DNA of 64,000 nucleotides, from NCBI GenBank assembly GCA_051294905.1, contig CM119371.1, positions 20,276,001 through 20,340,000 on the forward strand, written 5' to 3'. Below are positions 1 to 64,000 of the stretch, in pieces. The position numbers and the translations under genes are program-made. This DNA is from Botryllus schlosseri. Its lineage: Eukaryota. Within the stretch, counting starts at the first letter, position 1, and each line of letters starts with the position of its first letter. The notes under the pieces were generated by a model, which saw only the letters and a program-made list of their open reading frames with translations, ran no database searches and was not told the DNA's origin.

Positions 1-716
1 TTCTAGTTAAGCATTTCAAGGAAAAATGTTATAGTCTTATACTCACCATTAATCTTGGTAGAATGACCAATTGATACAGGAGAATATGTATTTCCGTTGT
101 GCAAAAGTACAATTTGTAGGCTTGAAAAACTTTTTTTGACAAACAAATATTTCGCATCATGTCATGTTAATATTGATAGTACGACTGAGAATGACATGAG
201 GGTTCTTCATAGCCAATTAGTTATTTATGCGTGGTATAAAATTGGAAAAAACTACGATTTTCGTACTAACAAGTGAAATATTTAGGGGCAAATAGAGTAA
301 TTTTAAGCTTTCTTAGGAGTATAAATATCTTCTGACAAAGAGTCAATCTGACAAAACTAATGTGATAAGCGACTCTCAGATGTTTTGCTTGAAAATTAAA
401 TTTTCATTTTATTGACTAGTGTTGTCATAGGCCTAAATATTGCAGGAAAATGCCGAGTATTCTCGTAGTCTTATTGGTTTGAAAGCATTGGAACCACACG
501 GTATAAATACTCCGTAGAAAGGCATCAATAAAGATTTCAAGGTTGGGCCATTATGAGGTTACGCTTGACTTTTTTCGTTTCTCCCGTTCGTATGTCTATA
601 TTCGGAAATGTATGACGCAACACGACGTTAATCCGAACTTTTATTGACGAATGCTTCATGCAGTGACGCTATCTTCCGTGAAAATGTTTAGTAGCAGGAT
701 GTTCCAGTCTGCTTCG

Positions 717-1300
717 CAGGGTTGTAACCAAGTCACAAGGCTCCGAGTCACAAGTCAATGTCACTTTTATAGTTTTGACTCGAGTCAAGTCGAGTCATTT
801 CAATTCACCACCGAGTCAAGTCCGAGTTCAAGTCAGCGAGCAGAGGGTCGAATCCGAGTCATGGAATTATGACTCGAGTCCGAGTCCAAGTCATTGTGTT
901 GACTGCTCAGTTTCCAGTTAAAGTCTTTTGAAACCTACTTTTATAACTCTGTTTGGTGATATCGAATGTTTCGCATTTATAATATACTAATTTTCCTCAC
1001 TTTTAGCAGTTTCTGGTCGCATTTTCAAGTACCAGTTCAAACAGACGAAATCTCAATAGTGTGTTGGCTTCGAAATTACAATGAAATGTCGGTCTTGGCC
1101 GTCTGAGTCTCGAGTCAATGACTTGGTTCGAGTCATGCGCAAAGACTCGAGTCCAAGTCGAGTCAATACACAGATTGACTCGAGTCGAGTCGAGTCATTT
1201 CCATATTTTGAAAAAATGACTCGAGTCAAGTCGAGTCATCAGAAAATCGTGACTCGAGTCGGACTCGAGTCGAGTCATGACTCGAGTCATTACAACCCTG
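717..1300. mobile_element. Non-autonomous hAT MITE with GACTCGAGTC/CAAGT subterminal repeat arrays
   Basis: TIRs CAGGGTTGTAA / TTACAACCCTG; perfect 8-bp TSD CTGCTTCG (709-716, 1301-1308); dense GACTCGAGTC repeats at both ends. Confidence 0.9.
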
Positions 1301-1982
1301 CTGCTTCGCGTCAAAACACATCCAGAAATCGACTCCGGACGCAAAACCGCCCATAGGAAAGACATCCAGCACCATAACAAAACATTCGACAACCCTATTG
1401 ATCGGAAATAATATCAACAATTCACTCGCTTTGTGCTCATATCGAACCATTACTCTCGCGTTTTGCTACAATAAATAGGCCGTCAAATGTTTCCGTCTGC
1501 GCGTCGCTATGCTAAAAAAGAACTGTTTTCCTCTTTCGTTATCCGCTGTCATAATTAATACCAAACATACACAGATGTGTCGATATTCACATGTGACGGA
1601 ATGGAAACATTCGTTTCAATCATTTTAAAGTGCCAGCTCATGATTGCTAAGTGGCGCTCGCATGAAAAAGGTGAAGAGCAAATGACCGATATTTTATCCT
1701 ACGATGATGATAAGACCAGATGTCAAAAGTAATACTATGGTGTCAGGCCAAACACAAATGTTCCTATGCACGGTTTTTGTCATAGATCCTTTAATACAGG
1801 GTATGGTATGGCAGGGAATGTGAAATTTCCGTACATATCAGCTTGAATCGATCCATGCTATACTAATCATTTCACATACCATATTTGATACTTTTTCTAT
1901 GCTTTCGCAGTTGCCAACCTCTCAGATGATTTTTTACTTTAGACGTTGTTGTAATAATTTGGATGGAATTATTCATTTAAAC

Positions 1983-2675
1983 CAGGCGTGGCCAACCTTT
2001 TCAGCCAAAGGGGCACATTCGATTGCCGAACTATTGCGCGGGCCACTAGCCACGCGAAGCGCGAAGCGCGAAAATCTCCTGAATTCATAGGTCAATGATA
2101 TTGTCCCTTGACTCTATTGCGGGCCTGCTGTATATCACTGGGCTCAGTCTGCAAGGAGTGGACTATTCGGCGCCTGCACAATGGACACATCGACATCGAA
2201 AGCTTTGACCATGCAACATGCGTCAATAATTTTGTGCCTAGGTTTCATAGCGCAAAAGCAAGGTCGCATATGCTGAACGACACTTTGTCTCGTAATCGCT
2301 AGGCGTTCATTCATTTTCACAAGGGGGTAACCATATTAAAAGCAAGAAATCGAGTGATACCATGTTGCGCGAAGCGTGTAGAAAATTTTTACTTTTGATA
2401 TATCTATCGTAAATTATTCTGCTTTATTGTAGTGTACGAAGATCTACAAAAATGTGACTGGCTCATGGATCTTCCAATGCGTCGAACTGATATTTTAGTC
2501 ATCACATCTCAAGTGTTCCGGCCGGACTTATCAATTTTTTTGTTGGCCTTGCAAGCTCACAATTCGTGCAATCCATTTTTGATAATATTACCAATTTTAA
2601 AAATTACCTCGCGGGCCACCCAGAACCTTCTTGCAGGCCACATGTGGCCCGCGTGCCACGGGTTGGCCGGCCCTG
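1983..2675. mobile_element. hAT (Buster/Charlie-type) MITE
   Basis: Ends CAGGCGTGGCCAACC / GGTTGGCCGGCCCTG; TSD ATTTAAAC/ATTTAATC; colinear with the copy at 21365-24660. Confidence 0.8.
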
Positions 2676-3187
2676 ATTTAATCAGACCGGATGCACCAAT
2701 TCCATCCCAAATTTCTTTGTGATATATAAGTCAGCGAGGTAGGTTGCCTAATCATCGAAGACGCCACGTAATCTATATGCAAGGTTATTTGAGAATCACA
2801 GCAAATGCTCATGGCATGTCCCACTAGCGTTACAACGTACTGCTAGCAGTAATATGGAGATATCATCTACAAAATTCATTGTCCCATCAGAATATATACA
2901 TAGAAATACAATTTTACATTGCGACGATCAAGGGCTTTTTCGGCAGCGGGTCTAACGTCCGATTCCTCCGCCAACGTGTGGGTCATACTCATTAGCCTCA
3001 TCGGCCACCATCAGGGTGTCCAATTGACACTGTTCATCTTTTGTCGAAGATAATCAGATTTAATGAAGTTACAATTAACCTTGGAGGCAGGCATCGCCTG
3101 TCGTCACTGCGAGACAAGCTACATATTTTGTATTACAACCATCCGTTTGTCAAATACATGTATTGCGTGGTGATCATCCGAGCAAAG

Positions 3188-3753
3188 GACGCGTCAACGT
3201 TAATGTTCCGCCATTGCAAGTCGATCTGGAATGGACAATACCAAAGTACTGACCAGGGAGCAACGTATCGAAAATACCAGCCTAACATCGACAAGACAAT
3301 TCCAAGACAAGCATCGAGAAGAAGTGAATCCACGCTATTTCGGTTACGAACGGGACACTGCGGATTGAATGGACATCTCCACAGAATAGGGGTGTCTGCG
3401 ACACCTTTGTGTGCCCATTGTGGAGTCATCGAAGACGTGCGCCATTTTTTGATGGATTGTCCGACACTAGAACAACACAGACAAATACTAAGAAACAGTG
3501 CACATCGAAAGAGAATACCGTTCGACTTGGAAAACTTATTGACAGACACCAATATATTACAACACGTAATCGACTTTGTGGCATCATCGAGACGCCGCAT
3601 ATAATTATTGACATTTGACTTTCGACTGAGAGTATCATGTACTGAATTTGCAAGTTAGCTTGTGTTAGTGATGAAATTTGTTGTCATGTGGTGCAAAAGA
3701 CCACGTTGTTATAAGCACCATAACATGCTTTTATTAATAAATAATAATAATAA
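3188..3753 (+). mobile_element. 5'-truncated non-LTR retrotransposon (LINE): ORF2 C-terminal CCHC region, 3' UTR and (TAA)n tail
   Basis: Translation TLFRLRTGHCGLNGHLHRIG...CAHCGVIEDVRHFLMDCP matches the RLRTGH + CCHC C-terminus typical of I-group-like LINE ORF2; TAATAA tail; 12-bp TSD ATCCGAGCAAAG (3176-3187, 3754-3765). Confidence 0.9.
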
Positions 3754-4429
3754 ATCCGAGCAAAGCGCAGAAAATGACTTCTAAGTTTAGCAAACTGATA
3801 TTAGGATTCATTAACTGTCACACTTAGAGAGTCTACGATTTGAAAATCCGTTTTGGTAGTCTACAACATGGAACTCGCTATAAGCGCAATGTAAACAATA
3901 ACGCAATAGTGGTTAAATATCAGTCGCTTGTATTATATTAAGAATGGAATTGATATCAATAATATTATATTATTTCATATGAGATTTGCACAACTCGGTT
4001 TTCTTCAAATAGAAGTCAACTGGGGTGGGTAAGTATGAGTAGCACTTCAAGATGAGAACATGGATTTGGCAGTGAACGATTTCCCGGGGTTTGCAATCGA
4101 TTTGACAATTCGAATGTTGTATCATTGTCATGGTTCTGGCATAGTTGCTAAAGTATTAATTGTATGGAAAAATATTCCATACCATACTTAGGCTACGTCC
4201 CTCCACATTCCTAAACAAAATTCCGTTCAATACAATACCGTAAAATGCCAGGCCATGGATATAGGATTAGGATTTACAAAAACCGGATTTGTGAAATTTT
4301 GGCGGATTATGATTTGAGATTGTTTTTCAAAAGAATTGGGATTAGGATTAGAGTGACCGATTTTCGGGGAGATTGATGTCCTGTGGCGCATGGCGACAGT
4401 GTTTTTGTTCTATCAAAGTCACTTTATGG

Positions 4430-6185
4430 CAGTGTTTGAATCAAGTCACTACCTTCGAGTCACGAGTTATCTCGAGTCATTGCAAATTTTGACTTGAGTC
4501 AAGTCAAGTCAATAATTTTTCGAAGTTGACTCGAGTCGAGTCAAGTCGAGTCAAGTCAAGTCTCGAGTCAAGCCACAATTCAAGTCAAGTTGCCTTTTCG
4601 CAGTATGAGGCATGATTACGTTATTGCATTTTGCTAGTGTGTGAGATATACAGATTGAATGGTCATTGATTCTGAACCGATGAACGGATATAGAGTTCAA
4701 TATACACGCAAGGCGCTGTATCGCTCACATATACGTATAATTGTTAAATTACGTAAGTAACTGAATAGCCACAGTGTAGGGGAATTGTGGTACCGATGGA
4801 TCAAAAATTGCAAAATAATCTCTGGCCCTCAAATCTTCAGCCGAGAATGGCTGATCTTTTGCTGTCTCAACACTTCGATACAAGCTCTACCTATCGCGGA
4901 CATTTACATGAATATCTATTTGCCTTTTCAAAAAATATTTCTAAACGTTCAAAATTTGTTGCTCGAACGTGTTAATCGGTCCCCACCCGGTGGGTCCAAA
5001 GACACACGACGATGCGACCTATAAGACATACGCTCAAAAACTCAAATTTGTTAACTTGTTTTGTTGTGTACTATAAGCTAAGCTACAGCACGCCAATGAA
5101 GAATGTTTCGTCGCGACCTTCAACAATAAAATCGATTATATCAACTGAAATGTTGGTTTACGCCTAAACTTACAAAATTAATGCCACATACATATTACCC
5201 GCAAATCGACATTCTGACTTTCAAATAACTCGTAATAGCGATAAAACACCACAGGTACCTATGATTTACCGCCTATATATATATTTAGGCGAGTTTCTGT
5301 TGTTAAGTGATTAGTTGGCCTATCTATTTTGCTATGGTATCATAGGTGTTCCACCCCATAAATATTGTAATTGACTTGAAAATAGTCTACCCGAGGATGG
5401 TATTGATTTAAAAAAATATGTGCCATTATATACCCTGATACAAGCCCTACATACTTGACATCAAAAATTATGGCGGCTTTGTTAGTCTGAAAGGTGATAT
5501 AGAAAAATGCAAATGTCGATCCAAATTTACTTTACACCCCCTAAAACGTAAATCATTCGTCACAGACCCCATAACTGACGCAGGTCGAATTTTTTGGCAT
5601 GTGAGGAAAGATTCTGTCAGCATGTAACTGTAGACAAATTCACGGAGTGTAATCATGGAATTATCATGGATAATTTTTCAAGTATTTTCGGTCCCAGTGA
5701 TCTATCGGTACCACATCTCCCCTATAGTTAATAGCCAAAATAGAGAATCGCTAATAGAGAAACGAATCGACAAGATACAATACATTACCCATTTACAAAA
5801 TGATATGATACAGCTCGAGCCTGCGACAATGGTCGAGGACTATATAAACTATATTCGAATTGAATTTCAAGATAAGAACAGAAATAGACACCTTGCTATC
5901 AAATAACTTACTACTAGTTTGCGACAACGTAAGCTGTAAGCTTCGATCACTACGTTTGCGGAAAATTTATTTGTGAGGGAACAAGAGAGGCTCAGTAAAA
6001 CGCACGGTCATTGCATGCTTGACGTTTCACACCAGTGTTTCGTGAACAATTCGACCATATGCAAGATACAGTGATTTTTATCGACGCCGATTACTTGATG
6101 ACTCGAAATTGACTCATGAATTTTGGCTTGCGAGTCACGCAACAATCCACATTTCTGATACGCCGAGTAAAGTCAAGTCAAGTCA
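4430..6185 (+). mobile_element. Truncated copy of the CAGTGTTGGG hAT MITE family carrying about 1 kb of extra internal sequence
   Basis: Colinear with 55207-56138 over about 4430-4736 and 5735-6185; right TIR missing. Confidence 0.75.
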
Positions 6186-6249
6186 TACATATTAACGCTA
6201 TGTTGATGCAAAGTTCATTCTGTGCAGCAGTATGCCCAAACATACAAAA

Positions 6250-9200
6250 AGATAATATGAGTTTGAACGCTATACTCTGAATATTGTGCATATGCAGTTG
6301 TATTGCCTATAATTGAAATAGATTACATGTAGAGAGATACGATGGTGCCAGAAAGGCCATAATCACGTATTAATCACGTATTTTCACAAGGTGATACCTT
6401 TCACTTCGTCGATTTCTTGAAATTTTTGAAACATCAAATTATTTGGACAGCATATTAAACTCTCAGTAAGACCAATCAAGCGTAAGGTTACCATATGTCC
6501 TGTTTTGAAAGGATTTTCCTCCTTTTCGACTTTCCTGGGAGGACGCCCAACGGTCCGATTTTTTGAGAATTTGTCCTCTTTCTTGCACATTTTGGTTTAA
6601 TATATGTTAAAATTCAACTGAGATATAGGAAATCAGTTCTCAAGTAATGTTCCGGGGGGTATTTCGCGAGTTGAGCTAAAAAGTTGACCCTTCAACGTTT
6701 CAACCCTATAATCAACCCTATAAACTTGGACATCGATACAAATGTAATCGACTATATCTCAAATCTTGTTCTTCATAGATCAGTGGTTCTGAACCTGGGG
6801 GCGCGCTCCCCTTTGGGGGGGGGGGCGGGGGCGTGAAAGCATCTGAAGGCCGTCGCGAAGAAGCGGTCAACTGAAATTTGTTTTCACGCTTTGCGCGATT
6901 TACCTCCAATTCACGCGTGTTTCTCTATATATCAGGGCCAGGCAACATACGGCTCGCGGGCCGGATCCGGCCCGCAGAGAGTTTCCCGTTTTGTATGATA
7001 ATGTGGCTCGCGGCCCAAGTCTACCGAGATTTACCACTACTTGCTTAACGTCAGGTATTAGTGACTGTACGTCATTATATACGTGTGTGCGCTGCGTGCG
7101 AGAGTAGAGCTTACGCGTAACTTAATCGAAGCAAGACTTGCAATGTCGGCATTTACGATGTACTCACACCCAATGAATTTGTTTGTTTGTGGTATTGATG
7201 GTGTTTGTCGACTACAATGGTCATTTACACCAGGTCGATATTTTTCATTTATATTCCGTAACTGCCGACTTGTAGCACGGCCCACTTCTAGGCTTTTTAT
7301 AAGAAACCACTAGCACGGATGAGATGGCGACAGGAGGAACCTAGATAAACGTCCAACACTTCGGTAGGAGTTCCCAATGAAATATTTCTTGGTTAATTTG
7401 GGGTACCGGGCATAACGACCGCCTTGAAATCTTAATTAGGGATTGCACCGTGTGTTAATTGATCAGAGAGTAGCAGACATGGCGGTCCCTGTATGACAAT
7501 ACTGTTCTCAAATCCACATTGTCTTAGTCATTTATCAGCGACAAATGGCTTTGAAGTAACATTTCTGCCGTTAAAATACATTATTTAAATACGATTTATT
7601 ACTTGTATATGAGGATAAATGGGCGAATAATCTATCGATTCAGCAATCCGGCCCGTCAAGTACCTAATTTTCCTATATTTGCCGCTGCTACTAATAGACC
7701 TAATTTCAATTTTTTGAATTCTATCATCAACGGTCATAACCTTCCATGCCATCGAACACTCTGTTGGGATTGCTATCATCCCGGTTGGATTTTATGATAT
7801 GACGATAAGGGGGCGCGAAATTCTTCTGTATCATAAATGGGAGCGTGTCTAGAAAAGGGTTGAGAACCACTGTTCTAGATGCATACATACCGAATTAGTA
7901 AATCAATAAATGTGATTTTGAAGAGCTATTTCAAGTAAAATCGAGGACATGCGTTTATATTAGGCCTACCTTGTCTAAATCACGTGATATCATCAGGCCG
8001 TGAAACGAGAGGGCGAAATCAAATAGGCATTTCAGACCAGCAAGTGACATGCACGCGTCTGACACCAGAAGTCGATTCGTCGCGAATCGGGTTCGAAAAA
8101 TTAATTAGGTCCAACTTGAAGACTTTAATTCCCTTCATTTCCAGAAATGATCTGACAAGGCGATGAAATCCACGAAACACGTCAGCCTAGCGAGAATCTG
8201 CGTTTGTTTTGTTACGAGTCGTTGACTTGGTGCGGTAAAGTAAATATTGGCCTAGGTCCACAATATGTCTCGAATCCGTTGAGAGGCAATTATAATCGAC
8301 AGGAAGCGAGGATAGGTTACAAGTGTTGTGAAATTTAGCTCTAGACATTAAATCCAATTAACACGTCAACCTATAGCAGAGAGCTCGGTTAGTTTTGTTA
8401 CGGGCCGTCGACTTCGAGTAGTAAAATCAATATTTGCCTCGGTCCCCACACTGTCTCGAATCCTTCGAGAAGCAATTACAATCGAAAGGAACCTAGGATA
8501 GGTCACTAGTGTTGTGCACGTTTGCGCTAAATATAGCAAGAGTGAACGTGCATTGAAAAAACATTATCTAATCGAGGGACATAAAAAGGTCTCCAGCCAA
8601 GAACCCGTGCGAAAACGTCACAAGTAAAGGATTCGAGATTTGTTACGATTGATATCAATCAATGTTATATTGACCATTTGGACCTTCGCATGCCAGAAAA
8701 TCCTGTCGTTTCATAACAGACTTAGGGTCAACAGCTTTCCTTTAAATCCGTCAGTCCATAGCAAGAAGCAATGCAATCACCACAGCGACTTCTACGTAAC
8801 ATTAACGCCACTAGTGGCTGAAACAAATTGTTCCTACCTAATAACTTTCAAGTCGTCAATTGCGGACATCATCTCATTACTCATGATGTCATACAAAGAC
8901 CAGCAGACAGCGGGTAAAATGACGAGCGGGATGTTACGAGAATGAAGAATTTCAACCGATATTTCGTTAACTTTTCGTGTAAATTTAAACCCGATGGCAT
9001 GGGCACGCGCCTAATACGCGCCTAATAAATTACGTGTTAACGATCGCATATTTATTCACATCCTGGGCCGCGAATCGGACACCGTTGTTGTCTGTTTCAA
9101 TCCAGTGGAAGATTTGTGTATAAGCAAAATCTAGCACCAGCAAATGATGATGGCCTTACTCACATGTGGGAATCTTGAAACCGTATTACACATATTGTAC

Positions 9201-9430
9201 CCATGTCGTCACAGCGTATAGTCATGAATACCAGCAAGCTTCGAAGGACACGGCAGTCGAGTGATGTTAATAATTGGCGATATCTAAATATCTAACAACA
9301 TTTCAGACGTGAGCTAGTACACGTTATAAAATTACAGTCTCGGTACAACCACAATCAGCAGCCACCCTATCTGAGAACTAGAAATACTAACATACAAATC
9401 TCAAAATCCCTCTTTAATACCGTCTTAGTC
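6250..9430 (+). repeat. Copy 1 of a diverged 2-3 kb dispersed repeat (copy 2 = about 38550-38875 plus 46526-48620)
   Basis: Colinear blocks, e.g. gaatattgtgcatat, gattttgaagagcta, cagcgacttctacgtaacat, cgcgaatcggacacc, shared with copy 2; the two copies carry different MITE insertions. Confidence 0.8.
6781..7872. mobile_element. hAT (Buster/Charlie-type) MITE with nested fragments including a SINE piece
   Basis: CAGTGGTTCT / AGAACCACTG ends; degenerate TSD TCATAGAT/TTCTAGAT; site is empty in repeat copy 2 near 38840. Confidence 0.8.
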
Positions 9431-9511
9431 CAGGAGACCCAAATTCAATTGTGCTCACAGGTCAATTTTTAAGTTTTTGATGACACTGCGGGCCGTAGAA
9501 TAAATGATAAG

Positions 9512-9987
9512 TAGGGCAAGTTTTTGCAACTTTTACAACATCATTTTACAGATTCCGGCAGCTTCCTAAATACTCGTAAGATATGTAGAATGCTGTTTCA
9601 AGCTGTTTGAAGGAATCTTATAGTGCAACTTATTGCAACTCTTTTCCATTTTTTTCATGACACTTTCAACTTTTGTCCATTTTGTTCATGCAACTTTTTG
9701 CAACATTTTGCAACTTTCTCGATTTTTCATGAAAGTAATTTCGATTCTGGTGAAATACACGGCCAAATTCGACTGAAACACGGCAAATCAGCACCGAAGT
9801 AAGGCTTTTACGGGTATTTCGGGAGCTGAGCCGGAAAATTGACCTTTTCTTTTTTTTAGTCAATCTGGGAAGTTGACTTTTTTTTTTAGTCAACCGAGCA
9901 AAATGTGGTCGAAATGCAACTTCTGCAACTTTTTTCAAAAAGAAATGCAACTTTCCACGGATTTAACTGCAAGAAAAACTTGTCCTA
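9512..9987. mobile_element. hAT MITE (TAGGGCAAGTTTTT family)
   Basis: TIR TAGGGCAAGTTTTT / AAAAACTTGTCCTA; TSD ATGATAAG; TTGCAAC subterminal repeats; inverted copy at 32834-33296. Confidence 0.9.
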
Positions 9988-10402
9988 ATGATAAGGCTAT
10001 TAAACGTTATTTTTTCGAGTCGACCTTATATTAAGGTTACCGTTCGTCCTCTTTTAAGAGGATTTGTCTTTTTTTAAAAACTTTTTTGAAAGCGCCCTTT
10101 CGTACTCTTTTTTGGTCAAATTCGCGACCAAAGTGGACTGAAATGTCGTAATTCAGCACCGAAGTACGCTCCGGTGAGCATTTCTGGAGCTGAGGCAGAA
10201 CGTTGACCTTTTTTCTCAGTCAACCACCCGACAATGTGGAGGTAAAAACTGTATTTCGGGCGCTGAGCGAGAAAGTTAACATTTTTTTAGTCAATTGACC
10301 AAGAGTGGGAAAAATTTTCCTATTTCAGAATTTTCTACAGGTTTTGCAAGTCTGAAAATTCTGAAAAAGTGTCCTCACTTCAGATTTCCAAAATATACTG
10401 AC

Positions 10403-12383
10403 TAGGGATGGTGTGAACGTGAGGTTCGCGTTCGCGTTCTGTGTGTGAACCTCGGAAATTTAGATGTTCACGTTCACAAACGAACCTTGGTAAGTTCTGC
10501 ACTGTGAACCTTTTTCATATATCACAATTCATTATAACATTTTGGTTGAAATTTGTTGCGTTTCAACTACGGGCCACTCTATGCTGCATGAAAAATCAAC
10601 ACTGAACGAGCATGCACGTTGACAATCTCAAAAAAGTTACTTGCTTTGTTACAAAAGTTTGCTCGAAATATCCAGCTTTCCGTTTGTGATTATTTAGCGA
10701 CTCTCTGCTGTGAGCTTGTCCCGCAATCATACAACATCAATAGCGAAATAACCTACATGTAGGCCAGTGGTTCTTAACCTTTTTTCCTCCAGCGCCCCCT
10801 TTCAAAAATTATCGTGCTCCAGCGCCCCCCCCCCCCCCCCAACTTCATAATGTAAGGAATGTAATAAAGACAATGAGTAAGAGGGAGGGCCGTAACAGCA
10901 CTTCGTCAACCCCCTAAAAACGATTGCCTTGCGCACCCATAGCGTGATGAACCGAACTTCTGAGGGCTTCGCCCCCACGAACCCCCTATCGTGATTTCGA
11001 TGGTCAGCAAAGTTTGTGTAGCCTGGTCGCCCTAGGTACCAAAATTTTCTATAATGCATGAATGAATAGGTGGTAATTACATATATAAGTCGCGATAAAC
11101 TGAGTGAGCTGTTGTATAGGAAGATAAAGGGCACGTAATTAATAATTAAACATATTCGGGCGTCCCCGCAGGTACAATTATTCGTTACCAGAGCCGTAAC
11201 AGCACTTCGTCAGCCCCCCCCCCCCCCAAACAAAAAACGTTGGTCCTGAGCCTCCATCGGGTGATAAACCAAGCTTCCGGGGGACTTCACTCCCGGACCC
11301 CCATTAGGCTGTCCTCTATTTGCTGAAAGCCTGTTAGGCATCTACATTGGGTGTCCATTTACTGATGCAGCTATTCTCGCCTAGTCAGATTGGTATTTCT
11401 TCACTGACATATAATTTTTCCCTGCCAGATGGAATTCGTCTTCTGGGGTTCAGATTGCCAAGACAGGAACATTCGGTGTCAGGCATTTAGGCGCCCATGG
11501 ACAATTAAACCTATATGTATTTTGAAGGCTATATGTAACGAAGTTTTCGGTGTTAATTTGCTCTGAATACTCATTAAGGATACGTCCTATCACCACATCA
11601 TCTACTGCGAAGCCATTTTTCTCCAGCGCCCCCCATACCGCCCCCCTGAGCCCAGCGCCCCCCATATCGCCCCCTGAGCGTTTCCGCCCCCCTTCAAAAT
11701 CGCCAGCGCCCCCTGGGGGGCGCTGGGGGCAAGGTTAAGAACCACTGATGTAGGCAGTCAGCTAATGATGCTTATTCATCCAACCAATGAAATTGATATC
11801 GTTGTCTGATTTAAAAAATCTATCTGGAGTACGGGGTCAATCTTGATTTCATATGTTCATTGTATCATAAAAACCAAATCCGTGGGATTGGGGTGTTGGC
11901 TACTGCTGTATAACGTGTTGTGTTAAAGGGATAATAACGGTAGCAAGTACGGAAACCCGTTTTATACTCTGCTTAATATCAACGTAGCAATACTCAGACG
12001 CCGAATACATTATCCGGTCTGGCATAGACCGTTAAGGCGCAAGCCTATATATTTCCTTGCAAGTCCTCGCCGAAATTGTGAGGTAAGCGACGGACGATAT
12101 TGATTTTATTGTATTATTATATCATTTCATTGTCCCAGTAGATACATTTGGCGACGTTTAAAACGTCAATATGTACTTCAGCACTGTGGCATTATGTGGT
12201 CCGAGTCGTCGCCAGGTATCGTGTACATTAATATAGGCTATCACTTCACTTAAATGTAGGGTTGGAATTAGCAATGTGACGTCACGTGACGTCATGAGGT
12301 TCACGTTCGCGTTCACACAGAACCTTTCAAAAAGGTTCGCGTTCACACGAACCTGAACCTTTCAGAGGTTCACACCATCCCTA
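10403..12383. mobile_element. hAT MITE (TAGGGATGGTGTGAAC family) containing a nested MITE
   Basis: TIRs TAGGGATGGTGTGAAC / GTTCACACCATCCCTA; TSD ATACTGAC; inserted in the end of a TAGGGTTACC-family MITE that starts near 10032. Confidence 0.92.
10765..11747. mobile_element. hAT (Buster/Charlie-type) MITE
   Basis: TIRs CAGTGGTTCTTAACC / GGTTAAGAACCACTG; TSD ATGTAGGC; GCGCCCC subterminal repeats. Confidence 0.92.
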
Positions 12384-12877
12384 ATACTGACCCTACCTCA
12401 TACGATGAAACCTTGCAGACTGACATTCCACACACATTGCGACAATGTGATTAGCTATTGTAGCAAATATTTGTTTTTTGTGGTAGAGAGTACGCATAAT
12501 TTGTGAAAATTCTGACATAGACGACATGCGAGGAGACAAATACATCGTGGTATCATAAAACTGTCGCGGTATAATTTGCAGCTATAGCGGACATTTGTCG
12601 AGCAACCAGTAAAGGTAAAATGTATTGAAATTTAGCGAAGGTTGATCTGATATCACAGCATTTGAGAAGTGTTTCCATGTCTCGTGCATTTCCCTGATAA
12701 GTAGATTATTGATCATGCCGTTGTCCAGGTCAACTGGAACAGGGTTCGATTAATCTTCGAAAAATCTAACAGTCAAATCACAACACGAATGTATTATTTA
12801 TTATGAAATAGTGATACAAATGTCTAATCACCGCTACAGACCATTGGTGTTACCGTGGTGGGGCGTACCGTAGGGAT

Positions 12878-15800
12878 CAGTGGTGAGCGGATGTTGATTT
12901 TTGGGAATACGAATCCGTCCGACAGGTTGCCTCTGTAAAACTCCGAAGAATCTCATCCAACCATATCCGAAAATGTCGTCCAAGAATCCAAATAATCCGT
13001 ATCGAATACCGTTGTCGCAGAATATCAGTTGTACAACTGAACTGAGATACTTTTCTGCACTAGAAGATCCCTGATAATAGGAATAGAATGAACAAAAACA
13101 CCGTATTTGGACTTTTTATTATTGGACGGTTAACGCAACTAACGCTAGGCCTAAGTGCGAAGTGCGAATGAGAGTTGCATCTCGGATCGAAGGCAAATGA
13201 AAAAGGACAGATTATTCGGTATTGAACATAGAAAAACTAGTCATTGAACAATATTACCCAATAAATATCAAAAAGTAATATAATAAGCTAATTGTTATCA
13301 TGAAAAGTTGGCACTGAAAGTGTTTTATTTTTACAGGTTTTATCTCATATGTTGACTTTCTAAGTGGAATTCTTAGTTTGTATCGGATTAGGATTAGAAT
13401 TAGAATTGGAATATACAATATTTCTGAATTATTTATAGGTTTATTATTTGTTCTTATGTTATTATTTGACTCCAGAAAGTTACTTATTTATGTTACTCTG
13501 TGCATTCTTTCTTGATTAGCCAGGCTGCAAGTATGTGTAAAACTGGTAACTCGACGTGCCACGAGGGTTGAGGCAAAGTCTCAAATCCACACTTGGAATA
13601 CATCGTAACAAAATGAAGTTTATCACATCGATGAACGTCGTCGGGATTTAGTCCGTTATGATGATGAACTTGCTGGAATTATGACGGTGGATGAAGGTTG
13701 TTCTATAACGCCAACACTGCTGTACAAAGTTGAATGGAAGGGCAGCATGCAATTATTGTGGTTGCACGAAAATCAGTCACGAAACAAGGAGGCGAGGATC
13801 AATGTGACTCATATTGATCTATAGAAGACTGAAACAACAACAAAAATTTGGATGAGTGTGGAGATGTTATGCCCCAGGGGCGGAAGCTTTCCGGCCGGCG
13901 GGTCGGGTAGGGGAAGTGAAGCACTTGTCGCACTTCGCGTATTTATAAATAATAAGGATGGTGTGAACGTGAGGTTCACGTTCGCATTCTGTGTGTGAAC
14001 CTCGGAAATTTTGAAGTTCGCGTTCACAACAGAACCTTGTTAGGTTCTGCACTGTGAACCTTTTTCACATATTGCAATTTTCACTTCATTATAACATCAT
14101 TGGTTCACATTTATTGCATTTCAACTGCGAACCACTCTATGCATGGCGCTGGCAGCATAAACAATCAACACTAAACGAGCATGCACCTTGACAATCTCCA
14201 AAATTTTACTTGCCTTGTTACAAAAGTTTGCTCGAAATATCCAGCTTTCCGTGTGTGAATACAGTACATGTAGTCAGCGAATGATAGTCATTCAACCAAT
14301 TAGTGAGGTTGATATAGTTTTCTGATGAAAAAATCGAACAGGCGTACATGTCAATCTTCACTTTATATGTTTACTGTATCATAATAAGCAAATACGTGCA
14401 ACTAGGGTGTTGGCTACTGCTGTATAACCTATTAATGGGGTAATATCGGTAGCAAGTATAGTGACCTGTTTTGCAGTCTCTGCTTAATACCCATGTCTAG
14501 CAATACTCGGACGCCAAAGACATTGTCCGGTGTGGCCTAGACCGTTACGGCATAATCTTATATTCCCTGGCAAGTCCTAATCGAAATTGTTGTCAAAGCG
14601 ACGGAAGTTGTTGATTTTATGGGATTATTATATCATTTGATTGCCTCAGTTGATACATTTAGCGACGTTCAAAACGTCAATGTACTTCAGCATTGTGGCA
14701 TTATGTGGTACGAGTCGTGGCTAGGTATTGTGTACATTAATATATGCTATCACTTCATTGAAATATAGGGTTGAAATTAGCAATATGATGTCACGAGGTT
14801 CACGTTCGTGTTCACGCAGAACCTTTCCAAAAGGTTCGCGTTCACACGAACGTGAACCTTTTAGAGGTTCACACCATCCCTAATAAATAAGGAATTAATC
14901 GAATTTGATGAAAACTTCAAGTTGAAAGCACAGAGACCAAAACAGTATTTAATGAGTTTATTTGCAGTAGCTGTTGTAGTCAATCAGACATCTGTGGCTG
15001 GTTAGAGTTGTCAACTATTTCTTTGAACTCATACTGCATGTTGTATGTAGAAACCAATAGTAAAGACTGCACGTGAACATCAGTTATGTTGGAACGCAGC
15101 CTTGTCTCGTTAATGTTCATGGTAGAAAATATATGTACTGTGCACCCAAACAGAGCAATTAGTTTCATGTCCATCTTTCCCAGGTTGGCAAACTTGGATT
15201 CATTCGGTGACGCATAAATTTGTCAAGGCTTTCAGGGTAGAAACTCTCTGCGGGCTGGTCAAAAACCCTTCGCGGGCTGGATCCGGCCCACAAGCCGTAT
15301 GTTACCCGGACCTGCCGTATATGGTGGCATTCGGCTATGGGTTCAAAAACTGCATATCAGAGGAGGAAGCAAATGTTCTCATGCGACTGATATTGAGATA
15401 CCATATGCGACTGATATTAAAAGAATACCTGTTGCCGAGGGTGCCTTCAATTTTGTGAACGGCACTGACAAACTGCTCGGCGAGAATGCCTTGGTGCTGA
15501 TAACCAGGTCGAGAGATCTCATGTCCAATCTCAATCATACCCTTTTAAAATCAGTTTAGGTGCTATATTTCAATATGTTTCAAATATGTTACACTTGGTA
15601 ATGTGTTTTACCAAATAAATGTGATAATCTGATTGGCCTTACACCATTTGTCGACTCACCGATGCTATTGCGGGGCTACTTGATTTGTATTTGCTGGGAT
15701 CCTTGACAATAGTTTCTGAGTTATACCAGTCATATCAAAAGATGTCAACTATCTGTGTGTGGTTATCGAATTGATGACTTCTTTCTGTGGGCTTGTAATT

Positions 15801-15967
15801 AAAACTCACTTCTGATAACAACTATCCGCGAATATCCGTATCACAAGTTACAACTATCCGACAATATCAAAAAAATCTGCGATAATAGCCGAATCCTATC
15901 CAACCGCCCCAAAATTGTCCAATATAGCGTGCGAATGCTATTCGATTCCGTCTGATGCTCATCACTG
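12878..15967. mobile_element. Probable decayed TIR element enclosing 13953-14882
   Basis: CAGTGGTGAGC at 12878 and GCTCATCACTG at 15957-15967 form an imperfect inverted pair; ATCCG-rich subterminal repeats at both ends; no clear TSD. Confidence 0.45.
13953..14882. mobile_element. hAT MITE (TAGGGATGGTGTGAAC family), uninterrupted copy
   Basis: Family TIRs; TSD ATAAATAA; colinear with 10403-12383 minus its insert. Confidence 0.9.
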
Positions 15968-16828
15968 TTACAGCAACGACAATAGATTTAATAACGTTTA
16001 GTGCCTTTGCTTTCATGGACCACTTGACATTCTTGCGCATTCACACACTGTCGCTTTCTTCCGTCCTTTCACGGGTCTCCACCGACTATTTGAGATCGGC
16101 TCACTCTTCCTCTGGACATTTGAAGACGCTGTCTGTGGTCACAGCGGGATGAGCGATGAGGAGCCCAGATAAGAGAGAGAGAGAGAGAATCTTTATTTGT
16201 ATACATTACATATCAACATAACACTACAAGAATGTAACAGTGAAATGCGACATGCAAGGTAATCGGGAGGGTCGATATGGCATAGTCTTCAGAGCCGAGC
16301 CACCGGGACAGGAGCAATTTTCACAGTCGATAACTAATAAATAAAAAATAGAATAAAAAATAAAATACCGCCAGCACATAAAAACTTGGCAGAGCCGAGA
16401 CTCGAACCACGAACCGGTGGTGTTGCTCAGCACACTGTGTCAGTTGCCTCCTCTGCGCATCATGTAGCCTAATAACTGCATATCATTATTGACGTGATGA
16501 ACCTGTTTCGAACACCAACACCCTAGGCCTTGATTAAGTGGTATGCTTAGTTACAAATTTGATAAAATACATTCAAACCCTTAGATCAAACCTATACCCG
16601 TACTGAACCACTTATAGGCGATTCCGGCGTAGAGTTGGTATCGGGGAAATGCGTCATCAACCAGTCAATCATCAGTCGAGTGCAGCAAACTTTTTGTTTT
16701 CATATCACGGTATTCGGCATCCATGGTCATCGGTCATTTACAGGTAAACTAATCCGATGCGCTGGCTGTTTTATCCGTTACTGACACACTAAAACCACCT
16801 TTCACTCTATTTTGCAGGCACTTCTCAT

Positions 16829-19520
16829 TGGGGACGGTGTGAACATGAGGTTCACGTTCGCGTCTAGCGTGTGAACCTCCCAAATTTAGAGGTTTACGTT
16901 CATAAGCGAACCTTGGTAGGTTCTGCACTGTCAACCTTTCTCATATATTACAATTTTCAACGTCATTATATATAGTTACCATGCATCCTCTTTTAAGATG
17001 ATTTGTCCTCTTATTTGAGTTTTTTGAAACTGTCCTCGTAGGACACCCAAATGTCCTCTTTTTTAGATTTTGTCCTCTTTTTTAAGAATATTGGTGAAAT
17101 TTAGGGCAAAACCCGACTGAGATACAGTAAATCAGCACTGAAGTAACGCTCCGGCGGCTATTTCGAAAGCTGAGCCGGAAAGTTACCCTTTTTTATTTTA
17201 ATTTTTAATTTTTTTTTTAGTCAACCGACCACGAAGTGCAAGAAAATGACTATTTTTCTCAGGATTTTCCTCCGGTATTACGGGTCTGAAAATTTTGAAA
17301 AAGTATCCTCTTTTCAGATTTCTAAAATATGGTAACCCTATTATACGGTTGCCATACGTCCGGAATTTCCCGGACATGTTCGGAATTTCATTGAAAAAAT
17401 GCGTCCGGGAGGTAATTTTAAAATATGCCTGAATGTCCGGAATTTTGAAGGCTTGAAGTAGGTTTGAAAGTCTTTCGTAAATCAACATGAACAATAATAT
17501 TATCAAGTAGTTTTATGCTATTCGAAATTTTTCTTCGCGCTGGGCGCGAGTTATCGCTACGTATATTGATATTAGTATAGGCGCCATCGCAAAAATGCAA
17601 TGCAAAATAAATATATATATGACCATCATTTACTGAAATAAGTCTAATTGTAATCGCAATTATATATAAGCTAACGGTATATTCCTTGAGTTAGTTCGGC
17701 CGATTAAATGCTTCAGTCACAGACAGTGCTTCCAAATCTTGGGCTCGTTTGCCTTTATCTGAGGATCGAGATGGTGTTGGACGTAATCAGCTTCCTAGGA
17801 CGTAAATAAGTTTGGGCAAGCCGATTTTTTTAGTAATCAGCTTTGTAAGTTTTGAGCTGGACCAAGGAACATTTTCAAGTTGGAAATGTGGTCGCGACCA
17901 TAAAAGGTTGGAAATTATCGGATGTGCCCCCTGCTGGTGAATTTATAGTAGCCTAATATATGGAAGAATCAATATTATTGACGACATTCGTTCATAAAAT
18001 TTACCAACCGAATGCATATAGTAAGTGCCTAGAAAGTTACATCGATTACCCTATTGTGGGGCCAAGATCAGTGCTTTTTTGGGCGGAAGGGGGCTGAAAA
18101 AATGTTGTTTCGGACCTGATTAAAACACACAACCAGGTAGCAGCACCGAACTAACAGTAGTCTATAGCAAGGCTGTCAAACACAATCCCGACAGGCCTGA
18201 CACGGCCCGTCAGACGATATTATCCGGCCCGTGAAGAAATCTATTACAGGCCCTAGCAAGTATAGCAATCACCAGAGATCACATTACAGATGTCATAATC
18301 AATGACCTATGTTCCACTCCATTCCTAGTGTATACTATACAGTCGATGGGCAATGCTTTGCTACTGTGACGTTATTGACAGACATCATATTATACCTCAT
18401 TTTCAAAACCGCTATTGGGCGCTAAAGAGTGTCCGGAATTTGCTTCACAACAATATGATAATCCTACCCTATTATATTATCTTTGGTTGAATTTGTTTTG
18501 CATTTCAACTGCGGGTCACTCTATGCATGACGCTGGCAGCATAAAAACTAAATACTAAACCAGCATGTACCTTGACAATCTCAAAAAAACTCATTTGCTT
18601 TGGTAGAAAAGTTTGCTCGAAGTATCCAGTTTTTTGGTTCTGAATGTTTACGGACTCTGTTGTAAGCTTGACCGGCAATCACACTACATCAAAAGCGTCA
18701 TATAAACAGTCAACGAATGATGCTTATTCAACTAATCAATGAAAATCATACAAAGAATACATCGTTGCCTAATGTAGAAATGTAGCAGGCGTCTGAGGTC
18801 CATCTTGATTTGATATGCTTACTGTACCATAAAAACTAAATCTGTGTGATTGGGGCATAGGCTACTCCTGCATAACTTGTTAATGGGATATTATCGGTAG
18901 CAAGTATAAAAACCAGATCAAAATCAATGTAGCAATACTCAGACGCCGAATACATTGTCCGGCCTGGCATGGACCGTTGAGGCATAAGATGATATTTCCT
19001 CGCAAGTCCTCGTCGAAATTGTTGGCAAAGCGACGGAAGATATACATTTTATGGGATTATTATAACTTTTGATAGCTCCAGATAATACATTTGGCGACGG
19101 TTAAAAAGTCAGTATGTAGCCTACTCGAGCTTTGTGGCATGATGTGACTCGAGTTGTCGCTAAGTATCGTGTGCATTGTTTGTTTGTTTTGGGGTATGGT
19201 GTTTGCCGACTACTATTGTCATTTACACCAGGCCGACATTCTTCTTATTTTCCGTAACTGCCGACTTATAGGACGGCCAACCTCTAGGTTTTTGTAAGCC
19301 ACCGCTGACGCGGATGAGGTGGTGAGGAGGAACCTAGGTAAACCTCCATCACTTAGGTATCGGAATTAGGAAGTCGACATCGGTCGGACTGTAACCCGCA
19401 CCCACTCGTATCGCAGCCGCGGATTATACCACTGCGCTATCTCGCCACGAATCGTGGGCATTAATTTATCAATTCACTGAAATGTAGGGCTGGAATTAGC
19501 AACACGACACACCATCCCTA
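16829..19520. mobile_element. hAT MITE (TAGGGATGGTGTGAAC family) with three nested insertions
   Basis: TSD CTTCTCAT (16821-16828, 19521-19528); nested MITEs at about 16971-17340 and 17344-18466 (TSD CCCTATTA) and a SINE at 19178-19450. Confidence 0.85.
19178..19450 (-). mobile_element. tRNA-derived SINE, family 1, (AAAC)n tail
   Basis: Minus-strand head GGCGAGATAGCGCAGTGG (A-box) with a degenerate B-box; (AAAC)n tail; 12-bp TSD ATCGTG(T/G)GCATT; site is empty in sister MITE copies. Confidence 0.85.
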
Positions 19521-19759
19521 CTTCTCATATAGGTCCTGATATGACAGACCAATTTCGAAACTACATTATCCGTTATAGCATCTGTCTTTCATTTGTACAT
19601 GTACTATTTTCAGCACTAAACATTGTTTTTTTCTTAGTCGGTAATCAGCTCTATACGCATTAACTAGATGACAGGGTGAGACCGTTCTGACTGTACTTTG
19701 GCGGAGGGTATATAGTACACACGGGCTTCAAAGTTTGAATAATATTTAGTAGGGGAGGT

Positions 19760-21030
19760 GTGTGGATTACTCGAATCAGACTCGAATCATCTTTTCGCGT
19801 GACTCGACTTGACTTGATGTTTCGGAAATGTGGATTGAGTCGTGACTTGGAGCAAAACGAGTCAATCTCACGTCATCCAGTACTCGGTATTGACCATATC
19901 TCTGTATCTTGAAATCACATACGTTCCGATTGTGATCTCTACTCTGGTATGGCATATGTGAGAACAACCAATCATTCAGTGGTTGTGCGTTTTACTGATC
20001 CCTCATTTGAAGAGACTCTTTGGAGTACATAACTTTAATATACATTTTAATAATATATTCATATTAAAATATATTAAAACCCGAAGATTTTCGAGCTGAC
20101 ACTTTTCACGGGCAATCGTTAGCAAATGGAGAATTTCAAAAACATGCATCCCTCATTGTAATATGAAATAAAAAGTGACCCAAACGATGCTTACGTTGCT
20201 GCAAACTACTATAGTAAGATGGAACAAGAGCAAAGTAGGCTATCTCTTCTGTATCGACTGATCACAATGTACAGTGCTCATCTTAAAACAAGGTTTCCCC
20301 ACCTTTTTCACCGTGTGACCTCGTTGTGAAATTTTGAAAAATCAGCCGCCCCCTATTTTTCCAGCCTATTGAAAAACTCAAGTTGTTTTACCTTGTTACG
20401 TTGTAGAGGAACAGGCAGGTAAATTATAAAATGTGATAAATACAACACACAGCAAAAATGATAGTAGCTATTGCGAAATTCGTTTTTTTTTTTATTGAAG
20501 TGTAAGTGGTTTGTTAAAGATATCATAAATTTTGTCATCGTGTACTGAAAACGGCTCATGTCCTTCTGGTTAGAAACCCCAGCCTTAAACAATCGTCCTG
20601 TATCATCGTAATTAAAAGAACACAGTTTAATTTACTCGCCAGAATTTAGATCGGACTTATTATTTTTGATAGATTAGGGAAGGTGTCAAGTGTACTGCAT
20701 CCTATAAATTAGTTTAAACTTTCTGAGGTTTCGTATTCTATCATATATTCATGGTGATGAACATTAACTGAGTTTATGTAATTTTTTTCGTAGTTTAGCA
20801 GCTCTGCGCATGCGTGAGCGATATATCGTATTTTGCAATAATATTAACACTATATTTTTTCCTCGATTCAGAATACATGACGACTCAATCTGTGTTCCAA
20901 GCAGATTCTTGCCTCGTACTAGAAAAATTAAGCTGACCTGACTCGTGACTTGACTTGACGTGACTCGAATAACAATGTGTAAAGACTCGAGATAACTTGT
21001 GAAATGAAGGCAGTGACTTGTTCCCAACTA
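19760..21030. mobile_element. Degenerate MITE of the GACTCGAGTC-repeat family
   Basis: GACTCGA/GACTTGA arrays at both ends; right end GTGACTTGTTCCCAAC resembles the family TIR. Confidence 0.55.
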
Positions 21031-21615
21031 TGATAGGCGGTCAAGCCAACCACCCGAATAAACTTAGCGGCTTGCCCATAAGAAGAGGTTAAGAAATACT
21101 GCTGCATTTAGCCAGAATCAATAACCAGGATGGGAAAATGAAGAATGCGATTCGGCAAAGCCAGTATGGAGCGGCAACCGATAAATCCACGATATACTCC
21201 GTGAACCTGAGATTCTAATAGTTGTTTTGTGGTATTCATGGATTTATTCGACGGCAAAAGTCATTTACACATGACCGATAATCTTCGATAGGATTTCGTG
21301 TCTGCCGACTTGTAGTACGGCATTCTACCAGGCCTCAAGCATATCACATGACCAGAGCATGGATCAGGGGTAGCCAACCTTTCCAGCTAAAGGGCCACAT
21401 TCGATTGACGTACTATTGCGCGGGCCACTAGCCGCGCCAAGCGCGACAATTTTTCGAAGTTCATAGGTCAATAATATTGTCACTCGACTATATTGCTGGC
21501 CTGCTGTATATCACTGGGTTCAGTTTGCACGGACTGGACTATTCGGCGCCTGAACATATCGATATCGAAAGCTTCGACCAACATGCGTCATTACTTTTGT
21601 GCCTAGGTTTCATAA

Positions 21616-24223
21616 CACTGGTCTACACAAAATTTCAGGTTTGGGTTTTGACAATTGATTTTGGATAATTTTGGGGCGCTGAATTCAAAAATGGCCTCAG
21701 ATTTTCTCCATCACATCACGTTTTTGAGATATGAAATATCCCTATTTTAAAAAAAAAAAATCAATTTTTGACCCCCCCTATGTTGTCAAAACAAGGAATT
21801 CTGATGCAATAAACACTGTTTTACCTGCAATAATCTAGCTTTAATTAGCAAAAAAACATTCTAGGTTAGATTCATACAAATTTGAGTTGTCTTTATTAAA
21901 GTTTTATGCCCCGGAATTAAAGATAGGCGTGCAAAAGAGCAACCACAATGAAATTACATGCTACATTATGCCGACGACCATGTGGATAGGACAGTAGCAA
22001 CTAGCAAGGTATTATCTGAATTACAGCCTAGAGTTCACACAATATGCACATAGACATTCCAACGAAGTGCAGAAATTCTGAAGACAAGGACTTGGGCAGG
22101 GCGAGTTTAGAAACAGTAAAAAAATAGCATTCATAAAATATGAGGTCTTCACTTATAAGCTTAATTCTCTTTTGAGGGACTTTCTTTTACGAACAGCATC
22201 TAGAATTTCTCTTTTCCAACTCCATCAATAGTCGGCTATCATACGAAAATCCAGGTACAGGTGGCAACTGCATCCTTGTCCTTGCTTGTACCGGATTTTT
22301 ACTGGTGTGGGAAATAAGTGAATCTATAAATCCCACCGACCTTGATAACGTGCCTCCATAATTTTAATATATTGGCTGAAACGTTCACCCTGTTCTTCAC
22401 TAACTTTCCCAAGGTTTTATCTAAACTCATCCGCATGGCTCTTCAAATCGTCAACTTTGATGCTCATCCTGCATTCCAAATCTTCATAACAAAGCAGTAG
22501 CTCCCTTGGGAGATCTTTATAATTTTCTGCTTTTTTGTTTCCCCTAAAAACAGCACTGAAAGCATTCCAAGCCCTAGCCTCGAATGGCAACATTGATTAT
22601 ATACAAGGTTTAATCCTTTAACAATCGCCTAATTTGAGGTCCATTGAAAATCCCAGCTCTTTTGTCTCTTCACTGAGACCAGAAAAAGCATAACATATAT
22701 CCTCTAAACACCCCCTTCACAATCTAAAGCTTTTACATATTGTTTCATGAGACCAAGTTTGATGTGAAGAGGAGGCAAGAGGATCTTTTTTATATCAACA
22801 AACTGATCACGTATGATATTGTTGTCTCCAGGCGTCAAGGCGCCATAAGTACATTAATAACTGATCTGAATAAAGTTTGTCGCCATTCGTCACCTGACAT
22901 TTCAATCTCCCAGAAAATAGGTAAATCCAATCCAAATCCTAATCCGTTCTGGAAAAAATGTCTAATCCAAATCCAATCCAAATCCGACAAAATTTCACAA
23001 ATCCTGTTTTGTCAAAACCTAATCCTAATCCATGCTCATCTCTGCTTGGAGGCCACTCATCTTTGTTCCAGTGGTGATCCTTGACCCTGCTGTCCCGGCA
23101 GAATAGGAAACATGGGTATTCGGTGTAGCCCCAGCAAAAAGTTCACCATTTTCAAATCTAGACAGATGAGCCAGCCATGGTCAATTTAGGGCTGTTCAAA
23201 AATAACTTTTTTTCCTGAATCTTGCTGGTTACTTGATTAAATTATTAGGTTGCCCTAAAAAACGACGCACACCAAATTTGAATTCATTCCAACCAATTTT
23301 CGCGGTTTTCGTAAGAGTTTGAAAATTTTGAATTTGCCTGAAAATGCAAAAAACAAAATTTTTCAAATTTTTTCTGCTAACGCCATGAAATTGTTGGGCT
23401 GTCTTCAAAAACTATGCAAAACAAATTTGACTCAATTCCAAGCCGTAGAAGCGGAGTTATTTCAGTTTTTCTTTGATAATTCTTGGATTATTCACCGATC
23501 AAGGATAATCCTAGAATTATCAAAGAAAAACTGACATAACTCCGCTTCTACGGCTTGGAATTGAGTCAAATTTGTTTTGCATAGTTTTTGAAGACAGCCC
23601 AACAATTTCATGGCGTTAGCAGAAAAATTTGAAAAATTTTGTTTTTTGCATTTTCAGGCAAATTCAAAATTTTCAAACTCTTACGAAAACCGCGAAAATT
23701 GGTTGGAATGAATTCAAATTTGGTGTGCGTCGTTTTTTAAGGCAACCTAACGATTTAATCAAGTAACCAGCAAGATTCAGGAAAAAAAGTTATTTTTGAA
23801 CAGCCCTAATGGTCATGCTACTACAACTTTTCGAGAACGGTTTTGATGTTCTGATAATCTTCTTTCATTGTTCATTGCGATAAAATGTCACGCTTGCACC
23901 AGCTTTGTTAGTTGCTCTTTTGCCTACTTATTTTTTATTCCAAGGCATGAAATTTTATTAAATACAACGCAAATTTGTTTGAATATAATACAGAATGCTT
24001 GTTTGCTAACTATAGCTGGATTATTGCATCAGATTTCCTTGTTTTGAAAACAGAGGGGGTCAAAAATTGATTTTTTCTTCAAATTAGGAATATTTCATAA
24101 CTCAAAAACGTGATGTGATGGAGAAAATCCGAGCCCATTTTCGGAATCAGAGCCCCAAAATTATCCAAAATCAGTTGTCAAAACCCAAACCTGAAAAAAC
24201 AAGTTGAAACTTGTAGACCAGTA
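21616..24223 (-). mobile_element. Decayed Chapaev3-like (CMC superfamily) DNA transposon with transposase remnants
   Basis: Long imperfect TIRs starting CACTGGTCTACA; 3-bp TSD TAA; disrupted minus-strand peptides WLICLDLKMVNFLLG, KILLPPLHIKLGLMKQYVKAL, AGIFNGPQIR, SEEQGERF and MIADY*WS, characteristic of Chapaev3 transposases. Confidence 0.85.
23187..23808. mobile_element. Foldback MITE, near-perfect 620-bp palindrome
   Basis: Arms of about 300 bp are near-exact reverse complements (TAGGGCTGTTCAAAAATAAC...GTTATTTTTGAACAGCCCTA) around a loop of about 13 nt near 23490-23503; ATGGTCA recurs in both flanks. Confidence 0.92.
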
Positions 24224-24719
24224 TAATCGACGGTCTTTCTGCCGCGCAAACGCAAGGTCGCTTATGCTGGACGACACTTTGTCTCGTAATCGCGAATATA
24301 GTTAGACTCAATCTGATACATTAGGAGTTCTTACATTTTCACGAAGGGGTAATAATATTAGAAGCAAGAAATCAAGTGACAACATGTTGCGTGAAACGTG
24401 TAGAAAACTTTTACTTTTGATAAATCTATCGTAAATTATTCTGTTTTATTGTATAGTTTACAAAGATCTACCGAAATGTGACTGGCTCATGGATCTACCA
24501 ATGCGTCGGAACTGATATTTTAGTCATCACATCTCAAGTGTTGTGTCCAGACTAATCAAATTTTTGGTTAACCCTGCAAGTTCACTATCTGTGAAATCCA
24601 TTTTTTATGATATTACTAATTTCGGAAATTACCTCGTGGGCCACGGGTTGGCCAGCCCTGGCCTAGATAAACCGCCAGCACTTGAGCCGGAATTCTGCGG
24701 TCGACCTCTGTCAGACTGA

Positions 24720-25000
24720 AGAGAGAGAGAGAGAGAGAGAGAGAGATGGTATTATTTTTCGCCTGCACCACCAAGATGCTTCGACGACGGAGATGCGATA
24801 CGGCCTTTGTAGTAAGGTCATCTAGTCTGCACCCCCGGTTTTTTTCTCCTCCATGCTATCCGTGATTGCTGGGCGCCTAGCAGGATAGCCGCGGATACGA
24901 GTTTTTCGAGTCTTTGGTCTGACCCGGCCAGGGATCGAACCCACGGCCTACCGATCGAGAAGCCGCGGGACGCACAACCATTACACTATCTCGCTCGGCG
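24720..25000 (-). mobile_element. tRNA-derived SINE, family 2, (TC)n tail
   Basis: Minus-strand head GATAGTGTAATGG...GGTTCGATCCC (A/B boxes); core ACCAAAGACTCGAAAAA...CCTGCTAGGCGC; (GA)n on the plus strand. Confidence 0.8.
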
Positions 25001-25078
25001 CCCTCAACATATTAGTGATTAGTGTTGCACGTGCACCTGGGGATGATAGCGATACGCTATCCTGTCACTGGGATCTAG

Positions 25079-25335
25079 TAGAGAGAGAGAGATATGATAT
25101 TCTTTCTCGCCTGCACCATCGAGATGCTTTGGCGACGGAGTTGCGATACGGCCCCATGAGGTCATCTAGTCTGCGCCCCCGTTTTTTTTTCTCCTCCATG
25201 CTATCCGTGATTGATGAGCGCCTAGCAGGATAGCTGCGGATACCATTTTTCGAGTCTTTGGTATGACCCGGCCGGGGATCGAACCCACGACCTACCGCTC
25301 GAGAAGCCGGACGCATAACCATTACACTAGGAGCG
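25079..25335 (-). mobile_element. tRNA-derived SINE, family 2, second adjacent copy
   Basis: Colinear with 24720-25000; TAGTGTAATGG and GGTTCGATCCC boxes. Confidence 0.8.
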
Positions 25336-27037
25336 TGCCTAACTCGATAAGACACCAACCCAAGACAGGATCAATTAATCTATGGGTACAGCAGCATTTA
25401 CCAATGATTTCCCTTCAAAATTTTTATGATTTTTATTGATAGTCGTACTTGTGGAGAAGAATTGAGCGACAAACTAGGCATAAATAGGCCTTTGCCAAAG
25501 CCGTAGTATTGCTGATGGCTGTATTGTTACTCGAATAATGTACTCAGCTTTCGCGTAAAAAGTATAGGAAAATTGTACATTTCCTATGTTGAGCTGCTAC
25601 ATTCGTGGATATTCAACGATATGGAATGCTTTATTCATAACAACACAGACAATACTACTTGTCGCCGCCTTACTACGGCCCTAAGGTGTCGCTATGGGTC
25701 AATCAACCCCACCCCTCCCGCCAAGCAAGGAAGTGGACTCGGTGTCATTGGTACATCACAGCGGTATCTAGGTATATATAGCTATAAATATATTTAAGTA
25801 AGAAACCCGAGTGATGCATTGTGACGCGATCTGTTAGTTGCGGCTACTCTATTAGTATACTGCGCACTAATGTATGACAACGAATTTTCTCGTATTGAGT
25901 GGATAGCGCCGGTACAATGTGAAACAGCAATTATTTTTTACGTCAGCAGAAATGTCAGCCAATTAATTTGTGGTGACCCACCGGTTGCGTCCAACCGGTA
26001 AAACGGCGACACTCGGCAGGCTTCCAATTCTTTTTCTGAAAAATTAAACTCGTTAGTGGTAGTTAATGTTACATATAAAAATATATTAATGAGGTTGATC
26101 GCGTCCGTGAGATGTCGTCACACATACTGCAGCACATGATTCACCTATCGTAGGCCTGACATTCTTGTACCGAGGGACACAGCAACCTATCTATACGGAT
26201 AACGGGGGTTGTGAATTCCATTGCTTTTTACTACGACGAAGGGTTCTAATCGTGTAAAATGCCCTTTCTGGTGAAAAATCGTTGTTGCACTTACTATTCT
26301 CATACTCCGCTGCATATGATCATACAACATCGGAAATTTGATATTTCGTGATGTTTCATGAGACCCCAGAGGTTCTCTGATCCAATCCAAGGGGTTCCCT
26401 GGATATTACGACACACATTCAACTCATACATTTGATTTGTCATGAGTGATATGACTAGGGAAAGTTTTTTGTTGTACTGAAATCGTAAGAAACTTGCACT
26501 TATAGTTTTACCGAAAGTTGCAGTGAAAATTTGCATTCATGCATATGCACAAGTTAAAAAATATCTACAGCCAATCAACACTGCACTATAAAAAAAAACG
26601 TGTCCCAACTGACAACTAGCAGTTGAGCCTCATTCAATCATTAGTTTCTGAAGCATTTTAGTGCAACGATCACTCTTCAGTCTTCGCTCACGCACAAGAA
26701 ATGAGGTGAACGGAGAGAGTAACAGCTCCTATATTATATACTATTACTGGGCCTCCAAAACCTGATTGGTAGACACTATATTTTAATTAGGCTTGTAGTG
26801 AAAATGACTACCGTTAGTCGAGACTTGGCCATCGTATCACCAAATAAGAGAAGATTCGATTAATGAACTCCAACTGATAGCCTAAGGTCAAGGTGAATCT
26901 AATATATTATACACGAACTCCTTCTGTTCGCACAAATTTGGCGAACTTTTAGAAAATTGTGAATATAGTAGGTTTATGTACTATGTTCGGTGTAGTTTAC
27001 ATGTATTTCTTATTCAAGTGAGGTTGGTGGTCGTTAT

Positions 27038-27957
27038 TAGGGATTGTGTGAACGTGAGGTTCGCGTGCTCGTACTGTGTGTGAACTTCAGAAATTTAGAG
27101 GTTCAGGTTCACAAACCAACCTTGCTAGGTTCTGCACTGTGAATGTTTTTCATTTATTACAATTTCCATGTCATTATATTATCTTTGGTTCAAAGTCTTT
27201 GCATTTCAACTTTGGACCACTCTATGCAAGGCACTGACAGCACACAAAACAACAACACTAAACCAGCATGCACCTTGCCAAAATTTTTATTTGATTTGGT
27301 TTGCTCGAAATACTAAGTTTTCCGTTTGTTAATATTTAATCACTCTCTTCTGTGAGCTAGACCGGCAATCACACAACATCAAGAACGAGTTACACTACAT
27401 GTAAGTAGTCAGCGAATGATGCCTATTCAACCAATCATTGAAATTGTTATAAAGAATACGTCGTTGTCCAATGTAACAAATCAAGCCTGCGTATGGGATC
27501 AATCTTGAGTTGACATGTTTATTGTGTCATAAAAACCAAACCCGTGCGATTGAGGTATCGGCTAGGCTACTGTATAACTTGTTTATGGGGTTAATCTCAG
27601 TAGCAAGTTTAGAAACCCATTTTACGATCTGCTCACTATCAATGTAGAAATAGTCAGATGCCGAATACATTGTCCGGTCTCGCCTCGACCGTTAAGGCGT
27701 AAGCTTATATTCCCCTGCAAGACCTCGTCGAAATTGTTGGCAAACCGGCGGAGATAATGATTTTATGGAATCAATATAATATTTGAATGCTTCAGTTGAT
27801 ACATTTGGTGGTGTTTAAAAAGTCAGCATTGTGGCATAATGTAGCTTGAAACGTCGCTATAGGTATCTTGTACATCACTTCACTGAAATGCAGGGTTGGA
27901 ATTAGCAATATGACGTCACGTAACGTCACAATATTCACGTTCGCGTTTACACAGAAC
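27038..27957. mobile_element. hAT MITE (TAGGGATGGTGTGAAC family), right end truncated
   Basis: Colinear with 13953-14882; left TIR TAGGGATTGTGTGAAC. Confidence 0.8.
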
Positions 27958-30900
27958 AGTCAAAATCAGTCAGGAGCGATGCAGCTCGTCCATTTGGAAG
28001 TGATAACCAGCAATTGATTGTAAGGGAAAAGTTTGGGGCATTCGTCATGCTGTTGCTTGGATGTCAACAGCTGTTGTTGCAGTTGTTGTTGTTATAGTAG
28101 CACGCGTATAGGTAGGATTCCTGCAGTGGACCTTGAGCCGCAACACATTGTTATTCAACTGTGGAACATACTACTATGCCACCTCGACACCATCACTGGA
28201 TGGATCACTGATAAGAATTTCACATGCATACTGCATAAGGTGTGTTTTTGTAACACGTCTGATCGTGATTTGGTTGGGTATTTAACATTATGGATCCTAT
28301 GATTATGTCCTGCTTGGTACTGTAATCACGTAAACCCGTATGAAATACCCGTGCTAATGTGTTATTTTAGGCCGGACTAAACGTATAGTATGGGATTTAT
28401 CTCAAAGCGGGTTGATCACAATTGTGGAGCACCTGGCATTTGGTAACAAGTTTCCCGATTCTTTTACATTTCTTGCGGCTTTTCTTGGTCGTATTCCTGC
28501 TTAGTGCTCCACAGGTCGCCAGCCTTCTCTCAAAATTGCAACATCGCTTGAGAAATCTTTGCAAAAAGAATAGCGTCAGTACGGACTAGGGGTACCCAAG
28601 CATTTTTAGACGCGCCCCCCTTGAAGGTAATGAAGGTAGCGCCCTTATCGTCATATCCCGAAAAATATGAAAAGGAGCAACCAGAATGTTAGCAATCTCA
28701 AGAAATAGTTTGATGACATGGGAGGTTATGACTGTTGAGAGACTTCTCAAATATAAAGTCCGACAATATACTGAGCAATAATTAAGAGCAGGGAGTATAT
28801 CACGCTGAGCGTGAAAAAACATGCAGTTAAATATTTCGTCAAAAAATCATGTGGAGTGGTGGCACGTGTAGGTATTTCGTTGATTTTGGTTTATAATCTC
28901 TTCTTTAAACCCTGTTGACCTAAGCTCGAACGTAACCCATCTTCCGCTATATCAAAAAGCAATGGCGAGGGCCACATGCCATTCAAACTTGGCGCTTCTT
29001 CACGGGACCAACAATTATTTTCTACGGATCGCAGGTGTTTGGCAATAGAATACTTCAATTGGGTACTGTCGCGCTCGCATAAAATACGCTTCTTGAAACT
29101 GACATTCTTATTCTACCTCGACGTTGTAAACCACTTCGATTTAAATCCCTGGTTCTCACATTCAAAAGCCATGTTATAGATGGCATATCACATATGACTG
29201 CGACTTTGACTTTGCGACTTTCTTCACCCTTATATATGCTTGACAGACAGCATCATGACCGACACCAATAAAGCGTCGGTTAATAGCCACACACATTCAT
29301 TACTCATCATTCGGAGACATCTTTTGACCGGTGCAAGGTCGGGTGTCAGTAAAAATCTAGCATCGGTGTATTTATGAATGGTACGACTAAATTTTGACAT
29401 GTAGAATATTAATATGTCTATATATCTAGGATTATTGCCGTTTTTCAAACTTGAAAGTTTCAGCGCAAATTAAACTCATACCGACTTCAAGAAACATTAT
29501 TTATCTCAGGAGACTTCGCCCCCATTCCACCAAATGCCGTCACGCCCCCAAATGACGTACCTCAAGTTTGAGAACCACTGGTATAGCCTAGGCCTTACCT
29601 GGGCAAAGTGCGACCGGCGGGCCAAATGCGTCCCGTGAAACTATTCTGTACGACCCGCGAAAGGTTGCTGGGAATTCAACACATAAACTTCATTTTTGAA
29701 TGACTAAAACCATAGGCCGTATCAAATGAACAGGACATTCGTTTACTTTGAAGCCTGTTCATTAATATGCCACGATTACGCTGCCTGGCATGCGGAATCC
29801 AGATTCAAAATAAAGGCAATGTGGCAAAGTTGAGTAGCAATTGAAGTCACAAGAAATCACTCTTTCCATATAGTTATTTAGTTGAAACCTGCCTTGTTGA
29901 CATTGTCATATTACGCATTATACGGTATGTGTTTCAATTTGTGATGAGATATGTTTCCAAATCTCTAATTCGTAAAACAAGTCAATCAGTGCTCGCGATT
30001 ACAATATGACTCATGATGTCTATCCCCCATAAAGGATAAGGAATTTAGAGCACTAAGTATTCGCATACTGGAATCAGGGATGAACCCATCCTTTCAGTTT
30101 TGCCGATCACATCGCCGAGATCAAGGATTTTAATTAAAGTCGGTCTTATGACAAAAGCACAAAACACGTGGTCAAGGGAAGGCGAAAATCAGAAAAACTG
30201 CAAGCTTCGCTCAACATAAAGGGTATTTAACCTGCACGCTGCTCGGGAGGCAGCTACCAAGAAAATAAGATTTGTACTGGTGCATATACATTTTGGTGCA
30301 GTGGCTCTCGCACAGGGAGACGTGAAAGCATCAGAAGGGTGGCGCGAAGCCGAAGTTTATTGGAAATGTTTTCGCGCTCCGCGCGATACCCCCAGCTTAT
30401 GGTTGTTGCTCTGTGCATTGTCCGAAGTTGATGTTTCACAATTCTCTTATCAACAGCCATAATCTTCCATGCCGTCAACTATCCGTTGGGATTGCTAGCA
30501 TTCTGGTTGCATTTTTTATATTTTGTGATATCATGATAAGTGAAACCGAAATTGTTCACTATCATAAAGGGAGGCGTACCTAAAAACGTTTGAGAAGCCC
30601 TGTTTTAGAGTCTTAATAGAAGAACGTCAACAGGGGTTTGAAGAGATCTAAAATGTATCATGTTTAACACTGTTTCGAATCTTGAGAGCTAATAGATATT
30701 CTTTTCATCAACCGTCACTTTCTCATTACCTAATATCAACACATTCACTGAGTAGCATTTATAAACGATGTAATTTAGAATTCAAATTAAAATACGCTGA
30801 AGAATATAGCTAATTTTTTCCAATCGGCCCGCCAACGTGCATATTTTCTCATTTAACCCGCGGAGGACAATAATTGCACACCCCTGGCCTAGGCGATCGG

Positions 30901-31889
30901 TGTAGGAACTGAATAACGCGTATCGATCAAATGATAATTACGTATTTTTCCAAGTCCGATATTGTCCCACTGCGAGGCTGATTTTCTGTACTGACAGGTG
31001 AGGAAAGCCAAGTGAGAAAATTGAAACTGTTCCTTACAATTTACAATGCTTCAACGTAATATTTCATTGGGCTTTATTTTCGATGTCTGCAGCCCCGCAT
31101 ACACATATAGTAAAGGTGCATGTGTATGACGGTTACATGTTTGTTCTTGCTATCTGACGAAAAAGAAAACACATGCTGTAATCACATGTTGTACCAAGAG
31201 CGGCTTCTCTAGTGAAAGTAGTTAGCGATATTTCTATTATTTGCAAAAACGGAAAGCTACAAAATGTTACCTAAGCAAAGATGTATAATTAACACTTTCA
31301 AGCGTCGTCAGAAACTAAGTCAAGTTAAGGAGGGACTCTTAAACATTTTATTCCTACGCAACCTTTCGAGATGTATGCATATGTATGGCGTATATCCCTT
31401 AAAAGAACACCATTTCATTGCGATGGTTGTGTTTAAAGCGGCTGCACGAAGAAATCCATTCTGGAATATGTTATGGAACGACGTACGCATAAATTATGTT
31501 CAACGAATCGTACGTCGCGAAATCTGGTCCACATCATGAACATACTTGACTAACCTTGCGCACATATCGCAACTGTATTGGAGGGAAAGACCAAAAAATA
31601 TCCACACATTTTTGACACTGCTGGATACGACACCATACTAAGCCAGTCCTATAAACTATCGCCTGCTTATTGTGGGTCTCATACATAAGAAAAATACTGA
31701 AGATCGCCATAGCGCTAATAAATTATTATATGTCATATTATGAAGAGGACAATGCTTTCGCTGGAACCAATCCAAGATATACAGTCGGTTAACTTTTAAC
31801 GCTGCAGCAGATGAGAAACAAAAATTCACTATAGTGGATAGGTATACTTTGAATGTAAATGGGGCGAGTATAATGTTACACTTTTTTTA

Positions 31890-32165
31890 TGTTTGTTTTG
31901 TTTGATGTTGATGATGTTTCGACTACATTGGTAATTTTACACCAGCCCGATATTCTTTATCTTTGATTCCGTATTTATCGACTTGTAGCAATGCCACTTC
32001 TAAGCTTTTATAAGACAGCGCTTACGCGGATCACGGAGCGGGGCGGAGCCTAGATAAGCCTCCAACGCTTCGATAGGAATTCTGGAGTCGACCTCGGTCG
32101 GACTCGGGCCCACAACCCATTGGGTGTTGCAGCTGTGGATCATACCACCACGCTATCTCGCCGCG
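31890..32165 (-). mobile_element. tRNA-derived SINE, family 1
   Basis: Colinear with 19178-19450; head GCGGCGAGATAGCGTGGTGG. Confidence 0.75.
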
Positions 32166-32833
32166 CTGAACATTACACGGCAATGTAAAATCATGGTTGT
32201 TTCAGCCGTAACACACGATGCACGCTTTTGACATTAACGTTAAAATCGCTGTTGCAAAAAGTTTTCTCAGTGCCAGAAGGATGAAGTTGCTCGAATACCC
32301 CTTGAAATTATTTTTTGATATCCTCCATAGTAGATGAACTAAAGGATTTCAAAGCAATTAGAGCTAGGAAGTTGGATGGCGTTAAGAATCCCGCAAATAA
32401 CGCTAAAGAGATACTGTAAGTAACTAATAAATAGCCAGCGTGAATAGTGATAAAAAAGCAAACTATGAGAGCACAGAAAAATTTGAAGTTCACTTCTGCA
32501 CTGTAAACTGCTCCGAGAACAAACTTTTGGCCGCCCGTTTACATAAATAGTCGAAATGAAAACGTGCTAAGAAGAGCTATTTCGATGCTCTGTATAGTTA
32601 TTTTGAATCGGAATCGAATATTCTCATGCATACTCCTCAGCATAGGCCTATGTTATACATACCGATATGATTTCTTCCTACGTGCGACGTCTTTCTTTTT
32701 AGACGCACTGGCGTCCCAGATGTTGCTCCACAACAACACGCCGATTAGAATTATGAATATAGTGACTTTGCTCATATTTAAATCTGAATAGCGATTACAG
32801 TGAATATCACCATGGAAATAATTTAGTAATGAC

Positions 32834-33296
32834 TAGGGCAAGTTTTTGCTGCAGTTAAATCCGTGAAAAGTTGCATTTATTTTTGACAAAAGTTGCAGTA
32901 AAAACTTGCATTTATTTTTACTCCGAAGTTGCACTAAAAGACCACATTTTTTTCGGTTGACTTAAAAAAAGGTCAACTTCCCAGTTCCACTAAAAAAAAA
33001 CGGTCAACTTTCCGGTTCACCTCCCGAAATACCCGTAAGAGCGTTATTTCAGTGCTGATTTACGGTATTTCAGTCGAATTTGGCCGTGTATTTCACCAAA
33101 ATCAAAAATACTTTCAATAAAAATCGAAAAAGCTGCAAAATGTTGCATGACAAAAAATGGACAAAAGTTGCGAAAAATTGCACTATAAGATTTCTTCAAA
33201 CAGCCTAAAACAGCATTCCACATATCTTACGGGCATTTAGGAAGCTGCCGGAAGCTGCAAAAAACATAGTTGCAAAGGCTGCAAAAACTTGTCCTA
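32834..33296. mobile_element. hAT MITE (TAGGGCAAGTTTTT family)
   Basis: Family TIRs; TSD GTAATGAC; inverted relative to 9512-9987. Confidence 0.9.
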
Positions 33297-35794
33297 GTAA
33301 TGACTAATAACTGACTGCTTTGCTCTGATGTAGTAAAAATGAAACGTAAAATTATGAACTACTAGTTGAGAAGTATCAGCTAATGCGACTGCGGGATGAC
33401 TTCCATGATTTCCTGATTTCAAAGTATCACACACACAAAATATGTACATTTTTCGCTAAAATTCTGCATACTATATACTCTTTTCTGCAGTACCTATGAT
33501 TACCTCCAGTAGCATCAGACCATTTTGATGAAATCTCAAAAAATGAGATGATGAATTAGCTCGAATCCCCTCGGTCTCCATTTAATATTCTCTTTGTATA
33601 ATTGGATGGGTGCTGACGAAACAAGATTGCTTTATATGTGTGATACGCCGGCAGGGGATCTCATTGCAAATGATTCCCTTCAACAGTTTTCCACGTTTCT
33701 CATCCTACGATATAACTTTTTTCACCACAAAGTTCTGTCTTTGATCATGATCAACACAACCTACTCTTTGTTCAAAGGGTACTTCAGATAATCGAAATGA
33801 ATTTGGACCCTAGTTCTACAACTTATAAAAGATCCAAGCCTTCTGATATTTGAAGACTATACAAATATTAGGTATCCATACACTGTAAAATAAATCATTA
33901 TTATTTACGAGCTTGTTTTGGCTTGATACAATATTGTGGAGCTCGTAATGCCAAATGCAATCACATAACAGATTGTCATATAGGTTGGTGCTTGTAAATT
34001 GTTCATATGTTGTGTGAGGAGAATGAAAGACGCAGCAGTCCGGATCGACTCATGACTTCCCGCATGATTTCTTCTGAAAGTAGACCATAATTTCGACCTG
34101 GCCAGGACAACAGAATTCGATGAAATTTAGTTCGAATTTTTTTCGGGGCTAGCTTCGACTCTTGAACGTTTCTAAAGTGGAGCACATGAATAGGATAGAA
34201 ATATCGGCGTCTTTAATCGGAGAGCTTTACCCGCAATTTTTCGAAAGACATTGATCAGGTAATAATCGCATGATTTCTCTTGAAAGTAGACTAATTTCCA
34301 CCGGAACGTGACGATGGAATTCACTGAAAGTAGTTCGAATATGCTTCGAGGCTGGCTTCGGCTCATGAATGTGTTTCAAAATGGAGCACTTGTCTAGGAT
34401 AGAAATACCGGCATCCTAAATCGGAGTGCTGTACGCGTAGTTTATTCAGGTAGGTCTACATTTTCGCCAAATCCTAAACGTAAGTTTGGAGATGATTGAG
34501 CCGACCGACGTCTAAGAAAATTCTTGCGGCTTTAGTTCCAGCATTGTACTATCATATGGCAGTGTCCAAGTCGGGTTACGCTGTTGTTTTTGTAATAAGG
34601 CGATACTTCCGCTGTCATGATTGCCACATATCACGTTTAGTAAGTACCCTTGATTATGTGTGATTGAATTTTGTTTGATAACTTCACTTTGATAATCTTG
34701 CTAAGGTCTGCAATGTATCATGTCTTTTGTAGACGGAAGGTATTATCTTATTGCAATGGTTTCCACTGTACCGATCGCTATATACTTCATGTGCAGTCGT
34801 GCTCTATTGGCTGCTGCAGTCAAGAGTTTGCTACGTACAAAATTCACTCGGAATATGTTTATCGTATGCATAAAGTGGTCACAGAGGATTCAATAACAAC
34901 GATATAGTCAATTTCCAGAGCCCACGGTGCCTATGCAGCATGATGATGACAACTTGAATGAGGCGGGTGCGGGGTAAATTTCGGTAGTAACTGATCAATT
35001 CTCAATGATATATGAGTTGGTGACTTTGCAGAATATAGAATTAGTCCTAGTTGCTAACGGGTGTATTGGTTGAATTCCATCAAGTAGGCGATGTCAGCAT
35101 TGATTTCTGCGACTGAGATGTTGTTTCTGTTGGGTTGATTCCAATGACGGCCAGTTGAAATTGAGCGACAAAATCAGGTAAATTTTGGCCTTACAGATGT
35201 AGTTGCTTATTGGCATTGCGTGTTACAGATGCTTCAAATGTGACAGATTTGCCTGATTTACTGGTCTCTGCAGTTCTGATTGATGCACCAGCGATGTGAA
35301 TCTATTAATGCCACGAGAGTAGTAAGTATAGTCTGACACCGACTGCTGGATGGACTAGAATTCAGCACAATTTTTTTCTAGCACGTGATATTTCAAGAGC
35401 AGAAGATGTGCCCTGTGGTCTATAGTGTACAGTGTTGACTCTACACATCGCAACAACGTTTCATCAATCATGACAGATCTCTGATATATATTTGGTCAAA
35501 ATTTCACAAGTTTTTGGCAGTCAGTTGGTAGTCACTATTTACACGACTAATGGAAAATGACTGATGACGCTACGAATAAGTTACAATCTTTGAAAATTGA
35601 TTCAACGATTACTTTGATGGCTATTTTTTGTTTTTGTTTTTTCAATCGTAACGGGAAACGAAGTGATGCCGAAGCTACTTCAACTTATTTGACATATTAG
35701 AAATTTTTCGTTACTAAACACCCACTGTCATTGGGTATCCTGCGTTACTTCTGGAATAACAGCCGGGACATTGTGAATTGTGACAACTATAGCC

Positions 35795-36200
35795 TATAGG
35801 TCACCATACGTCCTCTCTTAGATGATTTGTCCTAATTTCTGACTTATTTGAAAGAGTCCTCGGATGAAGCCCAAATATCCTCTTTCTTGAGATTTTGTCC
35901 TCTTTTTGAGAATTTTCGTTAGATATAGGGCAAAATTCGACTGAGATACAGCAAATCAGCGGTGAAGTAAACGCTCCAGCAGCTATTTCGGGTGCTGAGC
36001 CGGAAAGCTAACCTATGTTTTAGTCAACCATCGGATAATGTGAAAGAAAAACTGTAATTCGGGGTTTGAGCTGGAAAGTTTACCTTTTTCTAGTCAACCG
36101 ACCACGAAGGGGGAACTGGATTTTCCTCCGGTAGTACAAGTTTGAAAATTTTGAAAAAGTGCATGTCCTCTTTTCAGATTTCCAAAATATGGTAACCCTA
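35795..36200. mobile_element. hAT MITE (TAGGGTTACCAT family, TGTCCTC repeats)
   Basis: Right end ATATGGTAACCCTA; related pieces at about 6482, 10032, 16971 and 49300-49676. Confidence 0.75.
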
Positions 36201-37752
36201 CCAGAGCCCTCCTTGCCCACGCTATACCGAGTGCAACCAGCAGAGAATGAACTGATATCAATTTCGGCGCATTTACGTTGATTATATCATATAGCGCATC
36301 TATTTGTTTATTCAGACGTTATCCGGCCTCACATTCGAGAACGCAGGCATGTCCAACGTCATTTTTTGAAATAAATTTCGATGGAAGAAGATAAGTTTTC
36401 TTCCATATGTAAGGTTCAAGTTTTGAAGTCTGAAAGTATTACACTGTTTCAAAGCCTGTACGTTTTAGCACCTATGGAACATAAAACTAGGTACTACATG
36501 TTCAAGCCTACATCGTCAAATAGAAGAACCAGACTATCCAGTTTCCATTCCGTAGAAAAAAGTTTAGAAGGCATGATGTACGAAGACCGCCTTTATAAGC
36601 AGCGTAATCATCCACAGCCAGTGTATGAAGCATGAAACCCCATACTTTTTTACTTGTGGCCGACTAAGTAAGAAATAACAATTGCCATGCCAGGCTAAAA
36701 CAATGATTCTCAAATAACGCCCCGTGAGCCGGAAACCAGTCTCCGAGCCCCCTCATTGCAAATTAACAGTCGACAAAATCTGTCAAATCTCGAAAATTTC
36801 TGCATCGCGATTCCGAAATACCGGCGATGCTTGCAACGTGTTTCCATGAATGCAGTGTTTTGGTATAATTAATGGAAAATGATGTGCGCGTACTTTTGCA
36901 TTTTCCAGTAAAAACACTCCCGCCACGCTAGCTTTTGGGGGTTATTTTCCACAACATTTTTCGAACTAGGTATTGTATTCAGCAGGGCACAGCGTGTCGT
37001 AACCTAATCGAAGAGACACAGTAGTACTTTTGCGAGTGAGAGCCCTTTGTACATGGAAGATGTTTTGAAGCTTTTTCGACAAAATGATAAACTAAAGATA
37101 GGTGTACTTGAAAGCTACAAAACCATATCGTAAAAAATATTTTTCAATGTATCACGAAGAATGATACTGTTTAGTGTTGTGAGCAACAGCATCACATGAA
37201 CGTCAAATAACATGGATCGCTTTGTTCGGAATGCATTCATGTTGGATTTAATTACTGGGTGTGGTAGGCTGCCGAACTTAATGTGAGCGATAATAGAATT
37301 CTTCGTGTTTGCAATATGTTTCCATGAATGATGTGGTTGCATGTAAAATGAATTGCGTCAACTTTTATATCGGCATTTCACCGTTAAAACACTCCAGTCC
37401 AGTCACTCTAGCTCAGGGGTCACCAACACGCGGCCCACGGACCGTATGCGGCCCGCGTGGTCATGATTTGCGGCCCGCCACTTGATTTGAGATTTCGGAA
37501 AAAAGCTAAGAAAACCAATTTGAAATGCTGAAATTGACTACAGTTTCGAAATATTGATGCTGTTGTTTCAAAATAAGCTATTCTCCTGTGACCAACATCA
37601 CTATTGGTCATTAGCTAAAACGGCGCTGGTGATGGCAACAGCATTCCGTCGAGGGAGAATAATCAGCTGATATGAATAGGCTGGGCATATTGCCTTGACG
37701 TGTAATGGCCCAAACACTGCCAAAACCGAGACGCTTAGAAAACGTCTTAGAG

Positions 37753-38057
37753 TAGTGGTTCTCAAACTGAGGGGCGCGCCTCTTCTTGTGGGGGCGTGAT
37801 AGCATCTGAAGGGGTAGCGGAGCTGCGGCCAACTGAAAATTTTTTCGCGCTTGGCGCGATTTACGTCGAATTCTAATTTTGTGTTTCGGAACTCATATTA
37901 TAGAATTGTCTCATCAACAGTCATAACCTTCCACGACATCAAACTATCCGCTGTGATTGCAAGCATTCTGGCTGCATTTTGTGATATAACGATAAGGGGG
38001 GCAGCGTTATTTAGTATCATAAAGGGGGGTGCGTCTAAGAAATTTTGAGAACCACTG
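37753..38057. mobile_element. hAT (Buster/Charlie-type) MITE nested in a CAGGGGTC MITE (about 37414-38430)
   Basis: TAGTGGTTCTCAAA / TTTGAGAACCACTG; TSD TCTTAGAG/TCTTAGTG. Confidence 0.8.
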
Positions 38058-39439
38058 TCTTAGTGGTTCCCCACAAGATCAAGCTTTACGAGGAGATGGT
38101 ATTTCAGCAAGTAACATATCTCGCTATCCCTAATATCTATTCCCTAGTCGCTGAAAAGCGTTTCTAGGTATCGTGCACAGCTCAGGGTATAAATAATAAA
38201 ATGAAATTGAAGATAATGATTTTTTGTTGTATTTATATTCCTTTAATAAAATACTACTTCTTCTGTGGTCATTATGCCCATATCGCCTATGTTAGGTAGC
38301 ACGGCGTTGTACTGACGTAAGTTTTAAAACGTGGTTGATGCCTAGTTCACATCGATATTGAATTTATGCGGCCCGCGGTCGCGACAAAATTTGAAAATTG
38401 GCCCGCGACCCGTTTTGAGTTGGCGACCCCCTAGCTCGAGTTGGGCTATTTTCCACAAAATGTTTCAAATTATAGGTATCGTATCCAGCAGCGCACAGCG
38501 TGTCGTAATCGAAAAGGCCCGGTACGGCTTTTGAGAGTGAGAGCCCTTGTACTGAGTATGAACACTGGACTTTGAATATTGTGCATATATAGTTGTATTG
38601 CCTATACTGAAAGTATACTACATGACGATGATAACATCAACGTTTCACGTATCACGTGTTTCCACACAGTGACTGAAACGCTGTATGAGATGCCATTGAT
38701 TTCTTTGATTTTATGATATTATTAAACCTCAAATTATTAGCACAGCATACTAAAACTCTCGGCGATATCAATCAAGCTACATATCAATTACACTTGGACA
38801 TTGATACCAGTTTAATCGAAGATATCACAAATCCTGTTTTTCAAGATGCATACTCACAGAATCAGTAAATCAATACACTCTAAATTTTTTTCCGTTCTTG
38901 ACAACATCAAAGAGAACGCGTTGCGTGTAAAAAAAAATAACATCTGAAAAGGTGTTCGTGTTGTTGCTTGGCGTTGCCAGATACTGTGTTGTCTCATATA
39001 GCCGTTGTCAAACGCTGTGTTGTCTGATATAGGCGTTCTCCACGATATCGCCCACGTAAGAAAGACTACTAAATGATCAGGCCGACACGAATGCTATCTG
39101 TCTGCAGCTTTTTCTTACTAAATAATCTGGCGTACTCGGCCCACACCCTGTCGCTTGTAAAGCCGCATAAAATCATTCTAGTTCACAATGACATCATTAT
39201 TATATTCAATGTCAATATGACATCATAAGTGATAAAACGAAACCATCATTGAAATGTAAAAGCAATACACTGCACAATGAAATGAGACTGCTGCTAGTAA
39301 AAATAAAGAATCACCAGCACAGTGTTAAATTATGTGCTTCAAGAACAATATGAGCATGCGACATACTTAGTTTGGATAACTTGAGCATAAGACTTTATAA
39401 CATAAAAACACTTCTGAAATGAACCCGTAAATATAGCCT

Positions 39440-40170
39440 CAGTGTACTGCAAAATTCAACACATATGCTGAAGTGTCACGCTTCAAAGTCGCATGCTCAT
39501 GTCCAAGGATCTAATGGAATGGAGTATAATAACAAAATATTGTCAAGGAAAACAAGACAGTCAGTGTGCCAATACTAAGGTAGAGTATGAACTACTGTTG
39601 AACAACTGGTACAGTCATATTCAAGTCAAATTAGCGGGCCTATCACGCCTTCACAGTATATGCTCAAAAATTTTCAAGAATTATTCAGTAACACTAAATC
39701 CAACCCATATACTGAAAGAGTCACACACTATCCAGCCACATGTTCATGCCCACGGATTCAATGGAGTGATGAATATAAACGAAATATTGCAAATAAAAAC
39801 AAGATAGTGTCGTAAGATAAAACTATAGAGTATGAACTACTGTTCCACAACTTGCACAGCAATAACCTAGTCAAATTACTTAGCCTATCAGGCCCTTCAC
39901 CTATGTGCTCAAAATTGTTGAAGGCATTATTCAATTTTTCACAGACACTAAATTCAACCAATATGTGTACTGCACTATCAATTCACATGTATGTCCACTG
40001 TCGACAAAGCTAATGGATTTATGTATAGCAACGAAATAGAAGCAAAGGATGAACTACTGTTTAACAACTTGCACAAAAATAACCTTAGGTCAAAGAAAGG
40101 GGCTTATTATGACTCTACAGCATGTGTTCGAATTTTCTGAAGAAATTATTCAGTTTTTCAGACACATATT
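39440..40170. repeat. About three degenerate tandem units (220-245 bp) inside the CACTA element
   Basis: ATGAACTACTGTT at 39587, 39832 and 40049, with colinear flanking similarity. Confidence 0.75.
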
Positions 40171-43100
40171 GGGTGTTTTTGTCGCCAACAACTACTCTCT
40201 GAATAAATGCCAGGAATTGAAATTCCTTTGGGTACGAAACATCCCAGGCATAATAACATGCCATCATATCGATTAAAATATCGAACACCGTTGCGCCATC
40301 GTTACCACAAGGGACGGATTCCCCAACAGCTAAGATCCAGCCTTGAATGGACCCATCCTGATGTCTTGCGACAACTAGATGTGGAGGATCATGCTTCTGA
40401 CTCCTGGTCTCTATGTCGTGAGCCTGAAACAGACATATATTCAAGTCCTTACATACGAATTTTTGTTACCGCTTCCATAAAAATCTGAAGTCATCAGGTA
40501 AGGACATCCATAATATACATCAGTTAGGTTAGTCTTTCCTGCCTAATAATATTAGCATCACATATCAATGAAAGTGGCAATTATGTATTATTATGTACCT
40601 GTTGGACTAGTAAAGCAGTTAAACCGCTTTTTTGTCGACGGTTAATTCTTGCATCGGTAAGCTCTGACTGTAGTTTCAGCAGTTTGGTGAGCTCATCCTT
40701 GTCACCTTCAGTGGACTGATGAAATGAAATGGTGAAATAATTCTTACTAATTGTGGAGCACACTAAATTTGCAAGCCCAAATTTACCTGAAATATTACAT
40801 CCAATATATTTATCATATTTTGATAACTGCTTTTCATGTCTTCAATGGTGGTTGGTGCAATTATCTTCTTGAATTCTTCCCTGATCTGAGAAGAAAAGCA
40901 AATTCATAACAAACACTGATAGAAATGGTTGATAACATTAGACGAGGAGCGGCCAGCCTTTTTTGCTATTCACGACCGCGTTTCGATCTCCTATGTAGCC
41001 CACGGCTGCATTTCAGTGCATAGTTATAATGAACTATCTTCACACCAAATGCCCACGTTGAACTTTCCATGGTATATTTACAGTGAGTTATGGACAAAAC
41101 CTTGTCGCCATGACGTCTTACTCGACGGATCGAAATCAGGAGTAGTCGTGCAGATATGAATAACTATAGTGGGATTGATGTTGCAGTTTAACATATTACT
41201 ATCAAATATGTAAGCAGATATGGTAGGCCGTGGCTATGGCTGCCACGATCTATTACGCAACAAATGCGTTACGCTCACATCAAAGACTAAAATCAATGAA
41301 TGAGTTTGCAATCGCAGAGAAAAACCAGCAGACTTTTATTTGTGCATGTTAGCATTATCTCTATAGCAGACTTGCGAACTGAACAGTCCCAGTTGTCTGA
41401 TTTTTCTAATATATATGCAAGAAGGCGTTGTATTGCTCGTACACACGTGCAATTGCCAATAAAATATACGCAAGAGTTTACTTGATGACTTGAAATTGAC
41501 TCGGAAAGTTTGCTCAAAGTCACGAGTCAATACACATTTTATGAAGCGCTGAGTCAAGTCATTTTGCTCATTGACTTACTACAAGTCAAGCCACGTCAAA
41601 AAGTTGACTCATGTCAAGAGATGACTCGAGTCAAGCAACAGTGTGTGTTATAAGAACTATAAAGTGATTATATTATGGTTCCATGATATAATAACCACAC
41701 TCACCAGTTTGATATCAGTCAAGGAAGGGAACAGATCAAGTATTTCCGACAGGGTAATGTCTTTTTGAATTATCTTGGAACGTCGATGTCCATAGAGGTG
41801 GTTGAAAAGAGAGACAACTTTTTTCCAATCGCGATTGACATTCAAAAATTCACTTCGAAGCTGGAGAGAAGCTTCTTCAGCATTTAGAGTGGATCCACCT
41901 AAAATCGCAAATTTGAAGAATTCACCAAAAACATTGAAACTTGTACCTTGTAAACCATACCTGAAGTCACAAGCGAAGTATTGCTTTTGCCCCGAGGAGC
42001 AGTGCGATTTTTCAGAAGTCTAAGTGTTCTCAGTTTCTGGGACAACTTCTTGTTAAAATTACGCTAGAAAGCAAATGAAAATATGATTGAAAATAAATAT
42101 AGGAAATAACAACGAAGATTTGACTTTACCCAAGGTGGATGTTGCAAAGTTGATCCTAGACATGGATACTTTTCGATAAGTGCTTTTCCAAATTTCGAAT
42201 ACGCCGACTTTCCAGTCATGTCACCACTTCTGAGGATGTGATAGGCACACTCTTGTACAACTAGATGTATGACTTCATATGCAGCTCGTGCCTCGAGCGC
42301 CCGTCGCACTGTGTCACTGAATTCGGGTAAAGGCATCCCATGAATTTGTTCAGAGTGATTGCCGCTAGATGACGCCTGCGATATTACTATAAACAGGATT
42401 GTGTCAACTACATTTATTTGGACATATTACCCCTTCGTCCACACTTGTATCAGGCAGTGTATCTGGCACGGACAGATTGGTCATCGTTTCTTCCTCGTCT
42501 TTGCTGGTTGATAAGGACTTCTGAAGTATACAGTTGCTATGGGTAGTTGCAAAATATGACCAAATAAATTCATACCCGTTTCACAGCTGCGCCAGATGCT
42601 ACACCCTCAACGAATGGCTCTGCTATGGGCCAAGTGGTATCCGACGCTTCTGCCAGTGATTGTGCATCAACGTCGACAGATTCCTTCGGAGGGATGGTGG
42701 TATACGGCTCGGGTGATGAGACAGAAGCATCACACGGATTTTCTGAAGCCCCGGTCAACATCCTTTTCCATAACTGAAATATCAAAATCAACTTGCATAC
42801 ACACATTCAGCAGCAAATGAATTGCTTCTACCTCTTGTAATTTCAGTAGACGACGTGTAGTACCTATATTGAATAACTGCCACAGATCTTTGTCGACGAC
42901 TTCGGTGAAAACATCCGAGTCTATATCATTATCTGAAAAATAATTGACGTCAAGTCGCAAACAGAACTGAATATGGCGATAGACTGAAACCCAACAACTA
43001 CAAACACCAAACATGCCCAACATTCCTAGTCATCACAAACCGCTGCGTGTTAATATTTTGACTGATTTGAGGCCACGGAAAATCATGATCAGAAATACAG

Positions 43101-46100
43101 CACAATCCGTGACTACTGCCATCTTCAACAGCAAATGAATTCATAGCAGACTCGAAATAACAAATTACTAATTTATGGTAGTTGCAAAAAAGACGATTAT
43201 TCATGTATAACAGTTCATCAATGCATATAAAATCTGGAAAACCATCATCTTGAAAGCTGTCAACTAGGATATCACCTACGTTGTATGCGATGTTTTTGTG
43301 CAAAACTCGTGTAGCAGTAACAACACACGTGTCCAATTGACAATTCTCAAACTCTGTTATTTCCGGATAATCTGCAACTGGTGCAGTGGTTTTGTCAGCA
43401 AAAACAGTTTCGTCCTTCAAAAAGTTGATTTTTCTCACACCGTTATTATCAATCATTTTCGTACACATCCACTTCTGGTGATGAAAACTGAGACTCAGGG
43501 GAAGATTTTTGAAATTAAACCACCTTTTTTGTTTAAAAAATCCATTCTTAGCCTCATATCTCATACAATTATGAAAACCAAGGGGACCAAACGCCAACAA
43601 TTGCCATGACATGTGTACAAGAAAATGCATTTTGGGAGTAAATGACAAAGTTGCATACAATCGCTTAAATTCTTCATTGTGGATAGCTATCAAGCAAGTT
43701 AGGTCATACGCCACATTGGGTGAACTGACAAAAGAAAATGACACCTGCACAATTTTAAGCAGTCGAACTAAATTCATCCAGTATAAATTCTCATCAGTCA
43801 TAGACGGACCAATAATGAATGGTAGGGTATGCAATAGTACGAACATACTTGCAGCAGTCTGGGGCAGATTTGAGCTTGGCTGCAAATGCTTTCGTTCAAT
43901 AATCTGTGGCTTATCTTTCATAAAGTTATCGCTGTACTCAAAATTCTGTAATTGATGATTCAAGTGAGATAATGATAATGACCCAACGTCTATATGATGC
44001 AATAAAAATGCCTTGAGCTCCATTTTCACAATGCCTTCTAGGAGTAGATGCATTGGATCCAGCAGTACTCCCTTGGTGACATCAAAATAAGGAATGTCAC
44101 TCAGGAAAGTTCTATTGTTTATGCCTAATTGTTGAGAGAGTTCGGATCGTTCAGCATTTCTGGGACAGCGCCGCAGGGCTTCTAGTCGCTCATTATGTTG
44201 CTCTTTCGAGCGAATAGGACAGTTCTCATGAGCATTGTATTCAGCCATTTCTTGCTTGTGCACATCACAAGTCCGACAAGGTTTATCGGCCCCACCAACA
44301 CCTTCTTTGAATCCAGCCAACTGCTGTGCAGCAGGTGTATCCGCAATACAAAACAACAAAAAACCATGAATCAACTGCTTGGAGCCATTTATAGTCAGAA
44401 TTACTCCTTCAGACAACAATTTTATGGCATTTACAAAATCTTGCAAAATAGCATTGTGGCCAGAAAATGCTTTCAGGTCAACAGACTTTGCGAGGCACAG
44501 TAGTTGCATGCTTTCTAGTTTGCTACGGCAATGGTTTGGGATATTCAACAACGACCAATAATATGCAGTTATTTTGTGTTTTTTTCTGTGCGCTCCAATC
44601 GGATTAACTATTTCAAATTCATCACAATATAGTGCAAACAAAAGACAGTCTGGATAACGAACAATGCCCTCGTGAGTTTTGATAAATTTACCTTGCCACA
44701 CATCTTTCATTACATCAAACTTGTGATGCGCAACATATGGGGACATTTGAACAATTTCTGTGCCACTTAGTACGGCTAACAACTGCTTCAGAAAAGGCAC
44801 AAAGTATCCAGTGGCAGGTTTTTTCACAATACGGTAATTCCTGCCATATCTTTTATTTATCGTTCGAGAACCTAGCACCACCGTTTCCGGATTGACGAGA
44901 TTGAAATGCTCTTGGTAAAACGTTTGCCGGGATTCTTTGGTTTCCAAGCAAGAGAATATATTTATAGGATCCAGAAGTGATGCACCTCCAATCGAATTGC
45001 TTGGTAAAAAATTTTGGTAATTTGCTAATGCAGCATCCAGCATAGATCCATTGGAAGTTAAAATATCTGCCACCCCAGCATCGGAAAGTTTATGAATAGT
45101 GTTCAATCTCAGCAAAAGTGCAGCTTGAGGTAATACCAGAGTCATGGGGAAAGTGACGACAGGACTTTCAATCAGCGGTAATGGAAGATCACATTCCATA
45201 CCTTCTGATGAAGAATCTAATGCAGTTACTCCATCGACGAGGTCATTCAAATCAATTTCAGCCTGTCCGTTATGATGTGTCCTACAGTGATTTTTGAACC
45301 GATTATGATTTTCAAATCTTTTCCGACAAACCGTGCAATTCAAGATCAAACTTGGATGATCGTTGTGGCGCTTCAGCAAGTGTTTTCCAAGCTCATCTGG
45401 ACTACCAAAAAATGAGCACAGCCGACAGTATTGTAGACGTGACATTATATGAGGAACTTGAGATCGGTACAGTATTATTTCTGCATTAATAGCATATATC
45501 TGTAAAATTTATATTAATGATTACAATTGGTATTAACATTCAACCCCACCCCAGATGCATAAAAATGAAATGAGTGTATAGAGATGTTTCACACGTCAAT
45601 CAGGAGAAATATCAAAGCACACGAACACATCATCACTGCCAACTATACATCATGATGTAGCCTACAACGGTAATGTGAAGAAACAATAATGAGGATCAAT
45701 AATTTATATTCTGCTCACTAACAATTTGCACAAAACATATCCATGGGGAACACTGATTCTTGCTGATCAAGCAATCATGTATCGATGTTTGCAATGGACC
45801 AGACAACGTAATAACAGAGAATTTACTAGTGGAATTAAACTCTTCTATCAAGGATAGTCATCGGAGGATGAGAATAAAATGATCACTGGCGACTCAATTA
45901 TCACGTATACTACACAGGCTTTGCAGATATATACACTTTTCTAAGGTTCAGTTGTTTGCCAATCAACACTACGTCTACACCGCATGTTCAGGGGGAACAC
46001 GAATCGGGTAAGGTCATGCTTAAAACCTCTCGATGTCTAAATATGACATCAACCACCTAGACCACATCGTTTCAGTCTTCAGTACTTCATAATTAAGCAA

Positions 46101-46341
46101 GCAAAGGATGCAATGCCTGGCAAATGACCAGCATCTTGTAAATTTCATCAAAACTTCCGAAAGTCATTACATCAGGCTAACCAAGCCCTTATTGCGCTAA
46201 TGTTGTAGCATATCATGAGGTAACATACAAACGAAAACGACAAATGCCTTAACTTTTACCTTCCAATTTGTCGATATGGTGAGATGCGATGCCGTTAATG
46301 GCTAAGAAACCTCTCAAATCGGCGCACGCTCTTCCTGTCAT
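40115..46341 (-). CDS. Spliced SAM-domain (SAMD3-like) transposon accessory protein, TnpA-equivalent
   Basis: Phase-consistent GT-AG exons 46341-46260, 42932-42832, 42773-42576, 42520-42431, 42375-42130, 42063-41961, 41898-41705, 40885-40787, 40715-40599, an unresolved exon near 40542-40460, and 40423-40115. Exons 1+2 give SAM-like LRGFLAINGIASHHIDKLEDNDIDSDVFTEVVDKDLWQLFNIGTTRRLLKL; C-terminus MMACYYAWDVSYPKE..FIQ resembles SAMD3-like proteins. Confidence 0.75.
42998..45445 (-). CDS. CACTA/EnSpm-like transposase with two N-terminal C2H2 zinc fingers (815 aa)
   Basis: Uninterrupted ORF; CxxC..HxxxxH and CxxC..HxxxH fingers; motifs LYCDEFEIVNPIG, IADTPAA..GFKE...CRTC, DPMHLLLEG, TPKMHFLVH and CMRYEAKN, typical of animal EnSpm-like transposases. 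Confidence 0.9.
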   Translation of the reverse strand: MSRLQYCRLCSFFGSPDELGKHLLKRHNDHPSLILNCTVCRKRFENHNRFKNHCRTHHNGQAEIDLNDLVDGVTALDSSSEGMECDLPLPLIESPVVTFPMTLVLPQAALLLRLNTIHKLSDAGVADILTSNGSMLDAALANYQNFLPSNSIGGASLLDPINIFSCLETKESRQTFYQEHFNLVNPETVVLGSRTINKRYGRNYRIVKKPATGYFVPFLKQLLAVLSGTEIVQMSPYVAHHKFDVMKDVWQGKFIKTHEGIVRYPDCLLFALYCDEFEIVNPIGAHRKKHKITAYYWSLLNIPNHCRSKLESMQLLCLAKSVDLKAFSGHNAILQDFVNAIKLLSEGVILTINGSKQLIHGFLLFCIADTPAAQQLAGFKEGVGGADKPCRTCDVHKQEMAEYNAHENCPIRSKEQHNERLEALRRCPRNAERSELSQQLGINNRTFLSDIPYFDVTKGVLLDPMHLLLEGIVKMELKAFLLHHIDVGSLSLSHLNHQLQNFEYSDNFMKDKPQIIERKHLQPSSNLPQTAASMFVLLHTLPFIIGPSMTDENLYWMNLVRLLKIVQVSFSFVSSPNVAYDLTCLIAIHNEEFKRLYATLSFTPKMHFLVHMSWQLLAFGPLGFHNCMRYEAKNGFFKQKRWFNFKNLPLSLSFHHQKWMCTKMIDNNGVRKINFLKDETVFADKTTAPVADYPEITEFENCQLDTCVVTATRVLHKNIAYNVGDILVDSFQDDGFPDFICIDELLYMNNRLFCNYHKLVICYFESAMNSFAVEDGSSHGLCCISDHDFPWPQISQNINTQRFVMTRNVGHVWCL

Positions 46342-47078
46342 GATGTCGTATCGCAAAAGAACCACGTGGCGGTGTTCGACGGGAGATGACGTTGTCAGTA
46401 TTGGGATAAGGTGAACGCGAAAAAAGAAAAGACATCAAATTTCTCTCGATCGCGGCGTTGTTGACATGATTAGCCGTTGCCACCAACGGAAAATACTGCG
46501 CTAGCGTTGTCTCGAATTTAGAGTGTACAGGAGATTTTGAAGAGCTAGTTCAAGTAAAATCGCGGTAATGCGTATATGTCACCATTTCAAAATCACATGA
46601 TATCACGCCGTGAGTTGAAAGAGCGGATGCAAATAGGCAATTCAGACCAACCATGTGACATGCGCGCATCTGACAAGCAGAAATCGCTTCGTTGCAAATC
46701 TGGTTCGAAATATTATTTAGGTTCAACTTTGAACACTTCACTTCCCTTCATTTCCAACAAATACCGGACAAGGCGATAAAATCCACGAAAGATATCACCC
46801 TAGGGATGAGCTGCGTTTGTTTTGTTACAGGTCGTCGACTTAGTGTGGTAAAATAAATATTTGCCCGGTCCTCAGAATGTCTCGAATACTTTGAGAGGCA
46901 ATACAATAAAAAGCAACCGAGGATAGGTTAATAGTGTGGTGTAATTTTGCGTTAAATATAGCGACAGTAAACGTGTAATATAAAACCATTATCCAACCCA
47001 GGTACATAAAAACTGTTCCAGCTAAAGACCCGTGCGCAAGCTTCACAAGGTCATAGATTTTTTCCGAATAATTTTAAG

Positions 47079-47672
47079 CAGTGACGTGAGGTGAGATTCA
47101 AGGTTGGTGAAGCACTGACATTGCCACTACACGATCCATACTGCACCGTCGGTTTGCTAAGTCGATAGAGTATTTTATTACTACGTGGGGATTGTCGGAT
47201 TGGTAGCTAACAGTAGGTGAGACCAATCCATCTATGGTTCCCCTGGTCATTGTTCCTCTCCACTGCCATTATACGTAAGAATGTCGCGTACCTTAATGAT
47301 TTTCGGGTTGTTTGGTGTTCAGACGTTATATTTGGATTTTCGGAACCAGTGCGATTATAGCATTCGATTAATACCAGTGATTGTAAATTATGAGCTGTTT
47401 ATGATGAATTTCGCTATCACGGATGAGGCTTGGCCAGTCTGCTTCCGACCTGTGCCTCACCTCTCCTTTCGCGCTGTACTTTTCAACCCTAACCATGTAA
47501 ATTCAGTGATTTTATATCCTAAAATGTTTCAAAATTAGTCATTCATGAACATCGTTGGAAAATGCAAATGATAATGGTGTTATAATTATTGAAGGTGTCA
47601 ACCATTTCGTTTACACATTCTGGCGTCAGGTGAGGCACTTCCTCACTTGCCTCTCCTGACCACGCGTCACTG
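47079..47672. mobile_element. hAT-like MITE
   Basis: CAGTGACG / CGTCACTG ends; absent from repeat copy 1; degenerate TSD. Confidence 0.55.
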
Positions 47673-50600
47673 ATCTGAACCCATGAGTCAATTAAACTGA
47701 ACGTACACCACAAACGGAAATCGTGTATAGCGTCCTTAAGTAGGGTGTAAATCTGGTAAACGCTTATTTTTGATAGATAAGGCCGCCGGCCATTAGGCGA
47801 GAACTTAACGCATCCAAAATAGTGATAAGCTACATCAATATCGATGTTATGGTGACTACTGGGGGCTTCGCATGCAAGACATTTCTTGTCGTCTCATAAC
47901 CGACTTAGCGTCAAACATTTTTCTTTTAAATGCGTCAATCCATCGCGGCGCAGTCCAACACAGCGACTTCTACGTAACATAAACGCCTATCGTCGATGAA
48001 ACAAATTGTTTCTACCTAATAACTATCGAATCGTCACCTACCGGCATCATCACATTAGTCATGAATGTCATGATGTCAGGAAAAGACCAGCAAACTGCGT
48101 TTAAAATGACAAGCGAGATTTATCAAGAATTTCCACGGAGGTTTCCGTAACCTTTCTTGTAAATTTGAACCTGATGGCATGAGCATGGCCTCCTTTACAT
48201 GCTTAATAAATTACGTCTTAACGGCCGCATAATTATTCACATCCAGGGTCGCGAATCGGACACCATTGTTGGATATTTTAAGCCAGTGGAAAATGTTTGT
48301 AAGCCAAATAAGGCACCAGCAAATGCTGATGACCTTACTCAAACATTGGGCTATGGTGAAAATATTGTAATCGTTATACACCTATTTCCACCCCATGTCT
48401 TCACAGCATTTAGTTATAAATACTAGCAAGCTTCAAAAGACATGATACGGCAGTCGAGCAATATCAACAATTTGCACTATCAAAAATCCTTTCAGACATA
48501 GGCTAGTACATGTTATAAAATTACCATTGCTGCAGTCTCGACAAAACTATCAGCAGCCTCCCGGTCTGAGAAGTGTGAATACCAGAACCCAAATCTCCAA
48601 ACCCATCTTCAATATCGTACTATACAAGGGGTCGGGAACCTATGGCTCGCGAGCCATCTAAGGCTCTTTGGATGATGTGTTTCTTTGGTAAATTCCTAAT
48701 TTGTCACCTAATTCGCATCTTATTTATCAGCTTGCTGAGTTTATTTTGTGAATTTTCATAGCCATCGAAAGCATAAGGCTTGCGGTAGCTGAAACAAGTA
48801 TTTGTAGAGTCAAAAAGTAGCCTATCCAGGGGGTTTAGCGGCTCGGAACCTCCCATTTCAAAATCTTAAAGTTTACGTCGAATATTGCAGGTTGATAATT
48901 GCTCATTTACCAGTTCAATATATGAAGAGCTTTTCGGAGGTACAGCACTTCAATGTACTATTGAATATACTATTCATTAGTCCAGTTTTTCTATAATGGT
49001 GAAAACAACTAAATCTTATTGAAGTATTCATCATACAACTTTAATCCGTCGGCCTCGATACAAAATTTGTTTAGTTGCATAATCAAAGTTGCTATGGCGC
49101 ACGCAACCATACAATGTCATAATTCGCTGTACGCAACATCGCACGCCTTGACTGACACGATGCGTTGAGTAATCAGAGAGATAAACGAATTTGGCGACAC
49201 CTTTATGACAATGCAGTTCTCAAATCCACATTGTCTTTCTGATCATCGGCGGGAAATGGAATCGCTTGAAAATTAGATCCCTAATTACAAATTTAACTTG
49301 CCAGTATAGTAGGCTTATTTTGGAAATCTGAAAAGAGGACACATTTTCAGAAATTTGAGACTTGCAAAACCGGAGAGGAATTCTCAAAAACCGGTGAATT
49401 TTTCCCACTTTGTGATCGGTTGACTAAAAAAAAAAAAAGGTCATCTTTCCGCCCAGAGCTAAAATCACCATTTTTCACTCCGAAATACCCGTCGGAACGT
49501 CACTTATGTGCTAATTTACGGCATATCACTCGCAATTTGCTCTAAATCTGACCTGAATTTTCAAAAAAGAGGACAAAATCTCAAAAAAGAGGACAAAAGG
49601 GCGTCCTCCGAGGACACTTTCAAAAAAGTCAAAAAAGAGGACAAATCCTCTTAAAAGAGGACGTATGGTAACCCTACAATATAGTCATTCGAAGTTCCAA
49701 TTGTTACGTAGCTTGCTCGCAACGGCGTTAAAATGTACGGTTGCAGAGCAACGCTATGTTACCGCCGAATAATTTGAAAATTGTGTGCAAAGTTACCAAT
49801 TGATATCGTTCAACAATGGTGTCCGCCGCTGAAGTTTTTTCTGGCCTCGAGAAACTGATTGAAAAGCGCGTCACTGTCAGTAGAACAATTGAAGTATACG
49901 GCTACCCTCGCGCGTCCTGCAAGAAATCCTAGGAAAGTCGTGTCACGGATGAATATGGAGTTAATTCACACATTTACTGTCTATGATTGTTGGTTTCGCT
50001 TTAAAAATAACACTGGTCAACACATATTTTTAGGCAGACAAAGTAACAGTGGTTTTGTGGGTTCTGAAGGGCTTTGATTCCGAATATGACCTTAGTTTTT
50101 TCAAGTTGGCTCTTGTTGTGGAGATAACCCATGGGGCTATTTTGACCAAAATCTCCCATTTTCGCGGTAATGACTAGATATAAAATCGGCTAAGTCATAC
50201 TATAAAGTTTAGAAATTCAATCTGCTTGTTATTTTTACACGCAAAAGACTATTTTAAATCAAAATGCAGCTACAGCACTATATTTAGGGGTAATAGATTT
50301 GTCATAGTTACAGACTTTCACGGATATCATGTACATAAATAAACTCCAGCCATGTATATAAGCATTTACCTAGATACTCAAATAACATGGCATTAATTCA
50401 ACCAATTTTACGTCAACCACGTATTGTAAATTTGAAATAATCAGTTGGAATACAGTATTATTAATATATTTTAAATCGAAATTGTTTTTTGTACGATTTT
50501 CGCCTGTAAGCTATTTAGTGCAGTTTCTCGAAAGGTTCCGGTAATGGTCTGACATAATATGTTCAATAATTCTTCTCATCTGCCCTGGTATCTTTCTTTT

Positions 50601-51331
50601 GTTGTTCCGATGTCGTGGTAGAACATCTCCCCTTGCTAATCAACAAGATGATGGGGAAATATATCAAGATGACTGAACAGGAAGTGAACTTTTATGCTCA
50701 TGTGTGTTCCAAGTTTTTGATATGCAGATACGAATTTTTGGATCATCTGTTTGTAGTTGGGTGCTTTGTGATCATCTAAAAAGTTTTATTTACTACATCT
50801 TAGGAGAATTTACATGCTGTGAACTCCCAATGTGAAATTGGAATCTTTCATCGGTATTCGAATATACCAGATACCAGATTTAAGCTTCTCGTTTGATAAG
50901 GTTACTAGGTATACCCACTTTAGCCACTCATACGTAAATATACTTTTGTTTTGGGGATCGAGAATAGGGGGGGTTACAAAAACGAATATAAGGGGCAATG
51001 AATAACGCCTAGCACAAAGCAAATATCAAGCTGAATACACCGGTCCCAAAATAAGTCTACTGTGGGCCACTAAATATCTCAATTTTAAATAGAAAAGTGC
51101 TGGATAACGCAAGCATATTTTAATTACTCAGCATTGCATCGAAGACCGCATGTCTGACATACCTCATACAGTAATAGTATATATCGTAATACAAAGGTCA
51201 ACTTTAACTTTGTGTGTAATTGTCACTGAGGAATATACCGAAAAAAATTCGTACAAAAATAAAAACCTACATATCAGAACGAATAATTATTGATTCAAAA
51301 CTTCCGCGCATTTCCGACTTCTTATACAAGT

Positions 51332-52604
51332 CAGTGTTGGGATGACTCGAGTACACTTTTTCAGATGACTTGACTTGACTCGAGTCCCGTTGCTAAAATG
51401 ACCTGACTTGACTTGAGTTGACTCGGCGTTTCAAAAATGTGACCCGAAGCCAAATTCTCGAATCAATTTCAAGTCATCAAGAAATAGATATTGACTAACT
51501 TGCTATGCATGAACTTCAATTTTCTCGACGCGCTGATATGGCATGTATGCGCAACGAGTCATGAACAATTGCGCAGACTGGTTTTACTGAGCCTCCGACG
51601 GTATGTCACAAATGAATGGACCTCAAACGAAGTGATTAGAGCAGTGGTTCTCAAACCTTTTTAGACTAGCCCTTTATGAAAGTGAACAATTTCGCGCCCC
51701 TCTTATCGTCACATCAGAAAATGCCACCAGATTACTGGCAATCATAACGGATAGTTTGGTGGTGGCATGGATGGTTATGACTGTTAGTGTGAGAATTCTT
51801 AAATATGAAATTCGGACTGTACACAGAGCAATACCTATGAATTCGAGATAAAGCGCGCCGAGCGCGAATTTTTTTTCCAGTTGACCGCAGGTTTGCGCCC
51901 CCCTTCAGATGCTTTGACGCCCCCAGGGAGGGCGCACCGTCACTTTGACAACCACTGGATTAGAGCTTACTGTCATAGACTAGTAGTACTCCATCTATAG
52001 CAGGGTGTTTTCGTTGTACAAAGAGTTCTCAGTGCTCACACTAAAGAACCTCTTATATGATTTAAATCGGACTGACATACTGTGGTTCATAGATTTGAAT
52101 GACTCGTCAACAGTTGGTGCAGGGTTGCAGTGTATCGTATGGATTCTTGGGTGAGTGTGTTGGATATTGCATCGTATCAATTTGTTCCTACTTTCTAAAG
52201 TTCCATGTCCTATCACCTATGGCTGACAGGTACCGACGCAATGTAGCTGTTCTACGTATACGTCAGTCCTACAAAGTCTGTTGAAGGTATAATTATACCT
52301 GTTGGATATTCATTTCTCGATTTAGAATTATTAGCGACTCAACATGTACTTCAATCATCTTGCAAAATGCAATGACTTGCATCAAGTCTCGTACTTCGAA
52401 AATTCGATATGACTTTGTGACTTGACTGGTGACTTGACTCGATTTGACTTGACTTGTCTTGACTCAGCCACCTCCAAAAATATAGTGACTTGACTTGACT
52501 TGAGTCACCTTAAAAAATCGAATGACTTGACTTGACTCGATTCAAAATGTGCAATGACTCGATATGACTAGTGACTAGCAGCTAGAGGCTTGATCCCGGC
52601 ACCG
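51332..52604 (-). mobile_element. CAGTGTTGGG-family hAT MITE with nested MITE 51642-51957
   Basis: Left end CAGTGTTGGGATGACTCGAG; GACTTGACTCG arrays; nested CAGTGGTTCTCAAA...ACCACTG element with perfect TSD GATTAGAG. Confidence 0.8.
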
Positions 52605-53030
52605 ACACGTGTAGATTAACCACGCAACTCACATGCAACATGAACTGTCCGGTTATCAAAAATAGCTTGAATAAAACGACCCAATGCGATGTTGGGAAGA
52701 AAAAAGGATAACATGTCAGCGGATGTATCATCGACATATCGCGTGACTATACGTATTACTTGAATACGATGCAAGGTTTATACACGGGATACACGGGAAA
52801 AAAGGACAATTACTAAGTATACCTTCCGTTTAGTATGTCGGAAGAAGTCAGCGTGAAGTACATGTTTTGGTCAGCTCGCACGCATCAAACTTAACATGAG
52901 CACTTGAACGAGACAACAATCATATCGCGTTACTTTACCCACCCACAAGTCAACTCAACCAGACCTAGAGCAAAGCGATACCACGGGCTTGGCACATGAT
53001 TCCAAGTGACTTTTTATCAATTGATTATAA

Positions 53031-53360
53031 CAGAGGCGGGCAACTTAGGCCCGTGACGGGATTATGTGCGGCCCGCCGACAGATTTTACCATGAAAGAGA
53101 AATTCAAACCTGAACAATGGACAAATTTTTTGCGTCACTGAATGAATCCGAATTTGCCTATCTGACAAAGATCGCCTTAAAACTACTTGTTCTGTATGGT
53201 CTGCATACATTCGCGAGCAAATATTTCCGATCATGAACATTAACATGACAAAGCGGCGTCCCAATCGAAGTGATGTATACGGTGCAGTCTTTACTAAGGT
53301 TTTCTGCGTCCGACATGGAGCCAGAGTTAAAAGAACTTGTTGAAAACTTTGATCGACCAC
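53031..53360 (+). pseudogene. Buster/Charlie-type hAT transposase C-terminal (dimerisation domain) remnant
   Basis: Frameshifted EFAYLTKIALKLLVL..SAYIREQIFPIMNINMTKRR resembles the FGSTYxCEQxFSxM hATC motif; preceded by a CAGAGGCGGGCAAC hAT-like end. Confidence 0.55.
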
Positions 53361-53704
53361 ATTGACTTCACGAGTTATTGAAGTATTACGTTCATACATT
53401 CATTATATACTGTTTGGTCTCTATTCTTTAAACTTAAAATTTACATTAAATACGACTTGTATAGGAAGATATATACGCGAATAATATATCATGTAGCCTA
53501 ATGCATAATGCTCAAAGAAAAGGATAAACGAAAAAATATTTTATTCAATGTCCTCATTTGGATTTATATTCTCTATTGTCCTCTGCTCGTCCAATCTCTT
53601 TTTTACAAGATTGAAATGGACACTGTATCAGCAAAACTAAATACGTCACTCACTAACATCGAACTTAAATGGTTGATAACATCATTCAGACTGTGCAAAA
53701 TCTA

Positions 53705-53870
53705 GCGGCGAGATAGCGTAGTGGTGTGATCCACAGGTGCGACACCGGCGACGCCAATGGGTAGCGGGTTCGAGTTCGGCCGAGGTGGACTCCAGAAATC
53801 GTATCTCAGTGTTGAAGGTTTATCTAGGCTCCTACTCGCCTCGTGATTCCCATGAGCAAAGGGGTGCAAG
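53705..53870 (+). mobile_element. tRNA-derived SINE, family 1, 5' part
   Basis: GCGGCGAGATAGCGTAGTGG...GGTTCGAGTTC; similar to the heads of 19178-19450 and 31890-32165. Confidence 0.7.
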
Positions 53871-55206
53871 TAGTGCAGTGATGAAGAAACCAAAATCTGA
53901 TAAAGTCGAAAAATTCGGCATGTTTTTTGCGGTAATTCAATCCATATCTGAACGCTTCATCCACATGTCATGCCCTTCGTTTACGTTTCCCTTTGTATTT
54001 GCCGATATTTAGAATAGCTAATTCCATTAATGATAATCTTGGTTAGAGAGAATCAGTATCACAGAGTACAACAACACTTGTGCAGGTGTGCTCCATCACA
54101 GATTCCCTGTAAATTACCAATTGAATTTCTTTTTCGTGACTCCTATGGTCATTGACATCATCGCCTTGGGCAATTTGTCTAATTTAAGCGACTCCCACTT
54201 TTACTGTCTCATTTCGATGTGACATTTTTCTTTAAAATCTTCATAACATGAAAATCGTTTGAAAATAAGAAGAATGACAGAAATGGGAAAGGAGCTTCAT
54301 AAACTCAGTGAAGACATGAATTAAGTTGAGTCCTTGGCTGGGAGAGATAAAAGAAGCGTGGCTATTGATTTAAGAATCAGCAATCGTTGGCTTGTAAATA
54401 GTTGGACCGTAAAGAATGTGCCAGAGTCCCAGAATTCCACGAACTTCATTGGTAGTTTACATTGCTGCAGCTGTCCAGTATTGTTGTTTCTATTGTAACT
54501 TCCATTTGAATAGCTATTGTTGATAAATGACCCTGTTACGATTGCCCCGCGGCATGGGGCAATCGTAACGCTTCGGGAAAATTTAAAACCAAATATTTTT
54601 ATGATGAAATATTAAATCGAGTTCCGTGTTTGCTTCTATACCACATATTCGGTGGTCGATATCGATAAGTAATGAGTTGAAAAGAACATTTCCAGGAAAC
54701 GCCGATATTTCAATGAAAATGTGAACATCGTTACAATATTCCCAGGTCTCCACCACTAATTCTGTGCTATCATCAATGAACATGTTCCACATGTTCCATC
54801 AGGGGGGATTCTCTCATTGGAAGCATGTCATAAGGATCTGGAACTGTTTTGTATAAAACACGCATCATTCCACTTGCGCAGCATCGCATCGCAGGTCGCA
54901 TCCATTTCAACGCGGACAAGCCGCCTTCGACCATTTTGCCCGGTTAAATATAGTTCAATATCTGGAATCTCATGTATATTTTGCAGTATTCATACGTGTT
55001 CTGAGTCGAGACTATCAATAAACTATGTCTGCTGGGATTTTATTCGTATACTATATCCGGAGCTGTCTATCTTTGCAACATACATTGTGTGTTATGAGAG
55101 GACGGAAAGACTACTTCAGTTGGTTTATGTTTGATGACTTCTCCAATACCAATAAGGCGAAAATATCATCACCGAAGAAGCACGTGCATAGAGTATTACC
55201 TTGGAT

Positions 55207-56138
55207 CAGTGTTGGGATCAAGTCACTACCTTCGAGTCACGAGTCATTTCGAGTCATTGCACATTTTGACTCGAGTCAAGTCAAGTCAATCGGTTTTCGA
55301 AGGTGACTCGAGTCAAGTCAAGTCACTCGATTTTTGGAGGTGACTCGAGTCAAGTCGAGTCAAGTCAAGTCAAGTCACGAGTCAAGTCAAAATTCAAGTC
55401 AAGTTGCCTTTTCGTAGTATGAGGCATGATTACGTCATTACATTTTGCTAGTTGTCTGAAATACAGATTGAGTGGTCATTGATTTTGAACCGATGAACGA
55501 ATATCGAGTTGAATATACACCCAAGAAGGCGCTGTATCGCTCACACATACGTAGTCTCAGTTTATAGTTACCGACAGAAATAGAGAATAGAGAAACGAAT
55601 TGGTAAGATGCAATACATTACCCTTTACTCATTTACATATTGATATGATACAATTCGAGCCTGCGCCAATGGTTGAGGAGTATATAAGATATATTCGAAT
55701 TCAAAATCAATAAAACAAGAGGTTTGGTTAAGGTAGCCTATATAATTTTCTATTATATTACTTTACTGCTAGTTTACTACAACAATAAGCTGTAAGGTTC
55801 GATCATTTCGTTTGTGGTCAATTTATTTGTGAGAGAACAATGGAGGCTCAGTAAAACGCACGATCATTGAATGATTGTTCGCTCTCACGGGTTACACCAT
55901 TGTTTCGCGAACATTCCGAACATATGCAGGTTACAGTGATTTTTATCGACACCGATTAATTGATGACTTGAAATTGACTCGTGAATTTTGCTCCGAGTCA
56001 CGAGTCAATCTACATTTCTGATACGCCGAGTCAAGTCAAGTCAAGTCATTTTAGCAAAGTGACTCGAGTCAAGTCAAGTGAAAAAGGTGACTCGAGTCTG
56101 ACTCGAGTCAAGTCATGACTCGAGTCATCCCAACACTG
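55207..56138 (+). mobile_element. Intact hAT MITE (CAGTGTTGGG family, GACTCGAGTCAAGT arrays)
   Basis: TIRs CAGTGTTGGGAT / ATCCCAACACTG; perfect TSD CCTTGGAT (55199-55206, 56139-56146). Confidence 0.93.
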
Positions 56139-58034
56139 CCTTGGATACGTTTGATATGAGTTTCAAGTTGAAAATGTAATGTGATTTTTGTCTCTCAGAA
56201 CTTCTCACTTGAAATCGTATGCCCAGTGAGATCATCACTTGACGCTTAGCGGGATTTGTCCACCTCTATCAAGATTCAGCATTTAACACACAGTTCATAA
56301 TCTTGATCGCTTTATTTTATAGAAAGCAACTTCACATGAAAAATTATGGACGTGCAAGACTGTTTGGGGGAAGATACAGAGAAATTAAATTCCAAACCTC
56401 AAGCGTACAGACGACAGCAATTTGACACCGAATCCCATAGACTGTGTTTCAAGCACTATATTGTTTTGTAAATAATGAGGATGCTACTCGTATGAGTCTT
56501 CGATGAACCAGAAAGCAATATAGTTGACGATATTCTAATCATAGCAAACATATGTCTCAAGGCATTAACAAACAGGGAAAAGTGCGTAAACCTAATCAGC
56601 CGTATTAATATTCCGGAGAATATCAAAATGACAGTACAGTCTAGCTTACGTCTAGTATATATACATATATAGCCATTGGACACATTACAAAAGCGCTGCA
56701 ATGTCATATATGACAGGTGCTCGTGCTCAGAAACGAGTTACTTCCACTCTATCAGAGTGCTCAGTGCTCACGTATGTTTGACCAATTACACTGCCTACTC
56801 AAGTGATTTTGTTATTGACGAATTCCACTTTCCCATCAATGGTCAGCTGACGTTAACTACTTGTCAATTCTTCAACTTTACCAATGAAGAAGGTAGAATT
56901 TGGGAGTGATTGAGCTACAAATTTCAGGGAAATTCTCAAAAATAACTGACCTCTCACGATAACAGTGTACCAGTTTAAAATAGTTCACCAAAAAACGGCG
57001 CCATCATTTATTCATTACCAGTCACAAAAACGCCCAACAAAAGTTGATAGCCTTTCCCAAGGATTGACTGGAATAAGTCTGCAAGGATCCTAATACTTCT
57101 AACTAATTATTCAATTTTCAATTATTTTGTAGCTTCGTAGCCTATACGTTTTTACTTCCACTTCGCGTAATTTATGCATGGATTGGACATCGCTATAATT
57201 CTACTTCTAGCTTATTGCTAGTCACGTGACAGTACTTTTACTTCGACTTGTATAGCCGTTTAACCTGCTAAAAAACCCGATATGTAATAAAATTACTGTG
57301 ATGACGTTTGATAATTCTTACCACCGATATACTTCCATAATGATGAGACACCAAAAGCAAAACATATAGCGCATACTAATTTAATATTTCTGGCTTATTC
57401 CATTGCGCCAAAACCAATATACATTGAAGATATCCATTACAATGAACCAAAGCAAAATATGTTCCAAAAATGACGGATTTAGTTACGTTGGTCTTTCAAG
57501 GACATACGGAGATACGCGATCTTCGGAGGCTTCCGTCTTGACTCAATCAAATTCTGCCGAAAAAGCTGATATGTAATTACATCCAACAGCATGATTTAAT
57601 ACAGTGCTTTTCAACCTGTTTGAGCGTCATCCGGGATTTTTTAGCACGTAATATTTCATCCGCACAGATGAACCGCAAATTGGTATACCAAAAGAAAATT
57701 AAGACACTTAATAATATTTTATTCAGGTGTGCAAGTGGGCTACTGATTTAGGCCATCGAGTGTCTCACTAAAAAGACAACAATTTCCCTCGTTTTGATTT
57801 ATTTCAACCATAGCGCATCATTTCGACCTAATCAGTTTTTTGGTTTTATACGGGAAATTCTAGTGCTTGATAGTGATGAGCGGAGTCTGCTTTTCGAGAC
57901 TCCGAGTCCCTCCGACAACTTTGTTCTCTGAGGCAAAGTCCCTCCGACTCCGGGGATCTCAATCCCAGTCTCCGAGATAACCCGAAGAATCTTGTCCAGT
58001 CTCCAAAACCATATCGGTAGAGGTAGTTATTCAA

Positions 58035-58693
58035 AACCATTGTCGAAGAATCCCAATCGATGTTTTCGATAGCCTGTCTGATATTCAGACCAGTTTTCTT
58101 AGTATCCGTGAATTGCCGAACAGTCGCAACATTACTTCTGAGAGTCAAGATCTCTCCAACAAAATATACAGTCAAGCTAATAGAACTGCGACCCTTTAGA
58201 TCGGTCCACATATCTGTGGTGATGCCAGCCAGCCCATAAGACTTGATAGCAACTCTTAGTTCCTCTGACAGCTTCTGCTTCAAAGATGAAGCCTCCTCAT
58301 CCAACTTACATTTCACTGTAAATCTGGATGGCAAAACGTCTTCTGCACAACACCACGGCAAACCGGCACTTCTTCGGTATATTCTCCACCCGGCGATCAG
58401 TGTTCCCCATGATCACCTTCTCCTTTGATTTCTCGCTTACTTTTTTGTTGGAAGAAAGAAAGGAACTTTCTTCAACTGCGATCAATTCTTCTTACACGCT
58501 TCGCTATGTCTTCGAAGATGCGACGTACCACTTGTCGACTTGTGATGCTTTAGCTGAACATTGCAATTTTGACATCTCGCAAACCCAGTTGGTCGTTATT
58601 ATCATGCAGCATCAGAGTGAAATCCTTCCACACATCACTCTTTTTCTGCATCTTTGTGGGTAACCCACTTGACGTCGACGGTGCTTCAGCCAT
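58035..58693 (-). pseudogene. Decayed Ac/Hermes-type hAT transposase (BED finger and first catalytic Asp region)
   Basis: MAEAPSTSSGLPTKMQKKSDVWKDF.../RCQNCNVQLKHHKSTSGTSHLRRHSEAC (BED finger, frameshifted); GITTDMWTD...SISLTVYF...KKTGLNI; truncated by a MITE-like end at about 57871-58020. Confidence 0.8.
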
Positions 58694-59583
58694 TATATTA
58701 AAACGACGAAGGAAGACCAGTCAGTTCGAACTAACTACCACTAACACCACTGGAATCGACGATCACAGGTTTCAGTAAATTAAGTTCCGCATCGCCATGA
58801 AACAGTTGATGGAACTGCACTAAACATACATGATGCATCGTTGACGCACCGATCGACGCTCCTTGGAGTTGACTAAATGACTAGTGAGACTGACTTCCAA
58901 TTTTGAAGCTGATACATGATATCTGGAATTTGGAGTCTGAGACAGAACAGCAGCAGAAACTTGATTGCGGTGCTGTTTTTTCTTATCACATCAAAGTCAT
59001 TTCTCAATCAAACCAAACATTACATGACGAATATTCAGATGAGTTCTGGATGACTGACCACGTCAATCAATATTGGAGGAAGCGTAGTTGATGCGAGCAG
59101 AGGAAAGCAGTAGGTTGCAGTTAGTGTGGCTGTTCAGAAATTCGGAATGTTTTGTTTTTACAGGGTAAGATCAGCTTACCTTAGTGATTTATGTATTGTT
59201 GAAATCTTTAAAGCGGGCTTAGATGCTGGTATGCCTCTGAGCGGATCTTACTAGCGAAATGTCATTAAATCATTGTAACACATTGGGAGCTTGTGCACGA
59301 TCTGCCCTAAGTCAACGGTATTTCGGTCCCGGCGCTCAGGCAAAATCCGCCGTTTCATAAACGGAAAATTATTAATGGGCACACTGCTTTTTACCGGGTG
59401 GAAATTACAATAACCTGTCTGCTTTTGAAGCTGAATGGGAAATGAAGGTGTTAATATTGAATGATAGTAATTCTATAAAATCAAACGAGTGGATTTATAT
59501 AGATTGTTACGAATTAGTGATTTGAATACTTATAAATATCGATGTATGATATGATTTGCAGGCGAACTGTAACGTATCCGATA

Positions 59584-59616
59584 TATAAAAGGAAGTTGTA
59601 TGAGTCGATATAAAAG
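59584..59616 (+). promoter_or_regulatory. Two TATA-box-like TATAAAAG motifs upstream of the Merlin transposase
   Basis: TATAAAAG at 59584 and 59609, about 100-130 nt before the ATG at 59712; function not shown. Confidence 0.3.
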
Positions 59617-59711
59617 GCGGGCATCGCAGTCATTATAATCAGATGATCATCGATCGCGAATCGTGAATCAATAGCTGACAGAAAAGCGGTTATTGCGGAA
59701 CGAGGAAAATT

Positions 59712-60641
59712 ATGAATATACAGCAATTGGCAGTGACGGGCGTTATTACTAACCTGGACTGTTGCATACAATTTATGAGAGATCATGGAGTGTTGGCGAA
59801 ATCAATGGATTGCTCTCTGTGCGGGATTACGATGAAACAGGAGGTCACCGGTGCGGTAAAGGACGGCTATCGATTTCGATGCATTAATGCAGCCTGTCGC
59901 ACTACTTCAAGCATAAGAAAAGGATCCTTCTTTTCAAAAAGTAATCTGGGATTAAAAGAGTTATTGCTCGTAACTTATTTTTGGACGACTGAAGCACCAC
60001 AGCATAGAATTGTGTCGGAAAGTGGGGTTTGCGCCAGATCGGTAATAGATTGGTGTAATTTCTTGAGAGAAATATGCTCCGAAGCACTTATGCGGGACAC
60101 AAGTCAGTTGGGTGGAGACTCAATCGTGGAAGTGGATGAAACGCTGATTTCAAGGAGACGCAGAGGTACTAATGCTTCTGGACGTTCGGTTGCTTCTGCT
60201 CAAGTCTGGCTTTTGGGAGGCATTGATAGATCCTCCAAGAAGGTATTCCTTGAAATTATACCCCCAGAATTAGGACGAACGGCTCCGGTTCTTGAAAGTT
60301 TAATTGTGAAACATGTAAAACCAGGGACAACGATCCATACTGACTGTTTTGCCTCTTATCGAAATTTAGAGCGATTGGGGCAAGGTTATCGTCATCGTAC
60401 GATAAATCACAGCTACTCCTATGTATCTCCGGAAGACCGAACATTGCATACCCAGGGGATCGAGAGCATGTGGTCCAGCTTGAAAAAGGCAATCAAACGT
60501 GGACATGGTATCCAACGAGATTTATTGGCTTCTTATTTGGATTTCTGGGTTTGGGCTCGTGAGCACCCCAGACAACGAAGATTCCTGGATTTCCTGCAAG
60601 CAATAGCTTCCAATCCGAAGTATGACGTATCAAATCTGTAG
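59712..60641 (+). CDS. Merlin/ISXO2-like (IS1595 family) DDE transposase, 309 aa, intact
   Basis: N-terminal Zn ribbon (CSLC...FRC...C), SIRKGSFF, catalytic motifs IVEVDET, WLLGGIDR, PGTTIHTDCFASY, HRTINHS, HTQGIESMW, then SYLD. Confidence 0.93.
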   Translation: MNIQQLAVTGVITNLDCCIQFMRDHGVLAKSMDCSLCGITMKQEVTGAVKDGYRFRCINAACRTTSSIRKGSFFSKSNLGLKELLLVTYFWTTEAPQHRIVSESGVCARSVIDWCNFLREICSEALMRDTSQLGGDSIVEVDETLISRRRRGTNASGRSVASAQVWLLGGIDRSSKKVFLEIIPPELGRTAPVLESLIVKHVKPGTTIHTDCFASYRNLERLGQGYRHRTINHSYSYVSPEDRTLHTQGIESMWSSLKKAIKRGHGIQRDLLASYLDFWVWAREHPRQRRFLDFLQAIASNPKYDVSNL

Positions 60642-60938
60642 GGAGTAGGAATTACTTGCATCCGATAGTTACAACGACCGGACAAAAGATAAAACAAATT
60701 ATAGGCTAGTGTAAAAAAAAAAAACGGCCCAAGAGGTTAAAGCGGTGTGATCAAATTAGTAGTGGTAAATATTTTTAGTAGAATAGGGTAGCCGGTTGGA
60801 TAAGTACTATTATCAACGGGTATATTGATTTTGTCTTTTGCAGAAAAAGGATAATTTAGGATTTCAGTTAAGGAAGCGAATGATCTTGTCTGCTGATCCA
60901 CCAATTTCCGGACCGTGGTGTACGTATTTAATATTGAT

Positions 60939-63293
60939 ATGTACAATTGGGGCTTCGCTATATCATATTGTATTGTGCTGTTGGCCTTGGAAGTCACACT
61001 TGGCCACGGTGGAGCACCTTTAAGGGATCACATTCATGGCGACCGTTCGAGAACTATTACAGATGCCAGATTTGGAAGATTAACAAGCTCAATGCCCGAG
61101 GGATGGCAGAAACTACCGAACACACGATGGGAATCGTATAATTTAAGTCACGTCTGGCAAGAAACAGGAGATGACCAGCATCGTTTTGAGAATCCTGGGA
61201 TGTTTTATTCGTCCACTTTCGGGTATGTGATAGCCGAGAAGATAAGCTACAGACAATATGCCTTTCCGCAAGGTCATTTTTGGACGGATAGCAATGAATT
61301 TGAGCGGACTTGCTTATGTGAACGTAGAATAGGGTACATTGTGCCTGGTCTTCAGTATCAGGCCCTGAAAAAGACCGTAACGTACACCCGCGAAACAGGA
61401 TCTTATCTCAGATTGCATTGGAATTGGAATATGACGGACTCTGATGTCCGGCAGTTCAATCCGGGAAATAGGTTTATAGAAGCTATGACCAAATATAAAT
61501 TGGTGCTATTAAGATTGTTCGATAATTATGCCAGTATTCGTGCATCTTGTCACGTGCAAGAAGAAAACAACAAGACCCAAGCCGATTTATACAACGTATT
61601 CAATCATTCTAAGAATGAAATTGCACATTGCTAACCAAAAAATCATGGGCATGAATGTGTCTTGTGCAGTATGGTTGGATTGGTATATGCTTTCGAACCG
61701 GCAAAACCCGACTTATTGATTATGGAAGTGGATTTCTCCAAAGGGCTCGGATATTGGGAAGGCGATACTATACCTAAGCGAAAATCGTGGTGGGATATTG
61801 GTCAAGAGCGTCGCCCGGTTGCTAATTTATGGCCAAGAGAAACTAATCAGGCATGGTGGGTAGTGCTACCAGAGCGTGTTAAATGGTTGCTTCCCCTTTA
61901 CGCATATGATAAAGTTCAAGATTTGAGAGACGGTCTTCCACGCAGGACACAGGGGTGTCTTCCGTTATATTCTGAATTTCCATCCATGACCAGAACTGAT
62001 GAAGAATGTAAAGCCCGTGTGCTGGCAAATGCCGAGCGTTGTCGTGACCCTGTCGGTGGATTAGAAATTAAATTAGCGCATTTTGATCACATTCATTACG
62101 ATACGGAAAATGGAGCTTTGAGATTTCCTGGGCCACCGCTGATGATCAAGGGTCACGGTAGGAGTGAAATGCGTGGCATACAGTCTTCCAAACGTACTAA
62201 ATCTCGAAAGAAAAGGTTCTTGTTTTTTGCATTAATAATGGTTTTTTCGTCAATTTTTACATTAACTGCCGCATCAACATTACAGAGTGAGTTTAATGCT
62301 AGGACGAAAGATCTTACTGACCAGTTGAACACTAGGTTTACATTGTTAGAGAGTGATCTTAAGGAAGTGGCCGACAAAGTTAACCAACTCGCAGCGGTAA
62401 CGGTGTCCCAGGGTCAAAATCTAAATCAAGTAATCATAGGAATGTTAGAACATGAGCGAACGCGCGACGCCCAACTTGAGGCCATTATTGCCCAAGTTCA
62501 TGAAAACAAGAATATGATAATAGCTCAAGCAGACTTGTATTTTTCTACTATTCAAACTGTGCACTCTATGACGATCGCAGAAGTGGCTGTAAATGATTTG
62601 ATTATTTCAAAGTTACAAAATAGCACGGGAAAAGCTATTTTTGATTCAACCAAAGCTTATTTAGTGCGAATTAAAAATGGACTAATACATTTGAAAGAGC
62701 ATGGCCAATTGATAACCGCGTATCAGTTGGATTATCGGAATTTTTCTAATCATCAAGGTCAAATTTTAAAGGCGGCGCGTGAAAAATTGAATGACACCAT
62801 GGCAGAGACTGAATATAGGGTTAAGGTTTACCAACAAGGGGTGAATAGCACCTTAGTTTTGAACACTACCGAGTTTAGCCACGATAACATAACCTTCATT
62901 TCCTTGAACGGCTCGATAGGAAAAGAACTATTCCAAGATATAGGATATGGCATAAAAACTGTAGCTGAGGGCACCGGCCATGTGATTAGTGAAATTTTGC
63001 AAGATACGGGAACTCTAATTAAGACAGGTGTCGATGGAGTTGGAGATATGATTGGTACCGGGCTAGGATCTATTTTTGGGGGATTAGGAAAATTTCTAAT
63101 TCCGATTGGCATAGTATTGGGTGCATTAATAATAATTTATTGTCTGATAAAATTCTCCCCAGGTTGTAAAAGTCGAAAAACTACGATAGCTGAAAGGAAT
63201 AATCATACTGAAATGGCTACTTTTGTCACAACCGTTGTACCACGCCGAAATATCGTTAAAAAAGTAGTGCGGCGATCTGAGTATAATGTATAA
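60939..63293 (+). CDS. Virus-like class I membrane-fusion (envelope) glycoprotein, about 784 codons, interrupted by one in-frame TAA (61632-61634)
   Basis: ORFs 60915-61634 and 61662-63293 share one frame. Signal peptide MYNWGFAISYCIVLLALEVTLG; Cys/Trp-rich N-terminal subunit; KSRKKR|FLFFALIMVFSSIF (furin site 62205-62216, then hydrophobic peptide); heptad helix; N-glycosylation sequons; Gly-rich membrane-proximal region; TM FLIPIGIVLGALIIIYCLI; short tail. Confidence 0.8.
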
Positions 63294-63371
63294 ATTTTGT
63301 GCGATCTTACTTATAGTTGCAAATATTTAGAAATAGACTTAACCTATACATATTGTATTGAGGATATCATT

Positions 63372-64000
63372 ATGAAGCCAAGTGTCTGTCTTAATTTCGG
63401 GATGTGTTTCGTAACATGTGCCCTGTTCGCGCGGGGTGAAAAAGATAATTGGACATTGGCTGACTTGAAGATTCAACCAATCACGAGGCTGAATTACGAC
63501 CTATGGATAAATACTACGACGCGGTTGTCGGAACGAATAGCTCTGCAAGATTTGTTCCAATTGCCGAAGCTTGAGGGATCCTTGAATTCAACAAAATGGG
63601 AATCAAGACGATATGGTATGATTTCATCGAAAAATCGTACAATTAGCGAAAATCTCCAACCCCGTGGTAAATACTGGACCGATCCTGTAGCGTTAGAGCA
63701 ACAATGTCTGTGTGTTCGATCATTGGCTTTGGTTAGGCCGAGTTTGCAATACAGTAATCTATTCAAAAATGTCACCTATCATAGGAAACCACAATCCGAT
63801 TTAAGACATATGTTAGTTTGGGCGGAAACACCTGATTCATTAAGGCGGAATAATAATTTAAATGTATATAATGGCGTTATGACAATTTATAAATTTCTGC
63901 TCATTAAGTTACTACAGCGGCATTTGGTTGTTCAGGCCTCTTGTGAAAACACTGATGAGAATGATTTGGCTGGATCCACAGATTTCCCGATGAATATATT
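63372..64000 (+). CDS. Second, paralogous glycoprotein gene (partial; open to the window end, not in the ORF track)
   Basis: 209 open codons starting MKPSVCLNFGMCFVTCALFARG (signal-like); PRGKYWTD...CLCVR...PSLQY..LFKNVTY...QASC aligns without gaps to the upstream glycoprotein (37 of 95 identical by manual count). Confidence 0.8.
   Translation, partial: MKPSVCLNFGMCFVTCALFARGEKDNWTLADLKIQPITRLNYDLWINTTTRLSERIALQDLFQLPKLEGSLNSTKWESRRYGMISSKNRTISENLQPRGKYWTDPVALEQQCLCVRSLALVRPSLQYSNLFKNVTYHRKPQSDLRHMLVWAETPDSLRRNNNLNVYNGVMTIYKFLLIKLLQRHLVVQASCENTDENDLAGSTDFPMNI

Follow-up and report, generated by a model that had tools for sequence, protein, structure and literature searches.

A 17.8-kb element in the genome of Botryllus schlosseri joins retrovirus-type gag, pol and env genes to a transposase of the IS1595/Merlin type, with no integrase and no LTRs found in it; I could not find such a combination described, and it seems to be new. 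The element is probably an autonomous, env-bearing, retrovirus-like entity that integrates by means of its Merlin/IS1595 DDE transposase, presumably by way of circular DNA, and that thus unites two modules, one retrovirus-like and devoted to replication and particle formation, the other taken from cut-and-paste DNA transposons and devoted to integration. The former comprises a CCHC Gag, a Pol reached by -1 frameshifting (aspartic protease, RT and RNase H), and an envelope protein accompanied by a paralogous second glycoprotein; the latter comprises the DDE transposase and short terminal inverted repeats.

The window analysed, that is the whole stretch of 64,000 nucleotides (contig CM119371.1, positions 20,276,001 to 20,340,000, assembly GCA_051294905.1), holds the left third of the element (59286-64000, plus strand). 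An earlier note on this stretch had set the start of the block at 59317; homology among the copies on C1, C13 and C15 begins exactly at 59286, and the start is corrected accordingly. The surmise that a larger element begins with this block was borne out once the contig was extended rightward, for the unit spans 17,780 bp, from 59286 to 77065 (C1:20353065), its right end lying 13 kb past the end of the window. It contains eight ORFs (transposase, glycoproteins 1 and 2, three accessory ORFs, gag and pol), and its features are listed below, the numbering being continued beyond the window.

59278..59285, no strand: left copy of the target site duplication (TSD), 8 bp, ACACATTG
59286..59300, plus strand: left terminal inverted repeat, 15 nt, GGAGCTTGTGCACGA
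59286..59711, plus strand: non-coding left end, 426 nt, preceding the transposase gene
59712..60641, plus strand: IS1595/Merlin-type DDE transposase, 309 aa (from Pfam, NCBIfam and motifs)
60939..63293, plus strand: envelope-like glycoprotein 1, 784 codons (from sequence layout)
63372-65513 (63372..64000 in the window), plus strand: glycoprotein 2, 713 aa, with its own membrane anchor
66170-66880, 67025-67951 and 68864-69463: three small accessory ORFs, paralogues of one another
70999-73413: candidate gag (from CCHC motif, position and frameshift site)
73317-76625: pol, in the -1 frame, protease-RT-RNase H with a Tpt1-like tail
From the end of pol to 77065: right end, 440 nt
77051-77065: right terminus, reverse complement GGGGCTGATGCACGA
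77066-77073 (C1:20353066-20353073): right copy of the TSD, ACACATTG

The whole unit goes in as one block and duplicates 8 bp of its target. Both the closing inverted terminus and the second copy of the TSD were located to the right of the window; the two termini, compared in inverted orientation, match at 12 of 15 positions and are thus imperfect inverted repeats (the chance probability of at least 12 matches in 15 is ~1e-5, binomial). All three full copies are flanked by perfect 8-bp TSDs, each different from the others (ACACATTG, GGCTTGAG and GAAAATAT), the C16 copy being fragmentary. Furthermore, an empty site survives in a paralogue, L041, where the sequence of 58713-59285 is joined directly to that of 77066-81015 at 99% identity, with one copy of the 8-mer. 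According to the accessible part of one source, 8-bp TSDs are made by Merlin and IS1016/IS1595 elements (PMC10045372). Inverted termini, TSDs and the empty-site paralogue together support the mode of insertion expected of a Merlin/IS1595 enzyme.

The transposase can be assigned to the IS1595 family from its sequence: it matches Pfam DDE_Tnp_IS1595 (PF12762, 2e-16) and the NCBIfam model of the IS1595 family transposase (NF033547, 89 bits against a cut-off of 75), it has a zinc ribbon of the form CxxC...C....C at its N-terminus, and its D-D-E triad is intact, with D142, D211 and E251 invariant (plus K258). The nearest Atlas clusters are eukaryotic and ISXO2-like, and a word search returned one match only, ~25% identical. 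Transposase domain, triad, zinc ribbon, short inverted termini and 8-bp TSD are all shared with the Merlin superfamily and with the IS1016 group of the IS1595 family. Merlin elements, however, are normally a few kb long and have the transposase as their sole gene, a description that does not fit a unit of this length with eight ORFs, among them gag, PR-RT-RNase H and env.

Within the window, transposase, glycoprotein 1 and the start of glycoprotein 2 are three co-oriented ORFs on the plus strand with spacers of exactly 297 and 78 nt, just as first described. Of the latter two, described as tandem fusion glycoproteins, the first alone has the sequence layout of a fusion protein. Glycoprotein 1 has a signal peptide, 12 N-glycosylation sequons, a conserved polybasic site (RKKR, aa 423-426) with a hydrophobic peptide after it, then two long predicted helices, and a C-terminal membrane anchor with a short tail; among 18 family sequences, R423 and R426 are conserved to at least 90%. 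All layout features of a class I fusion protein are therefore present, and the protein may be regarded as a class-I-like envelope glycoprotein and putative fusogen. Its full-length structural model is poor (pLDDT 50), and the helices predicted at 425-543 and 571-636, as well as a hydrophobic helix at 717-738, are all of low confidence. No Pfam family was matched by the env protein; its profile found, as best hit in the PDB, a coronavirus spike HR1 peptide (E 0.14), a fold search with the low-confidence model gave generic coiled-coil rows only (Z <= 6.8), the best match in BFVD had E 0.023, and a fold search with the model of the N-domain reached Z 4.4 at best. For glycoprotein 2 the original description fails: its similarity to glycoprotein 1 (29% over 309 aa, E 3e-31) is confined to the N-terminal domain.

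It had also been noted that no gag, RT, integrase or LTR lies nearby. This is true of integrase and LTR throughout the unit, whereas gag and RT are present beyond the window, in the same unit as the window genes (CCHC gag at 70999-73413, PR-RT-RNase H pol at 73317-76625). Pol matches RVT_1 (2e-18) and RT_RNaseH_2 (5e-18) and carries the motifs DTG, YIDD and TDAS. The upstream ORF is a candidate gag, to judge from its position, its CCHC motif, the frameshift site and language-model neighbours that are weak (0.88-0.92). The element has 47 stop-to-stop ORFs of 70 aa or more, and none of them matches an rve integrase (Pfam, E <= 0.05) or a tyrosine recombinase, the IS1595 domain being the only integrase or recombinase match in Pfam. 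Only five close relatives of pol occur among 5.8 billion proteins; all five are without rve (PF00665), and two of them have the Tpt1-like domain. The next matches are Ty3/gypsy pols with rve (E 1e-28, ~25% identity), and among solved structures the best relatives are 8r0s, a chain whose deposited name, 'Enzymatic polyprotein', is that of caulimovirus P5, and then foamy-virus PR-RT and Ty3 RT.

With gag, PR-RT-RNase H pol and a -1 frameshift site in the unit, the idea of a plain Merlin transposon with a fusogen as cargo, as initially entertained, does not hold. The second idea of the earlier note, an endogenous enveloped DNA virus in the manner of Teratorn, with the transposase as its integrase, took its appeal from the linkage of transposase to envelope genes and from a unit larger than any Merlin. 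Capsid, polymerase and packaging genes of a DNA virus were looked for to the right, and retrovirus-type gag and pol were met instead: the bounded 17.8-kb unit, scanned through its 47 ORFs, has no DNA polymerase, terminase, packaging ATPase or DNA-virus capsid, and RT is its sole polymerase. A DNA virus is thus very improbable in general, and is refuted by defined ends and gene content for the subfamily of the window copy (subfamily A); relatives of ~38 kb with two transposases, also present in this genome, could hold other genes. The likeness to Teratorn (piggyBac plus alloherpesvirus), i.e. a virus-like genome mobilised by a cut-and-paste DDE transposase, remains, yet the transposase there is of another superfamily and the partner is a 180-kb DNA virus, as opposed to a 17.8-kb reverse-transcribing element. 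In the accessible text of a review, Teratorn is said to multiply within the host genome and to be the sole transposon-DNA virus fusion of its kind at the time of writing, and Merlin and IS1595 have 0 occurrences (PMC10175614).

The closest kin of the retroviral module are to be sought among retroviruses and the env-bearing Ty3/gypsy elements (errantivirus-like; Metaviridae), which likewise have a CCHC Gag, reach PR-RT-RNase H through a -1 frameshift and have, in cyclic order, env downstream of pol; the chains closest to the RT-RNase H of the element are those of Ty3/gypsy, foamy virus and 'Enzymatic polyprotein'. Unlike them, the present element has inverted termini, a Tpt1-like domain at the C-terminus of Pol and an env without a Pfam family, lacks rve integrase and LTRs, and is flanked by TSDs of 8 bp, those of Ty3/gypsy elements and retroviruses being of 4-6 bp. 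The words transposase, Merlin and DDE are absent from the accessible part of a survey of env-carrying retrotransposons in metazoans (PMC13524379), and the literature searched yielded no described precedent for retrovirus-type gag/pol/env with a Merlin-type transposase.

Could these genes have come together by chance? On such a view a Merlin transposon, or two Merlin ends, would flank a decayed LTR-less retroelement, with env as passive cargo or nested insertions. DNA transposons are able to trap foreign DNA between their ends, and glycoprotein 1 of the window copy does carry one in-frame stop (61632-61634), where the frame is open in the C13 copy. An accidental composite is nevertheless improbable and is disfavoured here, for the same genes are linked time and again across subfamilies. 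A co-oriented transposase lies within 4.5 kb upstream at 60 of the 63 glycoprotein loci of the genome; transposase and glycoproteins do therefore share one mobile unit, as had been claimed, and are not split between a Merlin family that ends after its transposase and a separate LTR element. Likewise, 39 of 42 pol loci in the genome survey have a co-oriented transposase and/or glycoprotein within 60 kb, at seven loci a glycoprotein follows pol within 9 kb, with a transposase match between the two, and at the one subfamily B locus that was read pol and transposase are neighbours in the same frame with one stop between them, followed by env1 and env2. Nor do the genes look like cargo: comparison of the C1 lineage with that of C13/C15 gives dN/dS ratios of 0.08-0.32 across the transposase (0.08-0.10), glycoprotein 1 (0.13), glycoprotein 2 (0.28), the three accessory ORFs and gag, values that show purifying selection on every gene tested. 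LTR remnants are missing as well, as neither blastn (word 11, E 1e-5) nor blastn-short (word 10, E 0.05) found a direct repeat in 59286-77066.

The linkage of transposase, env, gag and pol persists across deeply diverged subfamilies: pol identity is down to 53-57%, and gag, the PR-RT-RNase H motifs and the frameshift site are kept, the latter being an A AAA AAC heptamer, in phase within the gag-pol overlap, in subfamilies A and B alike. In subfamily B the order is gag-pol-transposase-env1-env2, and the putative right end, the only end located for B, is placed by a motif and a homology break at 499 nt after env2, with a related terminal motif. Because the ORF upstream of gag in B is homologous to that upstream of gag in A (E 1e-7), the cyclic gene order is the same in both and the point at which it is opened differs; this circular permutation points to a circular replicative form.

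These observations bear on a further alternative, according to which the unit is a giant Merlin-type transposon copied and moved only as DNA, its RT not copying the element and its retroviral module making particles or serving otherwise, e.g. in cell-to-cell transfer. Inverted termini and 8-bp TSDs would suffice for DNA transposition; repeat searches of the element turned up neither LTRs nor terminal redundancy nor any other signal in cis for reverse transcription; and in bulk RNA-seq, three runs labelled as the same species (~6% of each) gave no reads inside 59286-68000, the flanking repeat being covered. I regard this alternative as unlikely, albeit the least so of the rivals. It is hard pressed by the conservation of a gag under purifying selection, of the frameshift site and of the PR-RT-RNase H motifs, since a module that does nothing for propagation would be unlikely to be kept; it leaves the permuted gene order without the circular form to which that order points; and the copies, which number in the dozens, are not accounted for by simple cut-and-paste on its own.

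As for the favoured, retrovirus-like reading, I infer replication by reverse transcription and, from the permuted gene order alone, a circular form. Gag would package the genomic RNA, and RT would copy it into double-stranded DNA; this DNA, its termini brought together, most likely in a circle or some other such form, would be inserted by the transposase in place of an integrase through staggered cuts 8 bp apart, and the envelope proteins would enable spread from cell to cell or from host to host. My leading guess as to how full-length ends might be restored without LTRs is that a circular template is transcribed, in the manner of pararetroviruses, into RNA of more than unit length. Pararetroviruses (Caulimoviridae, Hepadnaviridae) have a circular DNA genome, from which a terminally redundant pregenomic RNA is made, and a redundant RNA of this type would account for both the absent LTRs and the permuted order. 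The relationship is one of analogy: RT-RNase H without integrase is common to both, whereas transposase and TIR/TSD insertion set the present element apart, neither a dedicated enzyme for integration nor insertions of the TIR/TSD type being known from pararetroviruses; caulimoviruses, moreover, are without an envelope.

Another recombinase in place of the integrase, together with a lack of classical LTRs, has its known precedent in the RT elements DIRS, Ngaro and VIPER, which use a tyrosine recombinase and, it is thought, a circular DNA intermediate. DIRS-like elements are marked by repeats, either inverted or split direct, by an internal complementary region and by the lack of a TSD; here, the enzyme is a DDE transposase, TSDs and env are present, and blastn and blastn-short found no internal direct or inverted repeat, split repeat or internal complementary region within the element.

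There is, in my judgement, an even chance that these elements represent a previously unrecognised order of eukaryotic reverse-transcribing elements or viruses, enveloped, having lost integrase and LTRs, and entering the genome from circular pararetrovirus-like DNA whose short inverted termini are the substrate of a Merlin/IS1595 DDE transposase. If so, they would be 'integrating pararetroviruses' bridging class I and class II mobile elements, of a lineage diversified in the B. schlosseri genome into forms of 18 to ~38 kb.

Movement has continued into recent times: dS between the C13 and C15 copies is 0.002-0.008, and therefore at least one transposition is recent. DNA word depth is ~20-70 inside the block and 500-1100 in the left flank, i.e. 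the block is low-copy and the flank high-copy.

An ORF listing (standard code) shows that the window (C1:20276001-20340000 of a 495-Mb eukaryotic assembly) ends, on its right, in three co-oriented + strand genes, and these belong to a 17,780-bp mobile element (hereafter the unit; positions above 64000 continue the window numbering). The account of its structure set out here is very probably correct as a whole. The earlier note had recognised in these genes, from the sequence alone, a Merlin/IS1595-like transposase followed by tandem glycoprotein genes with spacers of 297 and 78 nt, and the ORF listing returns the same arrangement and the same spacers.

Features of the unit and of related loci (L labels denote genome stretches)
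59712-60641, + strand: transposase, 309 aa (ORF listing, Pfam, NCBIfam)
60939-63293, + strand: glycoprotein 1 (env1) frame (ORF listing)
61221-62198 (aa 95-420): N-terminal domain of glycoprotein 1
from 63372, past the window end, + strand: glycoprotein 2 (env2) frame (ORF listing)
66170-66880, co-oriented with the series: accessory ORF 1, between env2 and gag
67025-67951, co-oriented with the series: accessory ORF 2, between env2 and gag
68864-69463, co-oriented with the series: accessory ORF 3, between env2 and gag
L031:8170-9951 and L032:864-1463: the accessory ORFs in local coordinates
76125-76590 (L032:8125-8590; Pol aa 937-1091): Tpt1/KptA-like stretch
C1:21108481-21114499: L041, paralogue of the flanks of the unit
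L046:2239-2241 region: pol/transposase stop of the copy on chromosome C3

The unit is bounded, present in several copies and recently mobile. In the full copies on chromosomes C13 and C15, which belong with the window element on C1 to subfamily A, homology with C1 starts at 59285/59286. A paralogue (L041) of the element's flanks lies 770 kb off on the same chromosome; it is 99% identical to them, and in it 58713-59285 abuts 77066-81015, with 8 bases common to both. L041 is thus an empty site. At the filled C1 site the 8-mer ACACATTG is found on either side of the element, whose left terminus, GGAGCTTGTGCACGA, and right terminus, read on the other strand as GGGGCTGATGCACGA, are identical at 12/15 positions; because the empty site sets the ends independently, the chance probability of such a match is ~1e-5 by my own arithmetic. 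The right ends of the other full copies were also read, and perfect 8-bp target-site duplications (TSDs) were found, namely GGCTTGAG on C15 and, unlike it, GAAAATAT on C13. Empty site, termini and TSDs therefore delimit the unit at 59286-77065 as a block inserted at three different sites. As the C13 and C15 copies differ from each other by a dS of 0.002-0.008, at least one of these two insertions is young. A third subfamily, with a transposase at 48% identity, has left ends that begin in a related way, with GG(G/A)GATCAAGTGCT. Merlin and IS1016/IS1595 elements are described as having a TSD of 8 bp (PMC10045372), and it is in the Merlin/IS1595 manner that the unit inserts.

The identification of the enzyme as a Merlin/IS1595-type transposase is borne out by Pfam (DDE_Tnp_IS1595, 2e-16) and by the curated IS1595-family model of NCBI, which it passes with 89 bits at a cut-off of 75. 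Aligned with the protein of subfamily B (the C3 copy, 41% identity) and with the only match that a word search of databases returned (25% identity), it retains the residues D142, D211, E251 and K258 as well as four cysteines of the zinc ribbon. In language-model space its neighbours are clusters of ISXO2-like transposases from eukaryotes. The same genome also harbours a separate transposase group of ~36% identity, with open frames of 311-338 aa and no glycoprotein match listed nearby (e.g. C10:694480-695262, C4:6104440-6105231 and C7:23328014-23328787); these may be ordinary Merlin-type transposons and a possible source lineage.

The co-oriented gene series on C1, C13 and C15 consists of transposase, glycoprotein 1, glycoprotein 2, three small ORFs, gag and pol; C16 carries only pieces of it. 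The earlier statement that no gag or RT is nearby does not hold beyond the window, since both begin 7 kb past its end. An 804-codon ORF (gag) with a CCHC knuckle is overlapped, in the -1 frame, by a 1102-codon ORF (pol) with a DTG protease motif, RVT_1 (2e-18) and RT-RNase H (5e-18). The gag product has no Pfam match, and its putative assignment is based on where the gene lies, on the CCHC motif, on a frameshift site (an in-phase A AAA AAC heptamer in the gag-pol overlap of subfamilies A and B alike) and on weak neighbours (0.88-0.92) of the zf-CCHC, Retrotrans_gag or PNMA type. The accessory ORFs are paralogues: two match the PWP3A-B_C domain (7e-9 and 5e-6), and the third has a C-terminal motif in common with this pair. 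PWP3A-B_C is the C-terminal domain of the PWWP3A/B DNA-repair factors. The glycoproteins, gag and one accessory ORF have no family in Pfam, PHROGs or NCBIfam. Counting both strands, the unit has 47 stop-to-stop ORFs that reach 70 aa or more; in none of them does Pfam detect an rve integrase or a tyrosine recombinase, the IS1595 transposase being the sole recombinase; self-comparison of the unit yields no direct or inverted internal repeats, hence it lacks LTRs as well as internal repeats of the DIRS type. The unit thus encodes a retrovirus-type particle and replication module along with envelope proteins, without integrase or LTRs.

The C-terminus of Pol is the usual place of the integrase in retroelements. 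In the unit, this region resembles the RNA 2'-phosphotransferase Tpt1/KptA (PF01885, 3e-7; NCBIfam, 5e-10; PDB Tpt1 chains, 1e-4). A search of 5.8 billion clustered proteins yields five close relatives of Pol, at 35-42% identity, none of which (0/5) carries an integrase domain and two of which (2/5) carry the Tpt1-like one; there follows a gap from E 1e-128 to 1e-28, beyond which ordinary Ty3/gypsy pols with integrase appear. Among solved structures, Pol comes closest to a chain named 'Enzymatic polyprotein', to foamy-virus PR-RT and to Ty3 RT.

Glycoprotein 1, whose frame is split in the window copy by one in-frame stop at 61632-61634, starts with a signal peptide and contains 12 sequons. Its polybasic site RKKR, which at least 90% of 18 family members conserve, precedes a hydrophobic stretch; next come two helices, predicted to be very long, and finally a membrane anchor with a short tail. 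In sequence, this is the layout of a class I fusion protein. The full-length model is poor (pLDDT 50); a profile comparison with PDB sequences gave nothing significant, and fold searches of solved and predicted viral proteins returned generic coiled coils and, as viral entries, insignificant ones only. The N-terminal domain, the only part in which glycoprotein 2 resembles glycoprotein 1, is modelled with confidence (pLDDT 77), but neither Foldseek (best E 0.16) nor VIA (best Z 4.4) links it clearly to a solved structure. Scattered weak matches to SGNH/carbohydrate esterases and corona/torovirus haemagglutinin-esterases (Z 2.8-3.3), and a match of the whole protein in BFVD at E 0.023, were also seen; a haemagglutinin-esterase-fusion-like ancestry of this domain might be pursued as a lead, at present too weak to call. 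The glycoprotein word search of databases gave one match and the profile search only 61 among 1.84 billion representative proteins, with no meaningful Pfam family in the 14 checked of these 61; the family is rare and, going by those 14 and by the element's own genes, unannotated.

Could such a unit be a chance composite of unrelated parts, or an endogenous DNA virus? The linkage, selection and content data count against both, and I disfavour them. The genome was searched with glycoprotein 1, the transposase and Pol, and the match coordinates were then combined, retaining 63 main glycoprotein matches of 80 (17 fragmentary or weak ones left out), 89 of 130 transposase matches (E <= 2e-55, a set that excludes the ~36% group) and 42 RT-RNase H matches of 80 for Pol, the other 38 being protease fragments of the same loci. 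Among the matches listed, which are the best-scoring candidates and make the counts lower bounds, a co-oriented transposase lies within 4.5 kb upstream in at least 60 of the 63 glycoprotein loci, and a transposase or glycoprotein is co-oriented within 60 kb in at least 39 of the 42 pol loci. Compared with the window element, the linked subfamilies show identities of only 38-48% in the transposase, 31-38% in the glycoprotein and 53-57% in Pol. In the comparison of the C1 copy with the C13/C15 pair, dN/dS is 0.08-0.10 for the transposase, 0.13 for glycoprotein 1, 0.28 for glycoprotein 2, 0.16-0.19 for the 5' part of gag and 0.12-0.32 for the accessory ORFs, all three being under purifying selection; the divergence between these copies therefore accumulated under selection on all genes measured. 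All parts of the unit are co-inherited and selected.

There are, besides, relatives of ~38 kb (e.g. C4:22817652-22857127, C10:14743278-14780941 and C5:10286155-10339232) in which the matches are laid out as transposase-glycoprotein, ~20 kb, a second transposase paralogue (317 aa class), ~12.6 kb and pol. These could be genuine giants of the family or else forms that are composite or nested.

Among the matches listed, at least seven loci have pol upstream of the glycoprotein at a distance of no more than 9 kb, and the interval contains a transposase match. One of them, on C3, was read over 27 kb: gag (956 codons) and pol (1165 codons, -1 frame) are followed by a single stop and, in the same frame, by the transposase (349), then by glycoprotein 1 (869) and a glycoprotein 2-like gene (1047), an arrangement from which expression as a read-through Pol-transposase fusion would be possible. 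The right end of this element lies 499 nt past the second glycoprotein gene, where a terminal motif related to that of the window element, ...GTGCACTAGTTCC, adjoins an unrelated 720-bp repeat, and an ORF ahead of its gag and the one ahead of gag in the window element are homologous (E 1e-7). Subfamilies A and B thus share the cyclic order accessory-gag-pol-transposase-env1-env2, apparently opened between pol and transposase in A and after env2 in B; because homology of the C3 element with other copies continues leftward beyond the 27 kb read, the permutation rests on one located end and on gene order.

A life cycle can be proposed, which as a whole I consider an even bet or somewhat better: (i) packaged RNA would be converted into DNA by the RT, (ii) that DNA would be inserted by the transposase, and (iii) a circular or end-joined DNA form, suggested by the permuted order, might allow full-length copies to arise in the absence of LTRs, much as in pararetroviruses. 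According to the main rival, which is less likely but possible, the unit moves as DNA only, its retroviral module serving for transfer and not for copying.

Mobile elements fall into class I, copied via RNA, and class II, which a transposase moves in the form of DNA. For class I, the orders listed as recognised are LTR, DIRS, PLE, LINE and SINE (PMC5718144). The element fails the defining tests of each class I order tested and of the Merlin superfamily: it has modules in common with the LTR order but neither integrase nor LTRs, with DIRS but no tyrosine recombinase and, instead, TSDs, and with Merlin but is not a small transposase-only element. The nearest analogies are DIRS, for the swap of recombinase, the pararetroviruses, and Teratorn, a virus with a transposase (PMC10175614). 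In the accessible part of the literature searched, outside which most subscription journals lie, no description of an RT/gag/env element that contains an IS1595/Merlin transposase was found. If the proposed life cycle is true, the integration module of retrovirus-like elements would be exchangeable for an unrelated DDE transposase, a second such precedent beside the DIRS tyrosine recombinase and a natural parallel of Teratorn among reverse-transcribing elements, and the unit would be a test case for the regeneration of ends without LTRs. The element also yields an apparently unannotated envelope glycoprotein family and an unusual Pol with a Tpt1-like domain.

As to expression, bulk RNA-seq data from three runs that carry the same species label (~6% of each read) contained no reads of 59286-68000 and covered the flanking repeat; no RNA run is among the sequencing runs listed as containing the sequence, and contigs of a DNA run show low depth over the element and high depth over the flank. 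The left flank (58713-59285) is a high-copy transcribed repeat with a depth of 500-1100 and RNA reads. Of the words sampled from 59286-64000, 27% occur in run X5 and 7% in run X16, which are labelled with two other organism codes; other species or strains may therefore contain almost identical parts of the element. Directly after the right flank lies a different element (81016-90079; C1:20357016-20366079; L039, L042) with inverted ends of ~1.5 kb, such as occur genome-wide in many pairs spaced 13-17 kb; inside this element lies a satellite whose period is ~200 bp (82.6-88 kb).

Follow-up and report, generated by a model that had tools for sequence, protein, structure and literature searches.

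The 784-codon reading frame at positions 60939–63293 (+) of the window, that is, of the whole 64,000-nucleotide stretch of Botryllus schlosseri DNA that was analysed, is probably a pseudogenised copy of gp1, the gene for an envelope-type fusion glycoprotein carried by an endogenous retrovirus-like mobile element. As judged from sequence features and structural models, gp1 appears to represent a previously unclassified family of virus-type class I fusogens, for which we infer fusion activity. Such a family would have a class I layout yet no recognisable relationship to retroviral, F-type, HA-type or spike proteins; it would widen the repertoire of viral fusogens and furnish a new case for the origin of class I machines.

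The gp1 gene and its copies

The frame is interrupted by one in-frame TAA at codon 232, and the full gp1 protein can therefore not be produced from the window copy. By referring to a "repaired ORF", the earlier note had correctly implied a broken frame, but it gave no position for the break, which lies at 61632–61634 (+). An intron spanning this stop was considered and rejected: removal of the segment between the GT...AG pair around the TAA takes out 74 nt and breaks the frame, and the relatives read through the same region.

On another contig, a copy with 97% identity has all 784 codons open. A genome search returned 80 gp1 matches within the same genome, and dN/dS between copies was 0.07–0.25 in all 13 computable pairs, dS being saturated in a fourteenth. 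From the open copy, the genome matches and the dN/dS values taken together, the frame is more than a product of chance; judged by the ratio between copies, gp1 is under purifying selection. RNA reads on a 10-kb stretch numbered 2, 2, 0 and 0 in four runs bearing the same species label, counts that are uninformative on expression. The features of the gene are as follows.

60939–63293, +: envelope-type glycoprotein gene gp1, stop-broken (translation)
60939–61007, +: signal-peptide-like N-terminus, residues 1–23 (hydrophobic sequence; helix 3–18 in the model)
61089–62189, +: N-terminal surface-subunit-like domain, about residues 51–417, homologous to the N-terminal half of gp2
61632–61634, +: in-frame TAA, codon 232 (a sense codon at the same position in relatives)
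62190–62216, +: polybasic furin-type site KRTKSRKKR, residues 418–426 (sequence)
62217–62276, +: hydrophobic fusion-peptide-like segment FLFFALIMVFSSIFTLTAAS, residues 427–446 (Kyte-Doolittle mean 2.26 over 19 residues)
62280–62561, +: HR1-like heptad helix, residues 448–541 (94-residue helix in the AF2 model; trimer contacts)
62574–62705, +: chain-reversal region with a short helix and a beta-hairpin, residues 546–589 (AF2 model)
62712–62846, +: HR2-like helix, residues 592–636 (AF2 model; predicted packing back on the coiled coil)
62847–62936, +: glycosylated linker with sequons N642, N650 and N657 (sequence)
62937–63083, +: Gly-rich amphipathic membrane-proximal stretch, residues 667–715 (sequence; low pLDDT in the model)
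63084–63152, +: TM segment, residues 716–738, including Cys735 (hydropathy 2.86)
63153–63293, +: cytoplasmic tail with Cys743, and stop codon (sequence)

Architecture of the encoded protein

The translation bears out the order given in the earlier note, namely a signal peptide, a 426-residue N-terminal part, the KRTKSRKKR site, a hydrophobic peptide, a long helix, sequons, a Gly-rich stretch, the TM segment and a Cys-containing tail. With a signal-like start and a single C-terminal TM anchor, gp1 fits a type I membrane protein by sequence and hydropathy. The predicted cleavage site RKKR directly precedes the start of the hydrophobic segment (FLFF...), and this arrangement is widely kept: among the 28 gp1-type relatives covering the cleavage column, 26 have R-x-[KR]-R there, and a hydrophobic segment of 20 residues comes immediately after the basic site in 26 of 28. 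Sequons in the second half of the protein are found at residues 561, 601, 618, 636, 642, 650 and 657; N636 marks the end of the HR2-like helix, just upstream of the linker.

The post-cleavage ectodomain was said to lack cysteine, and indeed there is none in residues 427–715 (289 residues), while the surface subunit carries 9 after the signal peptide, an odd number. Of the 27 gp1-type relatives having at least 170 residues in that region, 20 likewise have no cysteine there. The family alignment comprises 32 rows, of which 19 have a full-length ectodomain (at least 270 residues) and 10 are truncated fragments; the fusion-subunit ectodomain measures 288–291 residues in 17 of the 32.

Predicted structure of the fusion subunit

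The post-cleavage ectodomain (residues 186–474 of the window's own 543-aa frame), modelled in three copies, was predicted as a trimer with a score of 0.73 (runs 0.75, 0.71 and 0.73), the best control reaching 0.00. The runs share at least 56% of contacts, with a partner pLDDT of at least 67. The mark used for the trimer was reached by 21 of 30 solved homo-pairs and by 0 of 23 solved single chains, in a calibration made with two copies and microbial proteins. Contacts pair the same residue across copies (282–282, 300–300 and 222–222) with a spacing of 3–4 over residues 188–318, which points to a parallel, in-register coiled coil, and residues 322–415 are predicted to fold back onto it (both in the 543-aa numbering). 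The earlier note had regarded a missing trimeric coiled-coil core as the outcome that would speak against a fusogen; the prediction gave such a core.

Long amphipathic helices are easily placed side by side by the predictor, a caveat that attaches to the trimer score.

In the AF2 monomer model, confidence for the fusion subunit is middling (pLDDT ~50–80). A Foldseek comparison of the full gp1 model with the PDB and BFVD gave no row at E<=0.001, and the rows of a wide VIA search were generic helical hairpins. F-type structures were not among the Foldseek and VIA rows, the model being of only middling confidence for that half of the protein. The surface domain had no S1 or HA1 match, and the modelled surface-subunit fold is without a solved neighbour. 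Taken together, sequence and models suggest that gp1 has the class I layout: a priming site followed by a fusion peptide, a trimeric coiled coil, and a C-terminal segment that would pack back on it.

The same features bear on whether gp1 could be a non-fusogenic surface glycoprotein, serving for instance adhesion or immune evasion, with the coiled coil used only for oligomerisation. No sequence or fold match links gp1 to a proven fusogen, as this explanation would have it. We nevertheless regard it as very improbable, given the basic site and 20-residue hydrophobic segment of 26 of 28 relatives and the 94-residue helix, reversal, second helix and anchor that follow in the class I layout. Moreover, the surface domain is retained in the paralogue gp2, whereas exactly the cleavage site and the fusion elements are missing from it, a pattern that a distinct fusion role of gp1 would predict.

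Relatives and classification of gp1

A search of 1.84 billion representative proteins yielded only 44 relatives of gp1 at E<=0.001; ten of their clusters were looked up, and none is named. No family matched gp1 in Pfam or NCBIfam. Searches of the PDB by phmmer and by profile gave sub-threshold rows only, among them matches to HA2 (6v47_B, E 0.039; another row, E 0.99) and to the HR1 of coronavirus spike (5zvm_A, E 0.059). By protein-language features, gp1 lies nearest to coronavirus spike clusters (0.91, 196/256 shared), and in another nearby cluster 18% of members carry PF00523; both are leads only. No relative was detected on viral contigs by a single-protein scan with gp1, a method that picks up close relatives only.

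Retroviral TM subunits carry a CX6CC/CX6-7C loop, and the F1 subunits of baculovirus F and errantivirus Env are Cys-rich. The earlier proposal that gp1 belongs to neither family is upheld, as none of the 32 family members matches the profiles of either and a CX6CC motif is absent because the ectodomain has no cysteine. None of the 32 matches any viral fusion-protein Pfam family (E<=1), which also agrees with the suggestion of an unclassified lineage. Nor are the best homologues ordinary cellular membrane proteins, the other outcome named as adverse: the relatives are multi-copy genes in mobile elements that bear gag and pol.

A different classification would make gp1 a very divergent F-type Env, related to paramyxovirus F, baculovirus F or errantivirus Env and known from tunicate Ty3/gypsy elements, with no separate lineage. 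The plan of furin site, fusion peptide and heptad helix is that of F proteins too, and the PF00523-containing feature cluster points in the same direction. However, neither PF00523 nor a baculovirus F model is matched by any of the 32 family members at E<=1. In F proteins, F2 is short and F1 is rich in beta structure, whereas cleavage of gp1 would yield an N-terminal subunit of 426 residues and an ectodomain of 289 residues that is mostly helical. F-type and gB-type env genes are indeed reported on tunicate Ty3/gypsy elements in PMC13524379, but the elements described there have LTRs and the gp1 element has none. An F-type origin is accordingly considered quite improbable, and a separate gp1 family is preferred.

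The mobile element carrying gp1

The gp1 gene lies in a mobile element of 17,780 bp, extending from window position 59286 to the equivalent of 77065 (G000:C1:20353065). The following features fall within the window.

59278–59285, +: left copy of the 8-bp target-site duplication ACACATTG (right copy at the equivalent of window 77066–77073)
59286–59300, +: left terminal inverted repeat GGAGCTTGTGCACGA (the right end, in reverse complement, reads GGGGCTGATGCACGA)
59286–64000, +: left 4.7 kb of the 17,780-bp element (the C1, C15 and C13 copies share both ends and differ in flanks)
59712–60641, +: IS1595-family DDE transposase gene, 309 aa (Pfam PF12762, 2.1e-16)
63372–64000, +: start of gp2, a paralogous type I glycoprotein of 713 aa (extends to the position equivalent to window 65513)

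The terminal repeats are 15 bp long and imperfect (12/15 identical), and both begin with GG. Three copies of the element (C1, C15 and C13) have identical ends, each within its own 8-bp duplication (ACACATTG, GGCTTGAG and GAAAATAT), and all three paralogous copies of the flanking repeat that were compared are empty sites, with a single ACACATTG and no element. The terminal motif GGNNCTNNTGCAC also ends a divergent lineage of the element. A self-blastn of the 17,780 bp detected no LTRs or internal repeats at E<=1e-3, and the window contains no tRNA genes. At least 63 gp copies are present in the genome, and for 61 of 63 gp matches a same-strand transposase match begins at most 6 kb upstream. Between copies, dS is 0.06–0.3. 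Many copies look recent.

The genes are arranged in the order IS1595-type transposase, gp1, gp2, three small ORFs, Gag, and a Pol with protease, RT, RNase H and a Tpt1-like domain; no further sense-strand ORFs of at least 80–90 aa are present. All 8 ORFs have dN/dS values of 0.08–0.30 against the C15 and C13 copies, the transposase standing at 0.08–0.10. The transposase matches NCBIfam NF033547 with 89 bits (cut-off 75) over profile positions 2–211 of 215 and has a CxxC...CxxxxC stretch near its N-terminus; a word-index search of public proteins gave no relatives of it at a threshold of 1e-15. Gag contains a CX2CX4HX4C (CCHC) knuckle and matched no NCBIfam family. Pol carries a DTGS protease motif and matches RVT_1 (2e-18), RT_RNaseH_2 (4.1e-18), RT_RNaseH (5e-16) and PTS_2-RNA (2.7e-07) in Pfam. 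A retroviral integrase (rve) was matched neither in Pol nor in any scanned ORF of the element, and the five nearest public Pol relatives (36–39% identity) are also without integrase Pfam families. Among gp1, gp2, Gag and the small ORFs, the only Pfam family found was PWP3A-B_C, matched by ORF304 and ORF196.

The gp2 gene lies downstream of gp1 in every lineage that was read, and its product shares the surface domain and has no conserved cleavage site or fusion peptide. Neither this tandem paralogue nor the surrounding element appears in the earlier note.

The gene set is kept across lineages with only 35–55% protein identity. A second lineage has the order gag-pol-Tnp-gp1-gp2 followed by an end with the same GGNNCTNNTGCAC motif, so that the difference in order between the two lineages resembles a circular permutation. 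The left end of this Pol-Tnp-gp lineage was not found by pattern search, and homology there extends past the DNA compared. Some relatives are ~40 kb long and have a second transposase gene, and a copy at C1:7.14 Mb has no Pol frame after gag.

These data can also be read as a large Merlin/IS1595-type DNA transposon that moves by cut-and-paste only, with gag, pol and the glycoproteins as captured cargo for another use, for example horizontal transfer by way of particles or an effect at the level of the host; in that case, too, gp1 may be a fusogen. The IS1595/Merlin group, as described in PMC8101967, has ends, an 8-bp duplication and a transposase of the same kind, the element is without LTRs, and the ~40-kb relatives with their second transposase gene are long for an RNA genome. 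Against this, purifying selection acts on Gag, Pol and the two gp genes just as strongly as on the transposase of the same copies, one gene set persists between lineages of only 35–55% protein identity, the nearest Pol relatives elsewhere also have no integrase, and at least 63 copies with a dS of 0.06–0.3 between copies fit replicative spread. On balance, a purely DNA-based transposon seems rather unlikely, and a retrovirus-like element is the reading retained here.

Proposed mechanism

In an intact copy, the signal peptide would direct gp1 to the ER, where N-glycosylation would take place, and a furin-type protease would cut after RKKR(426). The products would be a surface subunit of ~400 residues and a membrane-anchored subunit of 358 residues beginning with the hydrophobic fusion peptide. 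With no cysteine in the fusion-subunit ectodomain, the two subunits would be held together non-covalently. The 94-residue HR1 helix would assemble into the parallel coiled-coil trimer; back-folding of the HR2-like helix onto it would then draw two membranes together, as in the class I mechanism. The paralogue gp2 is probably an attachment or regulatory partner of gp1.

At the level of the whole element, Gag, Pol and the two glycoproteins may serve replication and cell-to-cell spread, and the DDE transposase would take the integration step that is performed by integrase in retroviruses. We infer reverse transcription in the transposition cycle from gene content and selection only. Circular dsDNA might be made by reverse transcription, opened by the transposase and pasted into the genome; the apparent circular permutation and the common GGNNCTNNTGCAC ends would fit such an intermediate. 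It is tentatively proposed, as a reading whose chances are somewhat short of even, that the element represents a new class of retrovirus-like agent, in which an IS1595/Merlin-type DDE transposase and short inverted ends replace integrase and LTRs, with its own class I fusogen family (gp1), a paralogous attachment glycoprotein (gp2) and a circular dsDNA intermediate.

Comparison with known systems

Retroviral Env proteins consist of SU and TM, the latter either of the gamma type, with the CX6CC loop, or of the HIV gp41 type. The gp1 fusion-subunit ectodomain has no cysteine, and neither a CX6CC or other Cys loop nor an inter-subunit disulfide is possible in it. Retroviral TM ectodomains are also much shorter than the 289 residues of gp1. 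No retroviral Env family of Pfam matched gp1, the gamma-type (TLV_coat-like) TM profile matched none of the 32 family members (E<=1), and the gp1 gene is trailed by a second, paralogous glycoprotein gene. In common with F-type Env, gp1 has a furin site, a fusion peptide and a heptad repeat, and is a putative fusogen on an invertebrate retroelement, a setting that, according to PMC13524379, includes tunicates; unlike it, gp1 has an N-terminal subunit that is large and a second one that is mainly helical, and its carrier has inverted ends and a transposase instead of LTRs and integrase. To coronavirus S2 HR1 and influenza HA2 there is a weak, sub-threshold similarity over the helix that comes next after the fusion peptide. 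The S1 and S2 subunits associate without an inter-subunit disulfide, which resembles the association presumed for the gp1 subunits.

The carrier itself resembles Merlin/IS1595 transposons in its DDE_Tnp_IS1595 transposase, inverted ends starting with 5'-GG and 8-bp target duplications. According to PMC8101967, these transposons are known in ascidians, an 8-bp (or 9-bp) target-site duplication is one of their criteria, and published terminal inverted repeats measure 24–462 bp, so that the 15-bp ends seen here are shorter; the term "reverse transcriptase" does not occur in that paper. Known members have a single transposase gene, whereas the gp1 element, at 17.8 kb, has seven further ORFs under purifying selection and places gag, protease-RT-RNase H and two envelope genes beside a Merlin-type transposase. 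A literature search, with subscription journals and Repbase outside its coverage, found neither an IS1595/ISXO2/ISL2EU/Merlin transposase joined to an RT, gag or envelope gene nor a Tpt1 domain on a retroelement.

LTR retrotransposons and endogenous retroviruses of the Ty3/gypsy-like type share the CCHC Gag and a Pol with protease, RT and RNase H, but the gp1 element differs from them in having neither an rve integrase nor long terminal direct repeats. Search pipelines based on LTRs or integrase would overlook such elements. By uniting gag, protease-RT-RNase H and env with the integration hallmarks of IS1595/Merlin, the element breaks the division between retroelements and DNA transposons, and it is directly testable in a laboratory chordate relative. 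DIRS/Ngaro retroelements use a tyrosine recombinase in place of integrase, and the gp1 element is like them in that another recombinase replaces the integrase/LTR module; in contrast to them, it uses an IS1595-family DDE transposase, inverted ends and 8-bp duplications, and carries envelope genes. Should its cycle include reverse transcription, the element would represent an independent solution to retroviral integration, comparable in rank to the tyrosine-recombinase retroelements.

Frame, layout and copies of gp1

The gene under study, gp1, encodes an envelope-type glycoprotein, and its frame at 60939-63293 of the plus strand translates into 784 codons, with a sole in-frame TAA at 61632-61634 (codon 232). 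Through translation and hydropathy analysis, each feature of the layout described in the earlier note was found where that note had placed it.

Features of gp1 (60939-63293, plus strand)
Residues 1-23: signal-like hydrophobic N-terminus
N-terminal part: 426 residues, terminating in KRTKSRKKR (residues 418-426)
Residues 427-446: hydrophobic segment of 20 residues (Kyte-Doolittle mean 2.26)
Behind the hydrophobic segment: long helix
Residues 561 to 657: seven sequons
Residues 667-715: Gly-rich stretch
Residues 716-738: TM segment
After the TM segment: Cys-bearing tail

Residues 427-715 contain no cysteine, as had been claimed for the ectodomain behind the basic site. The surface subunit (residues 24-426, signal peptide excluded) carries nine; since this number is odd and the fusion-subunit ectodomain has none, one cysteine would be unpaired or paired with another chain, such as that of the downstream paralogue gp2.

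Judged from its copies in the genome, the frame is more than a chance ORF. A copy on contig C13, 97% identical to that of the window, is open across all 784 codons. A search of the host genome with the C-terminal 543 residues gave 80 matches, of which many lie within open frames of 800-870 codons. Among gp1 copies, dN/dS was 0.07-0.25 in all 13 computable pairs (dS was saturated in the fourteenth), with 0.13 for the window against the C13 copy. Of four near-identical copies, the window's has the premature stop, that of C13 is open, that of C15 has a frame change close to the C-terminus and that of C16 is missing the N-terminal part.

Relatives of gp1

Neither Pfam nor NCBIfam holds a family for gp1 or for any of the 32 family members scanned. 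When 1.84 billion representative proteins were searched exhaustively with HMMER, 44 relatives came back at E<=0.001, and none of the ten clusters of relatives looked up bears a name. Of the 28 gp1-type sequences that reach across the basic site, 26 read R-x-[KR]-R there, and the hydrophobic segment comes after it across the family. In the alignment of 32 natural gp family sequences, of which 19 have a full-length ectodomain (at least 270 residues), the ectodomain behind the basic site measures 288-291 residues in 17 rows. Among the 27 gp1-type sequences with at least 170 residues there, 20 have no cysteine, six have one (in four of them visibly within the hydrophobic peptide) and one has two.

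Searches of the PDB returned sub-threshold rows only, all on the helix just behind the hydrophobic peptide: an HA2 chain for the single sequence (E 0.039), and coronavirus spike HR1 peptides (E 0.059-0.45) and HA2 (E about 1-2) for the family profile. A protein-language search gave, as leads only, coronavirus spike clusters as the nearest (0.91, 196 of 256 features) and a further near cluster with the paramyxovirus F family in 18% of its members.

Predicted structure

The full-length AlphaFold2 model, built from the open C13 copy and the 32 natural sequences, has a mean pLDDT of 65.4. Its N-terminal domain is confident, with blocks of 85-98 across about residues 100-400, and the second half (pLDDT about 50-80) consists of a 94-residue helix (448-541), a short helix, a beta-hairpin (573-589) and a 45-residue helix (592-636).

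A trimeric coiled-coil core, whose lack the earlier note had taken as speaking against a fusogen, is predicted for the ectodomain, as a prediction and not a measurement. For three copies of the ectodomain left after cleavage, taken from the window's own sequence (residues 186-474 of a 543-aa frame) and modelled without the alignment, the score was 0.73 (runs 0.75, 0.71 and 0.73) against 0.00 for the best of three controls; at least 56% of contacts agree between runs, and partner pLDDT is at least 67. In the calibration, made with two copies and on mostly microbial proteins, 21 of 30 proteins whose solved structure is a pair of one chain attained the mark for this score, and none of 23 with a single-chain structure did. 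The lowest-error contacts join the same residue across copies (282-282, 300-300, 279-279, 222-222), and the contact list advances from 188 to 318 in steps of 3 and 4, which together are the mark of a trimeric coiled coil that is parallel and in register. In the same prediction, residues 322-415 fold back onto it. A trimeric coiled coil with a hairpin is predicted for the fusion subunit.

The element carrying gp1

By comparing near-identical copies, a mobile element of 17,780 bp was delimited on the contig bearing the window (G000:C1:20335286-20353065, i.e., window 59286 to the equivalent of 77065, counted past the window end). Both ends are common to the C15 and C13 copies; they read GGAGCTTGTGCACGA and, reverse-complemented, GGGGCTGATGCACGA, and 8-bp duplications, one per copy, are ACACATTG, GGCTTGAG and GAAAATAT. 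The left flank in the window (58886-59285) belongs to a repeat of which the genome has 40 or more copies, about 90% identical, and in all three paralogous flank copies fetched a single ACACATTG runs directly and uninterrupted into the window's right flank, which identifies them as empty sites. A flank-repeat copy 770 kb off (G000:C1:21108654-21109130), 100% identical over 400 bp and an exact empty site, may have arisen by recent duplication of the locus as it stood before the insertion. No internal repeat was found within the 17,780 bp, and the element thus has no LTR.

For the first 290 bp of the element (window 59286-59575), the genome has 40 or more matching places, 70-96% identical, and many of these matches begin exactly on the element's first base. 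They outnumber the four near-identical copies, so non-autonomous derivatives or members of other lineages may be among them. The C13 copy has a 20.6-kb insertion within gag (G000:C13:14920277-14940931), with 6 bases aligning on both sides of the join.

Genes of the element, all on the same strand
Gene 1: IS1595-family transposase, Tnp (PF12762 2.1e-16; NF033547 89 bits against a cut-off of 75)
Genes 2 and 3: gp1, then gp2 directly downstream (63372 onward, past the window end; 713 codons, second type I glycoprotein)
After gp2: ORFs of 228, 304 and 196 codons
Gag-like ORF: 796 codons, with a CX2CX4HX4C knuckle
Pol: 1038 codons, G000:C1:20349509-20352622 (equivalent of window 73509-76622)

Beyond these, the sense strand has no ORF of at least 80-90 codons, others of that size being short antisense ORFs only. 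Four RNA runs with the same species label placed 2, 2, 0 and 0 reads on a 10-kb stretch.

The N-terminal halves of gp2 and gp1 are homologous (29% identity over 309 residues, E 3e-31), and gp2 is without the conserved cleavage site and hydrophobic peptide. The order gp1, then gp2 recurs in every lineage read, and the gp2-type protein P0021 and the public gp1 relative P0001 (68% identical) have an equal longest source sequence on record, 5305 nt.

In Pfam, the PWP3A-B_C domain is hit by ORF304 and ORF196, at or close to its cut-off, and no family is hit by ORF228. The domain concerned, PF20886, forms the C-terminus of PWWP3A/B DNA-repair factors; the small ORF at the equivalent of window 67040-67954 matches it at 6.5e-09, above the cut-off, and that at 68876-69466 at 5e-06, about at the cut-off. 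ORF228 appears by eye to be related to them. All three are under purifying selection.

Pol comprises a DTGS protease motif, RVT_1 (2e-18), RT_RNaseH_2 (4.1e-18) and RT_RNaseH (5e-16), and no integrase domain is present in the element. Behind RT-RNase H, at the place of the integrase in retroviral Pol, sits a C-terminal RNA 2'-phosphotransferase (Tpt1/KptA) domain at residues about 873-1027, matching PF01885 at 2.7e-07 (31.2 bits against a cut-off of 26, profile positions 73-175 of 177) and NCBIfam at 5e-10, the latter far under the equivalog cut-off. The literature search returned no paper joining Tpt1 with retroelements.

Lineages in the genome and beyond

Co-location was counted on the best 63 of 80 gp matches, the best 89 of 122 transposase matches and the 44 RT-bearing of 79 Pol matches. 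A same-strand transposase match begins at most 6 kb upstream, mostly 1.9-2.2 kb, for 61 of those best 63 gp matches. Pol lies about 9-14 kb downstream, as in the window element, about 20 kb downstream, about 33-35 kb downstream, or directly upstream. The third class also has a second transposase gene, about 20-23 kb downstream, and its spacing is nearly constant among a dozen copies. At G000:C4:22817652-22857127, C5:19555182-19594358, C14:11659173-11698510 and about nine more loci, the first transposase is followed by gp1 at +1.9 kb, by the second, more distant transposase paralogue at +22.5 kb and by Pol at +35 kb, which suggests units of about 40 kb.

The fourth class, seven cases, has the order Pol-Tnp-gp1-gp2, and its Pol and Tnp matches lie about 127 bp apart. 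Homology stops about 500 bp past gp2 in two copies, where the terminus, reverse-complemented, is GGAACTAGTGCACTA, the same motif as the window element's ends; gag lies upstream of Pol, and the mapping stops short of the left end. As far as mapped, this order and that of the window element are circular permutations, which would point to a DNA form that is circular.

In public data, the five Pol relatives closest to the element (36-39% identity) all lack the integrase families, and two have the Tpt1 family (PF01885); for three, the longest source sequence on record (1,340,851, 246,134 and 1,287,913) equals that of gp relatives. Among the next matches, none of which exceeds 26% identity, are ordinary Pols of Ty3/gypsy type that have integrase.

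An unrelated DNA transposon at window 42998-45445 (minus strand) has an 815-codon open frame with a C2H2 finger and a Plavaka (Kyakuja-Dileera-Zisupton type) transposase domain (PF18759 1.9e-07).

Proposed mode of working

The gp1 precursor would be cut after RKKR and work as a class I fusogen whose two subunits are held together without a disulfide; gp2 would provide attachment or control. The element would form Gag particles and reverse-transcribe its own RNA, and the IS1595-type transposase, working on the inverted ends, would insert the resulting DNA. Gene layout, ends, duplications, empty sites, family size and selection on all genes are shown by the sequences. In the main rival reading, the element moves as DNA alone, by cut-and-paste, and the retroviral genes are its cargo. 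We consider this improbable, since purifying selection is equally strong on gag, on pol and on the two gp genes. For all eight ORFs, dN/dS is 0.08-0.30 (dS 0.06-0.31) when the C1 copy is compared with those of C15 and C13.

Comparison with known systems

As the earlier note proposed, gp1 probably belongs to neither the retroviral TM nor the F-type family: CX6CC, the feature of gamma-type retroviral TM, is absent, and gp1 has no profile match to that family or to F-type Env. Fold searches brought up no F structure, on a model of middling confidence in its second half. The element agrees with IS1595/Merlin in transposase, ends and duplications, but differs in that the transposase is not its only gene. 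According to one study, Merlin and IS1595-family elements have ends starting with GG and 8- or 9-bp duplications and are found in ascidians (PMC8101967), traits which the integration hallmarks of the element fit. With LTR retroelements it shares gag and protease-RT-RNase H, but it is without integrase or LTRs. Tunicate Ty3/gypsy elements with an F-type or gB-type env between LTRs have been described, and the word 'transposase' does not occur in that article (PMC13524379). In the literature search, with Repbase and subscription journals outside it, no paper was found in which a transposase of this type is combined with RT, gag or env. We regard the whole system as new in category; gp1 by itself, as a putative fusogen, would be a new family of a kind already known.

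Follow-up and report, generated by a model that had tools for sequence, protein, structure and literature searches.

A second glycoprotein gene in a Merlin-transposase-linked element of Botryllus schlosseri is probably a remodelled copy of the first and may encode a non-fusogenic attachment or entry helper

The window analyzed here is a stretch of 64,000 nt from the Botryllus schlosseri genome (GCA_051294905.1, contig CM119371.1, positions 20,276,001-20,340,000, forward strand), and all coordinates below are positions within it. Toward its right-hand side lies a Merlin-transposase-linked, virus-like mobile element. The probable left end of this element, which starts with GG and is inverted-repeat-like, was located at 59317..59332 (+) as a single match in the window with no more than three mismatches, and the sequencing runs displayed a depth step and loose ends at the same place (59322-59341). 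A Merlin/IS1595-like DDE transposase of 309 amino acids (aa) is encoded at 59712..60641 (+), and matches PF12762 with an E value of 2.1e-16 and a score of 60.7 bits, where the cut-off is 27. Directly downstream of the transposase, on the same strand, stands glycoprotein 1 (G1), followed by a spacer of 78 nt (63294..63371, +) and a second glycoprotein gene, G2, which is still open at the window end. Since no partner of the left end was present inside the window, the element should extend past G2.

Merlin transposons are characterized by GG-starting ends and a DDE_Tnp_IS1595 domain (available text of PMC8101967). The carrier resembles them in both respects, with a transposase that contains the DDE_Tnp_IS1595 domain used as the criterion for Merlin and with a GG-starting candidate left end. 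The words "envelope" and "viral" do not occur in the main text of that paper. Teratorn, in which piggyBac is fused to an alloherpesvirus, likewise combines virus-type genes with a cut-and-paste transposase (available text of PMC10175614); unlike the carrier studied here, Teratorn is a whole 180-kb herpesvirus. When relatives of the element DNA were sought in viral_contigs (three scans) and metagenome_contigs, none were found.

In this copy, G1 is divided by a single in-frame stop at 61632-61634. The front piece (60939..61634, +; 231 aa) comprises a signal peptide and the front half of the head and is 69% identical to residues 14-218 of the protein P0001. The rear piece continues in the same frame (61635..63293, +; 552 codons) and is 69% identical to residues 232-769 of P0001, which is 769 aa long, uninterrupted and the closest relative of G1. 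A protein search with the rear piece retrieved 30 proteins at an E value of at most 0.001, and a search with the front piece gave no match of near length. Because six relatives (P0001, P0002, P0004, P0006, P0015, and P0018) match both pieces within one polypeptide each, with E values of 1e-20 or better for the front piece, G1 was taken to be one gene that is broken in this copy. The stop is not among the sequencing-run differences listed (40 of 284). The initial annotation had described the frames of both glycoproteins as kept open; this does not hold for the present copy, which, with its G1 interrupted, is probably decaying.

Besides the remaining part of the head, the rear piece of G1 carries a furin-type site, a hydrophobic peptide, heptad repeats, a transmembrane (TM) helix, and a tail. 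According to sequence motif and hydropathy, an R-K-K-R site and a 20-residue hydrophobic, fusion-peptide-like segment occupy 62205..62276 (+), and the TM helix is found at 63093..63149 (+; hydropathy 2.86). With the signal peptide, the class I features are all present, and this anatomy suggests that G1 is a class-I-like fusogen. In the structural model of P0001, the head was predicted with confidence, most of residues 100-250 and 300-380 being above a pLDDT of 80, and a long helix, partly of low confidence, followed the cleavage site at residues 418-554. When this model was searched as a whole protein, no Foldseek match at an E value of 0.001 was obtained in BFVD or PDB. VIA-align reached a best Z score of 6.8 with a list of generic coiled coils and no clear fold match. 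In a sequence search of the PDB, the best match was haemagglutinin HA2 at an E value of 0.056, which was not significant, and Pfam and PHROGs gave no glycoprotein match at their cut-offs. Matches in the Atlas at 0.84-0.85 had low recognition and were set aside.

Two cysteine features were used to place the family further. A CXXC motif occurs in the head of G1, P0001, P0002, P0011, and P0032, the last of which is described below. In the stem ectodomain of P0001, residues 360 to 725 are devoid of cysteine, hence no CX6CC is present, and thus P0001 is not a gamma-type Env. Envelope-type genes in invertebrate mobile elements, as G1 is, are also found in the Ty3/gypsy errantiviruses, including those of tunicates, with env genes of the F type and of the gB type, the former having a furin site and a hydrophobic fusion peptide (available text of PMC13524379). 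Unlike the present element, however, errantiviruses are presented there as LTR elements with one env, and searches of G1 with PDB, Pfam, Foldseek, and VIA-align (whole-protein model) yielded neither a sequence nor a fold match to F or gB.

The G2 open reading frame (ORF), which had been noticed in the initial annotation as an unlisted frame with no stop in the window, was found as described: it begins with an ATG at 63372 and stays open to the window end (63372..64000, +), yielding the first 209 codons. The visible part covers the front half of the head domain and contains five N-glycosylation sequons. The N terminus is weakly hydrophobic, with a hydropathy peak of 1.43, and is a probable signal peptide. 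A block of 95 codons in G2 (63660..63944, +; residues 97-191) aligned without gaps to a block in the G1 head (61266..61550, +; residues 110-204 of the ORF 60939-61634), as obtained by BLASTP and by alignment to G2. Recounting gave exactly the 37 identities out of 95 that had earlier been counted by hand. Over a longer gapless stretch, BLASTP of G2 against the G1 front piece gave 41 identities in 121 positions (E = 1e-22). The local alignment score of G2 and G1 was 191, and none of 2,000 shuffled sequences equaled it (mean 30, maximum 66); chance similarity is thereby ruled out, and the paralogy passed the shuffling test that had been proposed for it. At the level of sequence, G2 is confirmed as a real ORF paralogous to G1. 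We also considered and rejected the possibility that the visible 209 aa are homologous to the rear piece of G1; the score was only 45, which 11 of 500 shuffles matched. A structural model of the G2 ORF in the window was too poor for use (pLDDT 43, best Z score 3.3).

The junction between G1 and G2 is present in the sequencing runs. One contig, possibly from the source sample, spans 63227-63491 with zero differences, and a contig from a second organism spans 63156-63625 and differs at 47 of 471 letters (about 90% alike). No RNA data set was listed as a holder, and in two RNA runs, each read to about 6%, there was no read on the G2 ORF; neither result was given weight in either direction. Upstream of the two genes, 30 nt before G1 (60745-60774) resemble 63299-63328 before G2 at 22 of 30 positions. 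None of 150 mononucleotide shuffles was as high (maximum 21), which is a marginal result for a comparison chosen post hoc; the two stretches may share an expression signal or preserve a trace of the duplication. A T-rich tract ending in CAG at 60826-60843, 95 nt upstream of the G1 start and with 11 pyrimidines in 15 positions, resembles an acceptor site for splicing or trans-splicing; for comparison, 14% of the YAG sites in the window have at least 10 pyrimidines. A weaker acceptor candidate is present before G2 at 63316.

To follow G2 beyond the window, we relied on a full-length relative. A search with a two-row alignment retrieved two proteins out of 3,563 candidates, namely, P0001 and P0032. 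The latter, a protein of 722 aa, shares 61% identity with the G2 ORF across all 209 residues. Both trees place the two as sisters (support 100/99-100), and P0032 was therefore taken as the full-length orthologue of G2. A single contig of 5,305 nt is the source of P0001, and likewise of P0032, and their coding lengths sum to 4,479 nt; they appear to be neighbors on one contig. A G2 protein of 722 aa would end at 65540, beyond the window, and all statements beyond G2 residue 209 rest on this one orthologue sequence, from one short-read contig. A length-extended search with alignment A1 for proteins longer than 2,089 aa found none.

The head of P0032 is clearly related to that of the G1 type. Residues 77-371 align with P0001 at 27% identity over 316 columns (E = 8e-27), and a profile comparison of the two proteins extends to residue 522 (probability 99.5). 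Seven of the eight head cysteines stand in the same columns as cysteines of G1, P0001, and P0002, and the eighth was paired by BLASTP. The stem gave 12.5 bits, with none of 500 shuffles as high, and is a weak but real remnant of a G1-type stem. A TM helix is present at residue 664 (hydropathy 2.84) and is accompanied by a basic tail; no signal-peptide peak exceeded 1.2.

The junction of head and stem is different. No R-x-K/R-R motif occurs anywhere in P0032, and no basic pair is present at the junction, whereas among the 29 matches examined all 16 relatives that span head and stem have such a motif there (R-x-K/R-R in 14 and K-x-K-R in 2; P0023 was excluded from the count as a tandem-repeat artefact). 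Instead, P0032 has a lone arginine, after which comes a short stretch that is apolar and contains proline. Hydropathy at this position is 0.85, compared with 0.77 to 3.23 in the 16 relatives, 14 of which are at 1.37 or above. P0005 (0.77) and P0007 (1.11) are similarly low and nevertheless retain their furin sites, so hydropathy alone does not prove that the fusion peptide has been lost.

In the stem of P0032, the central coiled coil is shorter by about 30 residues, leaving a heptad-like stretch at about residues 418-450. The second helical region of the relatives is replaced by a Ser/Thr-rich segment of low helix propensity, as judged from simple scores: Ser plus Thr amount to 34% in residues 551-600, whereas no 50-residue bin of P0001 exceeds 24%, and helix propensity is low at residues 530-590 (0.66-0.67 kcal, versus 0.36-0.53 for the corresponding stem regions of P0001 and P0002). 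Thus, of the furin site, heptads, and TM segment that the initial annotation had looked for downstream, the orthologue has the TM segment, lacks the furin site, and retains the heptads only as a shortened remnant. By extension, the G2 of this copy would also lack a basic cleavage motif and have a shorter coiled coil together with a Ser/Thr-rich segment.

The lone arginine at the junction of P0032 makes cleavage by another protease possible. G2 might then also work as a fusogen, set off by a different trigger, such as a single-arginine or endosomal protease and a proline-containing internal fusion peptide, and thus have another tropism. The full-length architecture with its TM helix would suit such a protein, as would the distance from junction to TM helix (266 residues, compared with 274 to 292 in six relatives), the remaining heptad-like stretch, and the occurrence of low-hydropathy fusion peptides elsewhere in the family. 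However, a basic pair at the junction is found in 0 of 1 G2-type proteins versus 16 of 16 relatives, about 30 coiled-coil residues are gone, and a non-helical segment stands in place of the second long helix. We therefore consider a second fusogen quite unlikely. The "alternative receptor specificities" suggested in the initial annotation, in the sense of two working fusogens, are likewise the less likely reading, given that P0032 has no furin site and only a shortened remnant of the heptads.

The reading that we prefer, with a probability of about 0.5, is that G2 is an old duplicate turned into a non-fusogenic surface attachment or entry helper. Its parts differ in strength: G2 is probably non-fusogenic, as its predicted anatomy suggests, and, if so, an attachment-type role is slightly favored. 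In this scheme, G1 would have been duplicated, and the G2 copy would have undergone a burst of change in which protease-activated fusion was lost, after which it would have been retained by selection in a new role. G1 would be cut by furin and carry out membrane fusion. G2 would remain uncleaved and unable to refold into a fusion hairpin, and its conserved head would be displayed on a stalk that is flexible and glycosylated, in the same membrane as G1. The two-component entry that the initial annotation had also suggested may apply in this sense, with a fusogen and a helper that does not fuse.

The anatomy of P0032, with head and TM helix kept and no basic cleavage motif, would fit equally well with a non-fusogenic blocker or decoy that binds the G1 receptor in the producing cell and thereby brings about superinfection exclusion or limits cell fusion. 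Envelope genes that have lost fusion can still block entry: Fv4 and HERV-T env have kept the head and lost fusion, one of them by a change of the furin site (available text of PMC9967133). These examples, however, are host-captured single genes of the gamma type, with CX6CC in TM, whereas G2 is still cargo that travels in an element. In addition, furin-site mutants of MLV Env lose most of their interference (available text of PMC9967133), and a receptor shared by G1 and G2 becomes less likely because G2 has diverged far, to 27% identity in the head. A blocking role thus seems unlikely, and an attachment or entry helper is retained as the preferred role.

The age of the duplication bears on how selection can be read. 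Between G1 and G2, synonymous sites are saturated (pS 0.82, pN 0.48, 121 codons), and dN/dS between the two could therefore not be computed. This saturation, together with a long stem branch, bears out the old duplication that had been proposed. In the trees of 9 and 13 rows, the G2 branch measured 2.1 to 2.9 changes per column and the tips 0.24 to 0.36; a burst of change followed by constraint is the pattern that a change of function would predict.

Selection on the second gene, which the initial annotation had also proposed, is supported at the family level by the open 722-aa orthologue at 61% identity and by a neutral null (P = 0.003 to 0.011), in which 209 codons at similar identity remained free of stops in only 0.3% to 1.1% of 2,000 trials per setting. 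Between the G2 ORF and P0032, conservative replacements are not in excess of the neutral null: the fraction with a positive BLOSUM62 score is 0.32, versus 0.28 to 0.30 under that null. Among the 40 differences listed out of 284 in the sequencing runs, 18 fall in ORFs, 15 of these 18 are synonymous, and only one lies within G2. That G2 is a paralogue of G1 under selection is almost certain.

Between elements, the cores of the two glycoproteins have changed to a similar extent, with an identity of 69% for the G2 pair and 70% for the G1 pair, while the fronts are 53% and 72% identical, respectively. The faster-varying front of G2 could be a ligand-facing part. Divergence in step, as seen in the cores, would also be in line with G2 as a structural partner of G1, either in a mixed oligomer or as a folding chaperone, that tunes or clamps the pre-fusion state, which would be the strict form of the "two-component entry complex" proposed in the initial annotation. 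The tandem position of the genes, 78 nt apart, is compatible with such a partnership, and so are the common head fold with its conserved cysteines and the possible oligomerization of the stem remnant. However, G1-type proteins form a wide family, and only one G2-type protein (P0032) was present among the 31 proteins retrieved, so most G1 relatives may manage without G2. We regard a structural partnership as improbable.

G2 is 34% identical to G1 and no closer to it than to P0018 (35%), P0004 (34%), and P0001 (34%), and a clade of G2 with G1 and P0001 alone was rejected (p-AU 0.003), in a test that is weakened by long branches. Both results would agree with a family glycoprotein gene that was gained by recombination and is not a tandem duplicate, and the broken G1 of this copy would agree with G2 being a functionless relic. 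On the other hand, a grouping of G2 with G1, P0001, P0002, and P0011 was not rejected (p-AU 0.17, with the same weakness from long branches). An extra head cysteine is common to G2 and these same proteins only (4 of the 12 G1-type rows covering the column), which favors a duplication early in the G1/P0001/P0002/P0011 lineage. A relic is further opposed by the open 722-aa orthologue and by the 69% core identity. Acquisition by recombination or loss of all function is thus very improbable, and G2 is better regarded as an old duplicate with a helper role in attachment or entry.

Fusion-dead duplicates of fusion glycoproteins are rare but known. By analogy, G2 would work like the ephemerovirus G/GNS pair and baculovirus Ac23, as a member of neither. 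The G protein of rhabdoviruses belongs to class III. In ephemeroviruses, and also in Ngaingan hapavirus, the fusion glycoprotein gene is followed by a full-length TM paralogue that arose by duplication, and this GNS protein keeps most core cysteines and is non-structural (available text of PMC4334499, PMC7191811, and PMC7967035). The element thus shares with G/GNS a fusion glycoprotein gene directly before its own full-length paralogue with most core cysteines kept. Unlike the ephemeroviruses, which are RNA viruses, it has a G1 that is class-I-like, with furin site, N-terminal peptide, and heptads, and that is encoded in animal DNA downstream of a DDE transposase; G1 and G2 had no match to Pfam viral glycoproteins, rhabdovirus families included, at the curated cut-off.

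In Group I alphabaculoviruses, the F-like protein Ac23 is a class I homologue that has no furin site, is altered in the fusion-peptide and pre-TM regions, has lost fusion, and has been kept as an accessory envelope protein (available text of PMC4864199). Ac23 differs from G2 in being the sole F gene of the virus, next to the unrelated fusogen GP64, whereas G2 adjoins its own cleavable paralogue. Neither Baculo_F nor any other F family appeared in Pfam up to an E value of 0.5-1, and there was no Foldseek match to F at an E value of 0.001 with the whole-protein model.

In the open-access literature, we found no account of an element linked to a transposase in which a class-I-like envelope protein that can be cleaved is accompanied by its own full-length paralogue that cannot. 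What is added here is that the second glycoprotein of such an element is probably a remodelled copy of the first. A bolder reading, which we hold only tentatively and regard as less probable than not, is that of a two-protein entry machine made from one gene, with a class-I-like fusogen and its duplicate as an attachment protein on a mucin-like stalk. It would belong to a transposase-mobilized enveloped element of invertebrate chordates, with a G1 head fold that is unmatched in the libraries searched, a picture that is equally tentative. If true, the origin of the division of labor between fusogen and attachment protein would have been caught in the act. To our knowledge, the attachment and fusion proteins of known viruses are usually unrelated. 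Should G2 be an attachment factor, the two genes would be an example of a one-protein entry system dividing in two. The conservation of G2 is also an indirect sign that the surface proteins of the element were selected, which fits with cell-to-cell spread, and G1 and G2 offer a natural matched pair for locating the requirements of a fusogen.

Several minor observations concern the family and the surroundings of the element. P0006 (1,193 aa) is extended at its N terminus by a long segment that gave a weak EGF-like match (E = 0.03), and P0015 and P0013 have a second R-K-K-R within the head. The P0014 cluster is a family fragment annotated at NCBI as the uncharacterized Styela clava loci LOC120333782 and LOC120335360. 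Just left of the probable element end, 58800-59320 is a very high-copy repeat, with a summed depth of about 10,000 versus about 60 to 150 inside the element. An open frame of 836 codons at 42998-45508 (-) combines a Plavaka transposase domain (E = 2e-07) with a C2H2 zinc finger, and a 202-codon frame at 2996-3604 (+), with a weak reverse-transcriptase zinc-binding match below the cut-off (E = 8e-04), is probably a retroelement remnant. Nested long inverted repeats of TGACT/AGTCA units, which are foldback-type elements, occupy 51323-56147 and 41408-41633; in one example, the arms 52466-52605 and 55206-55345 are 86% identical.
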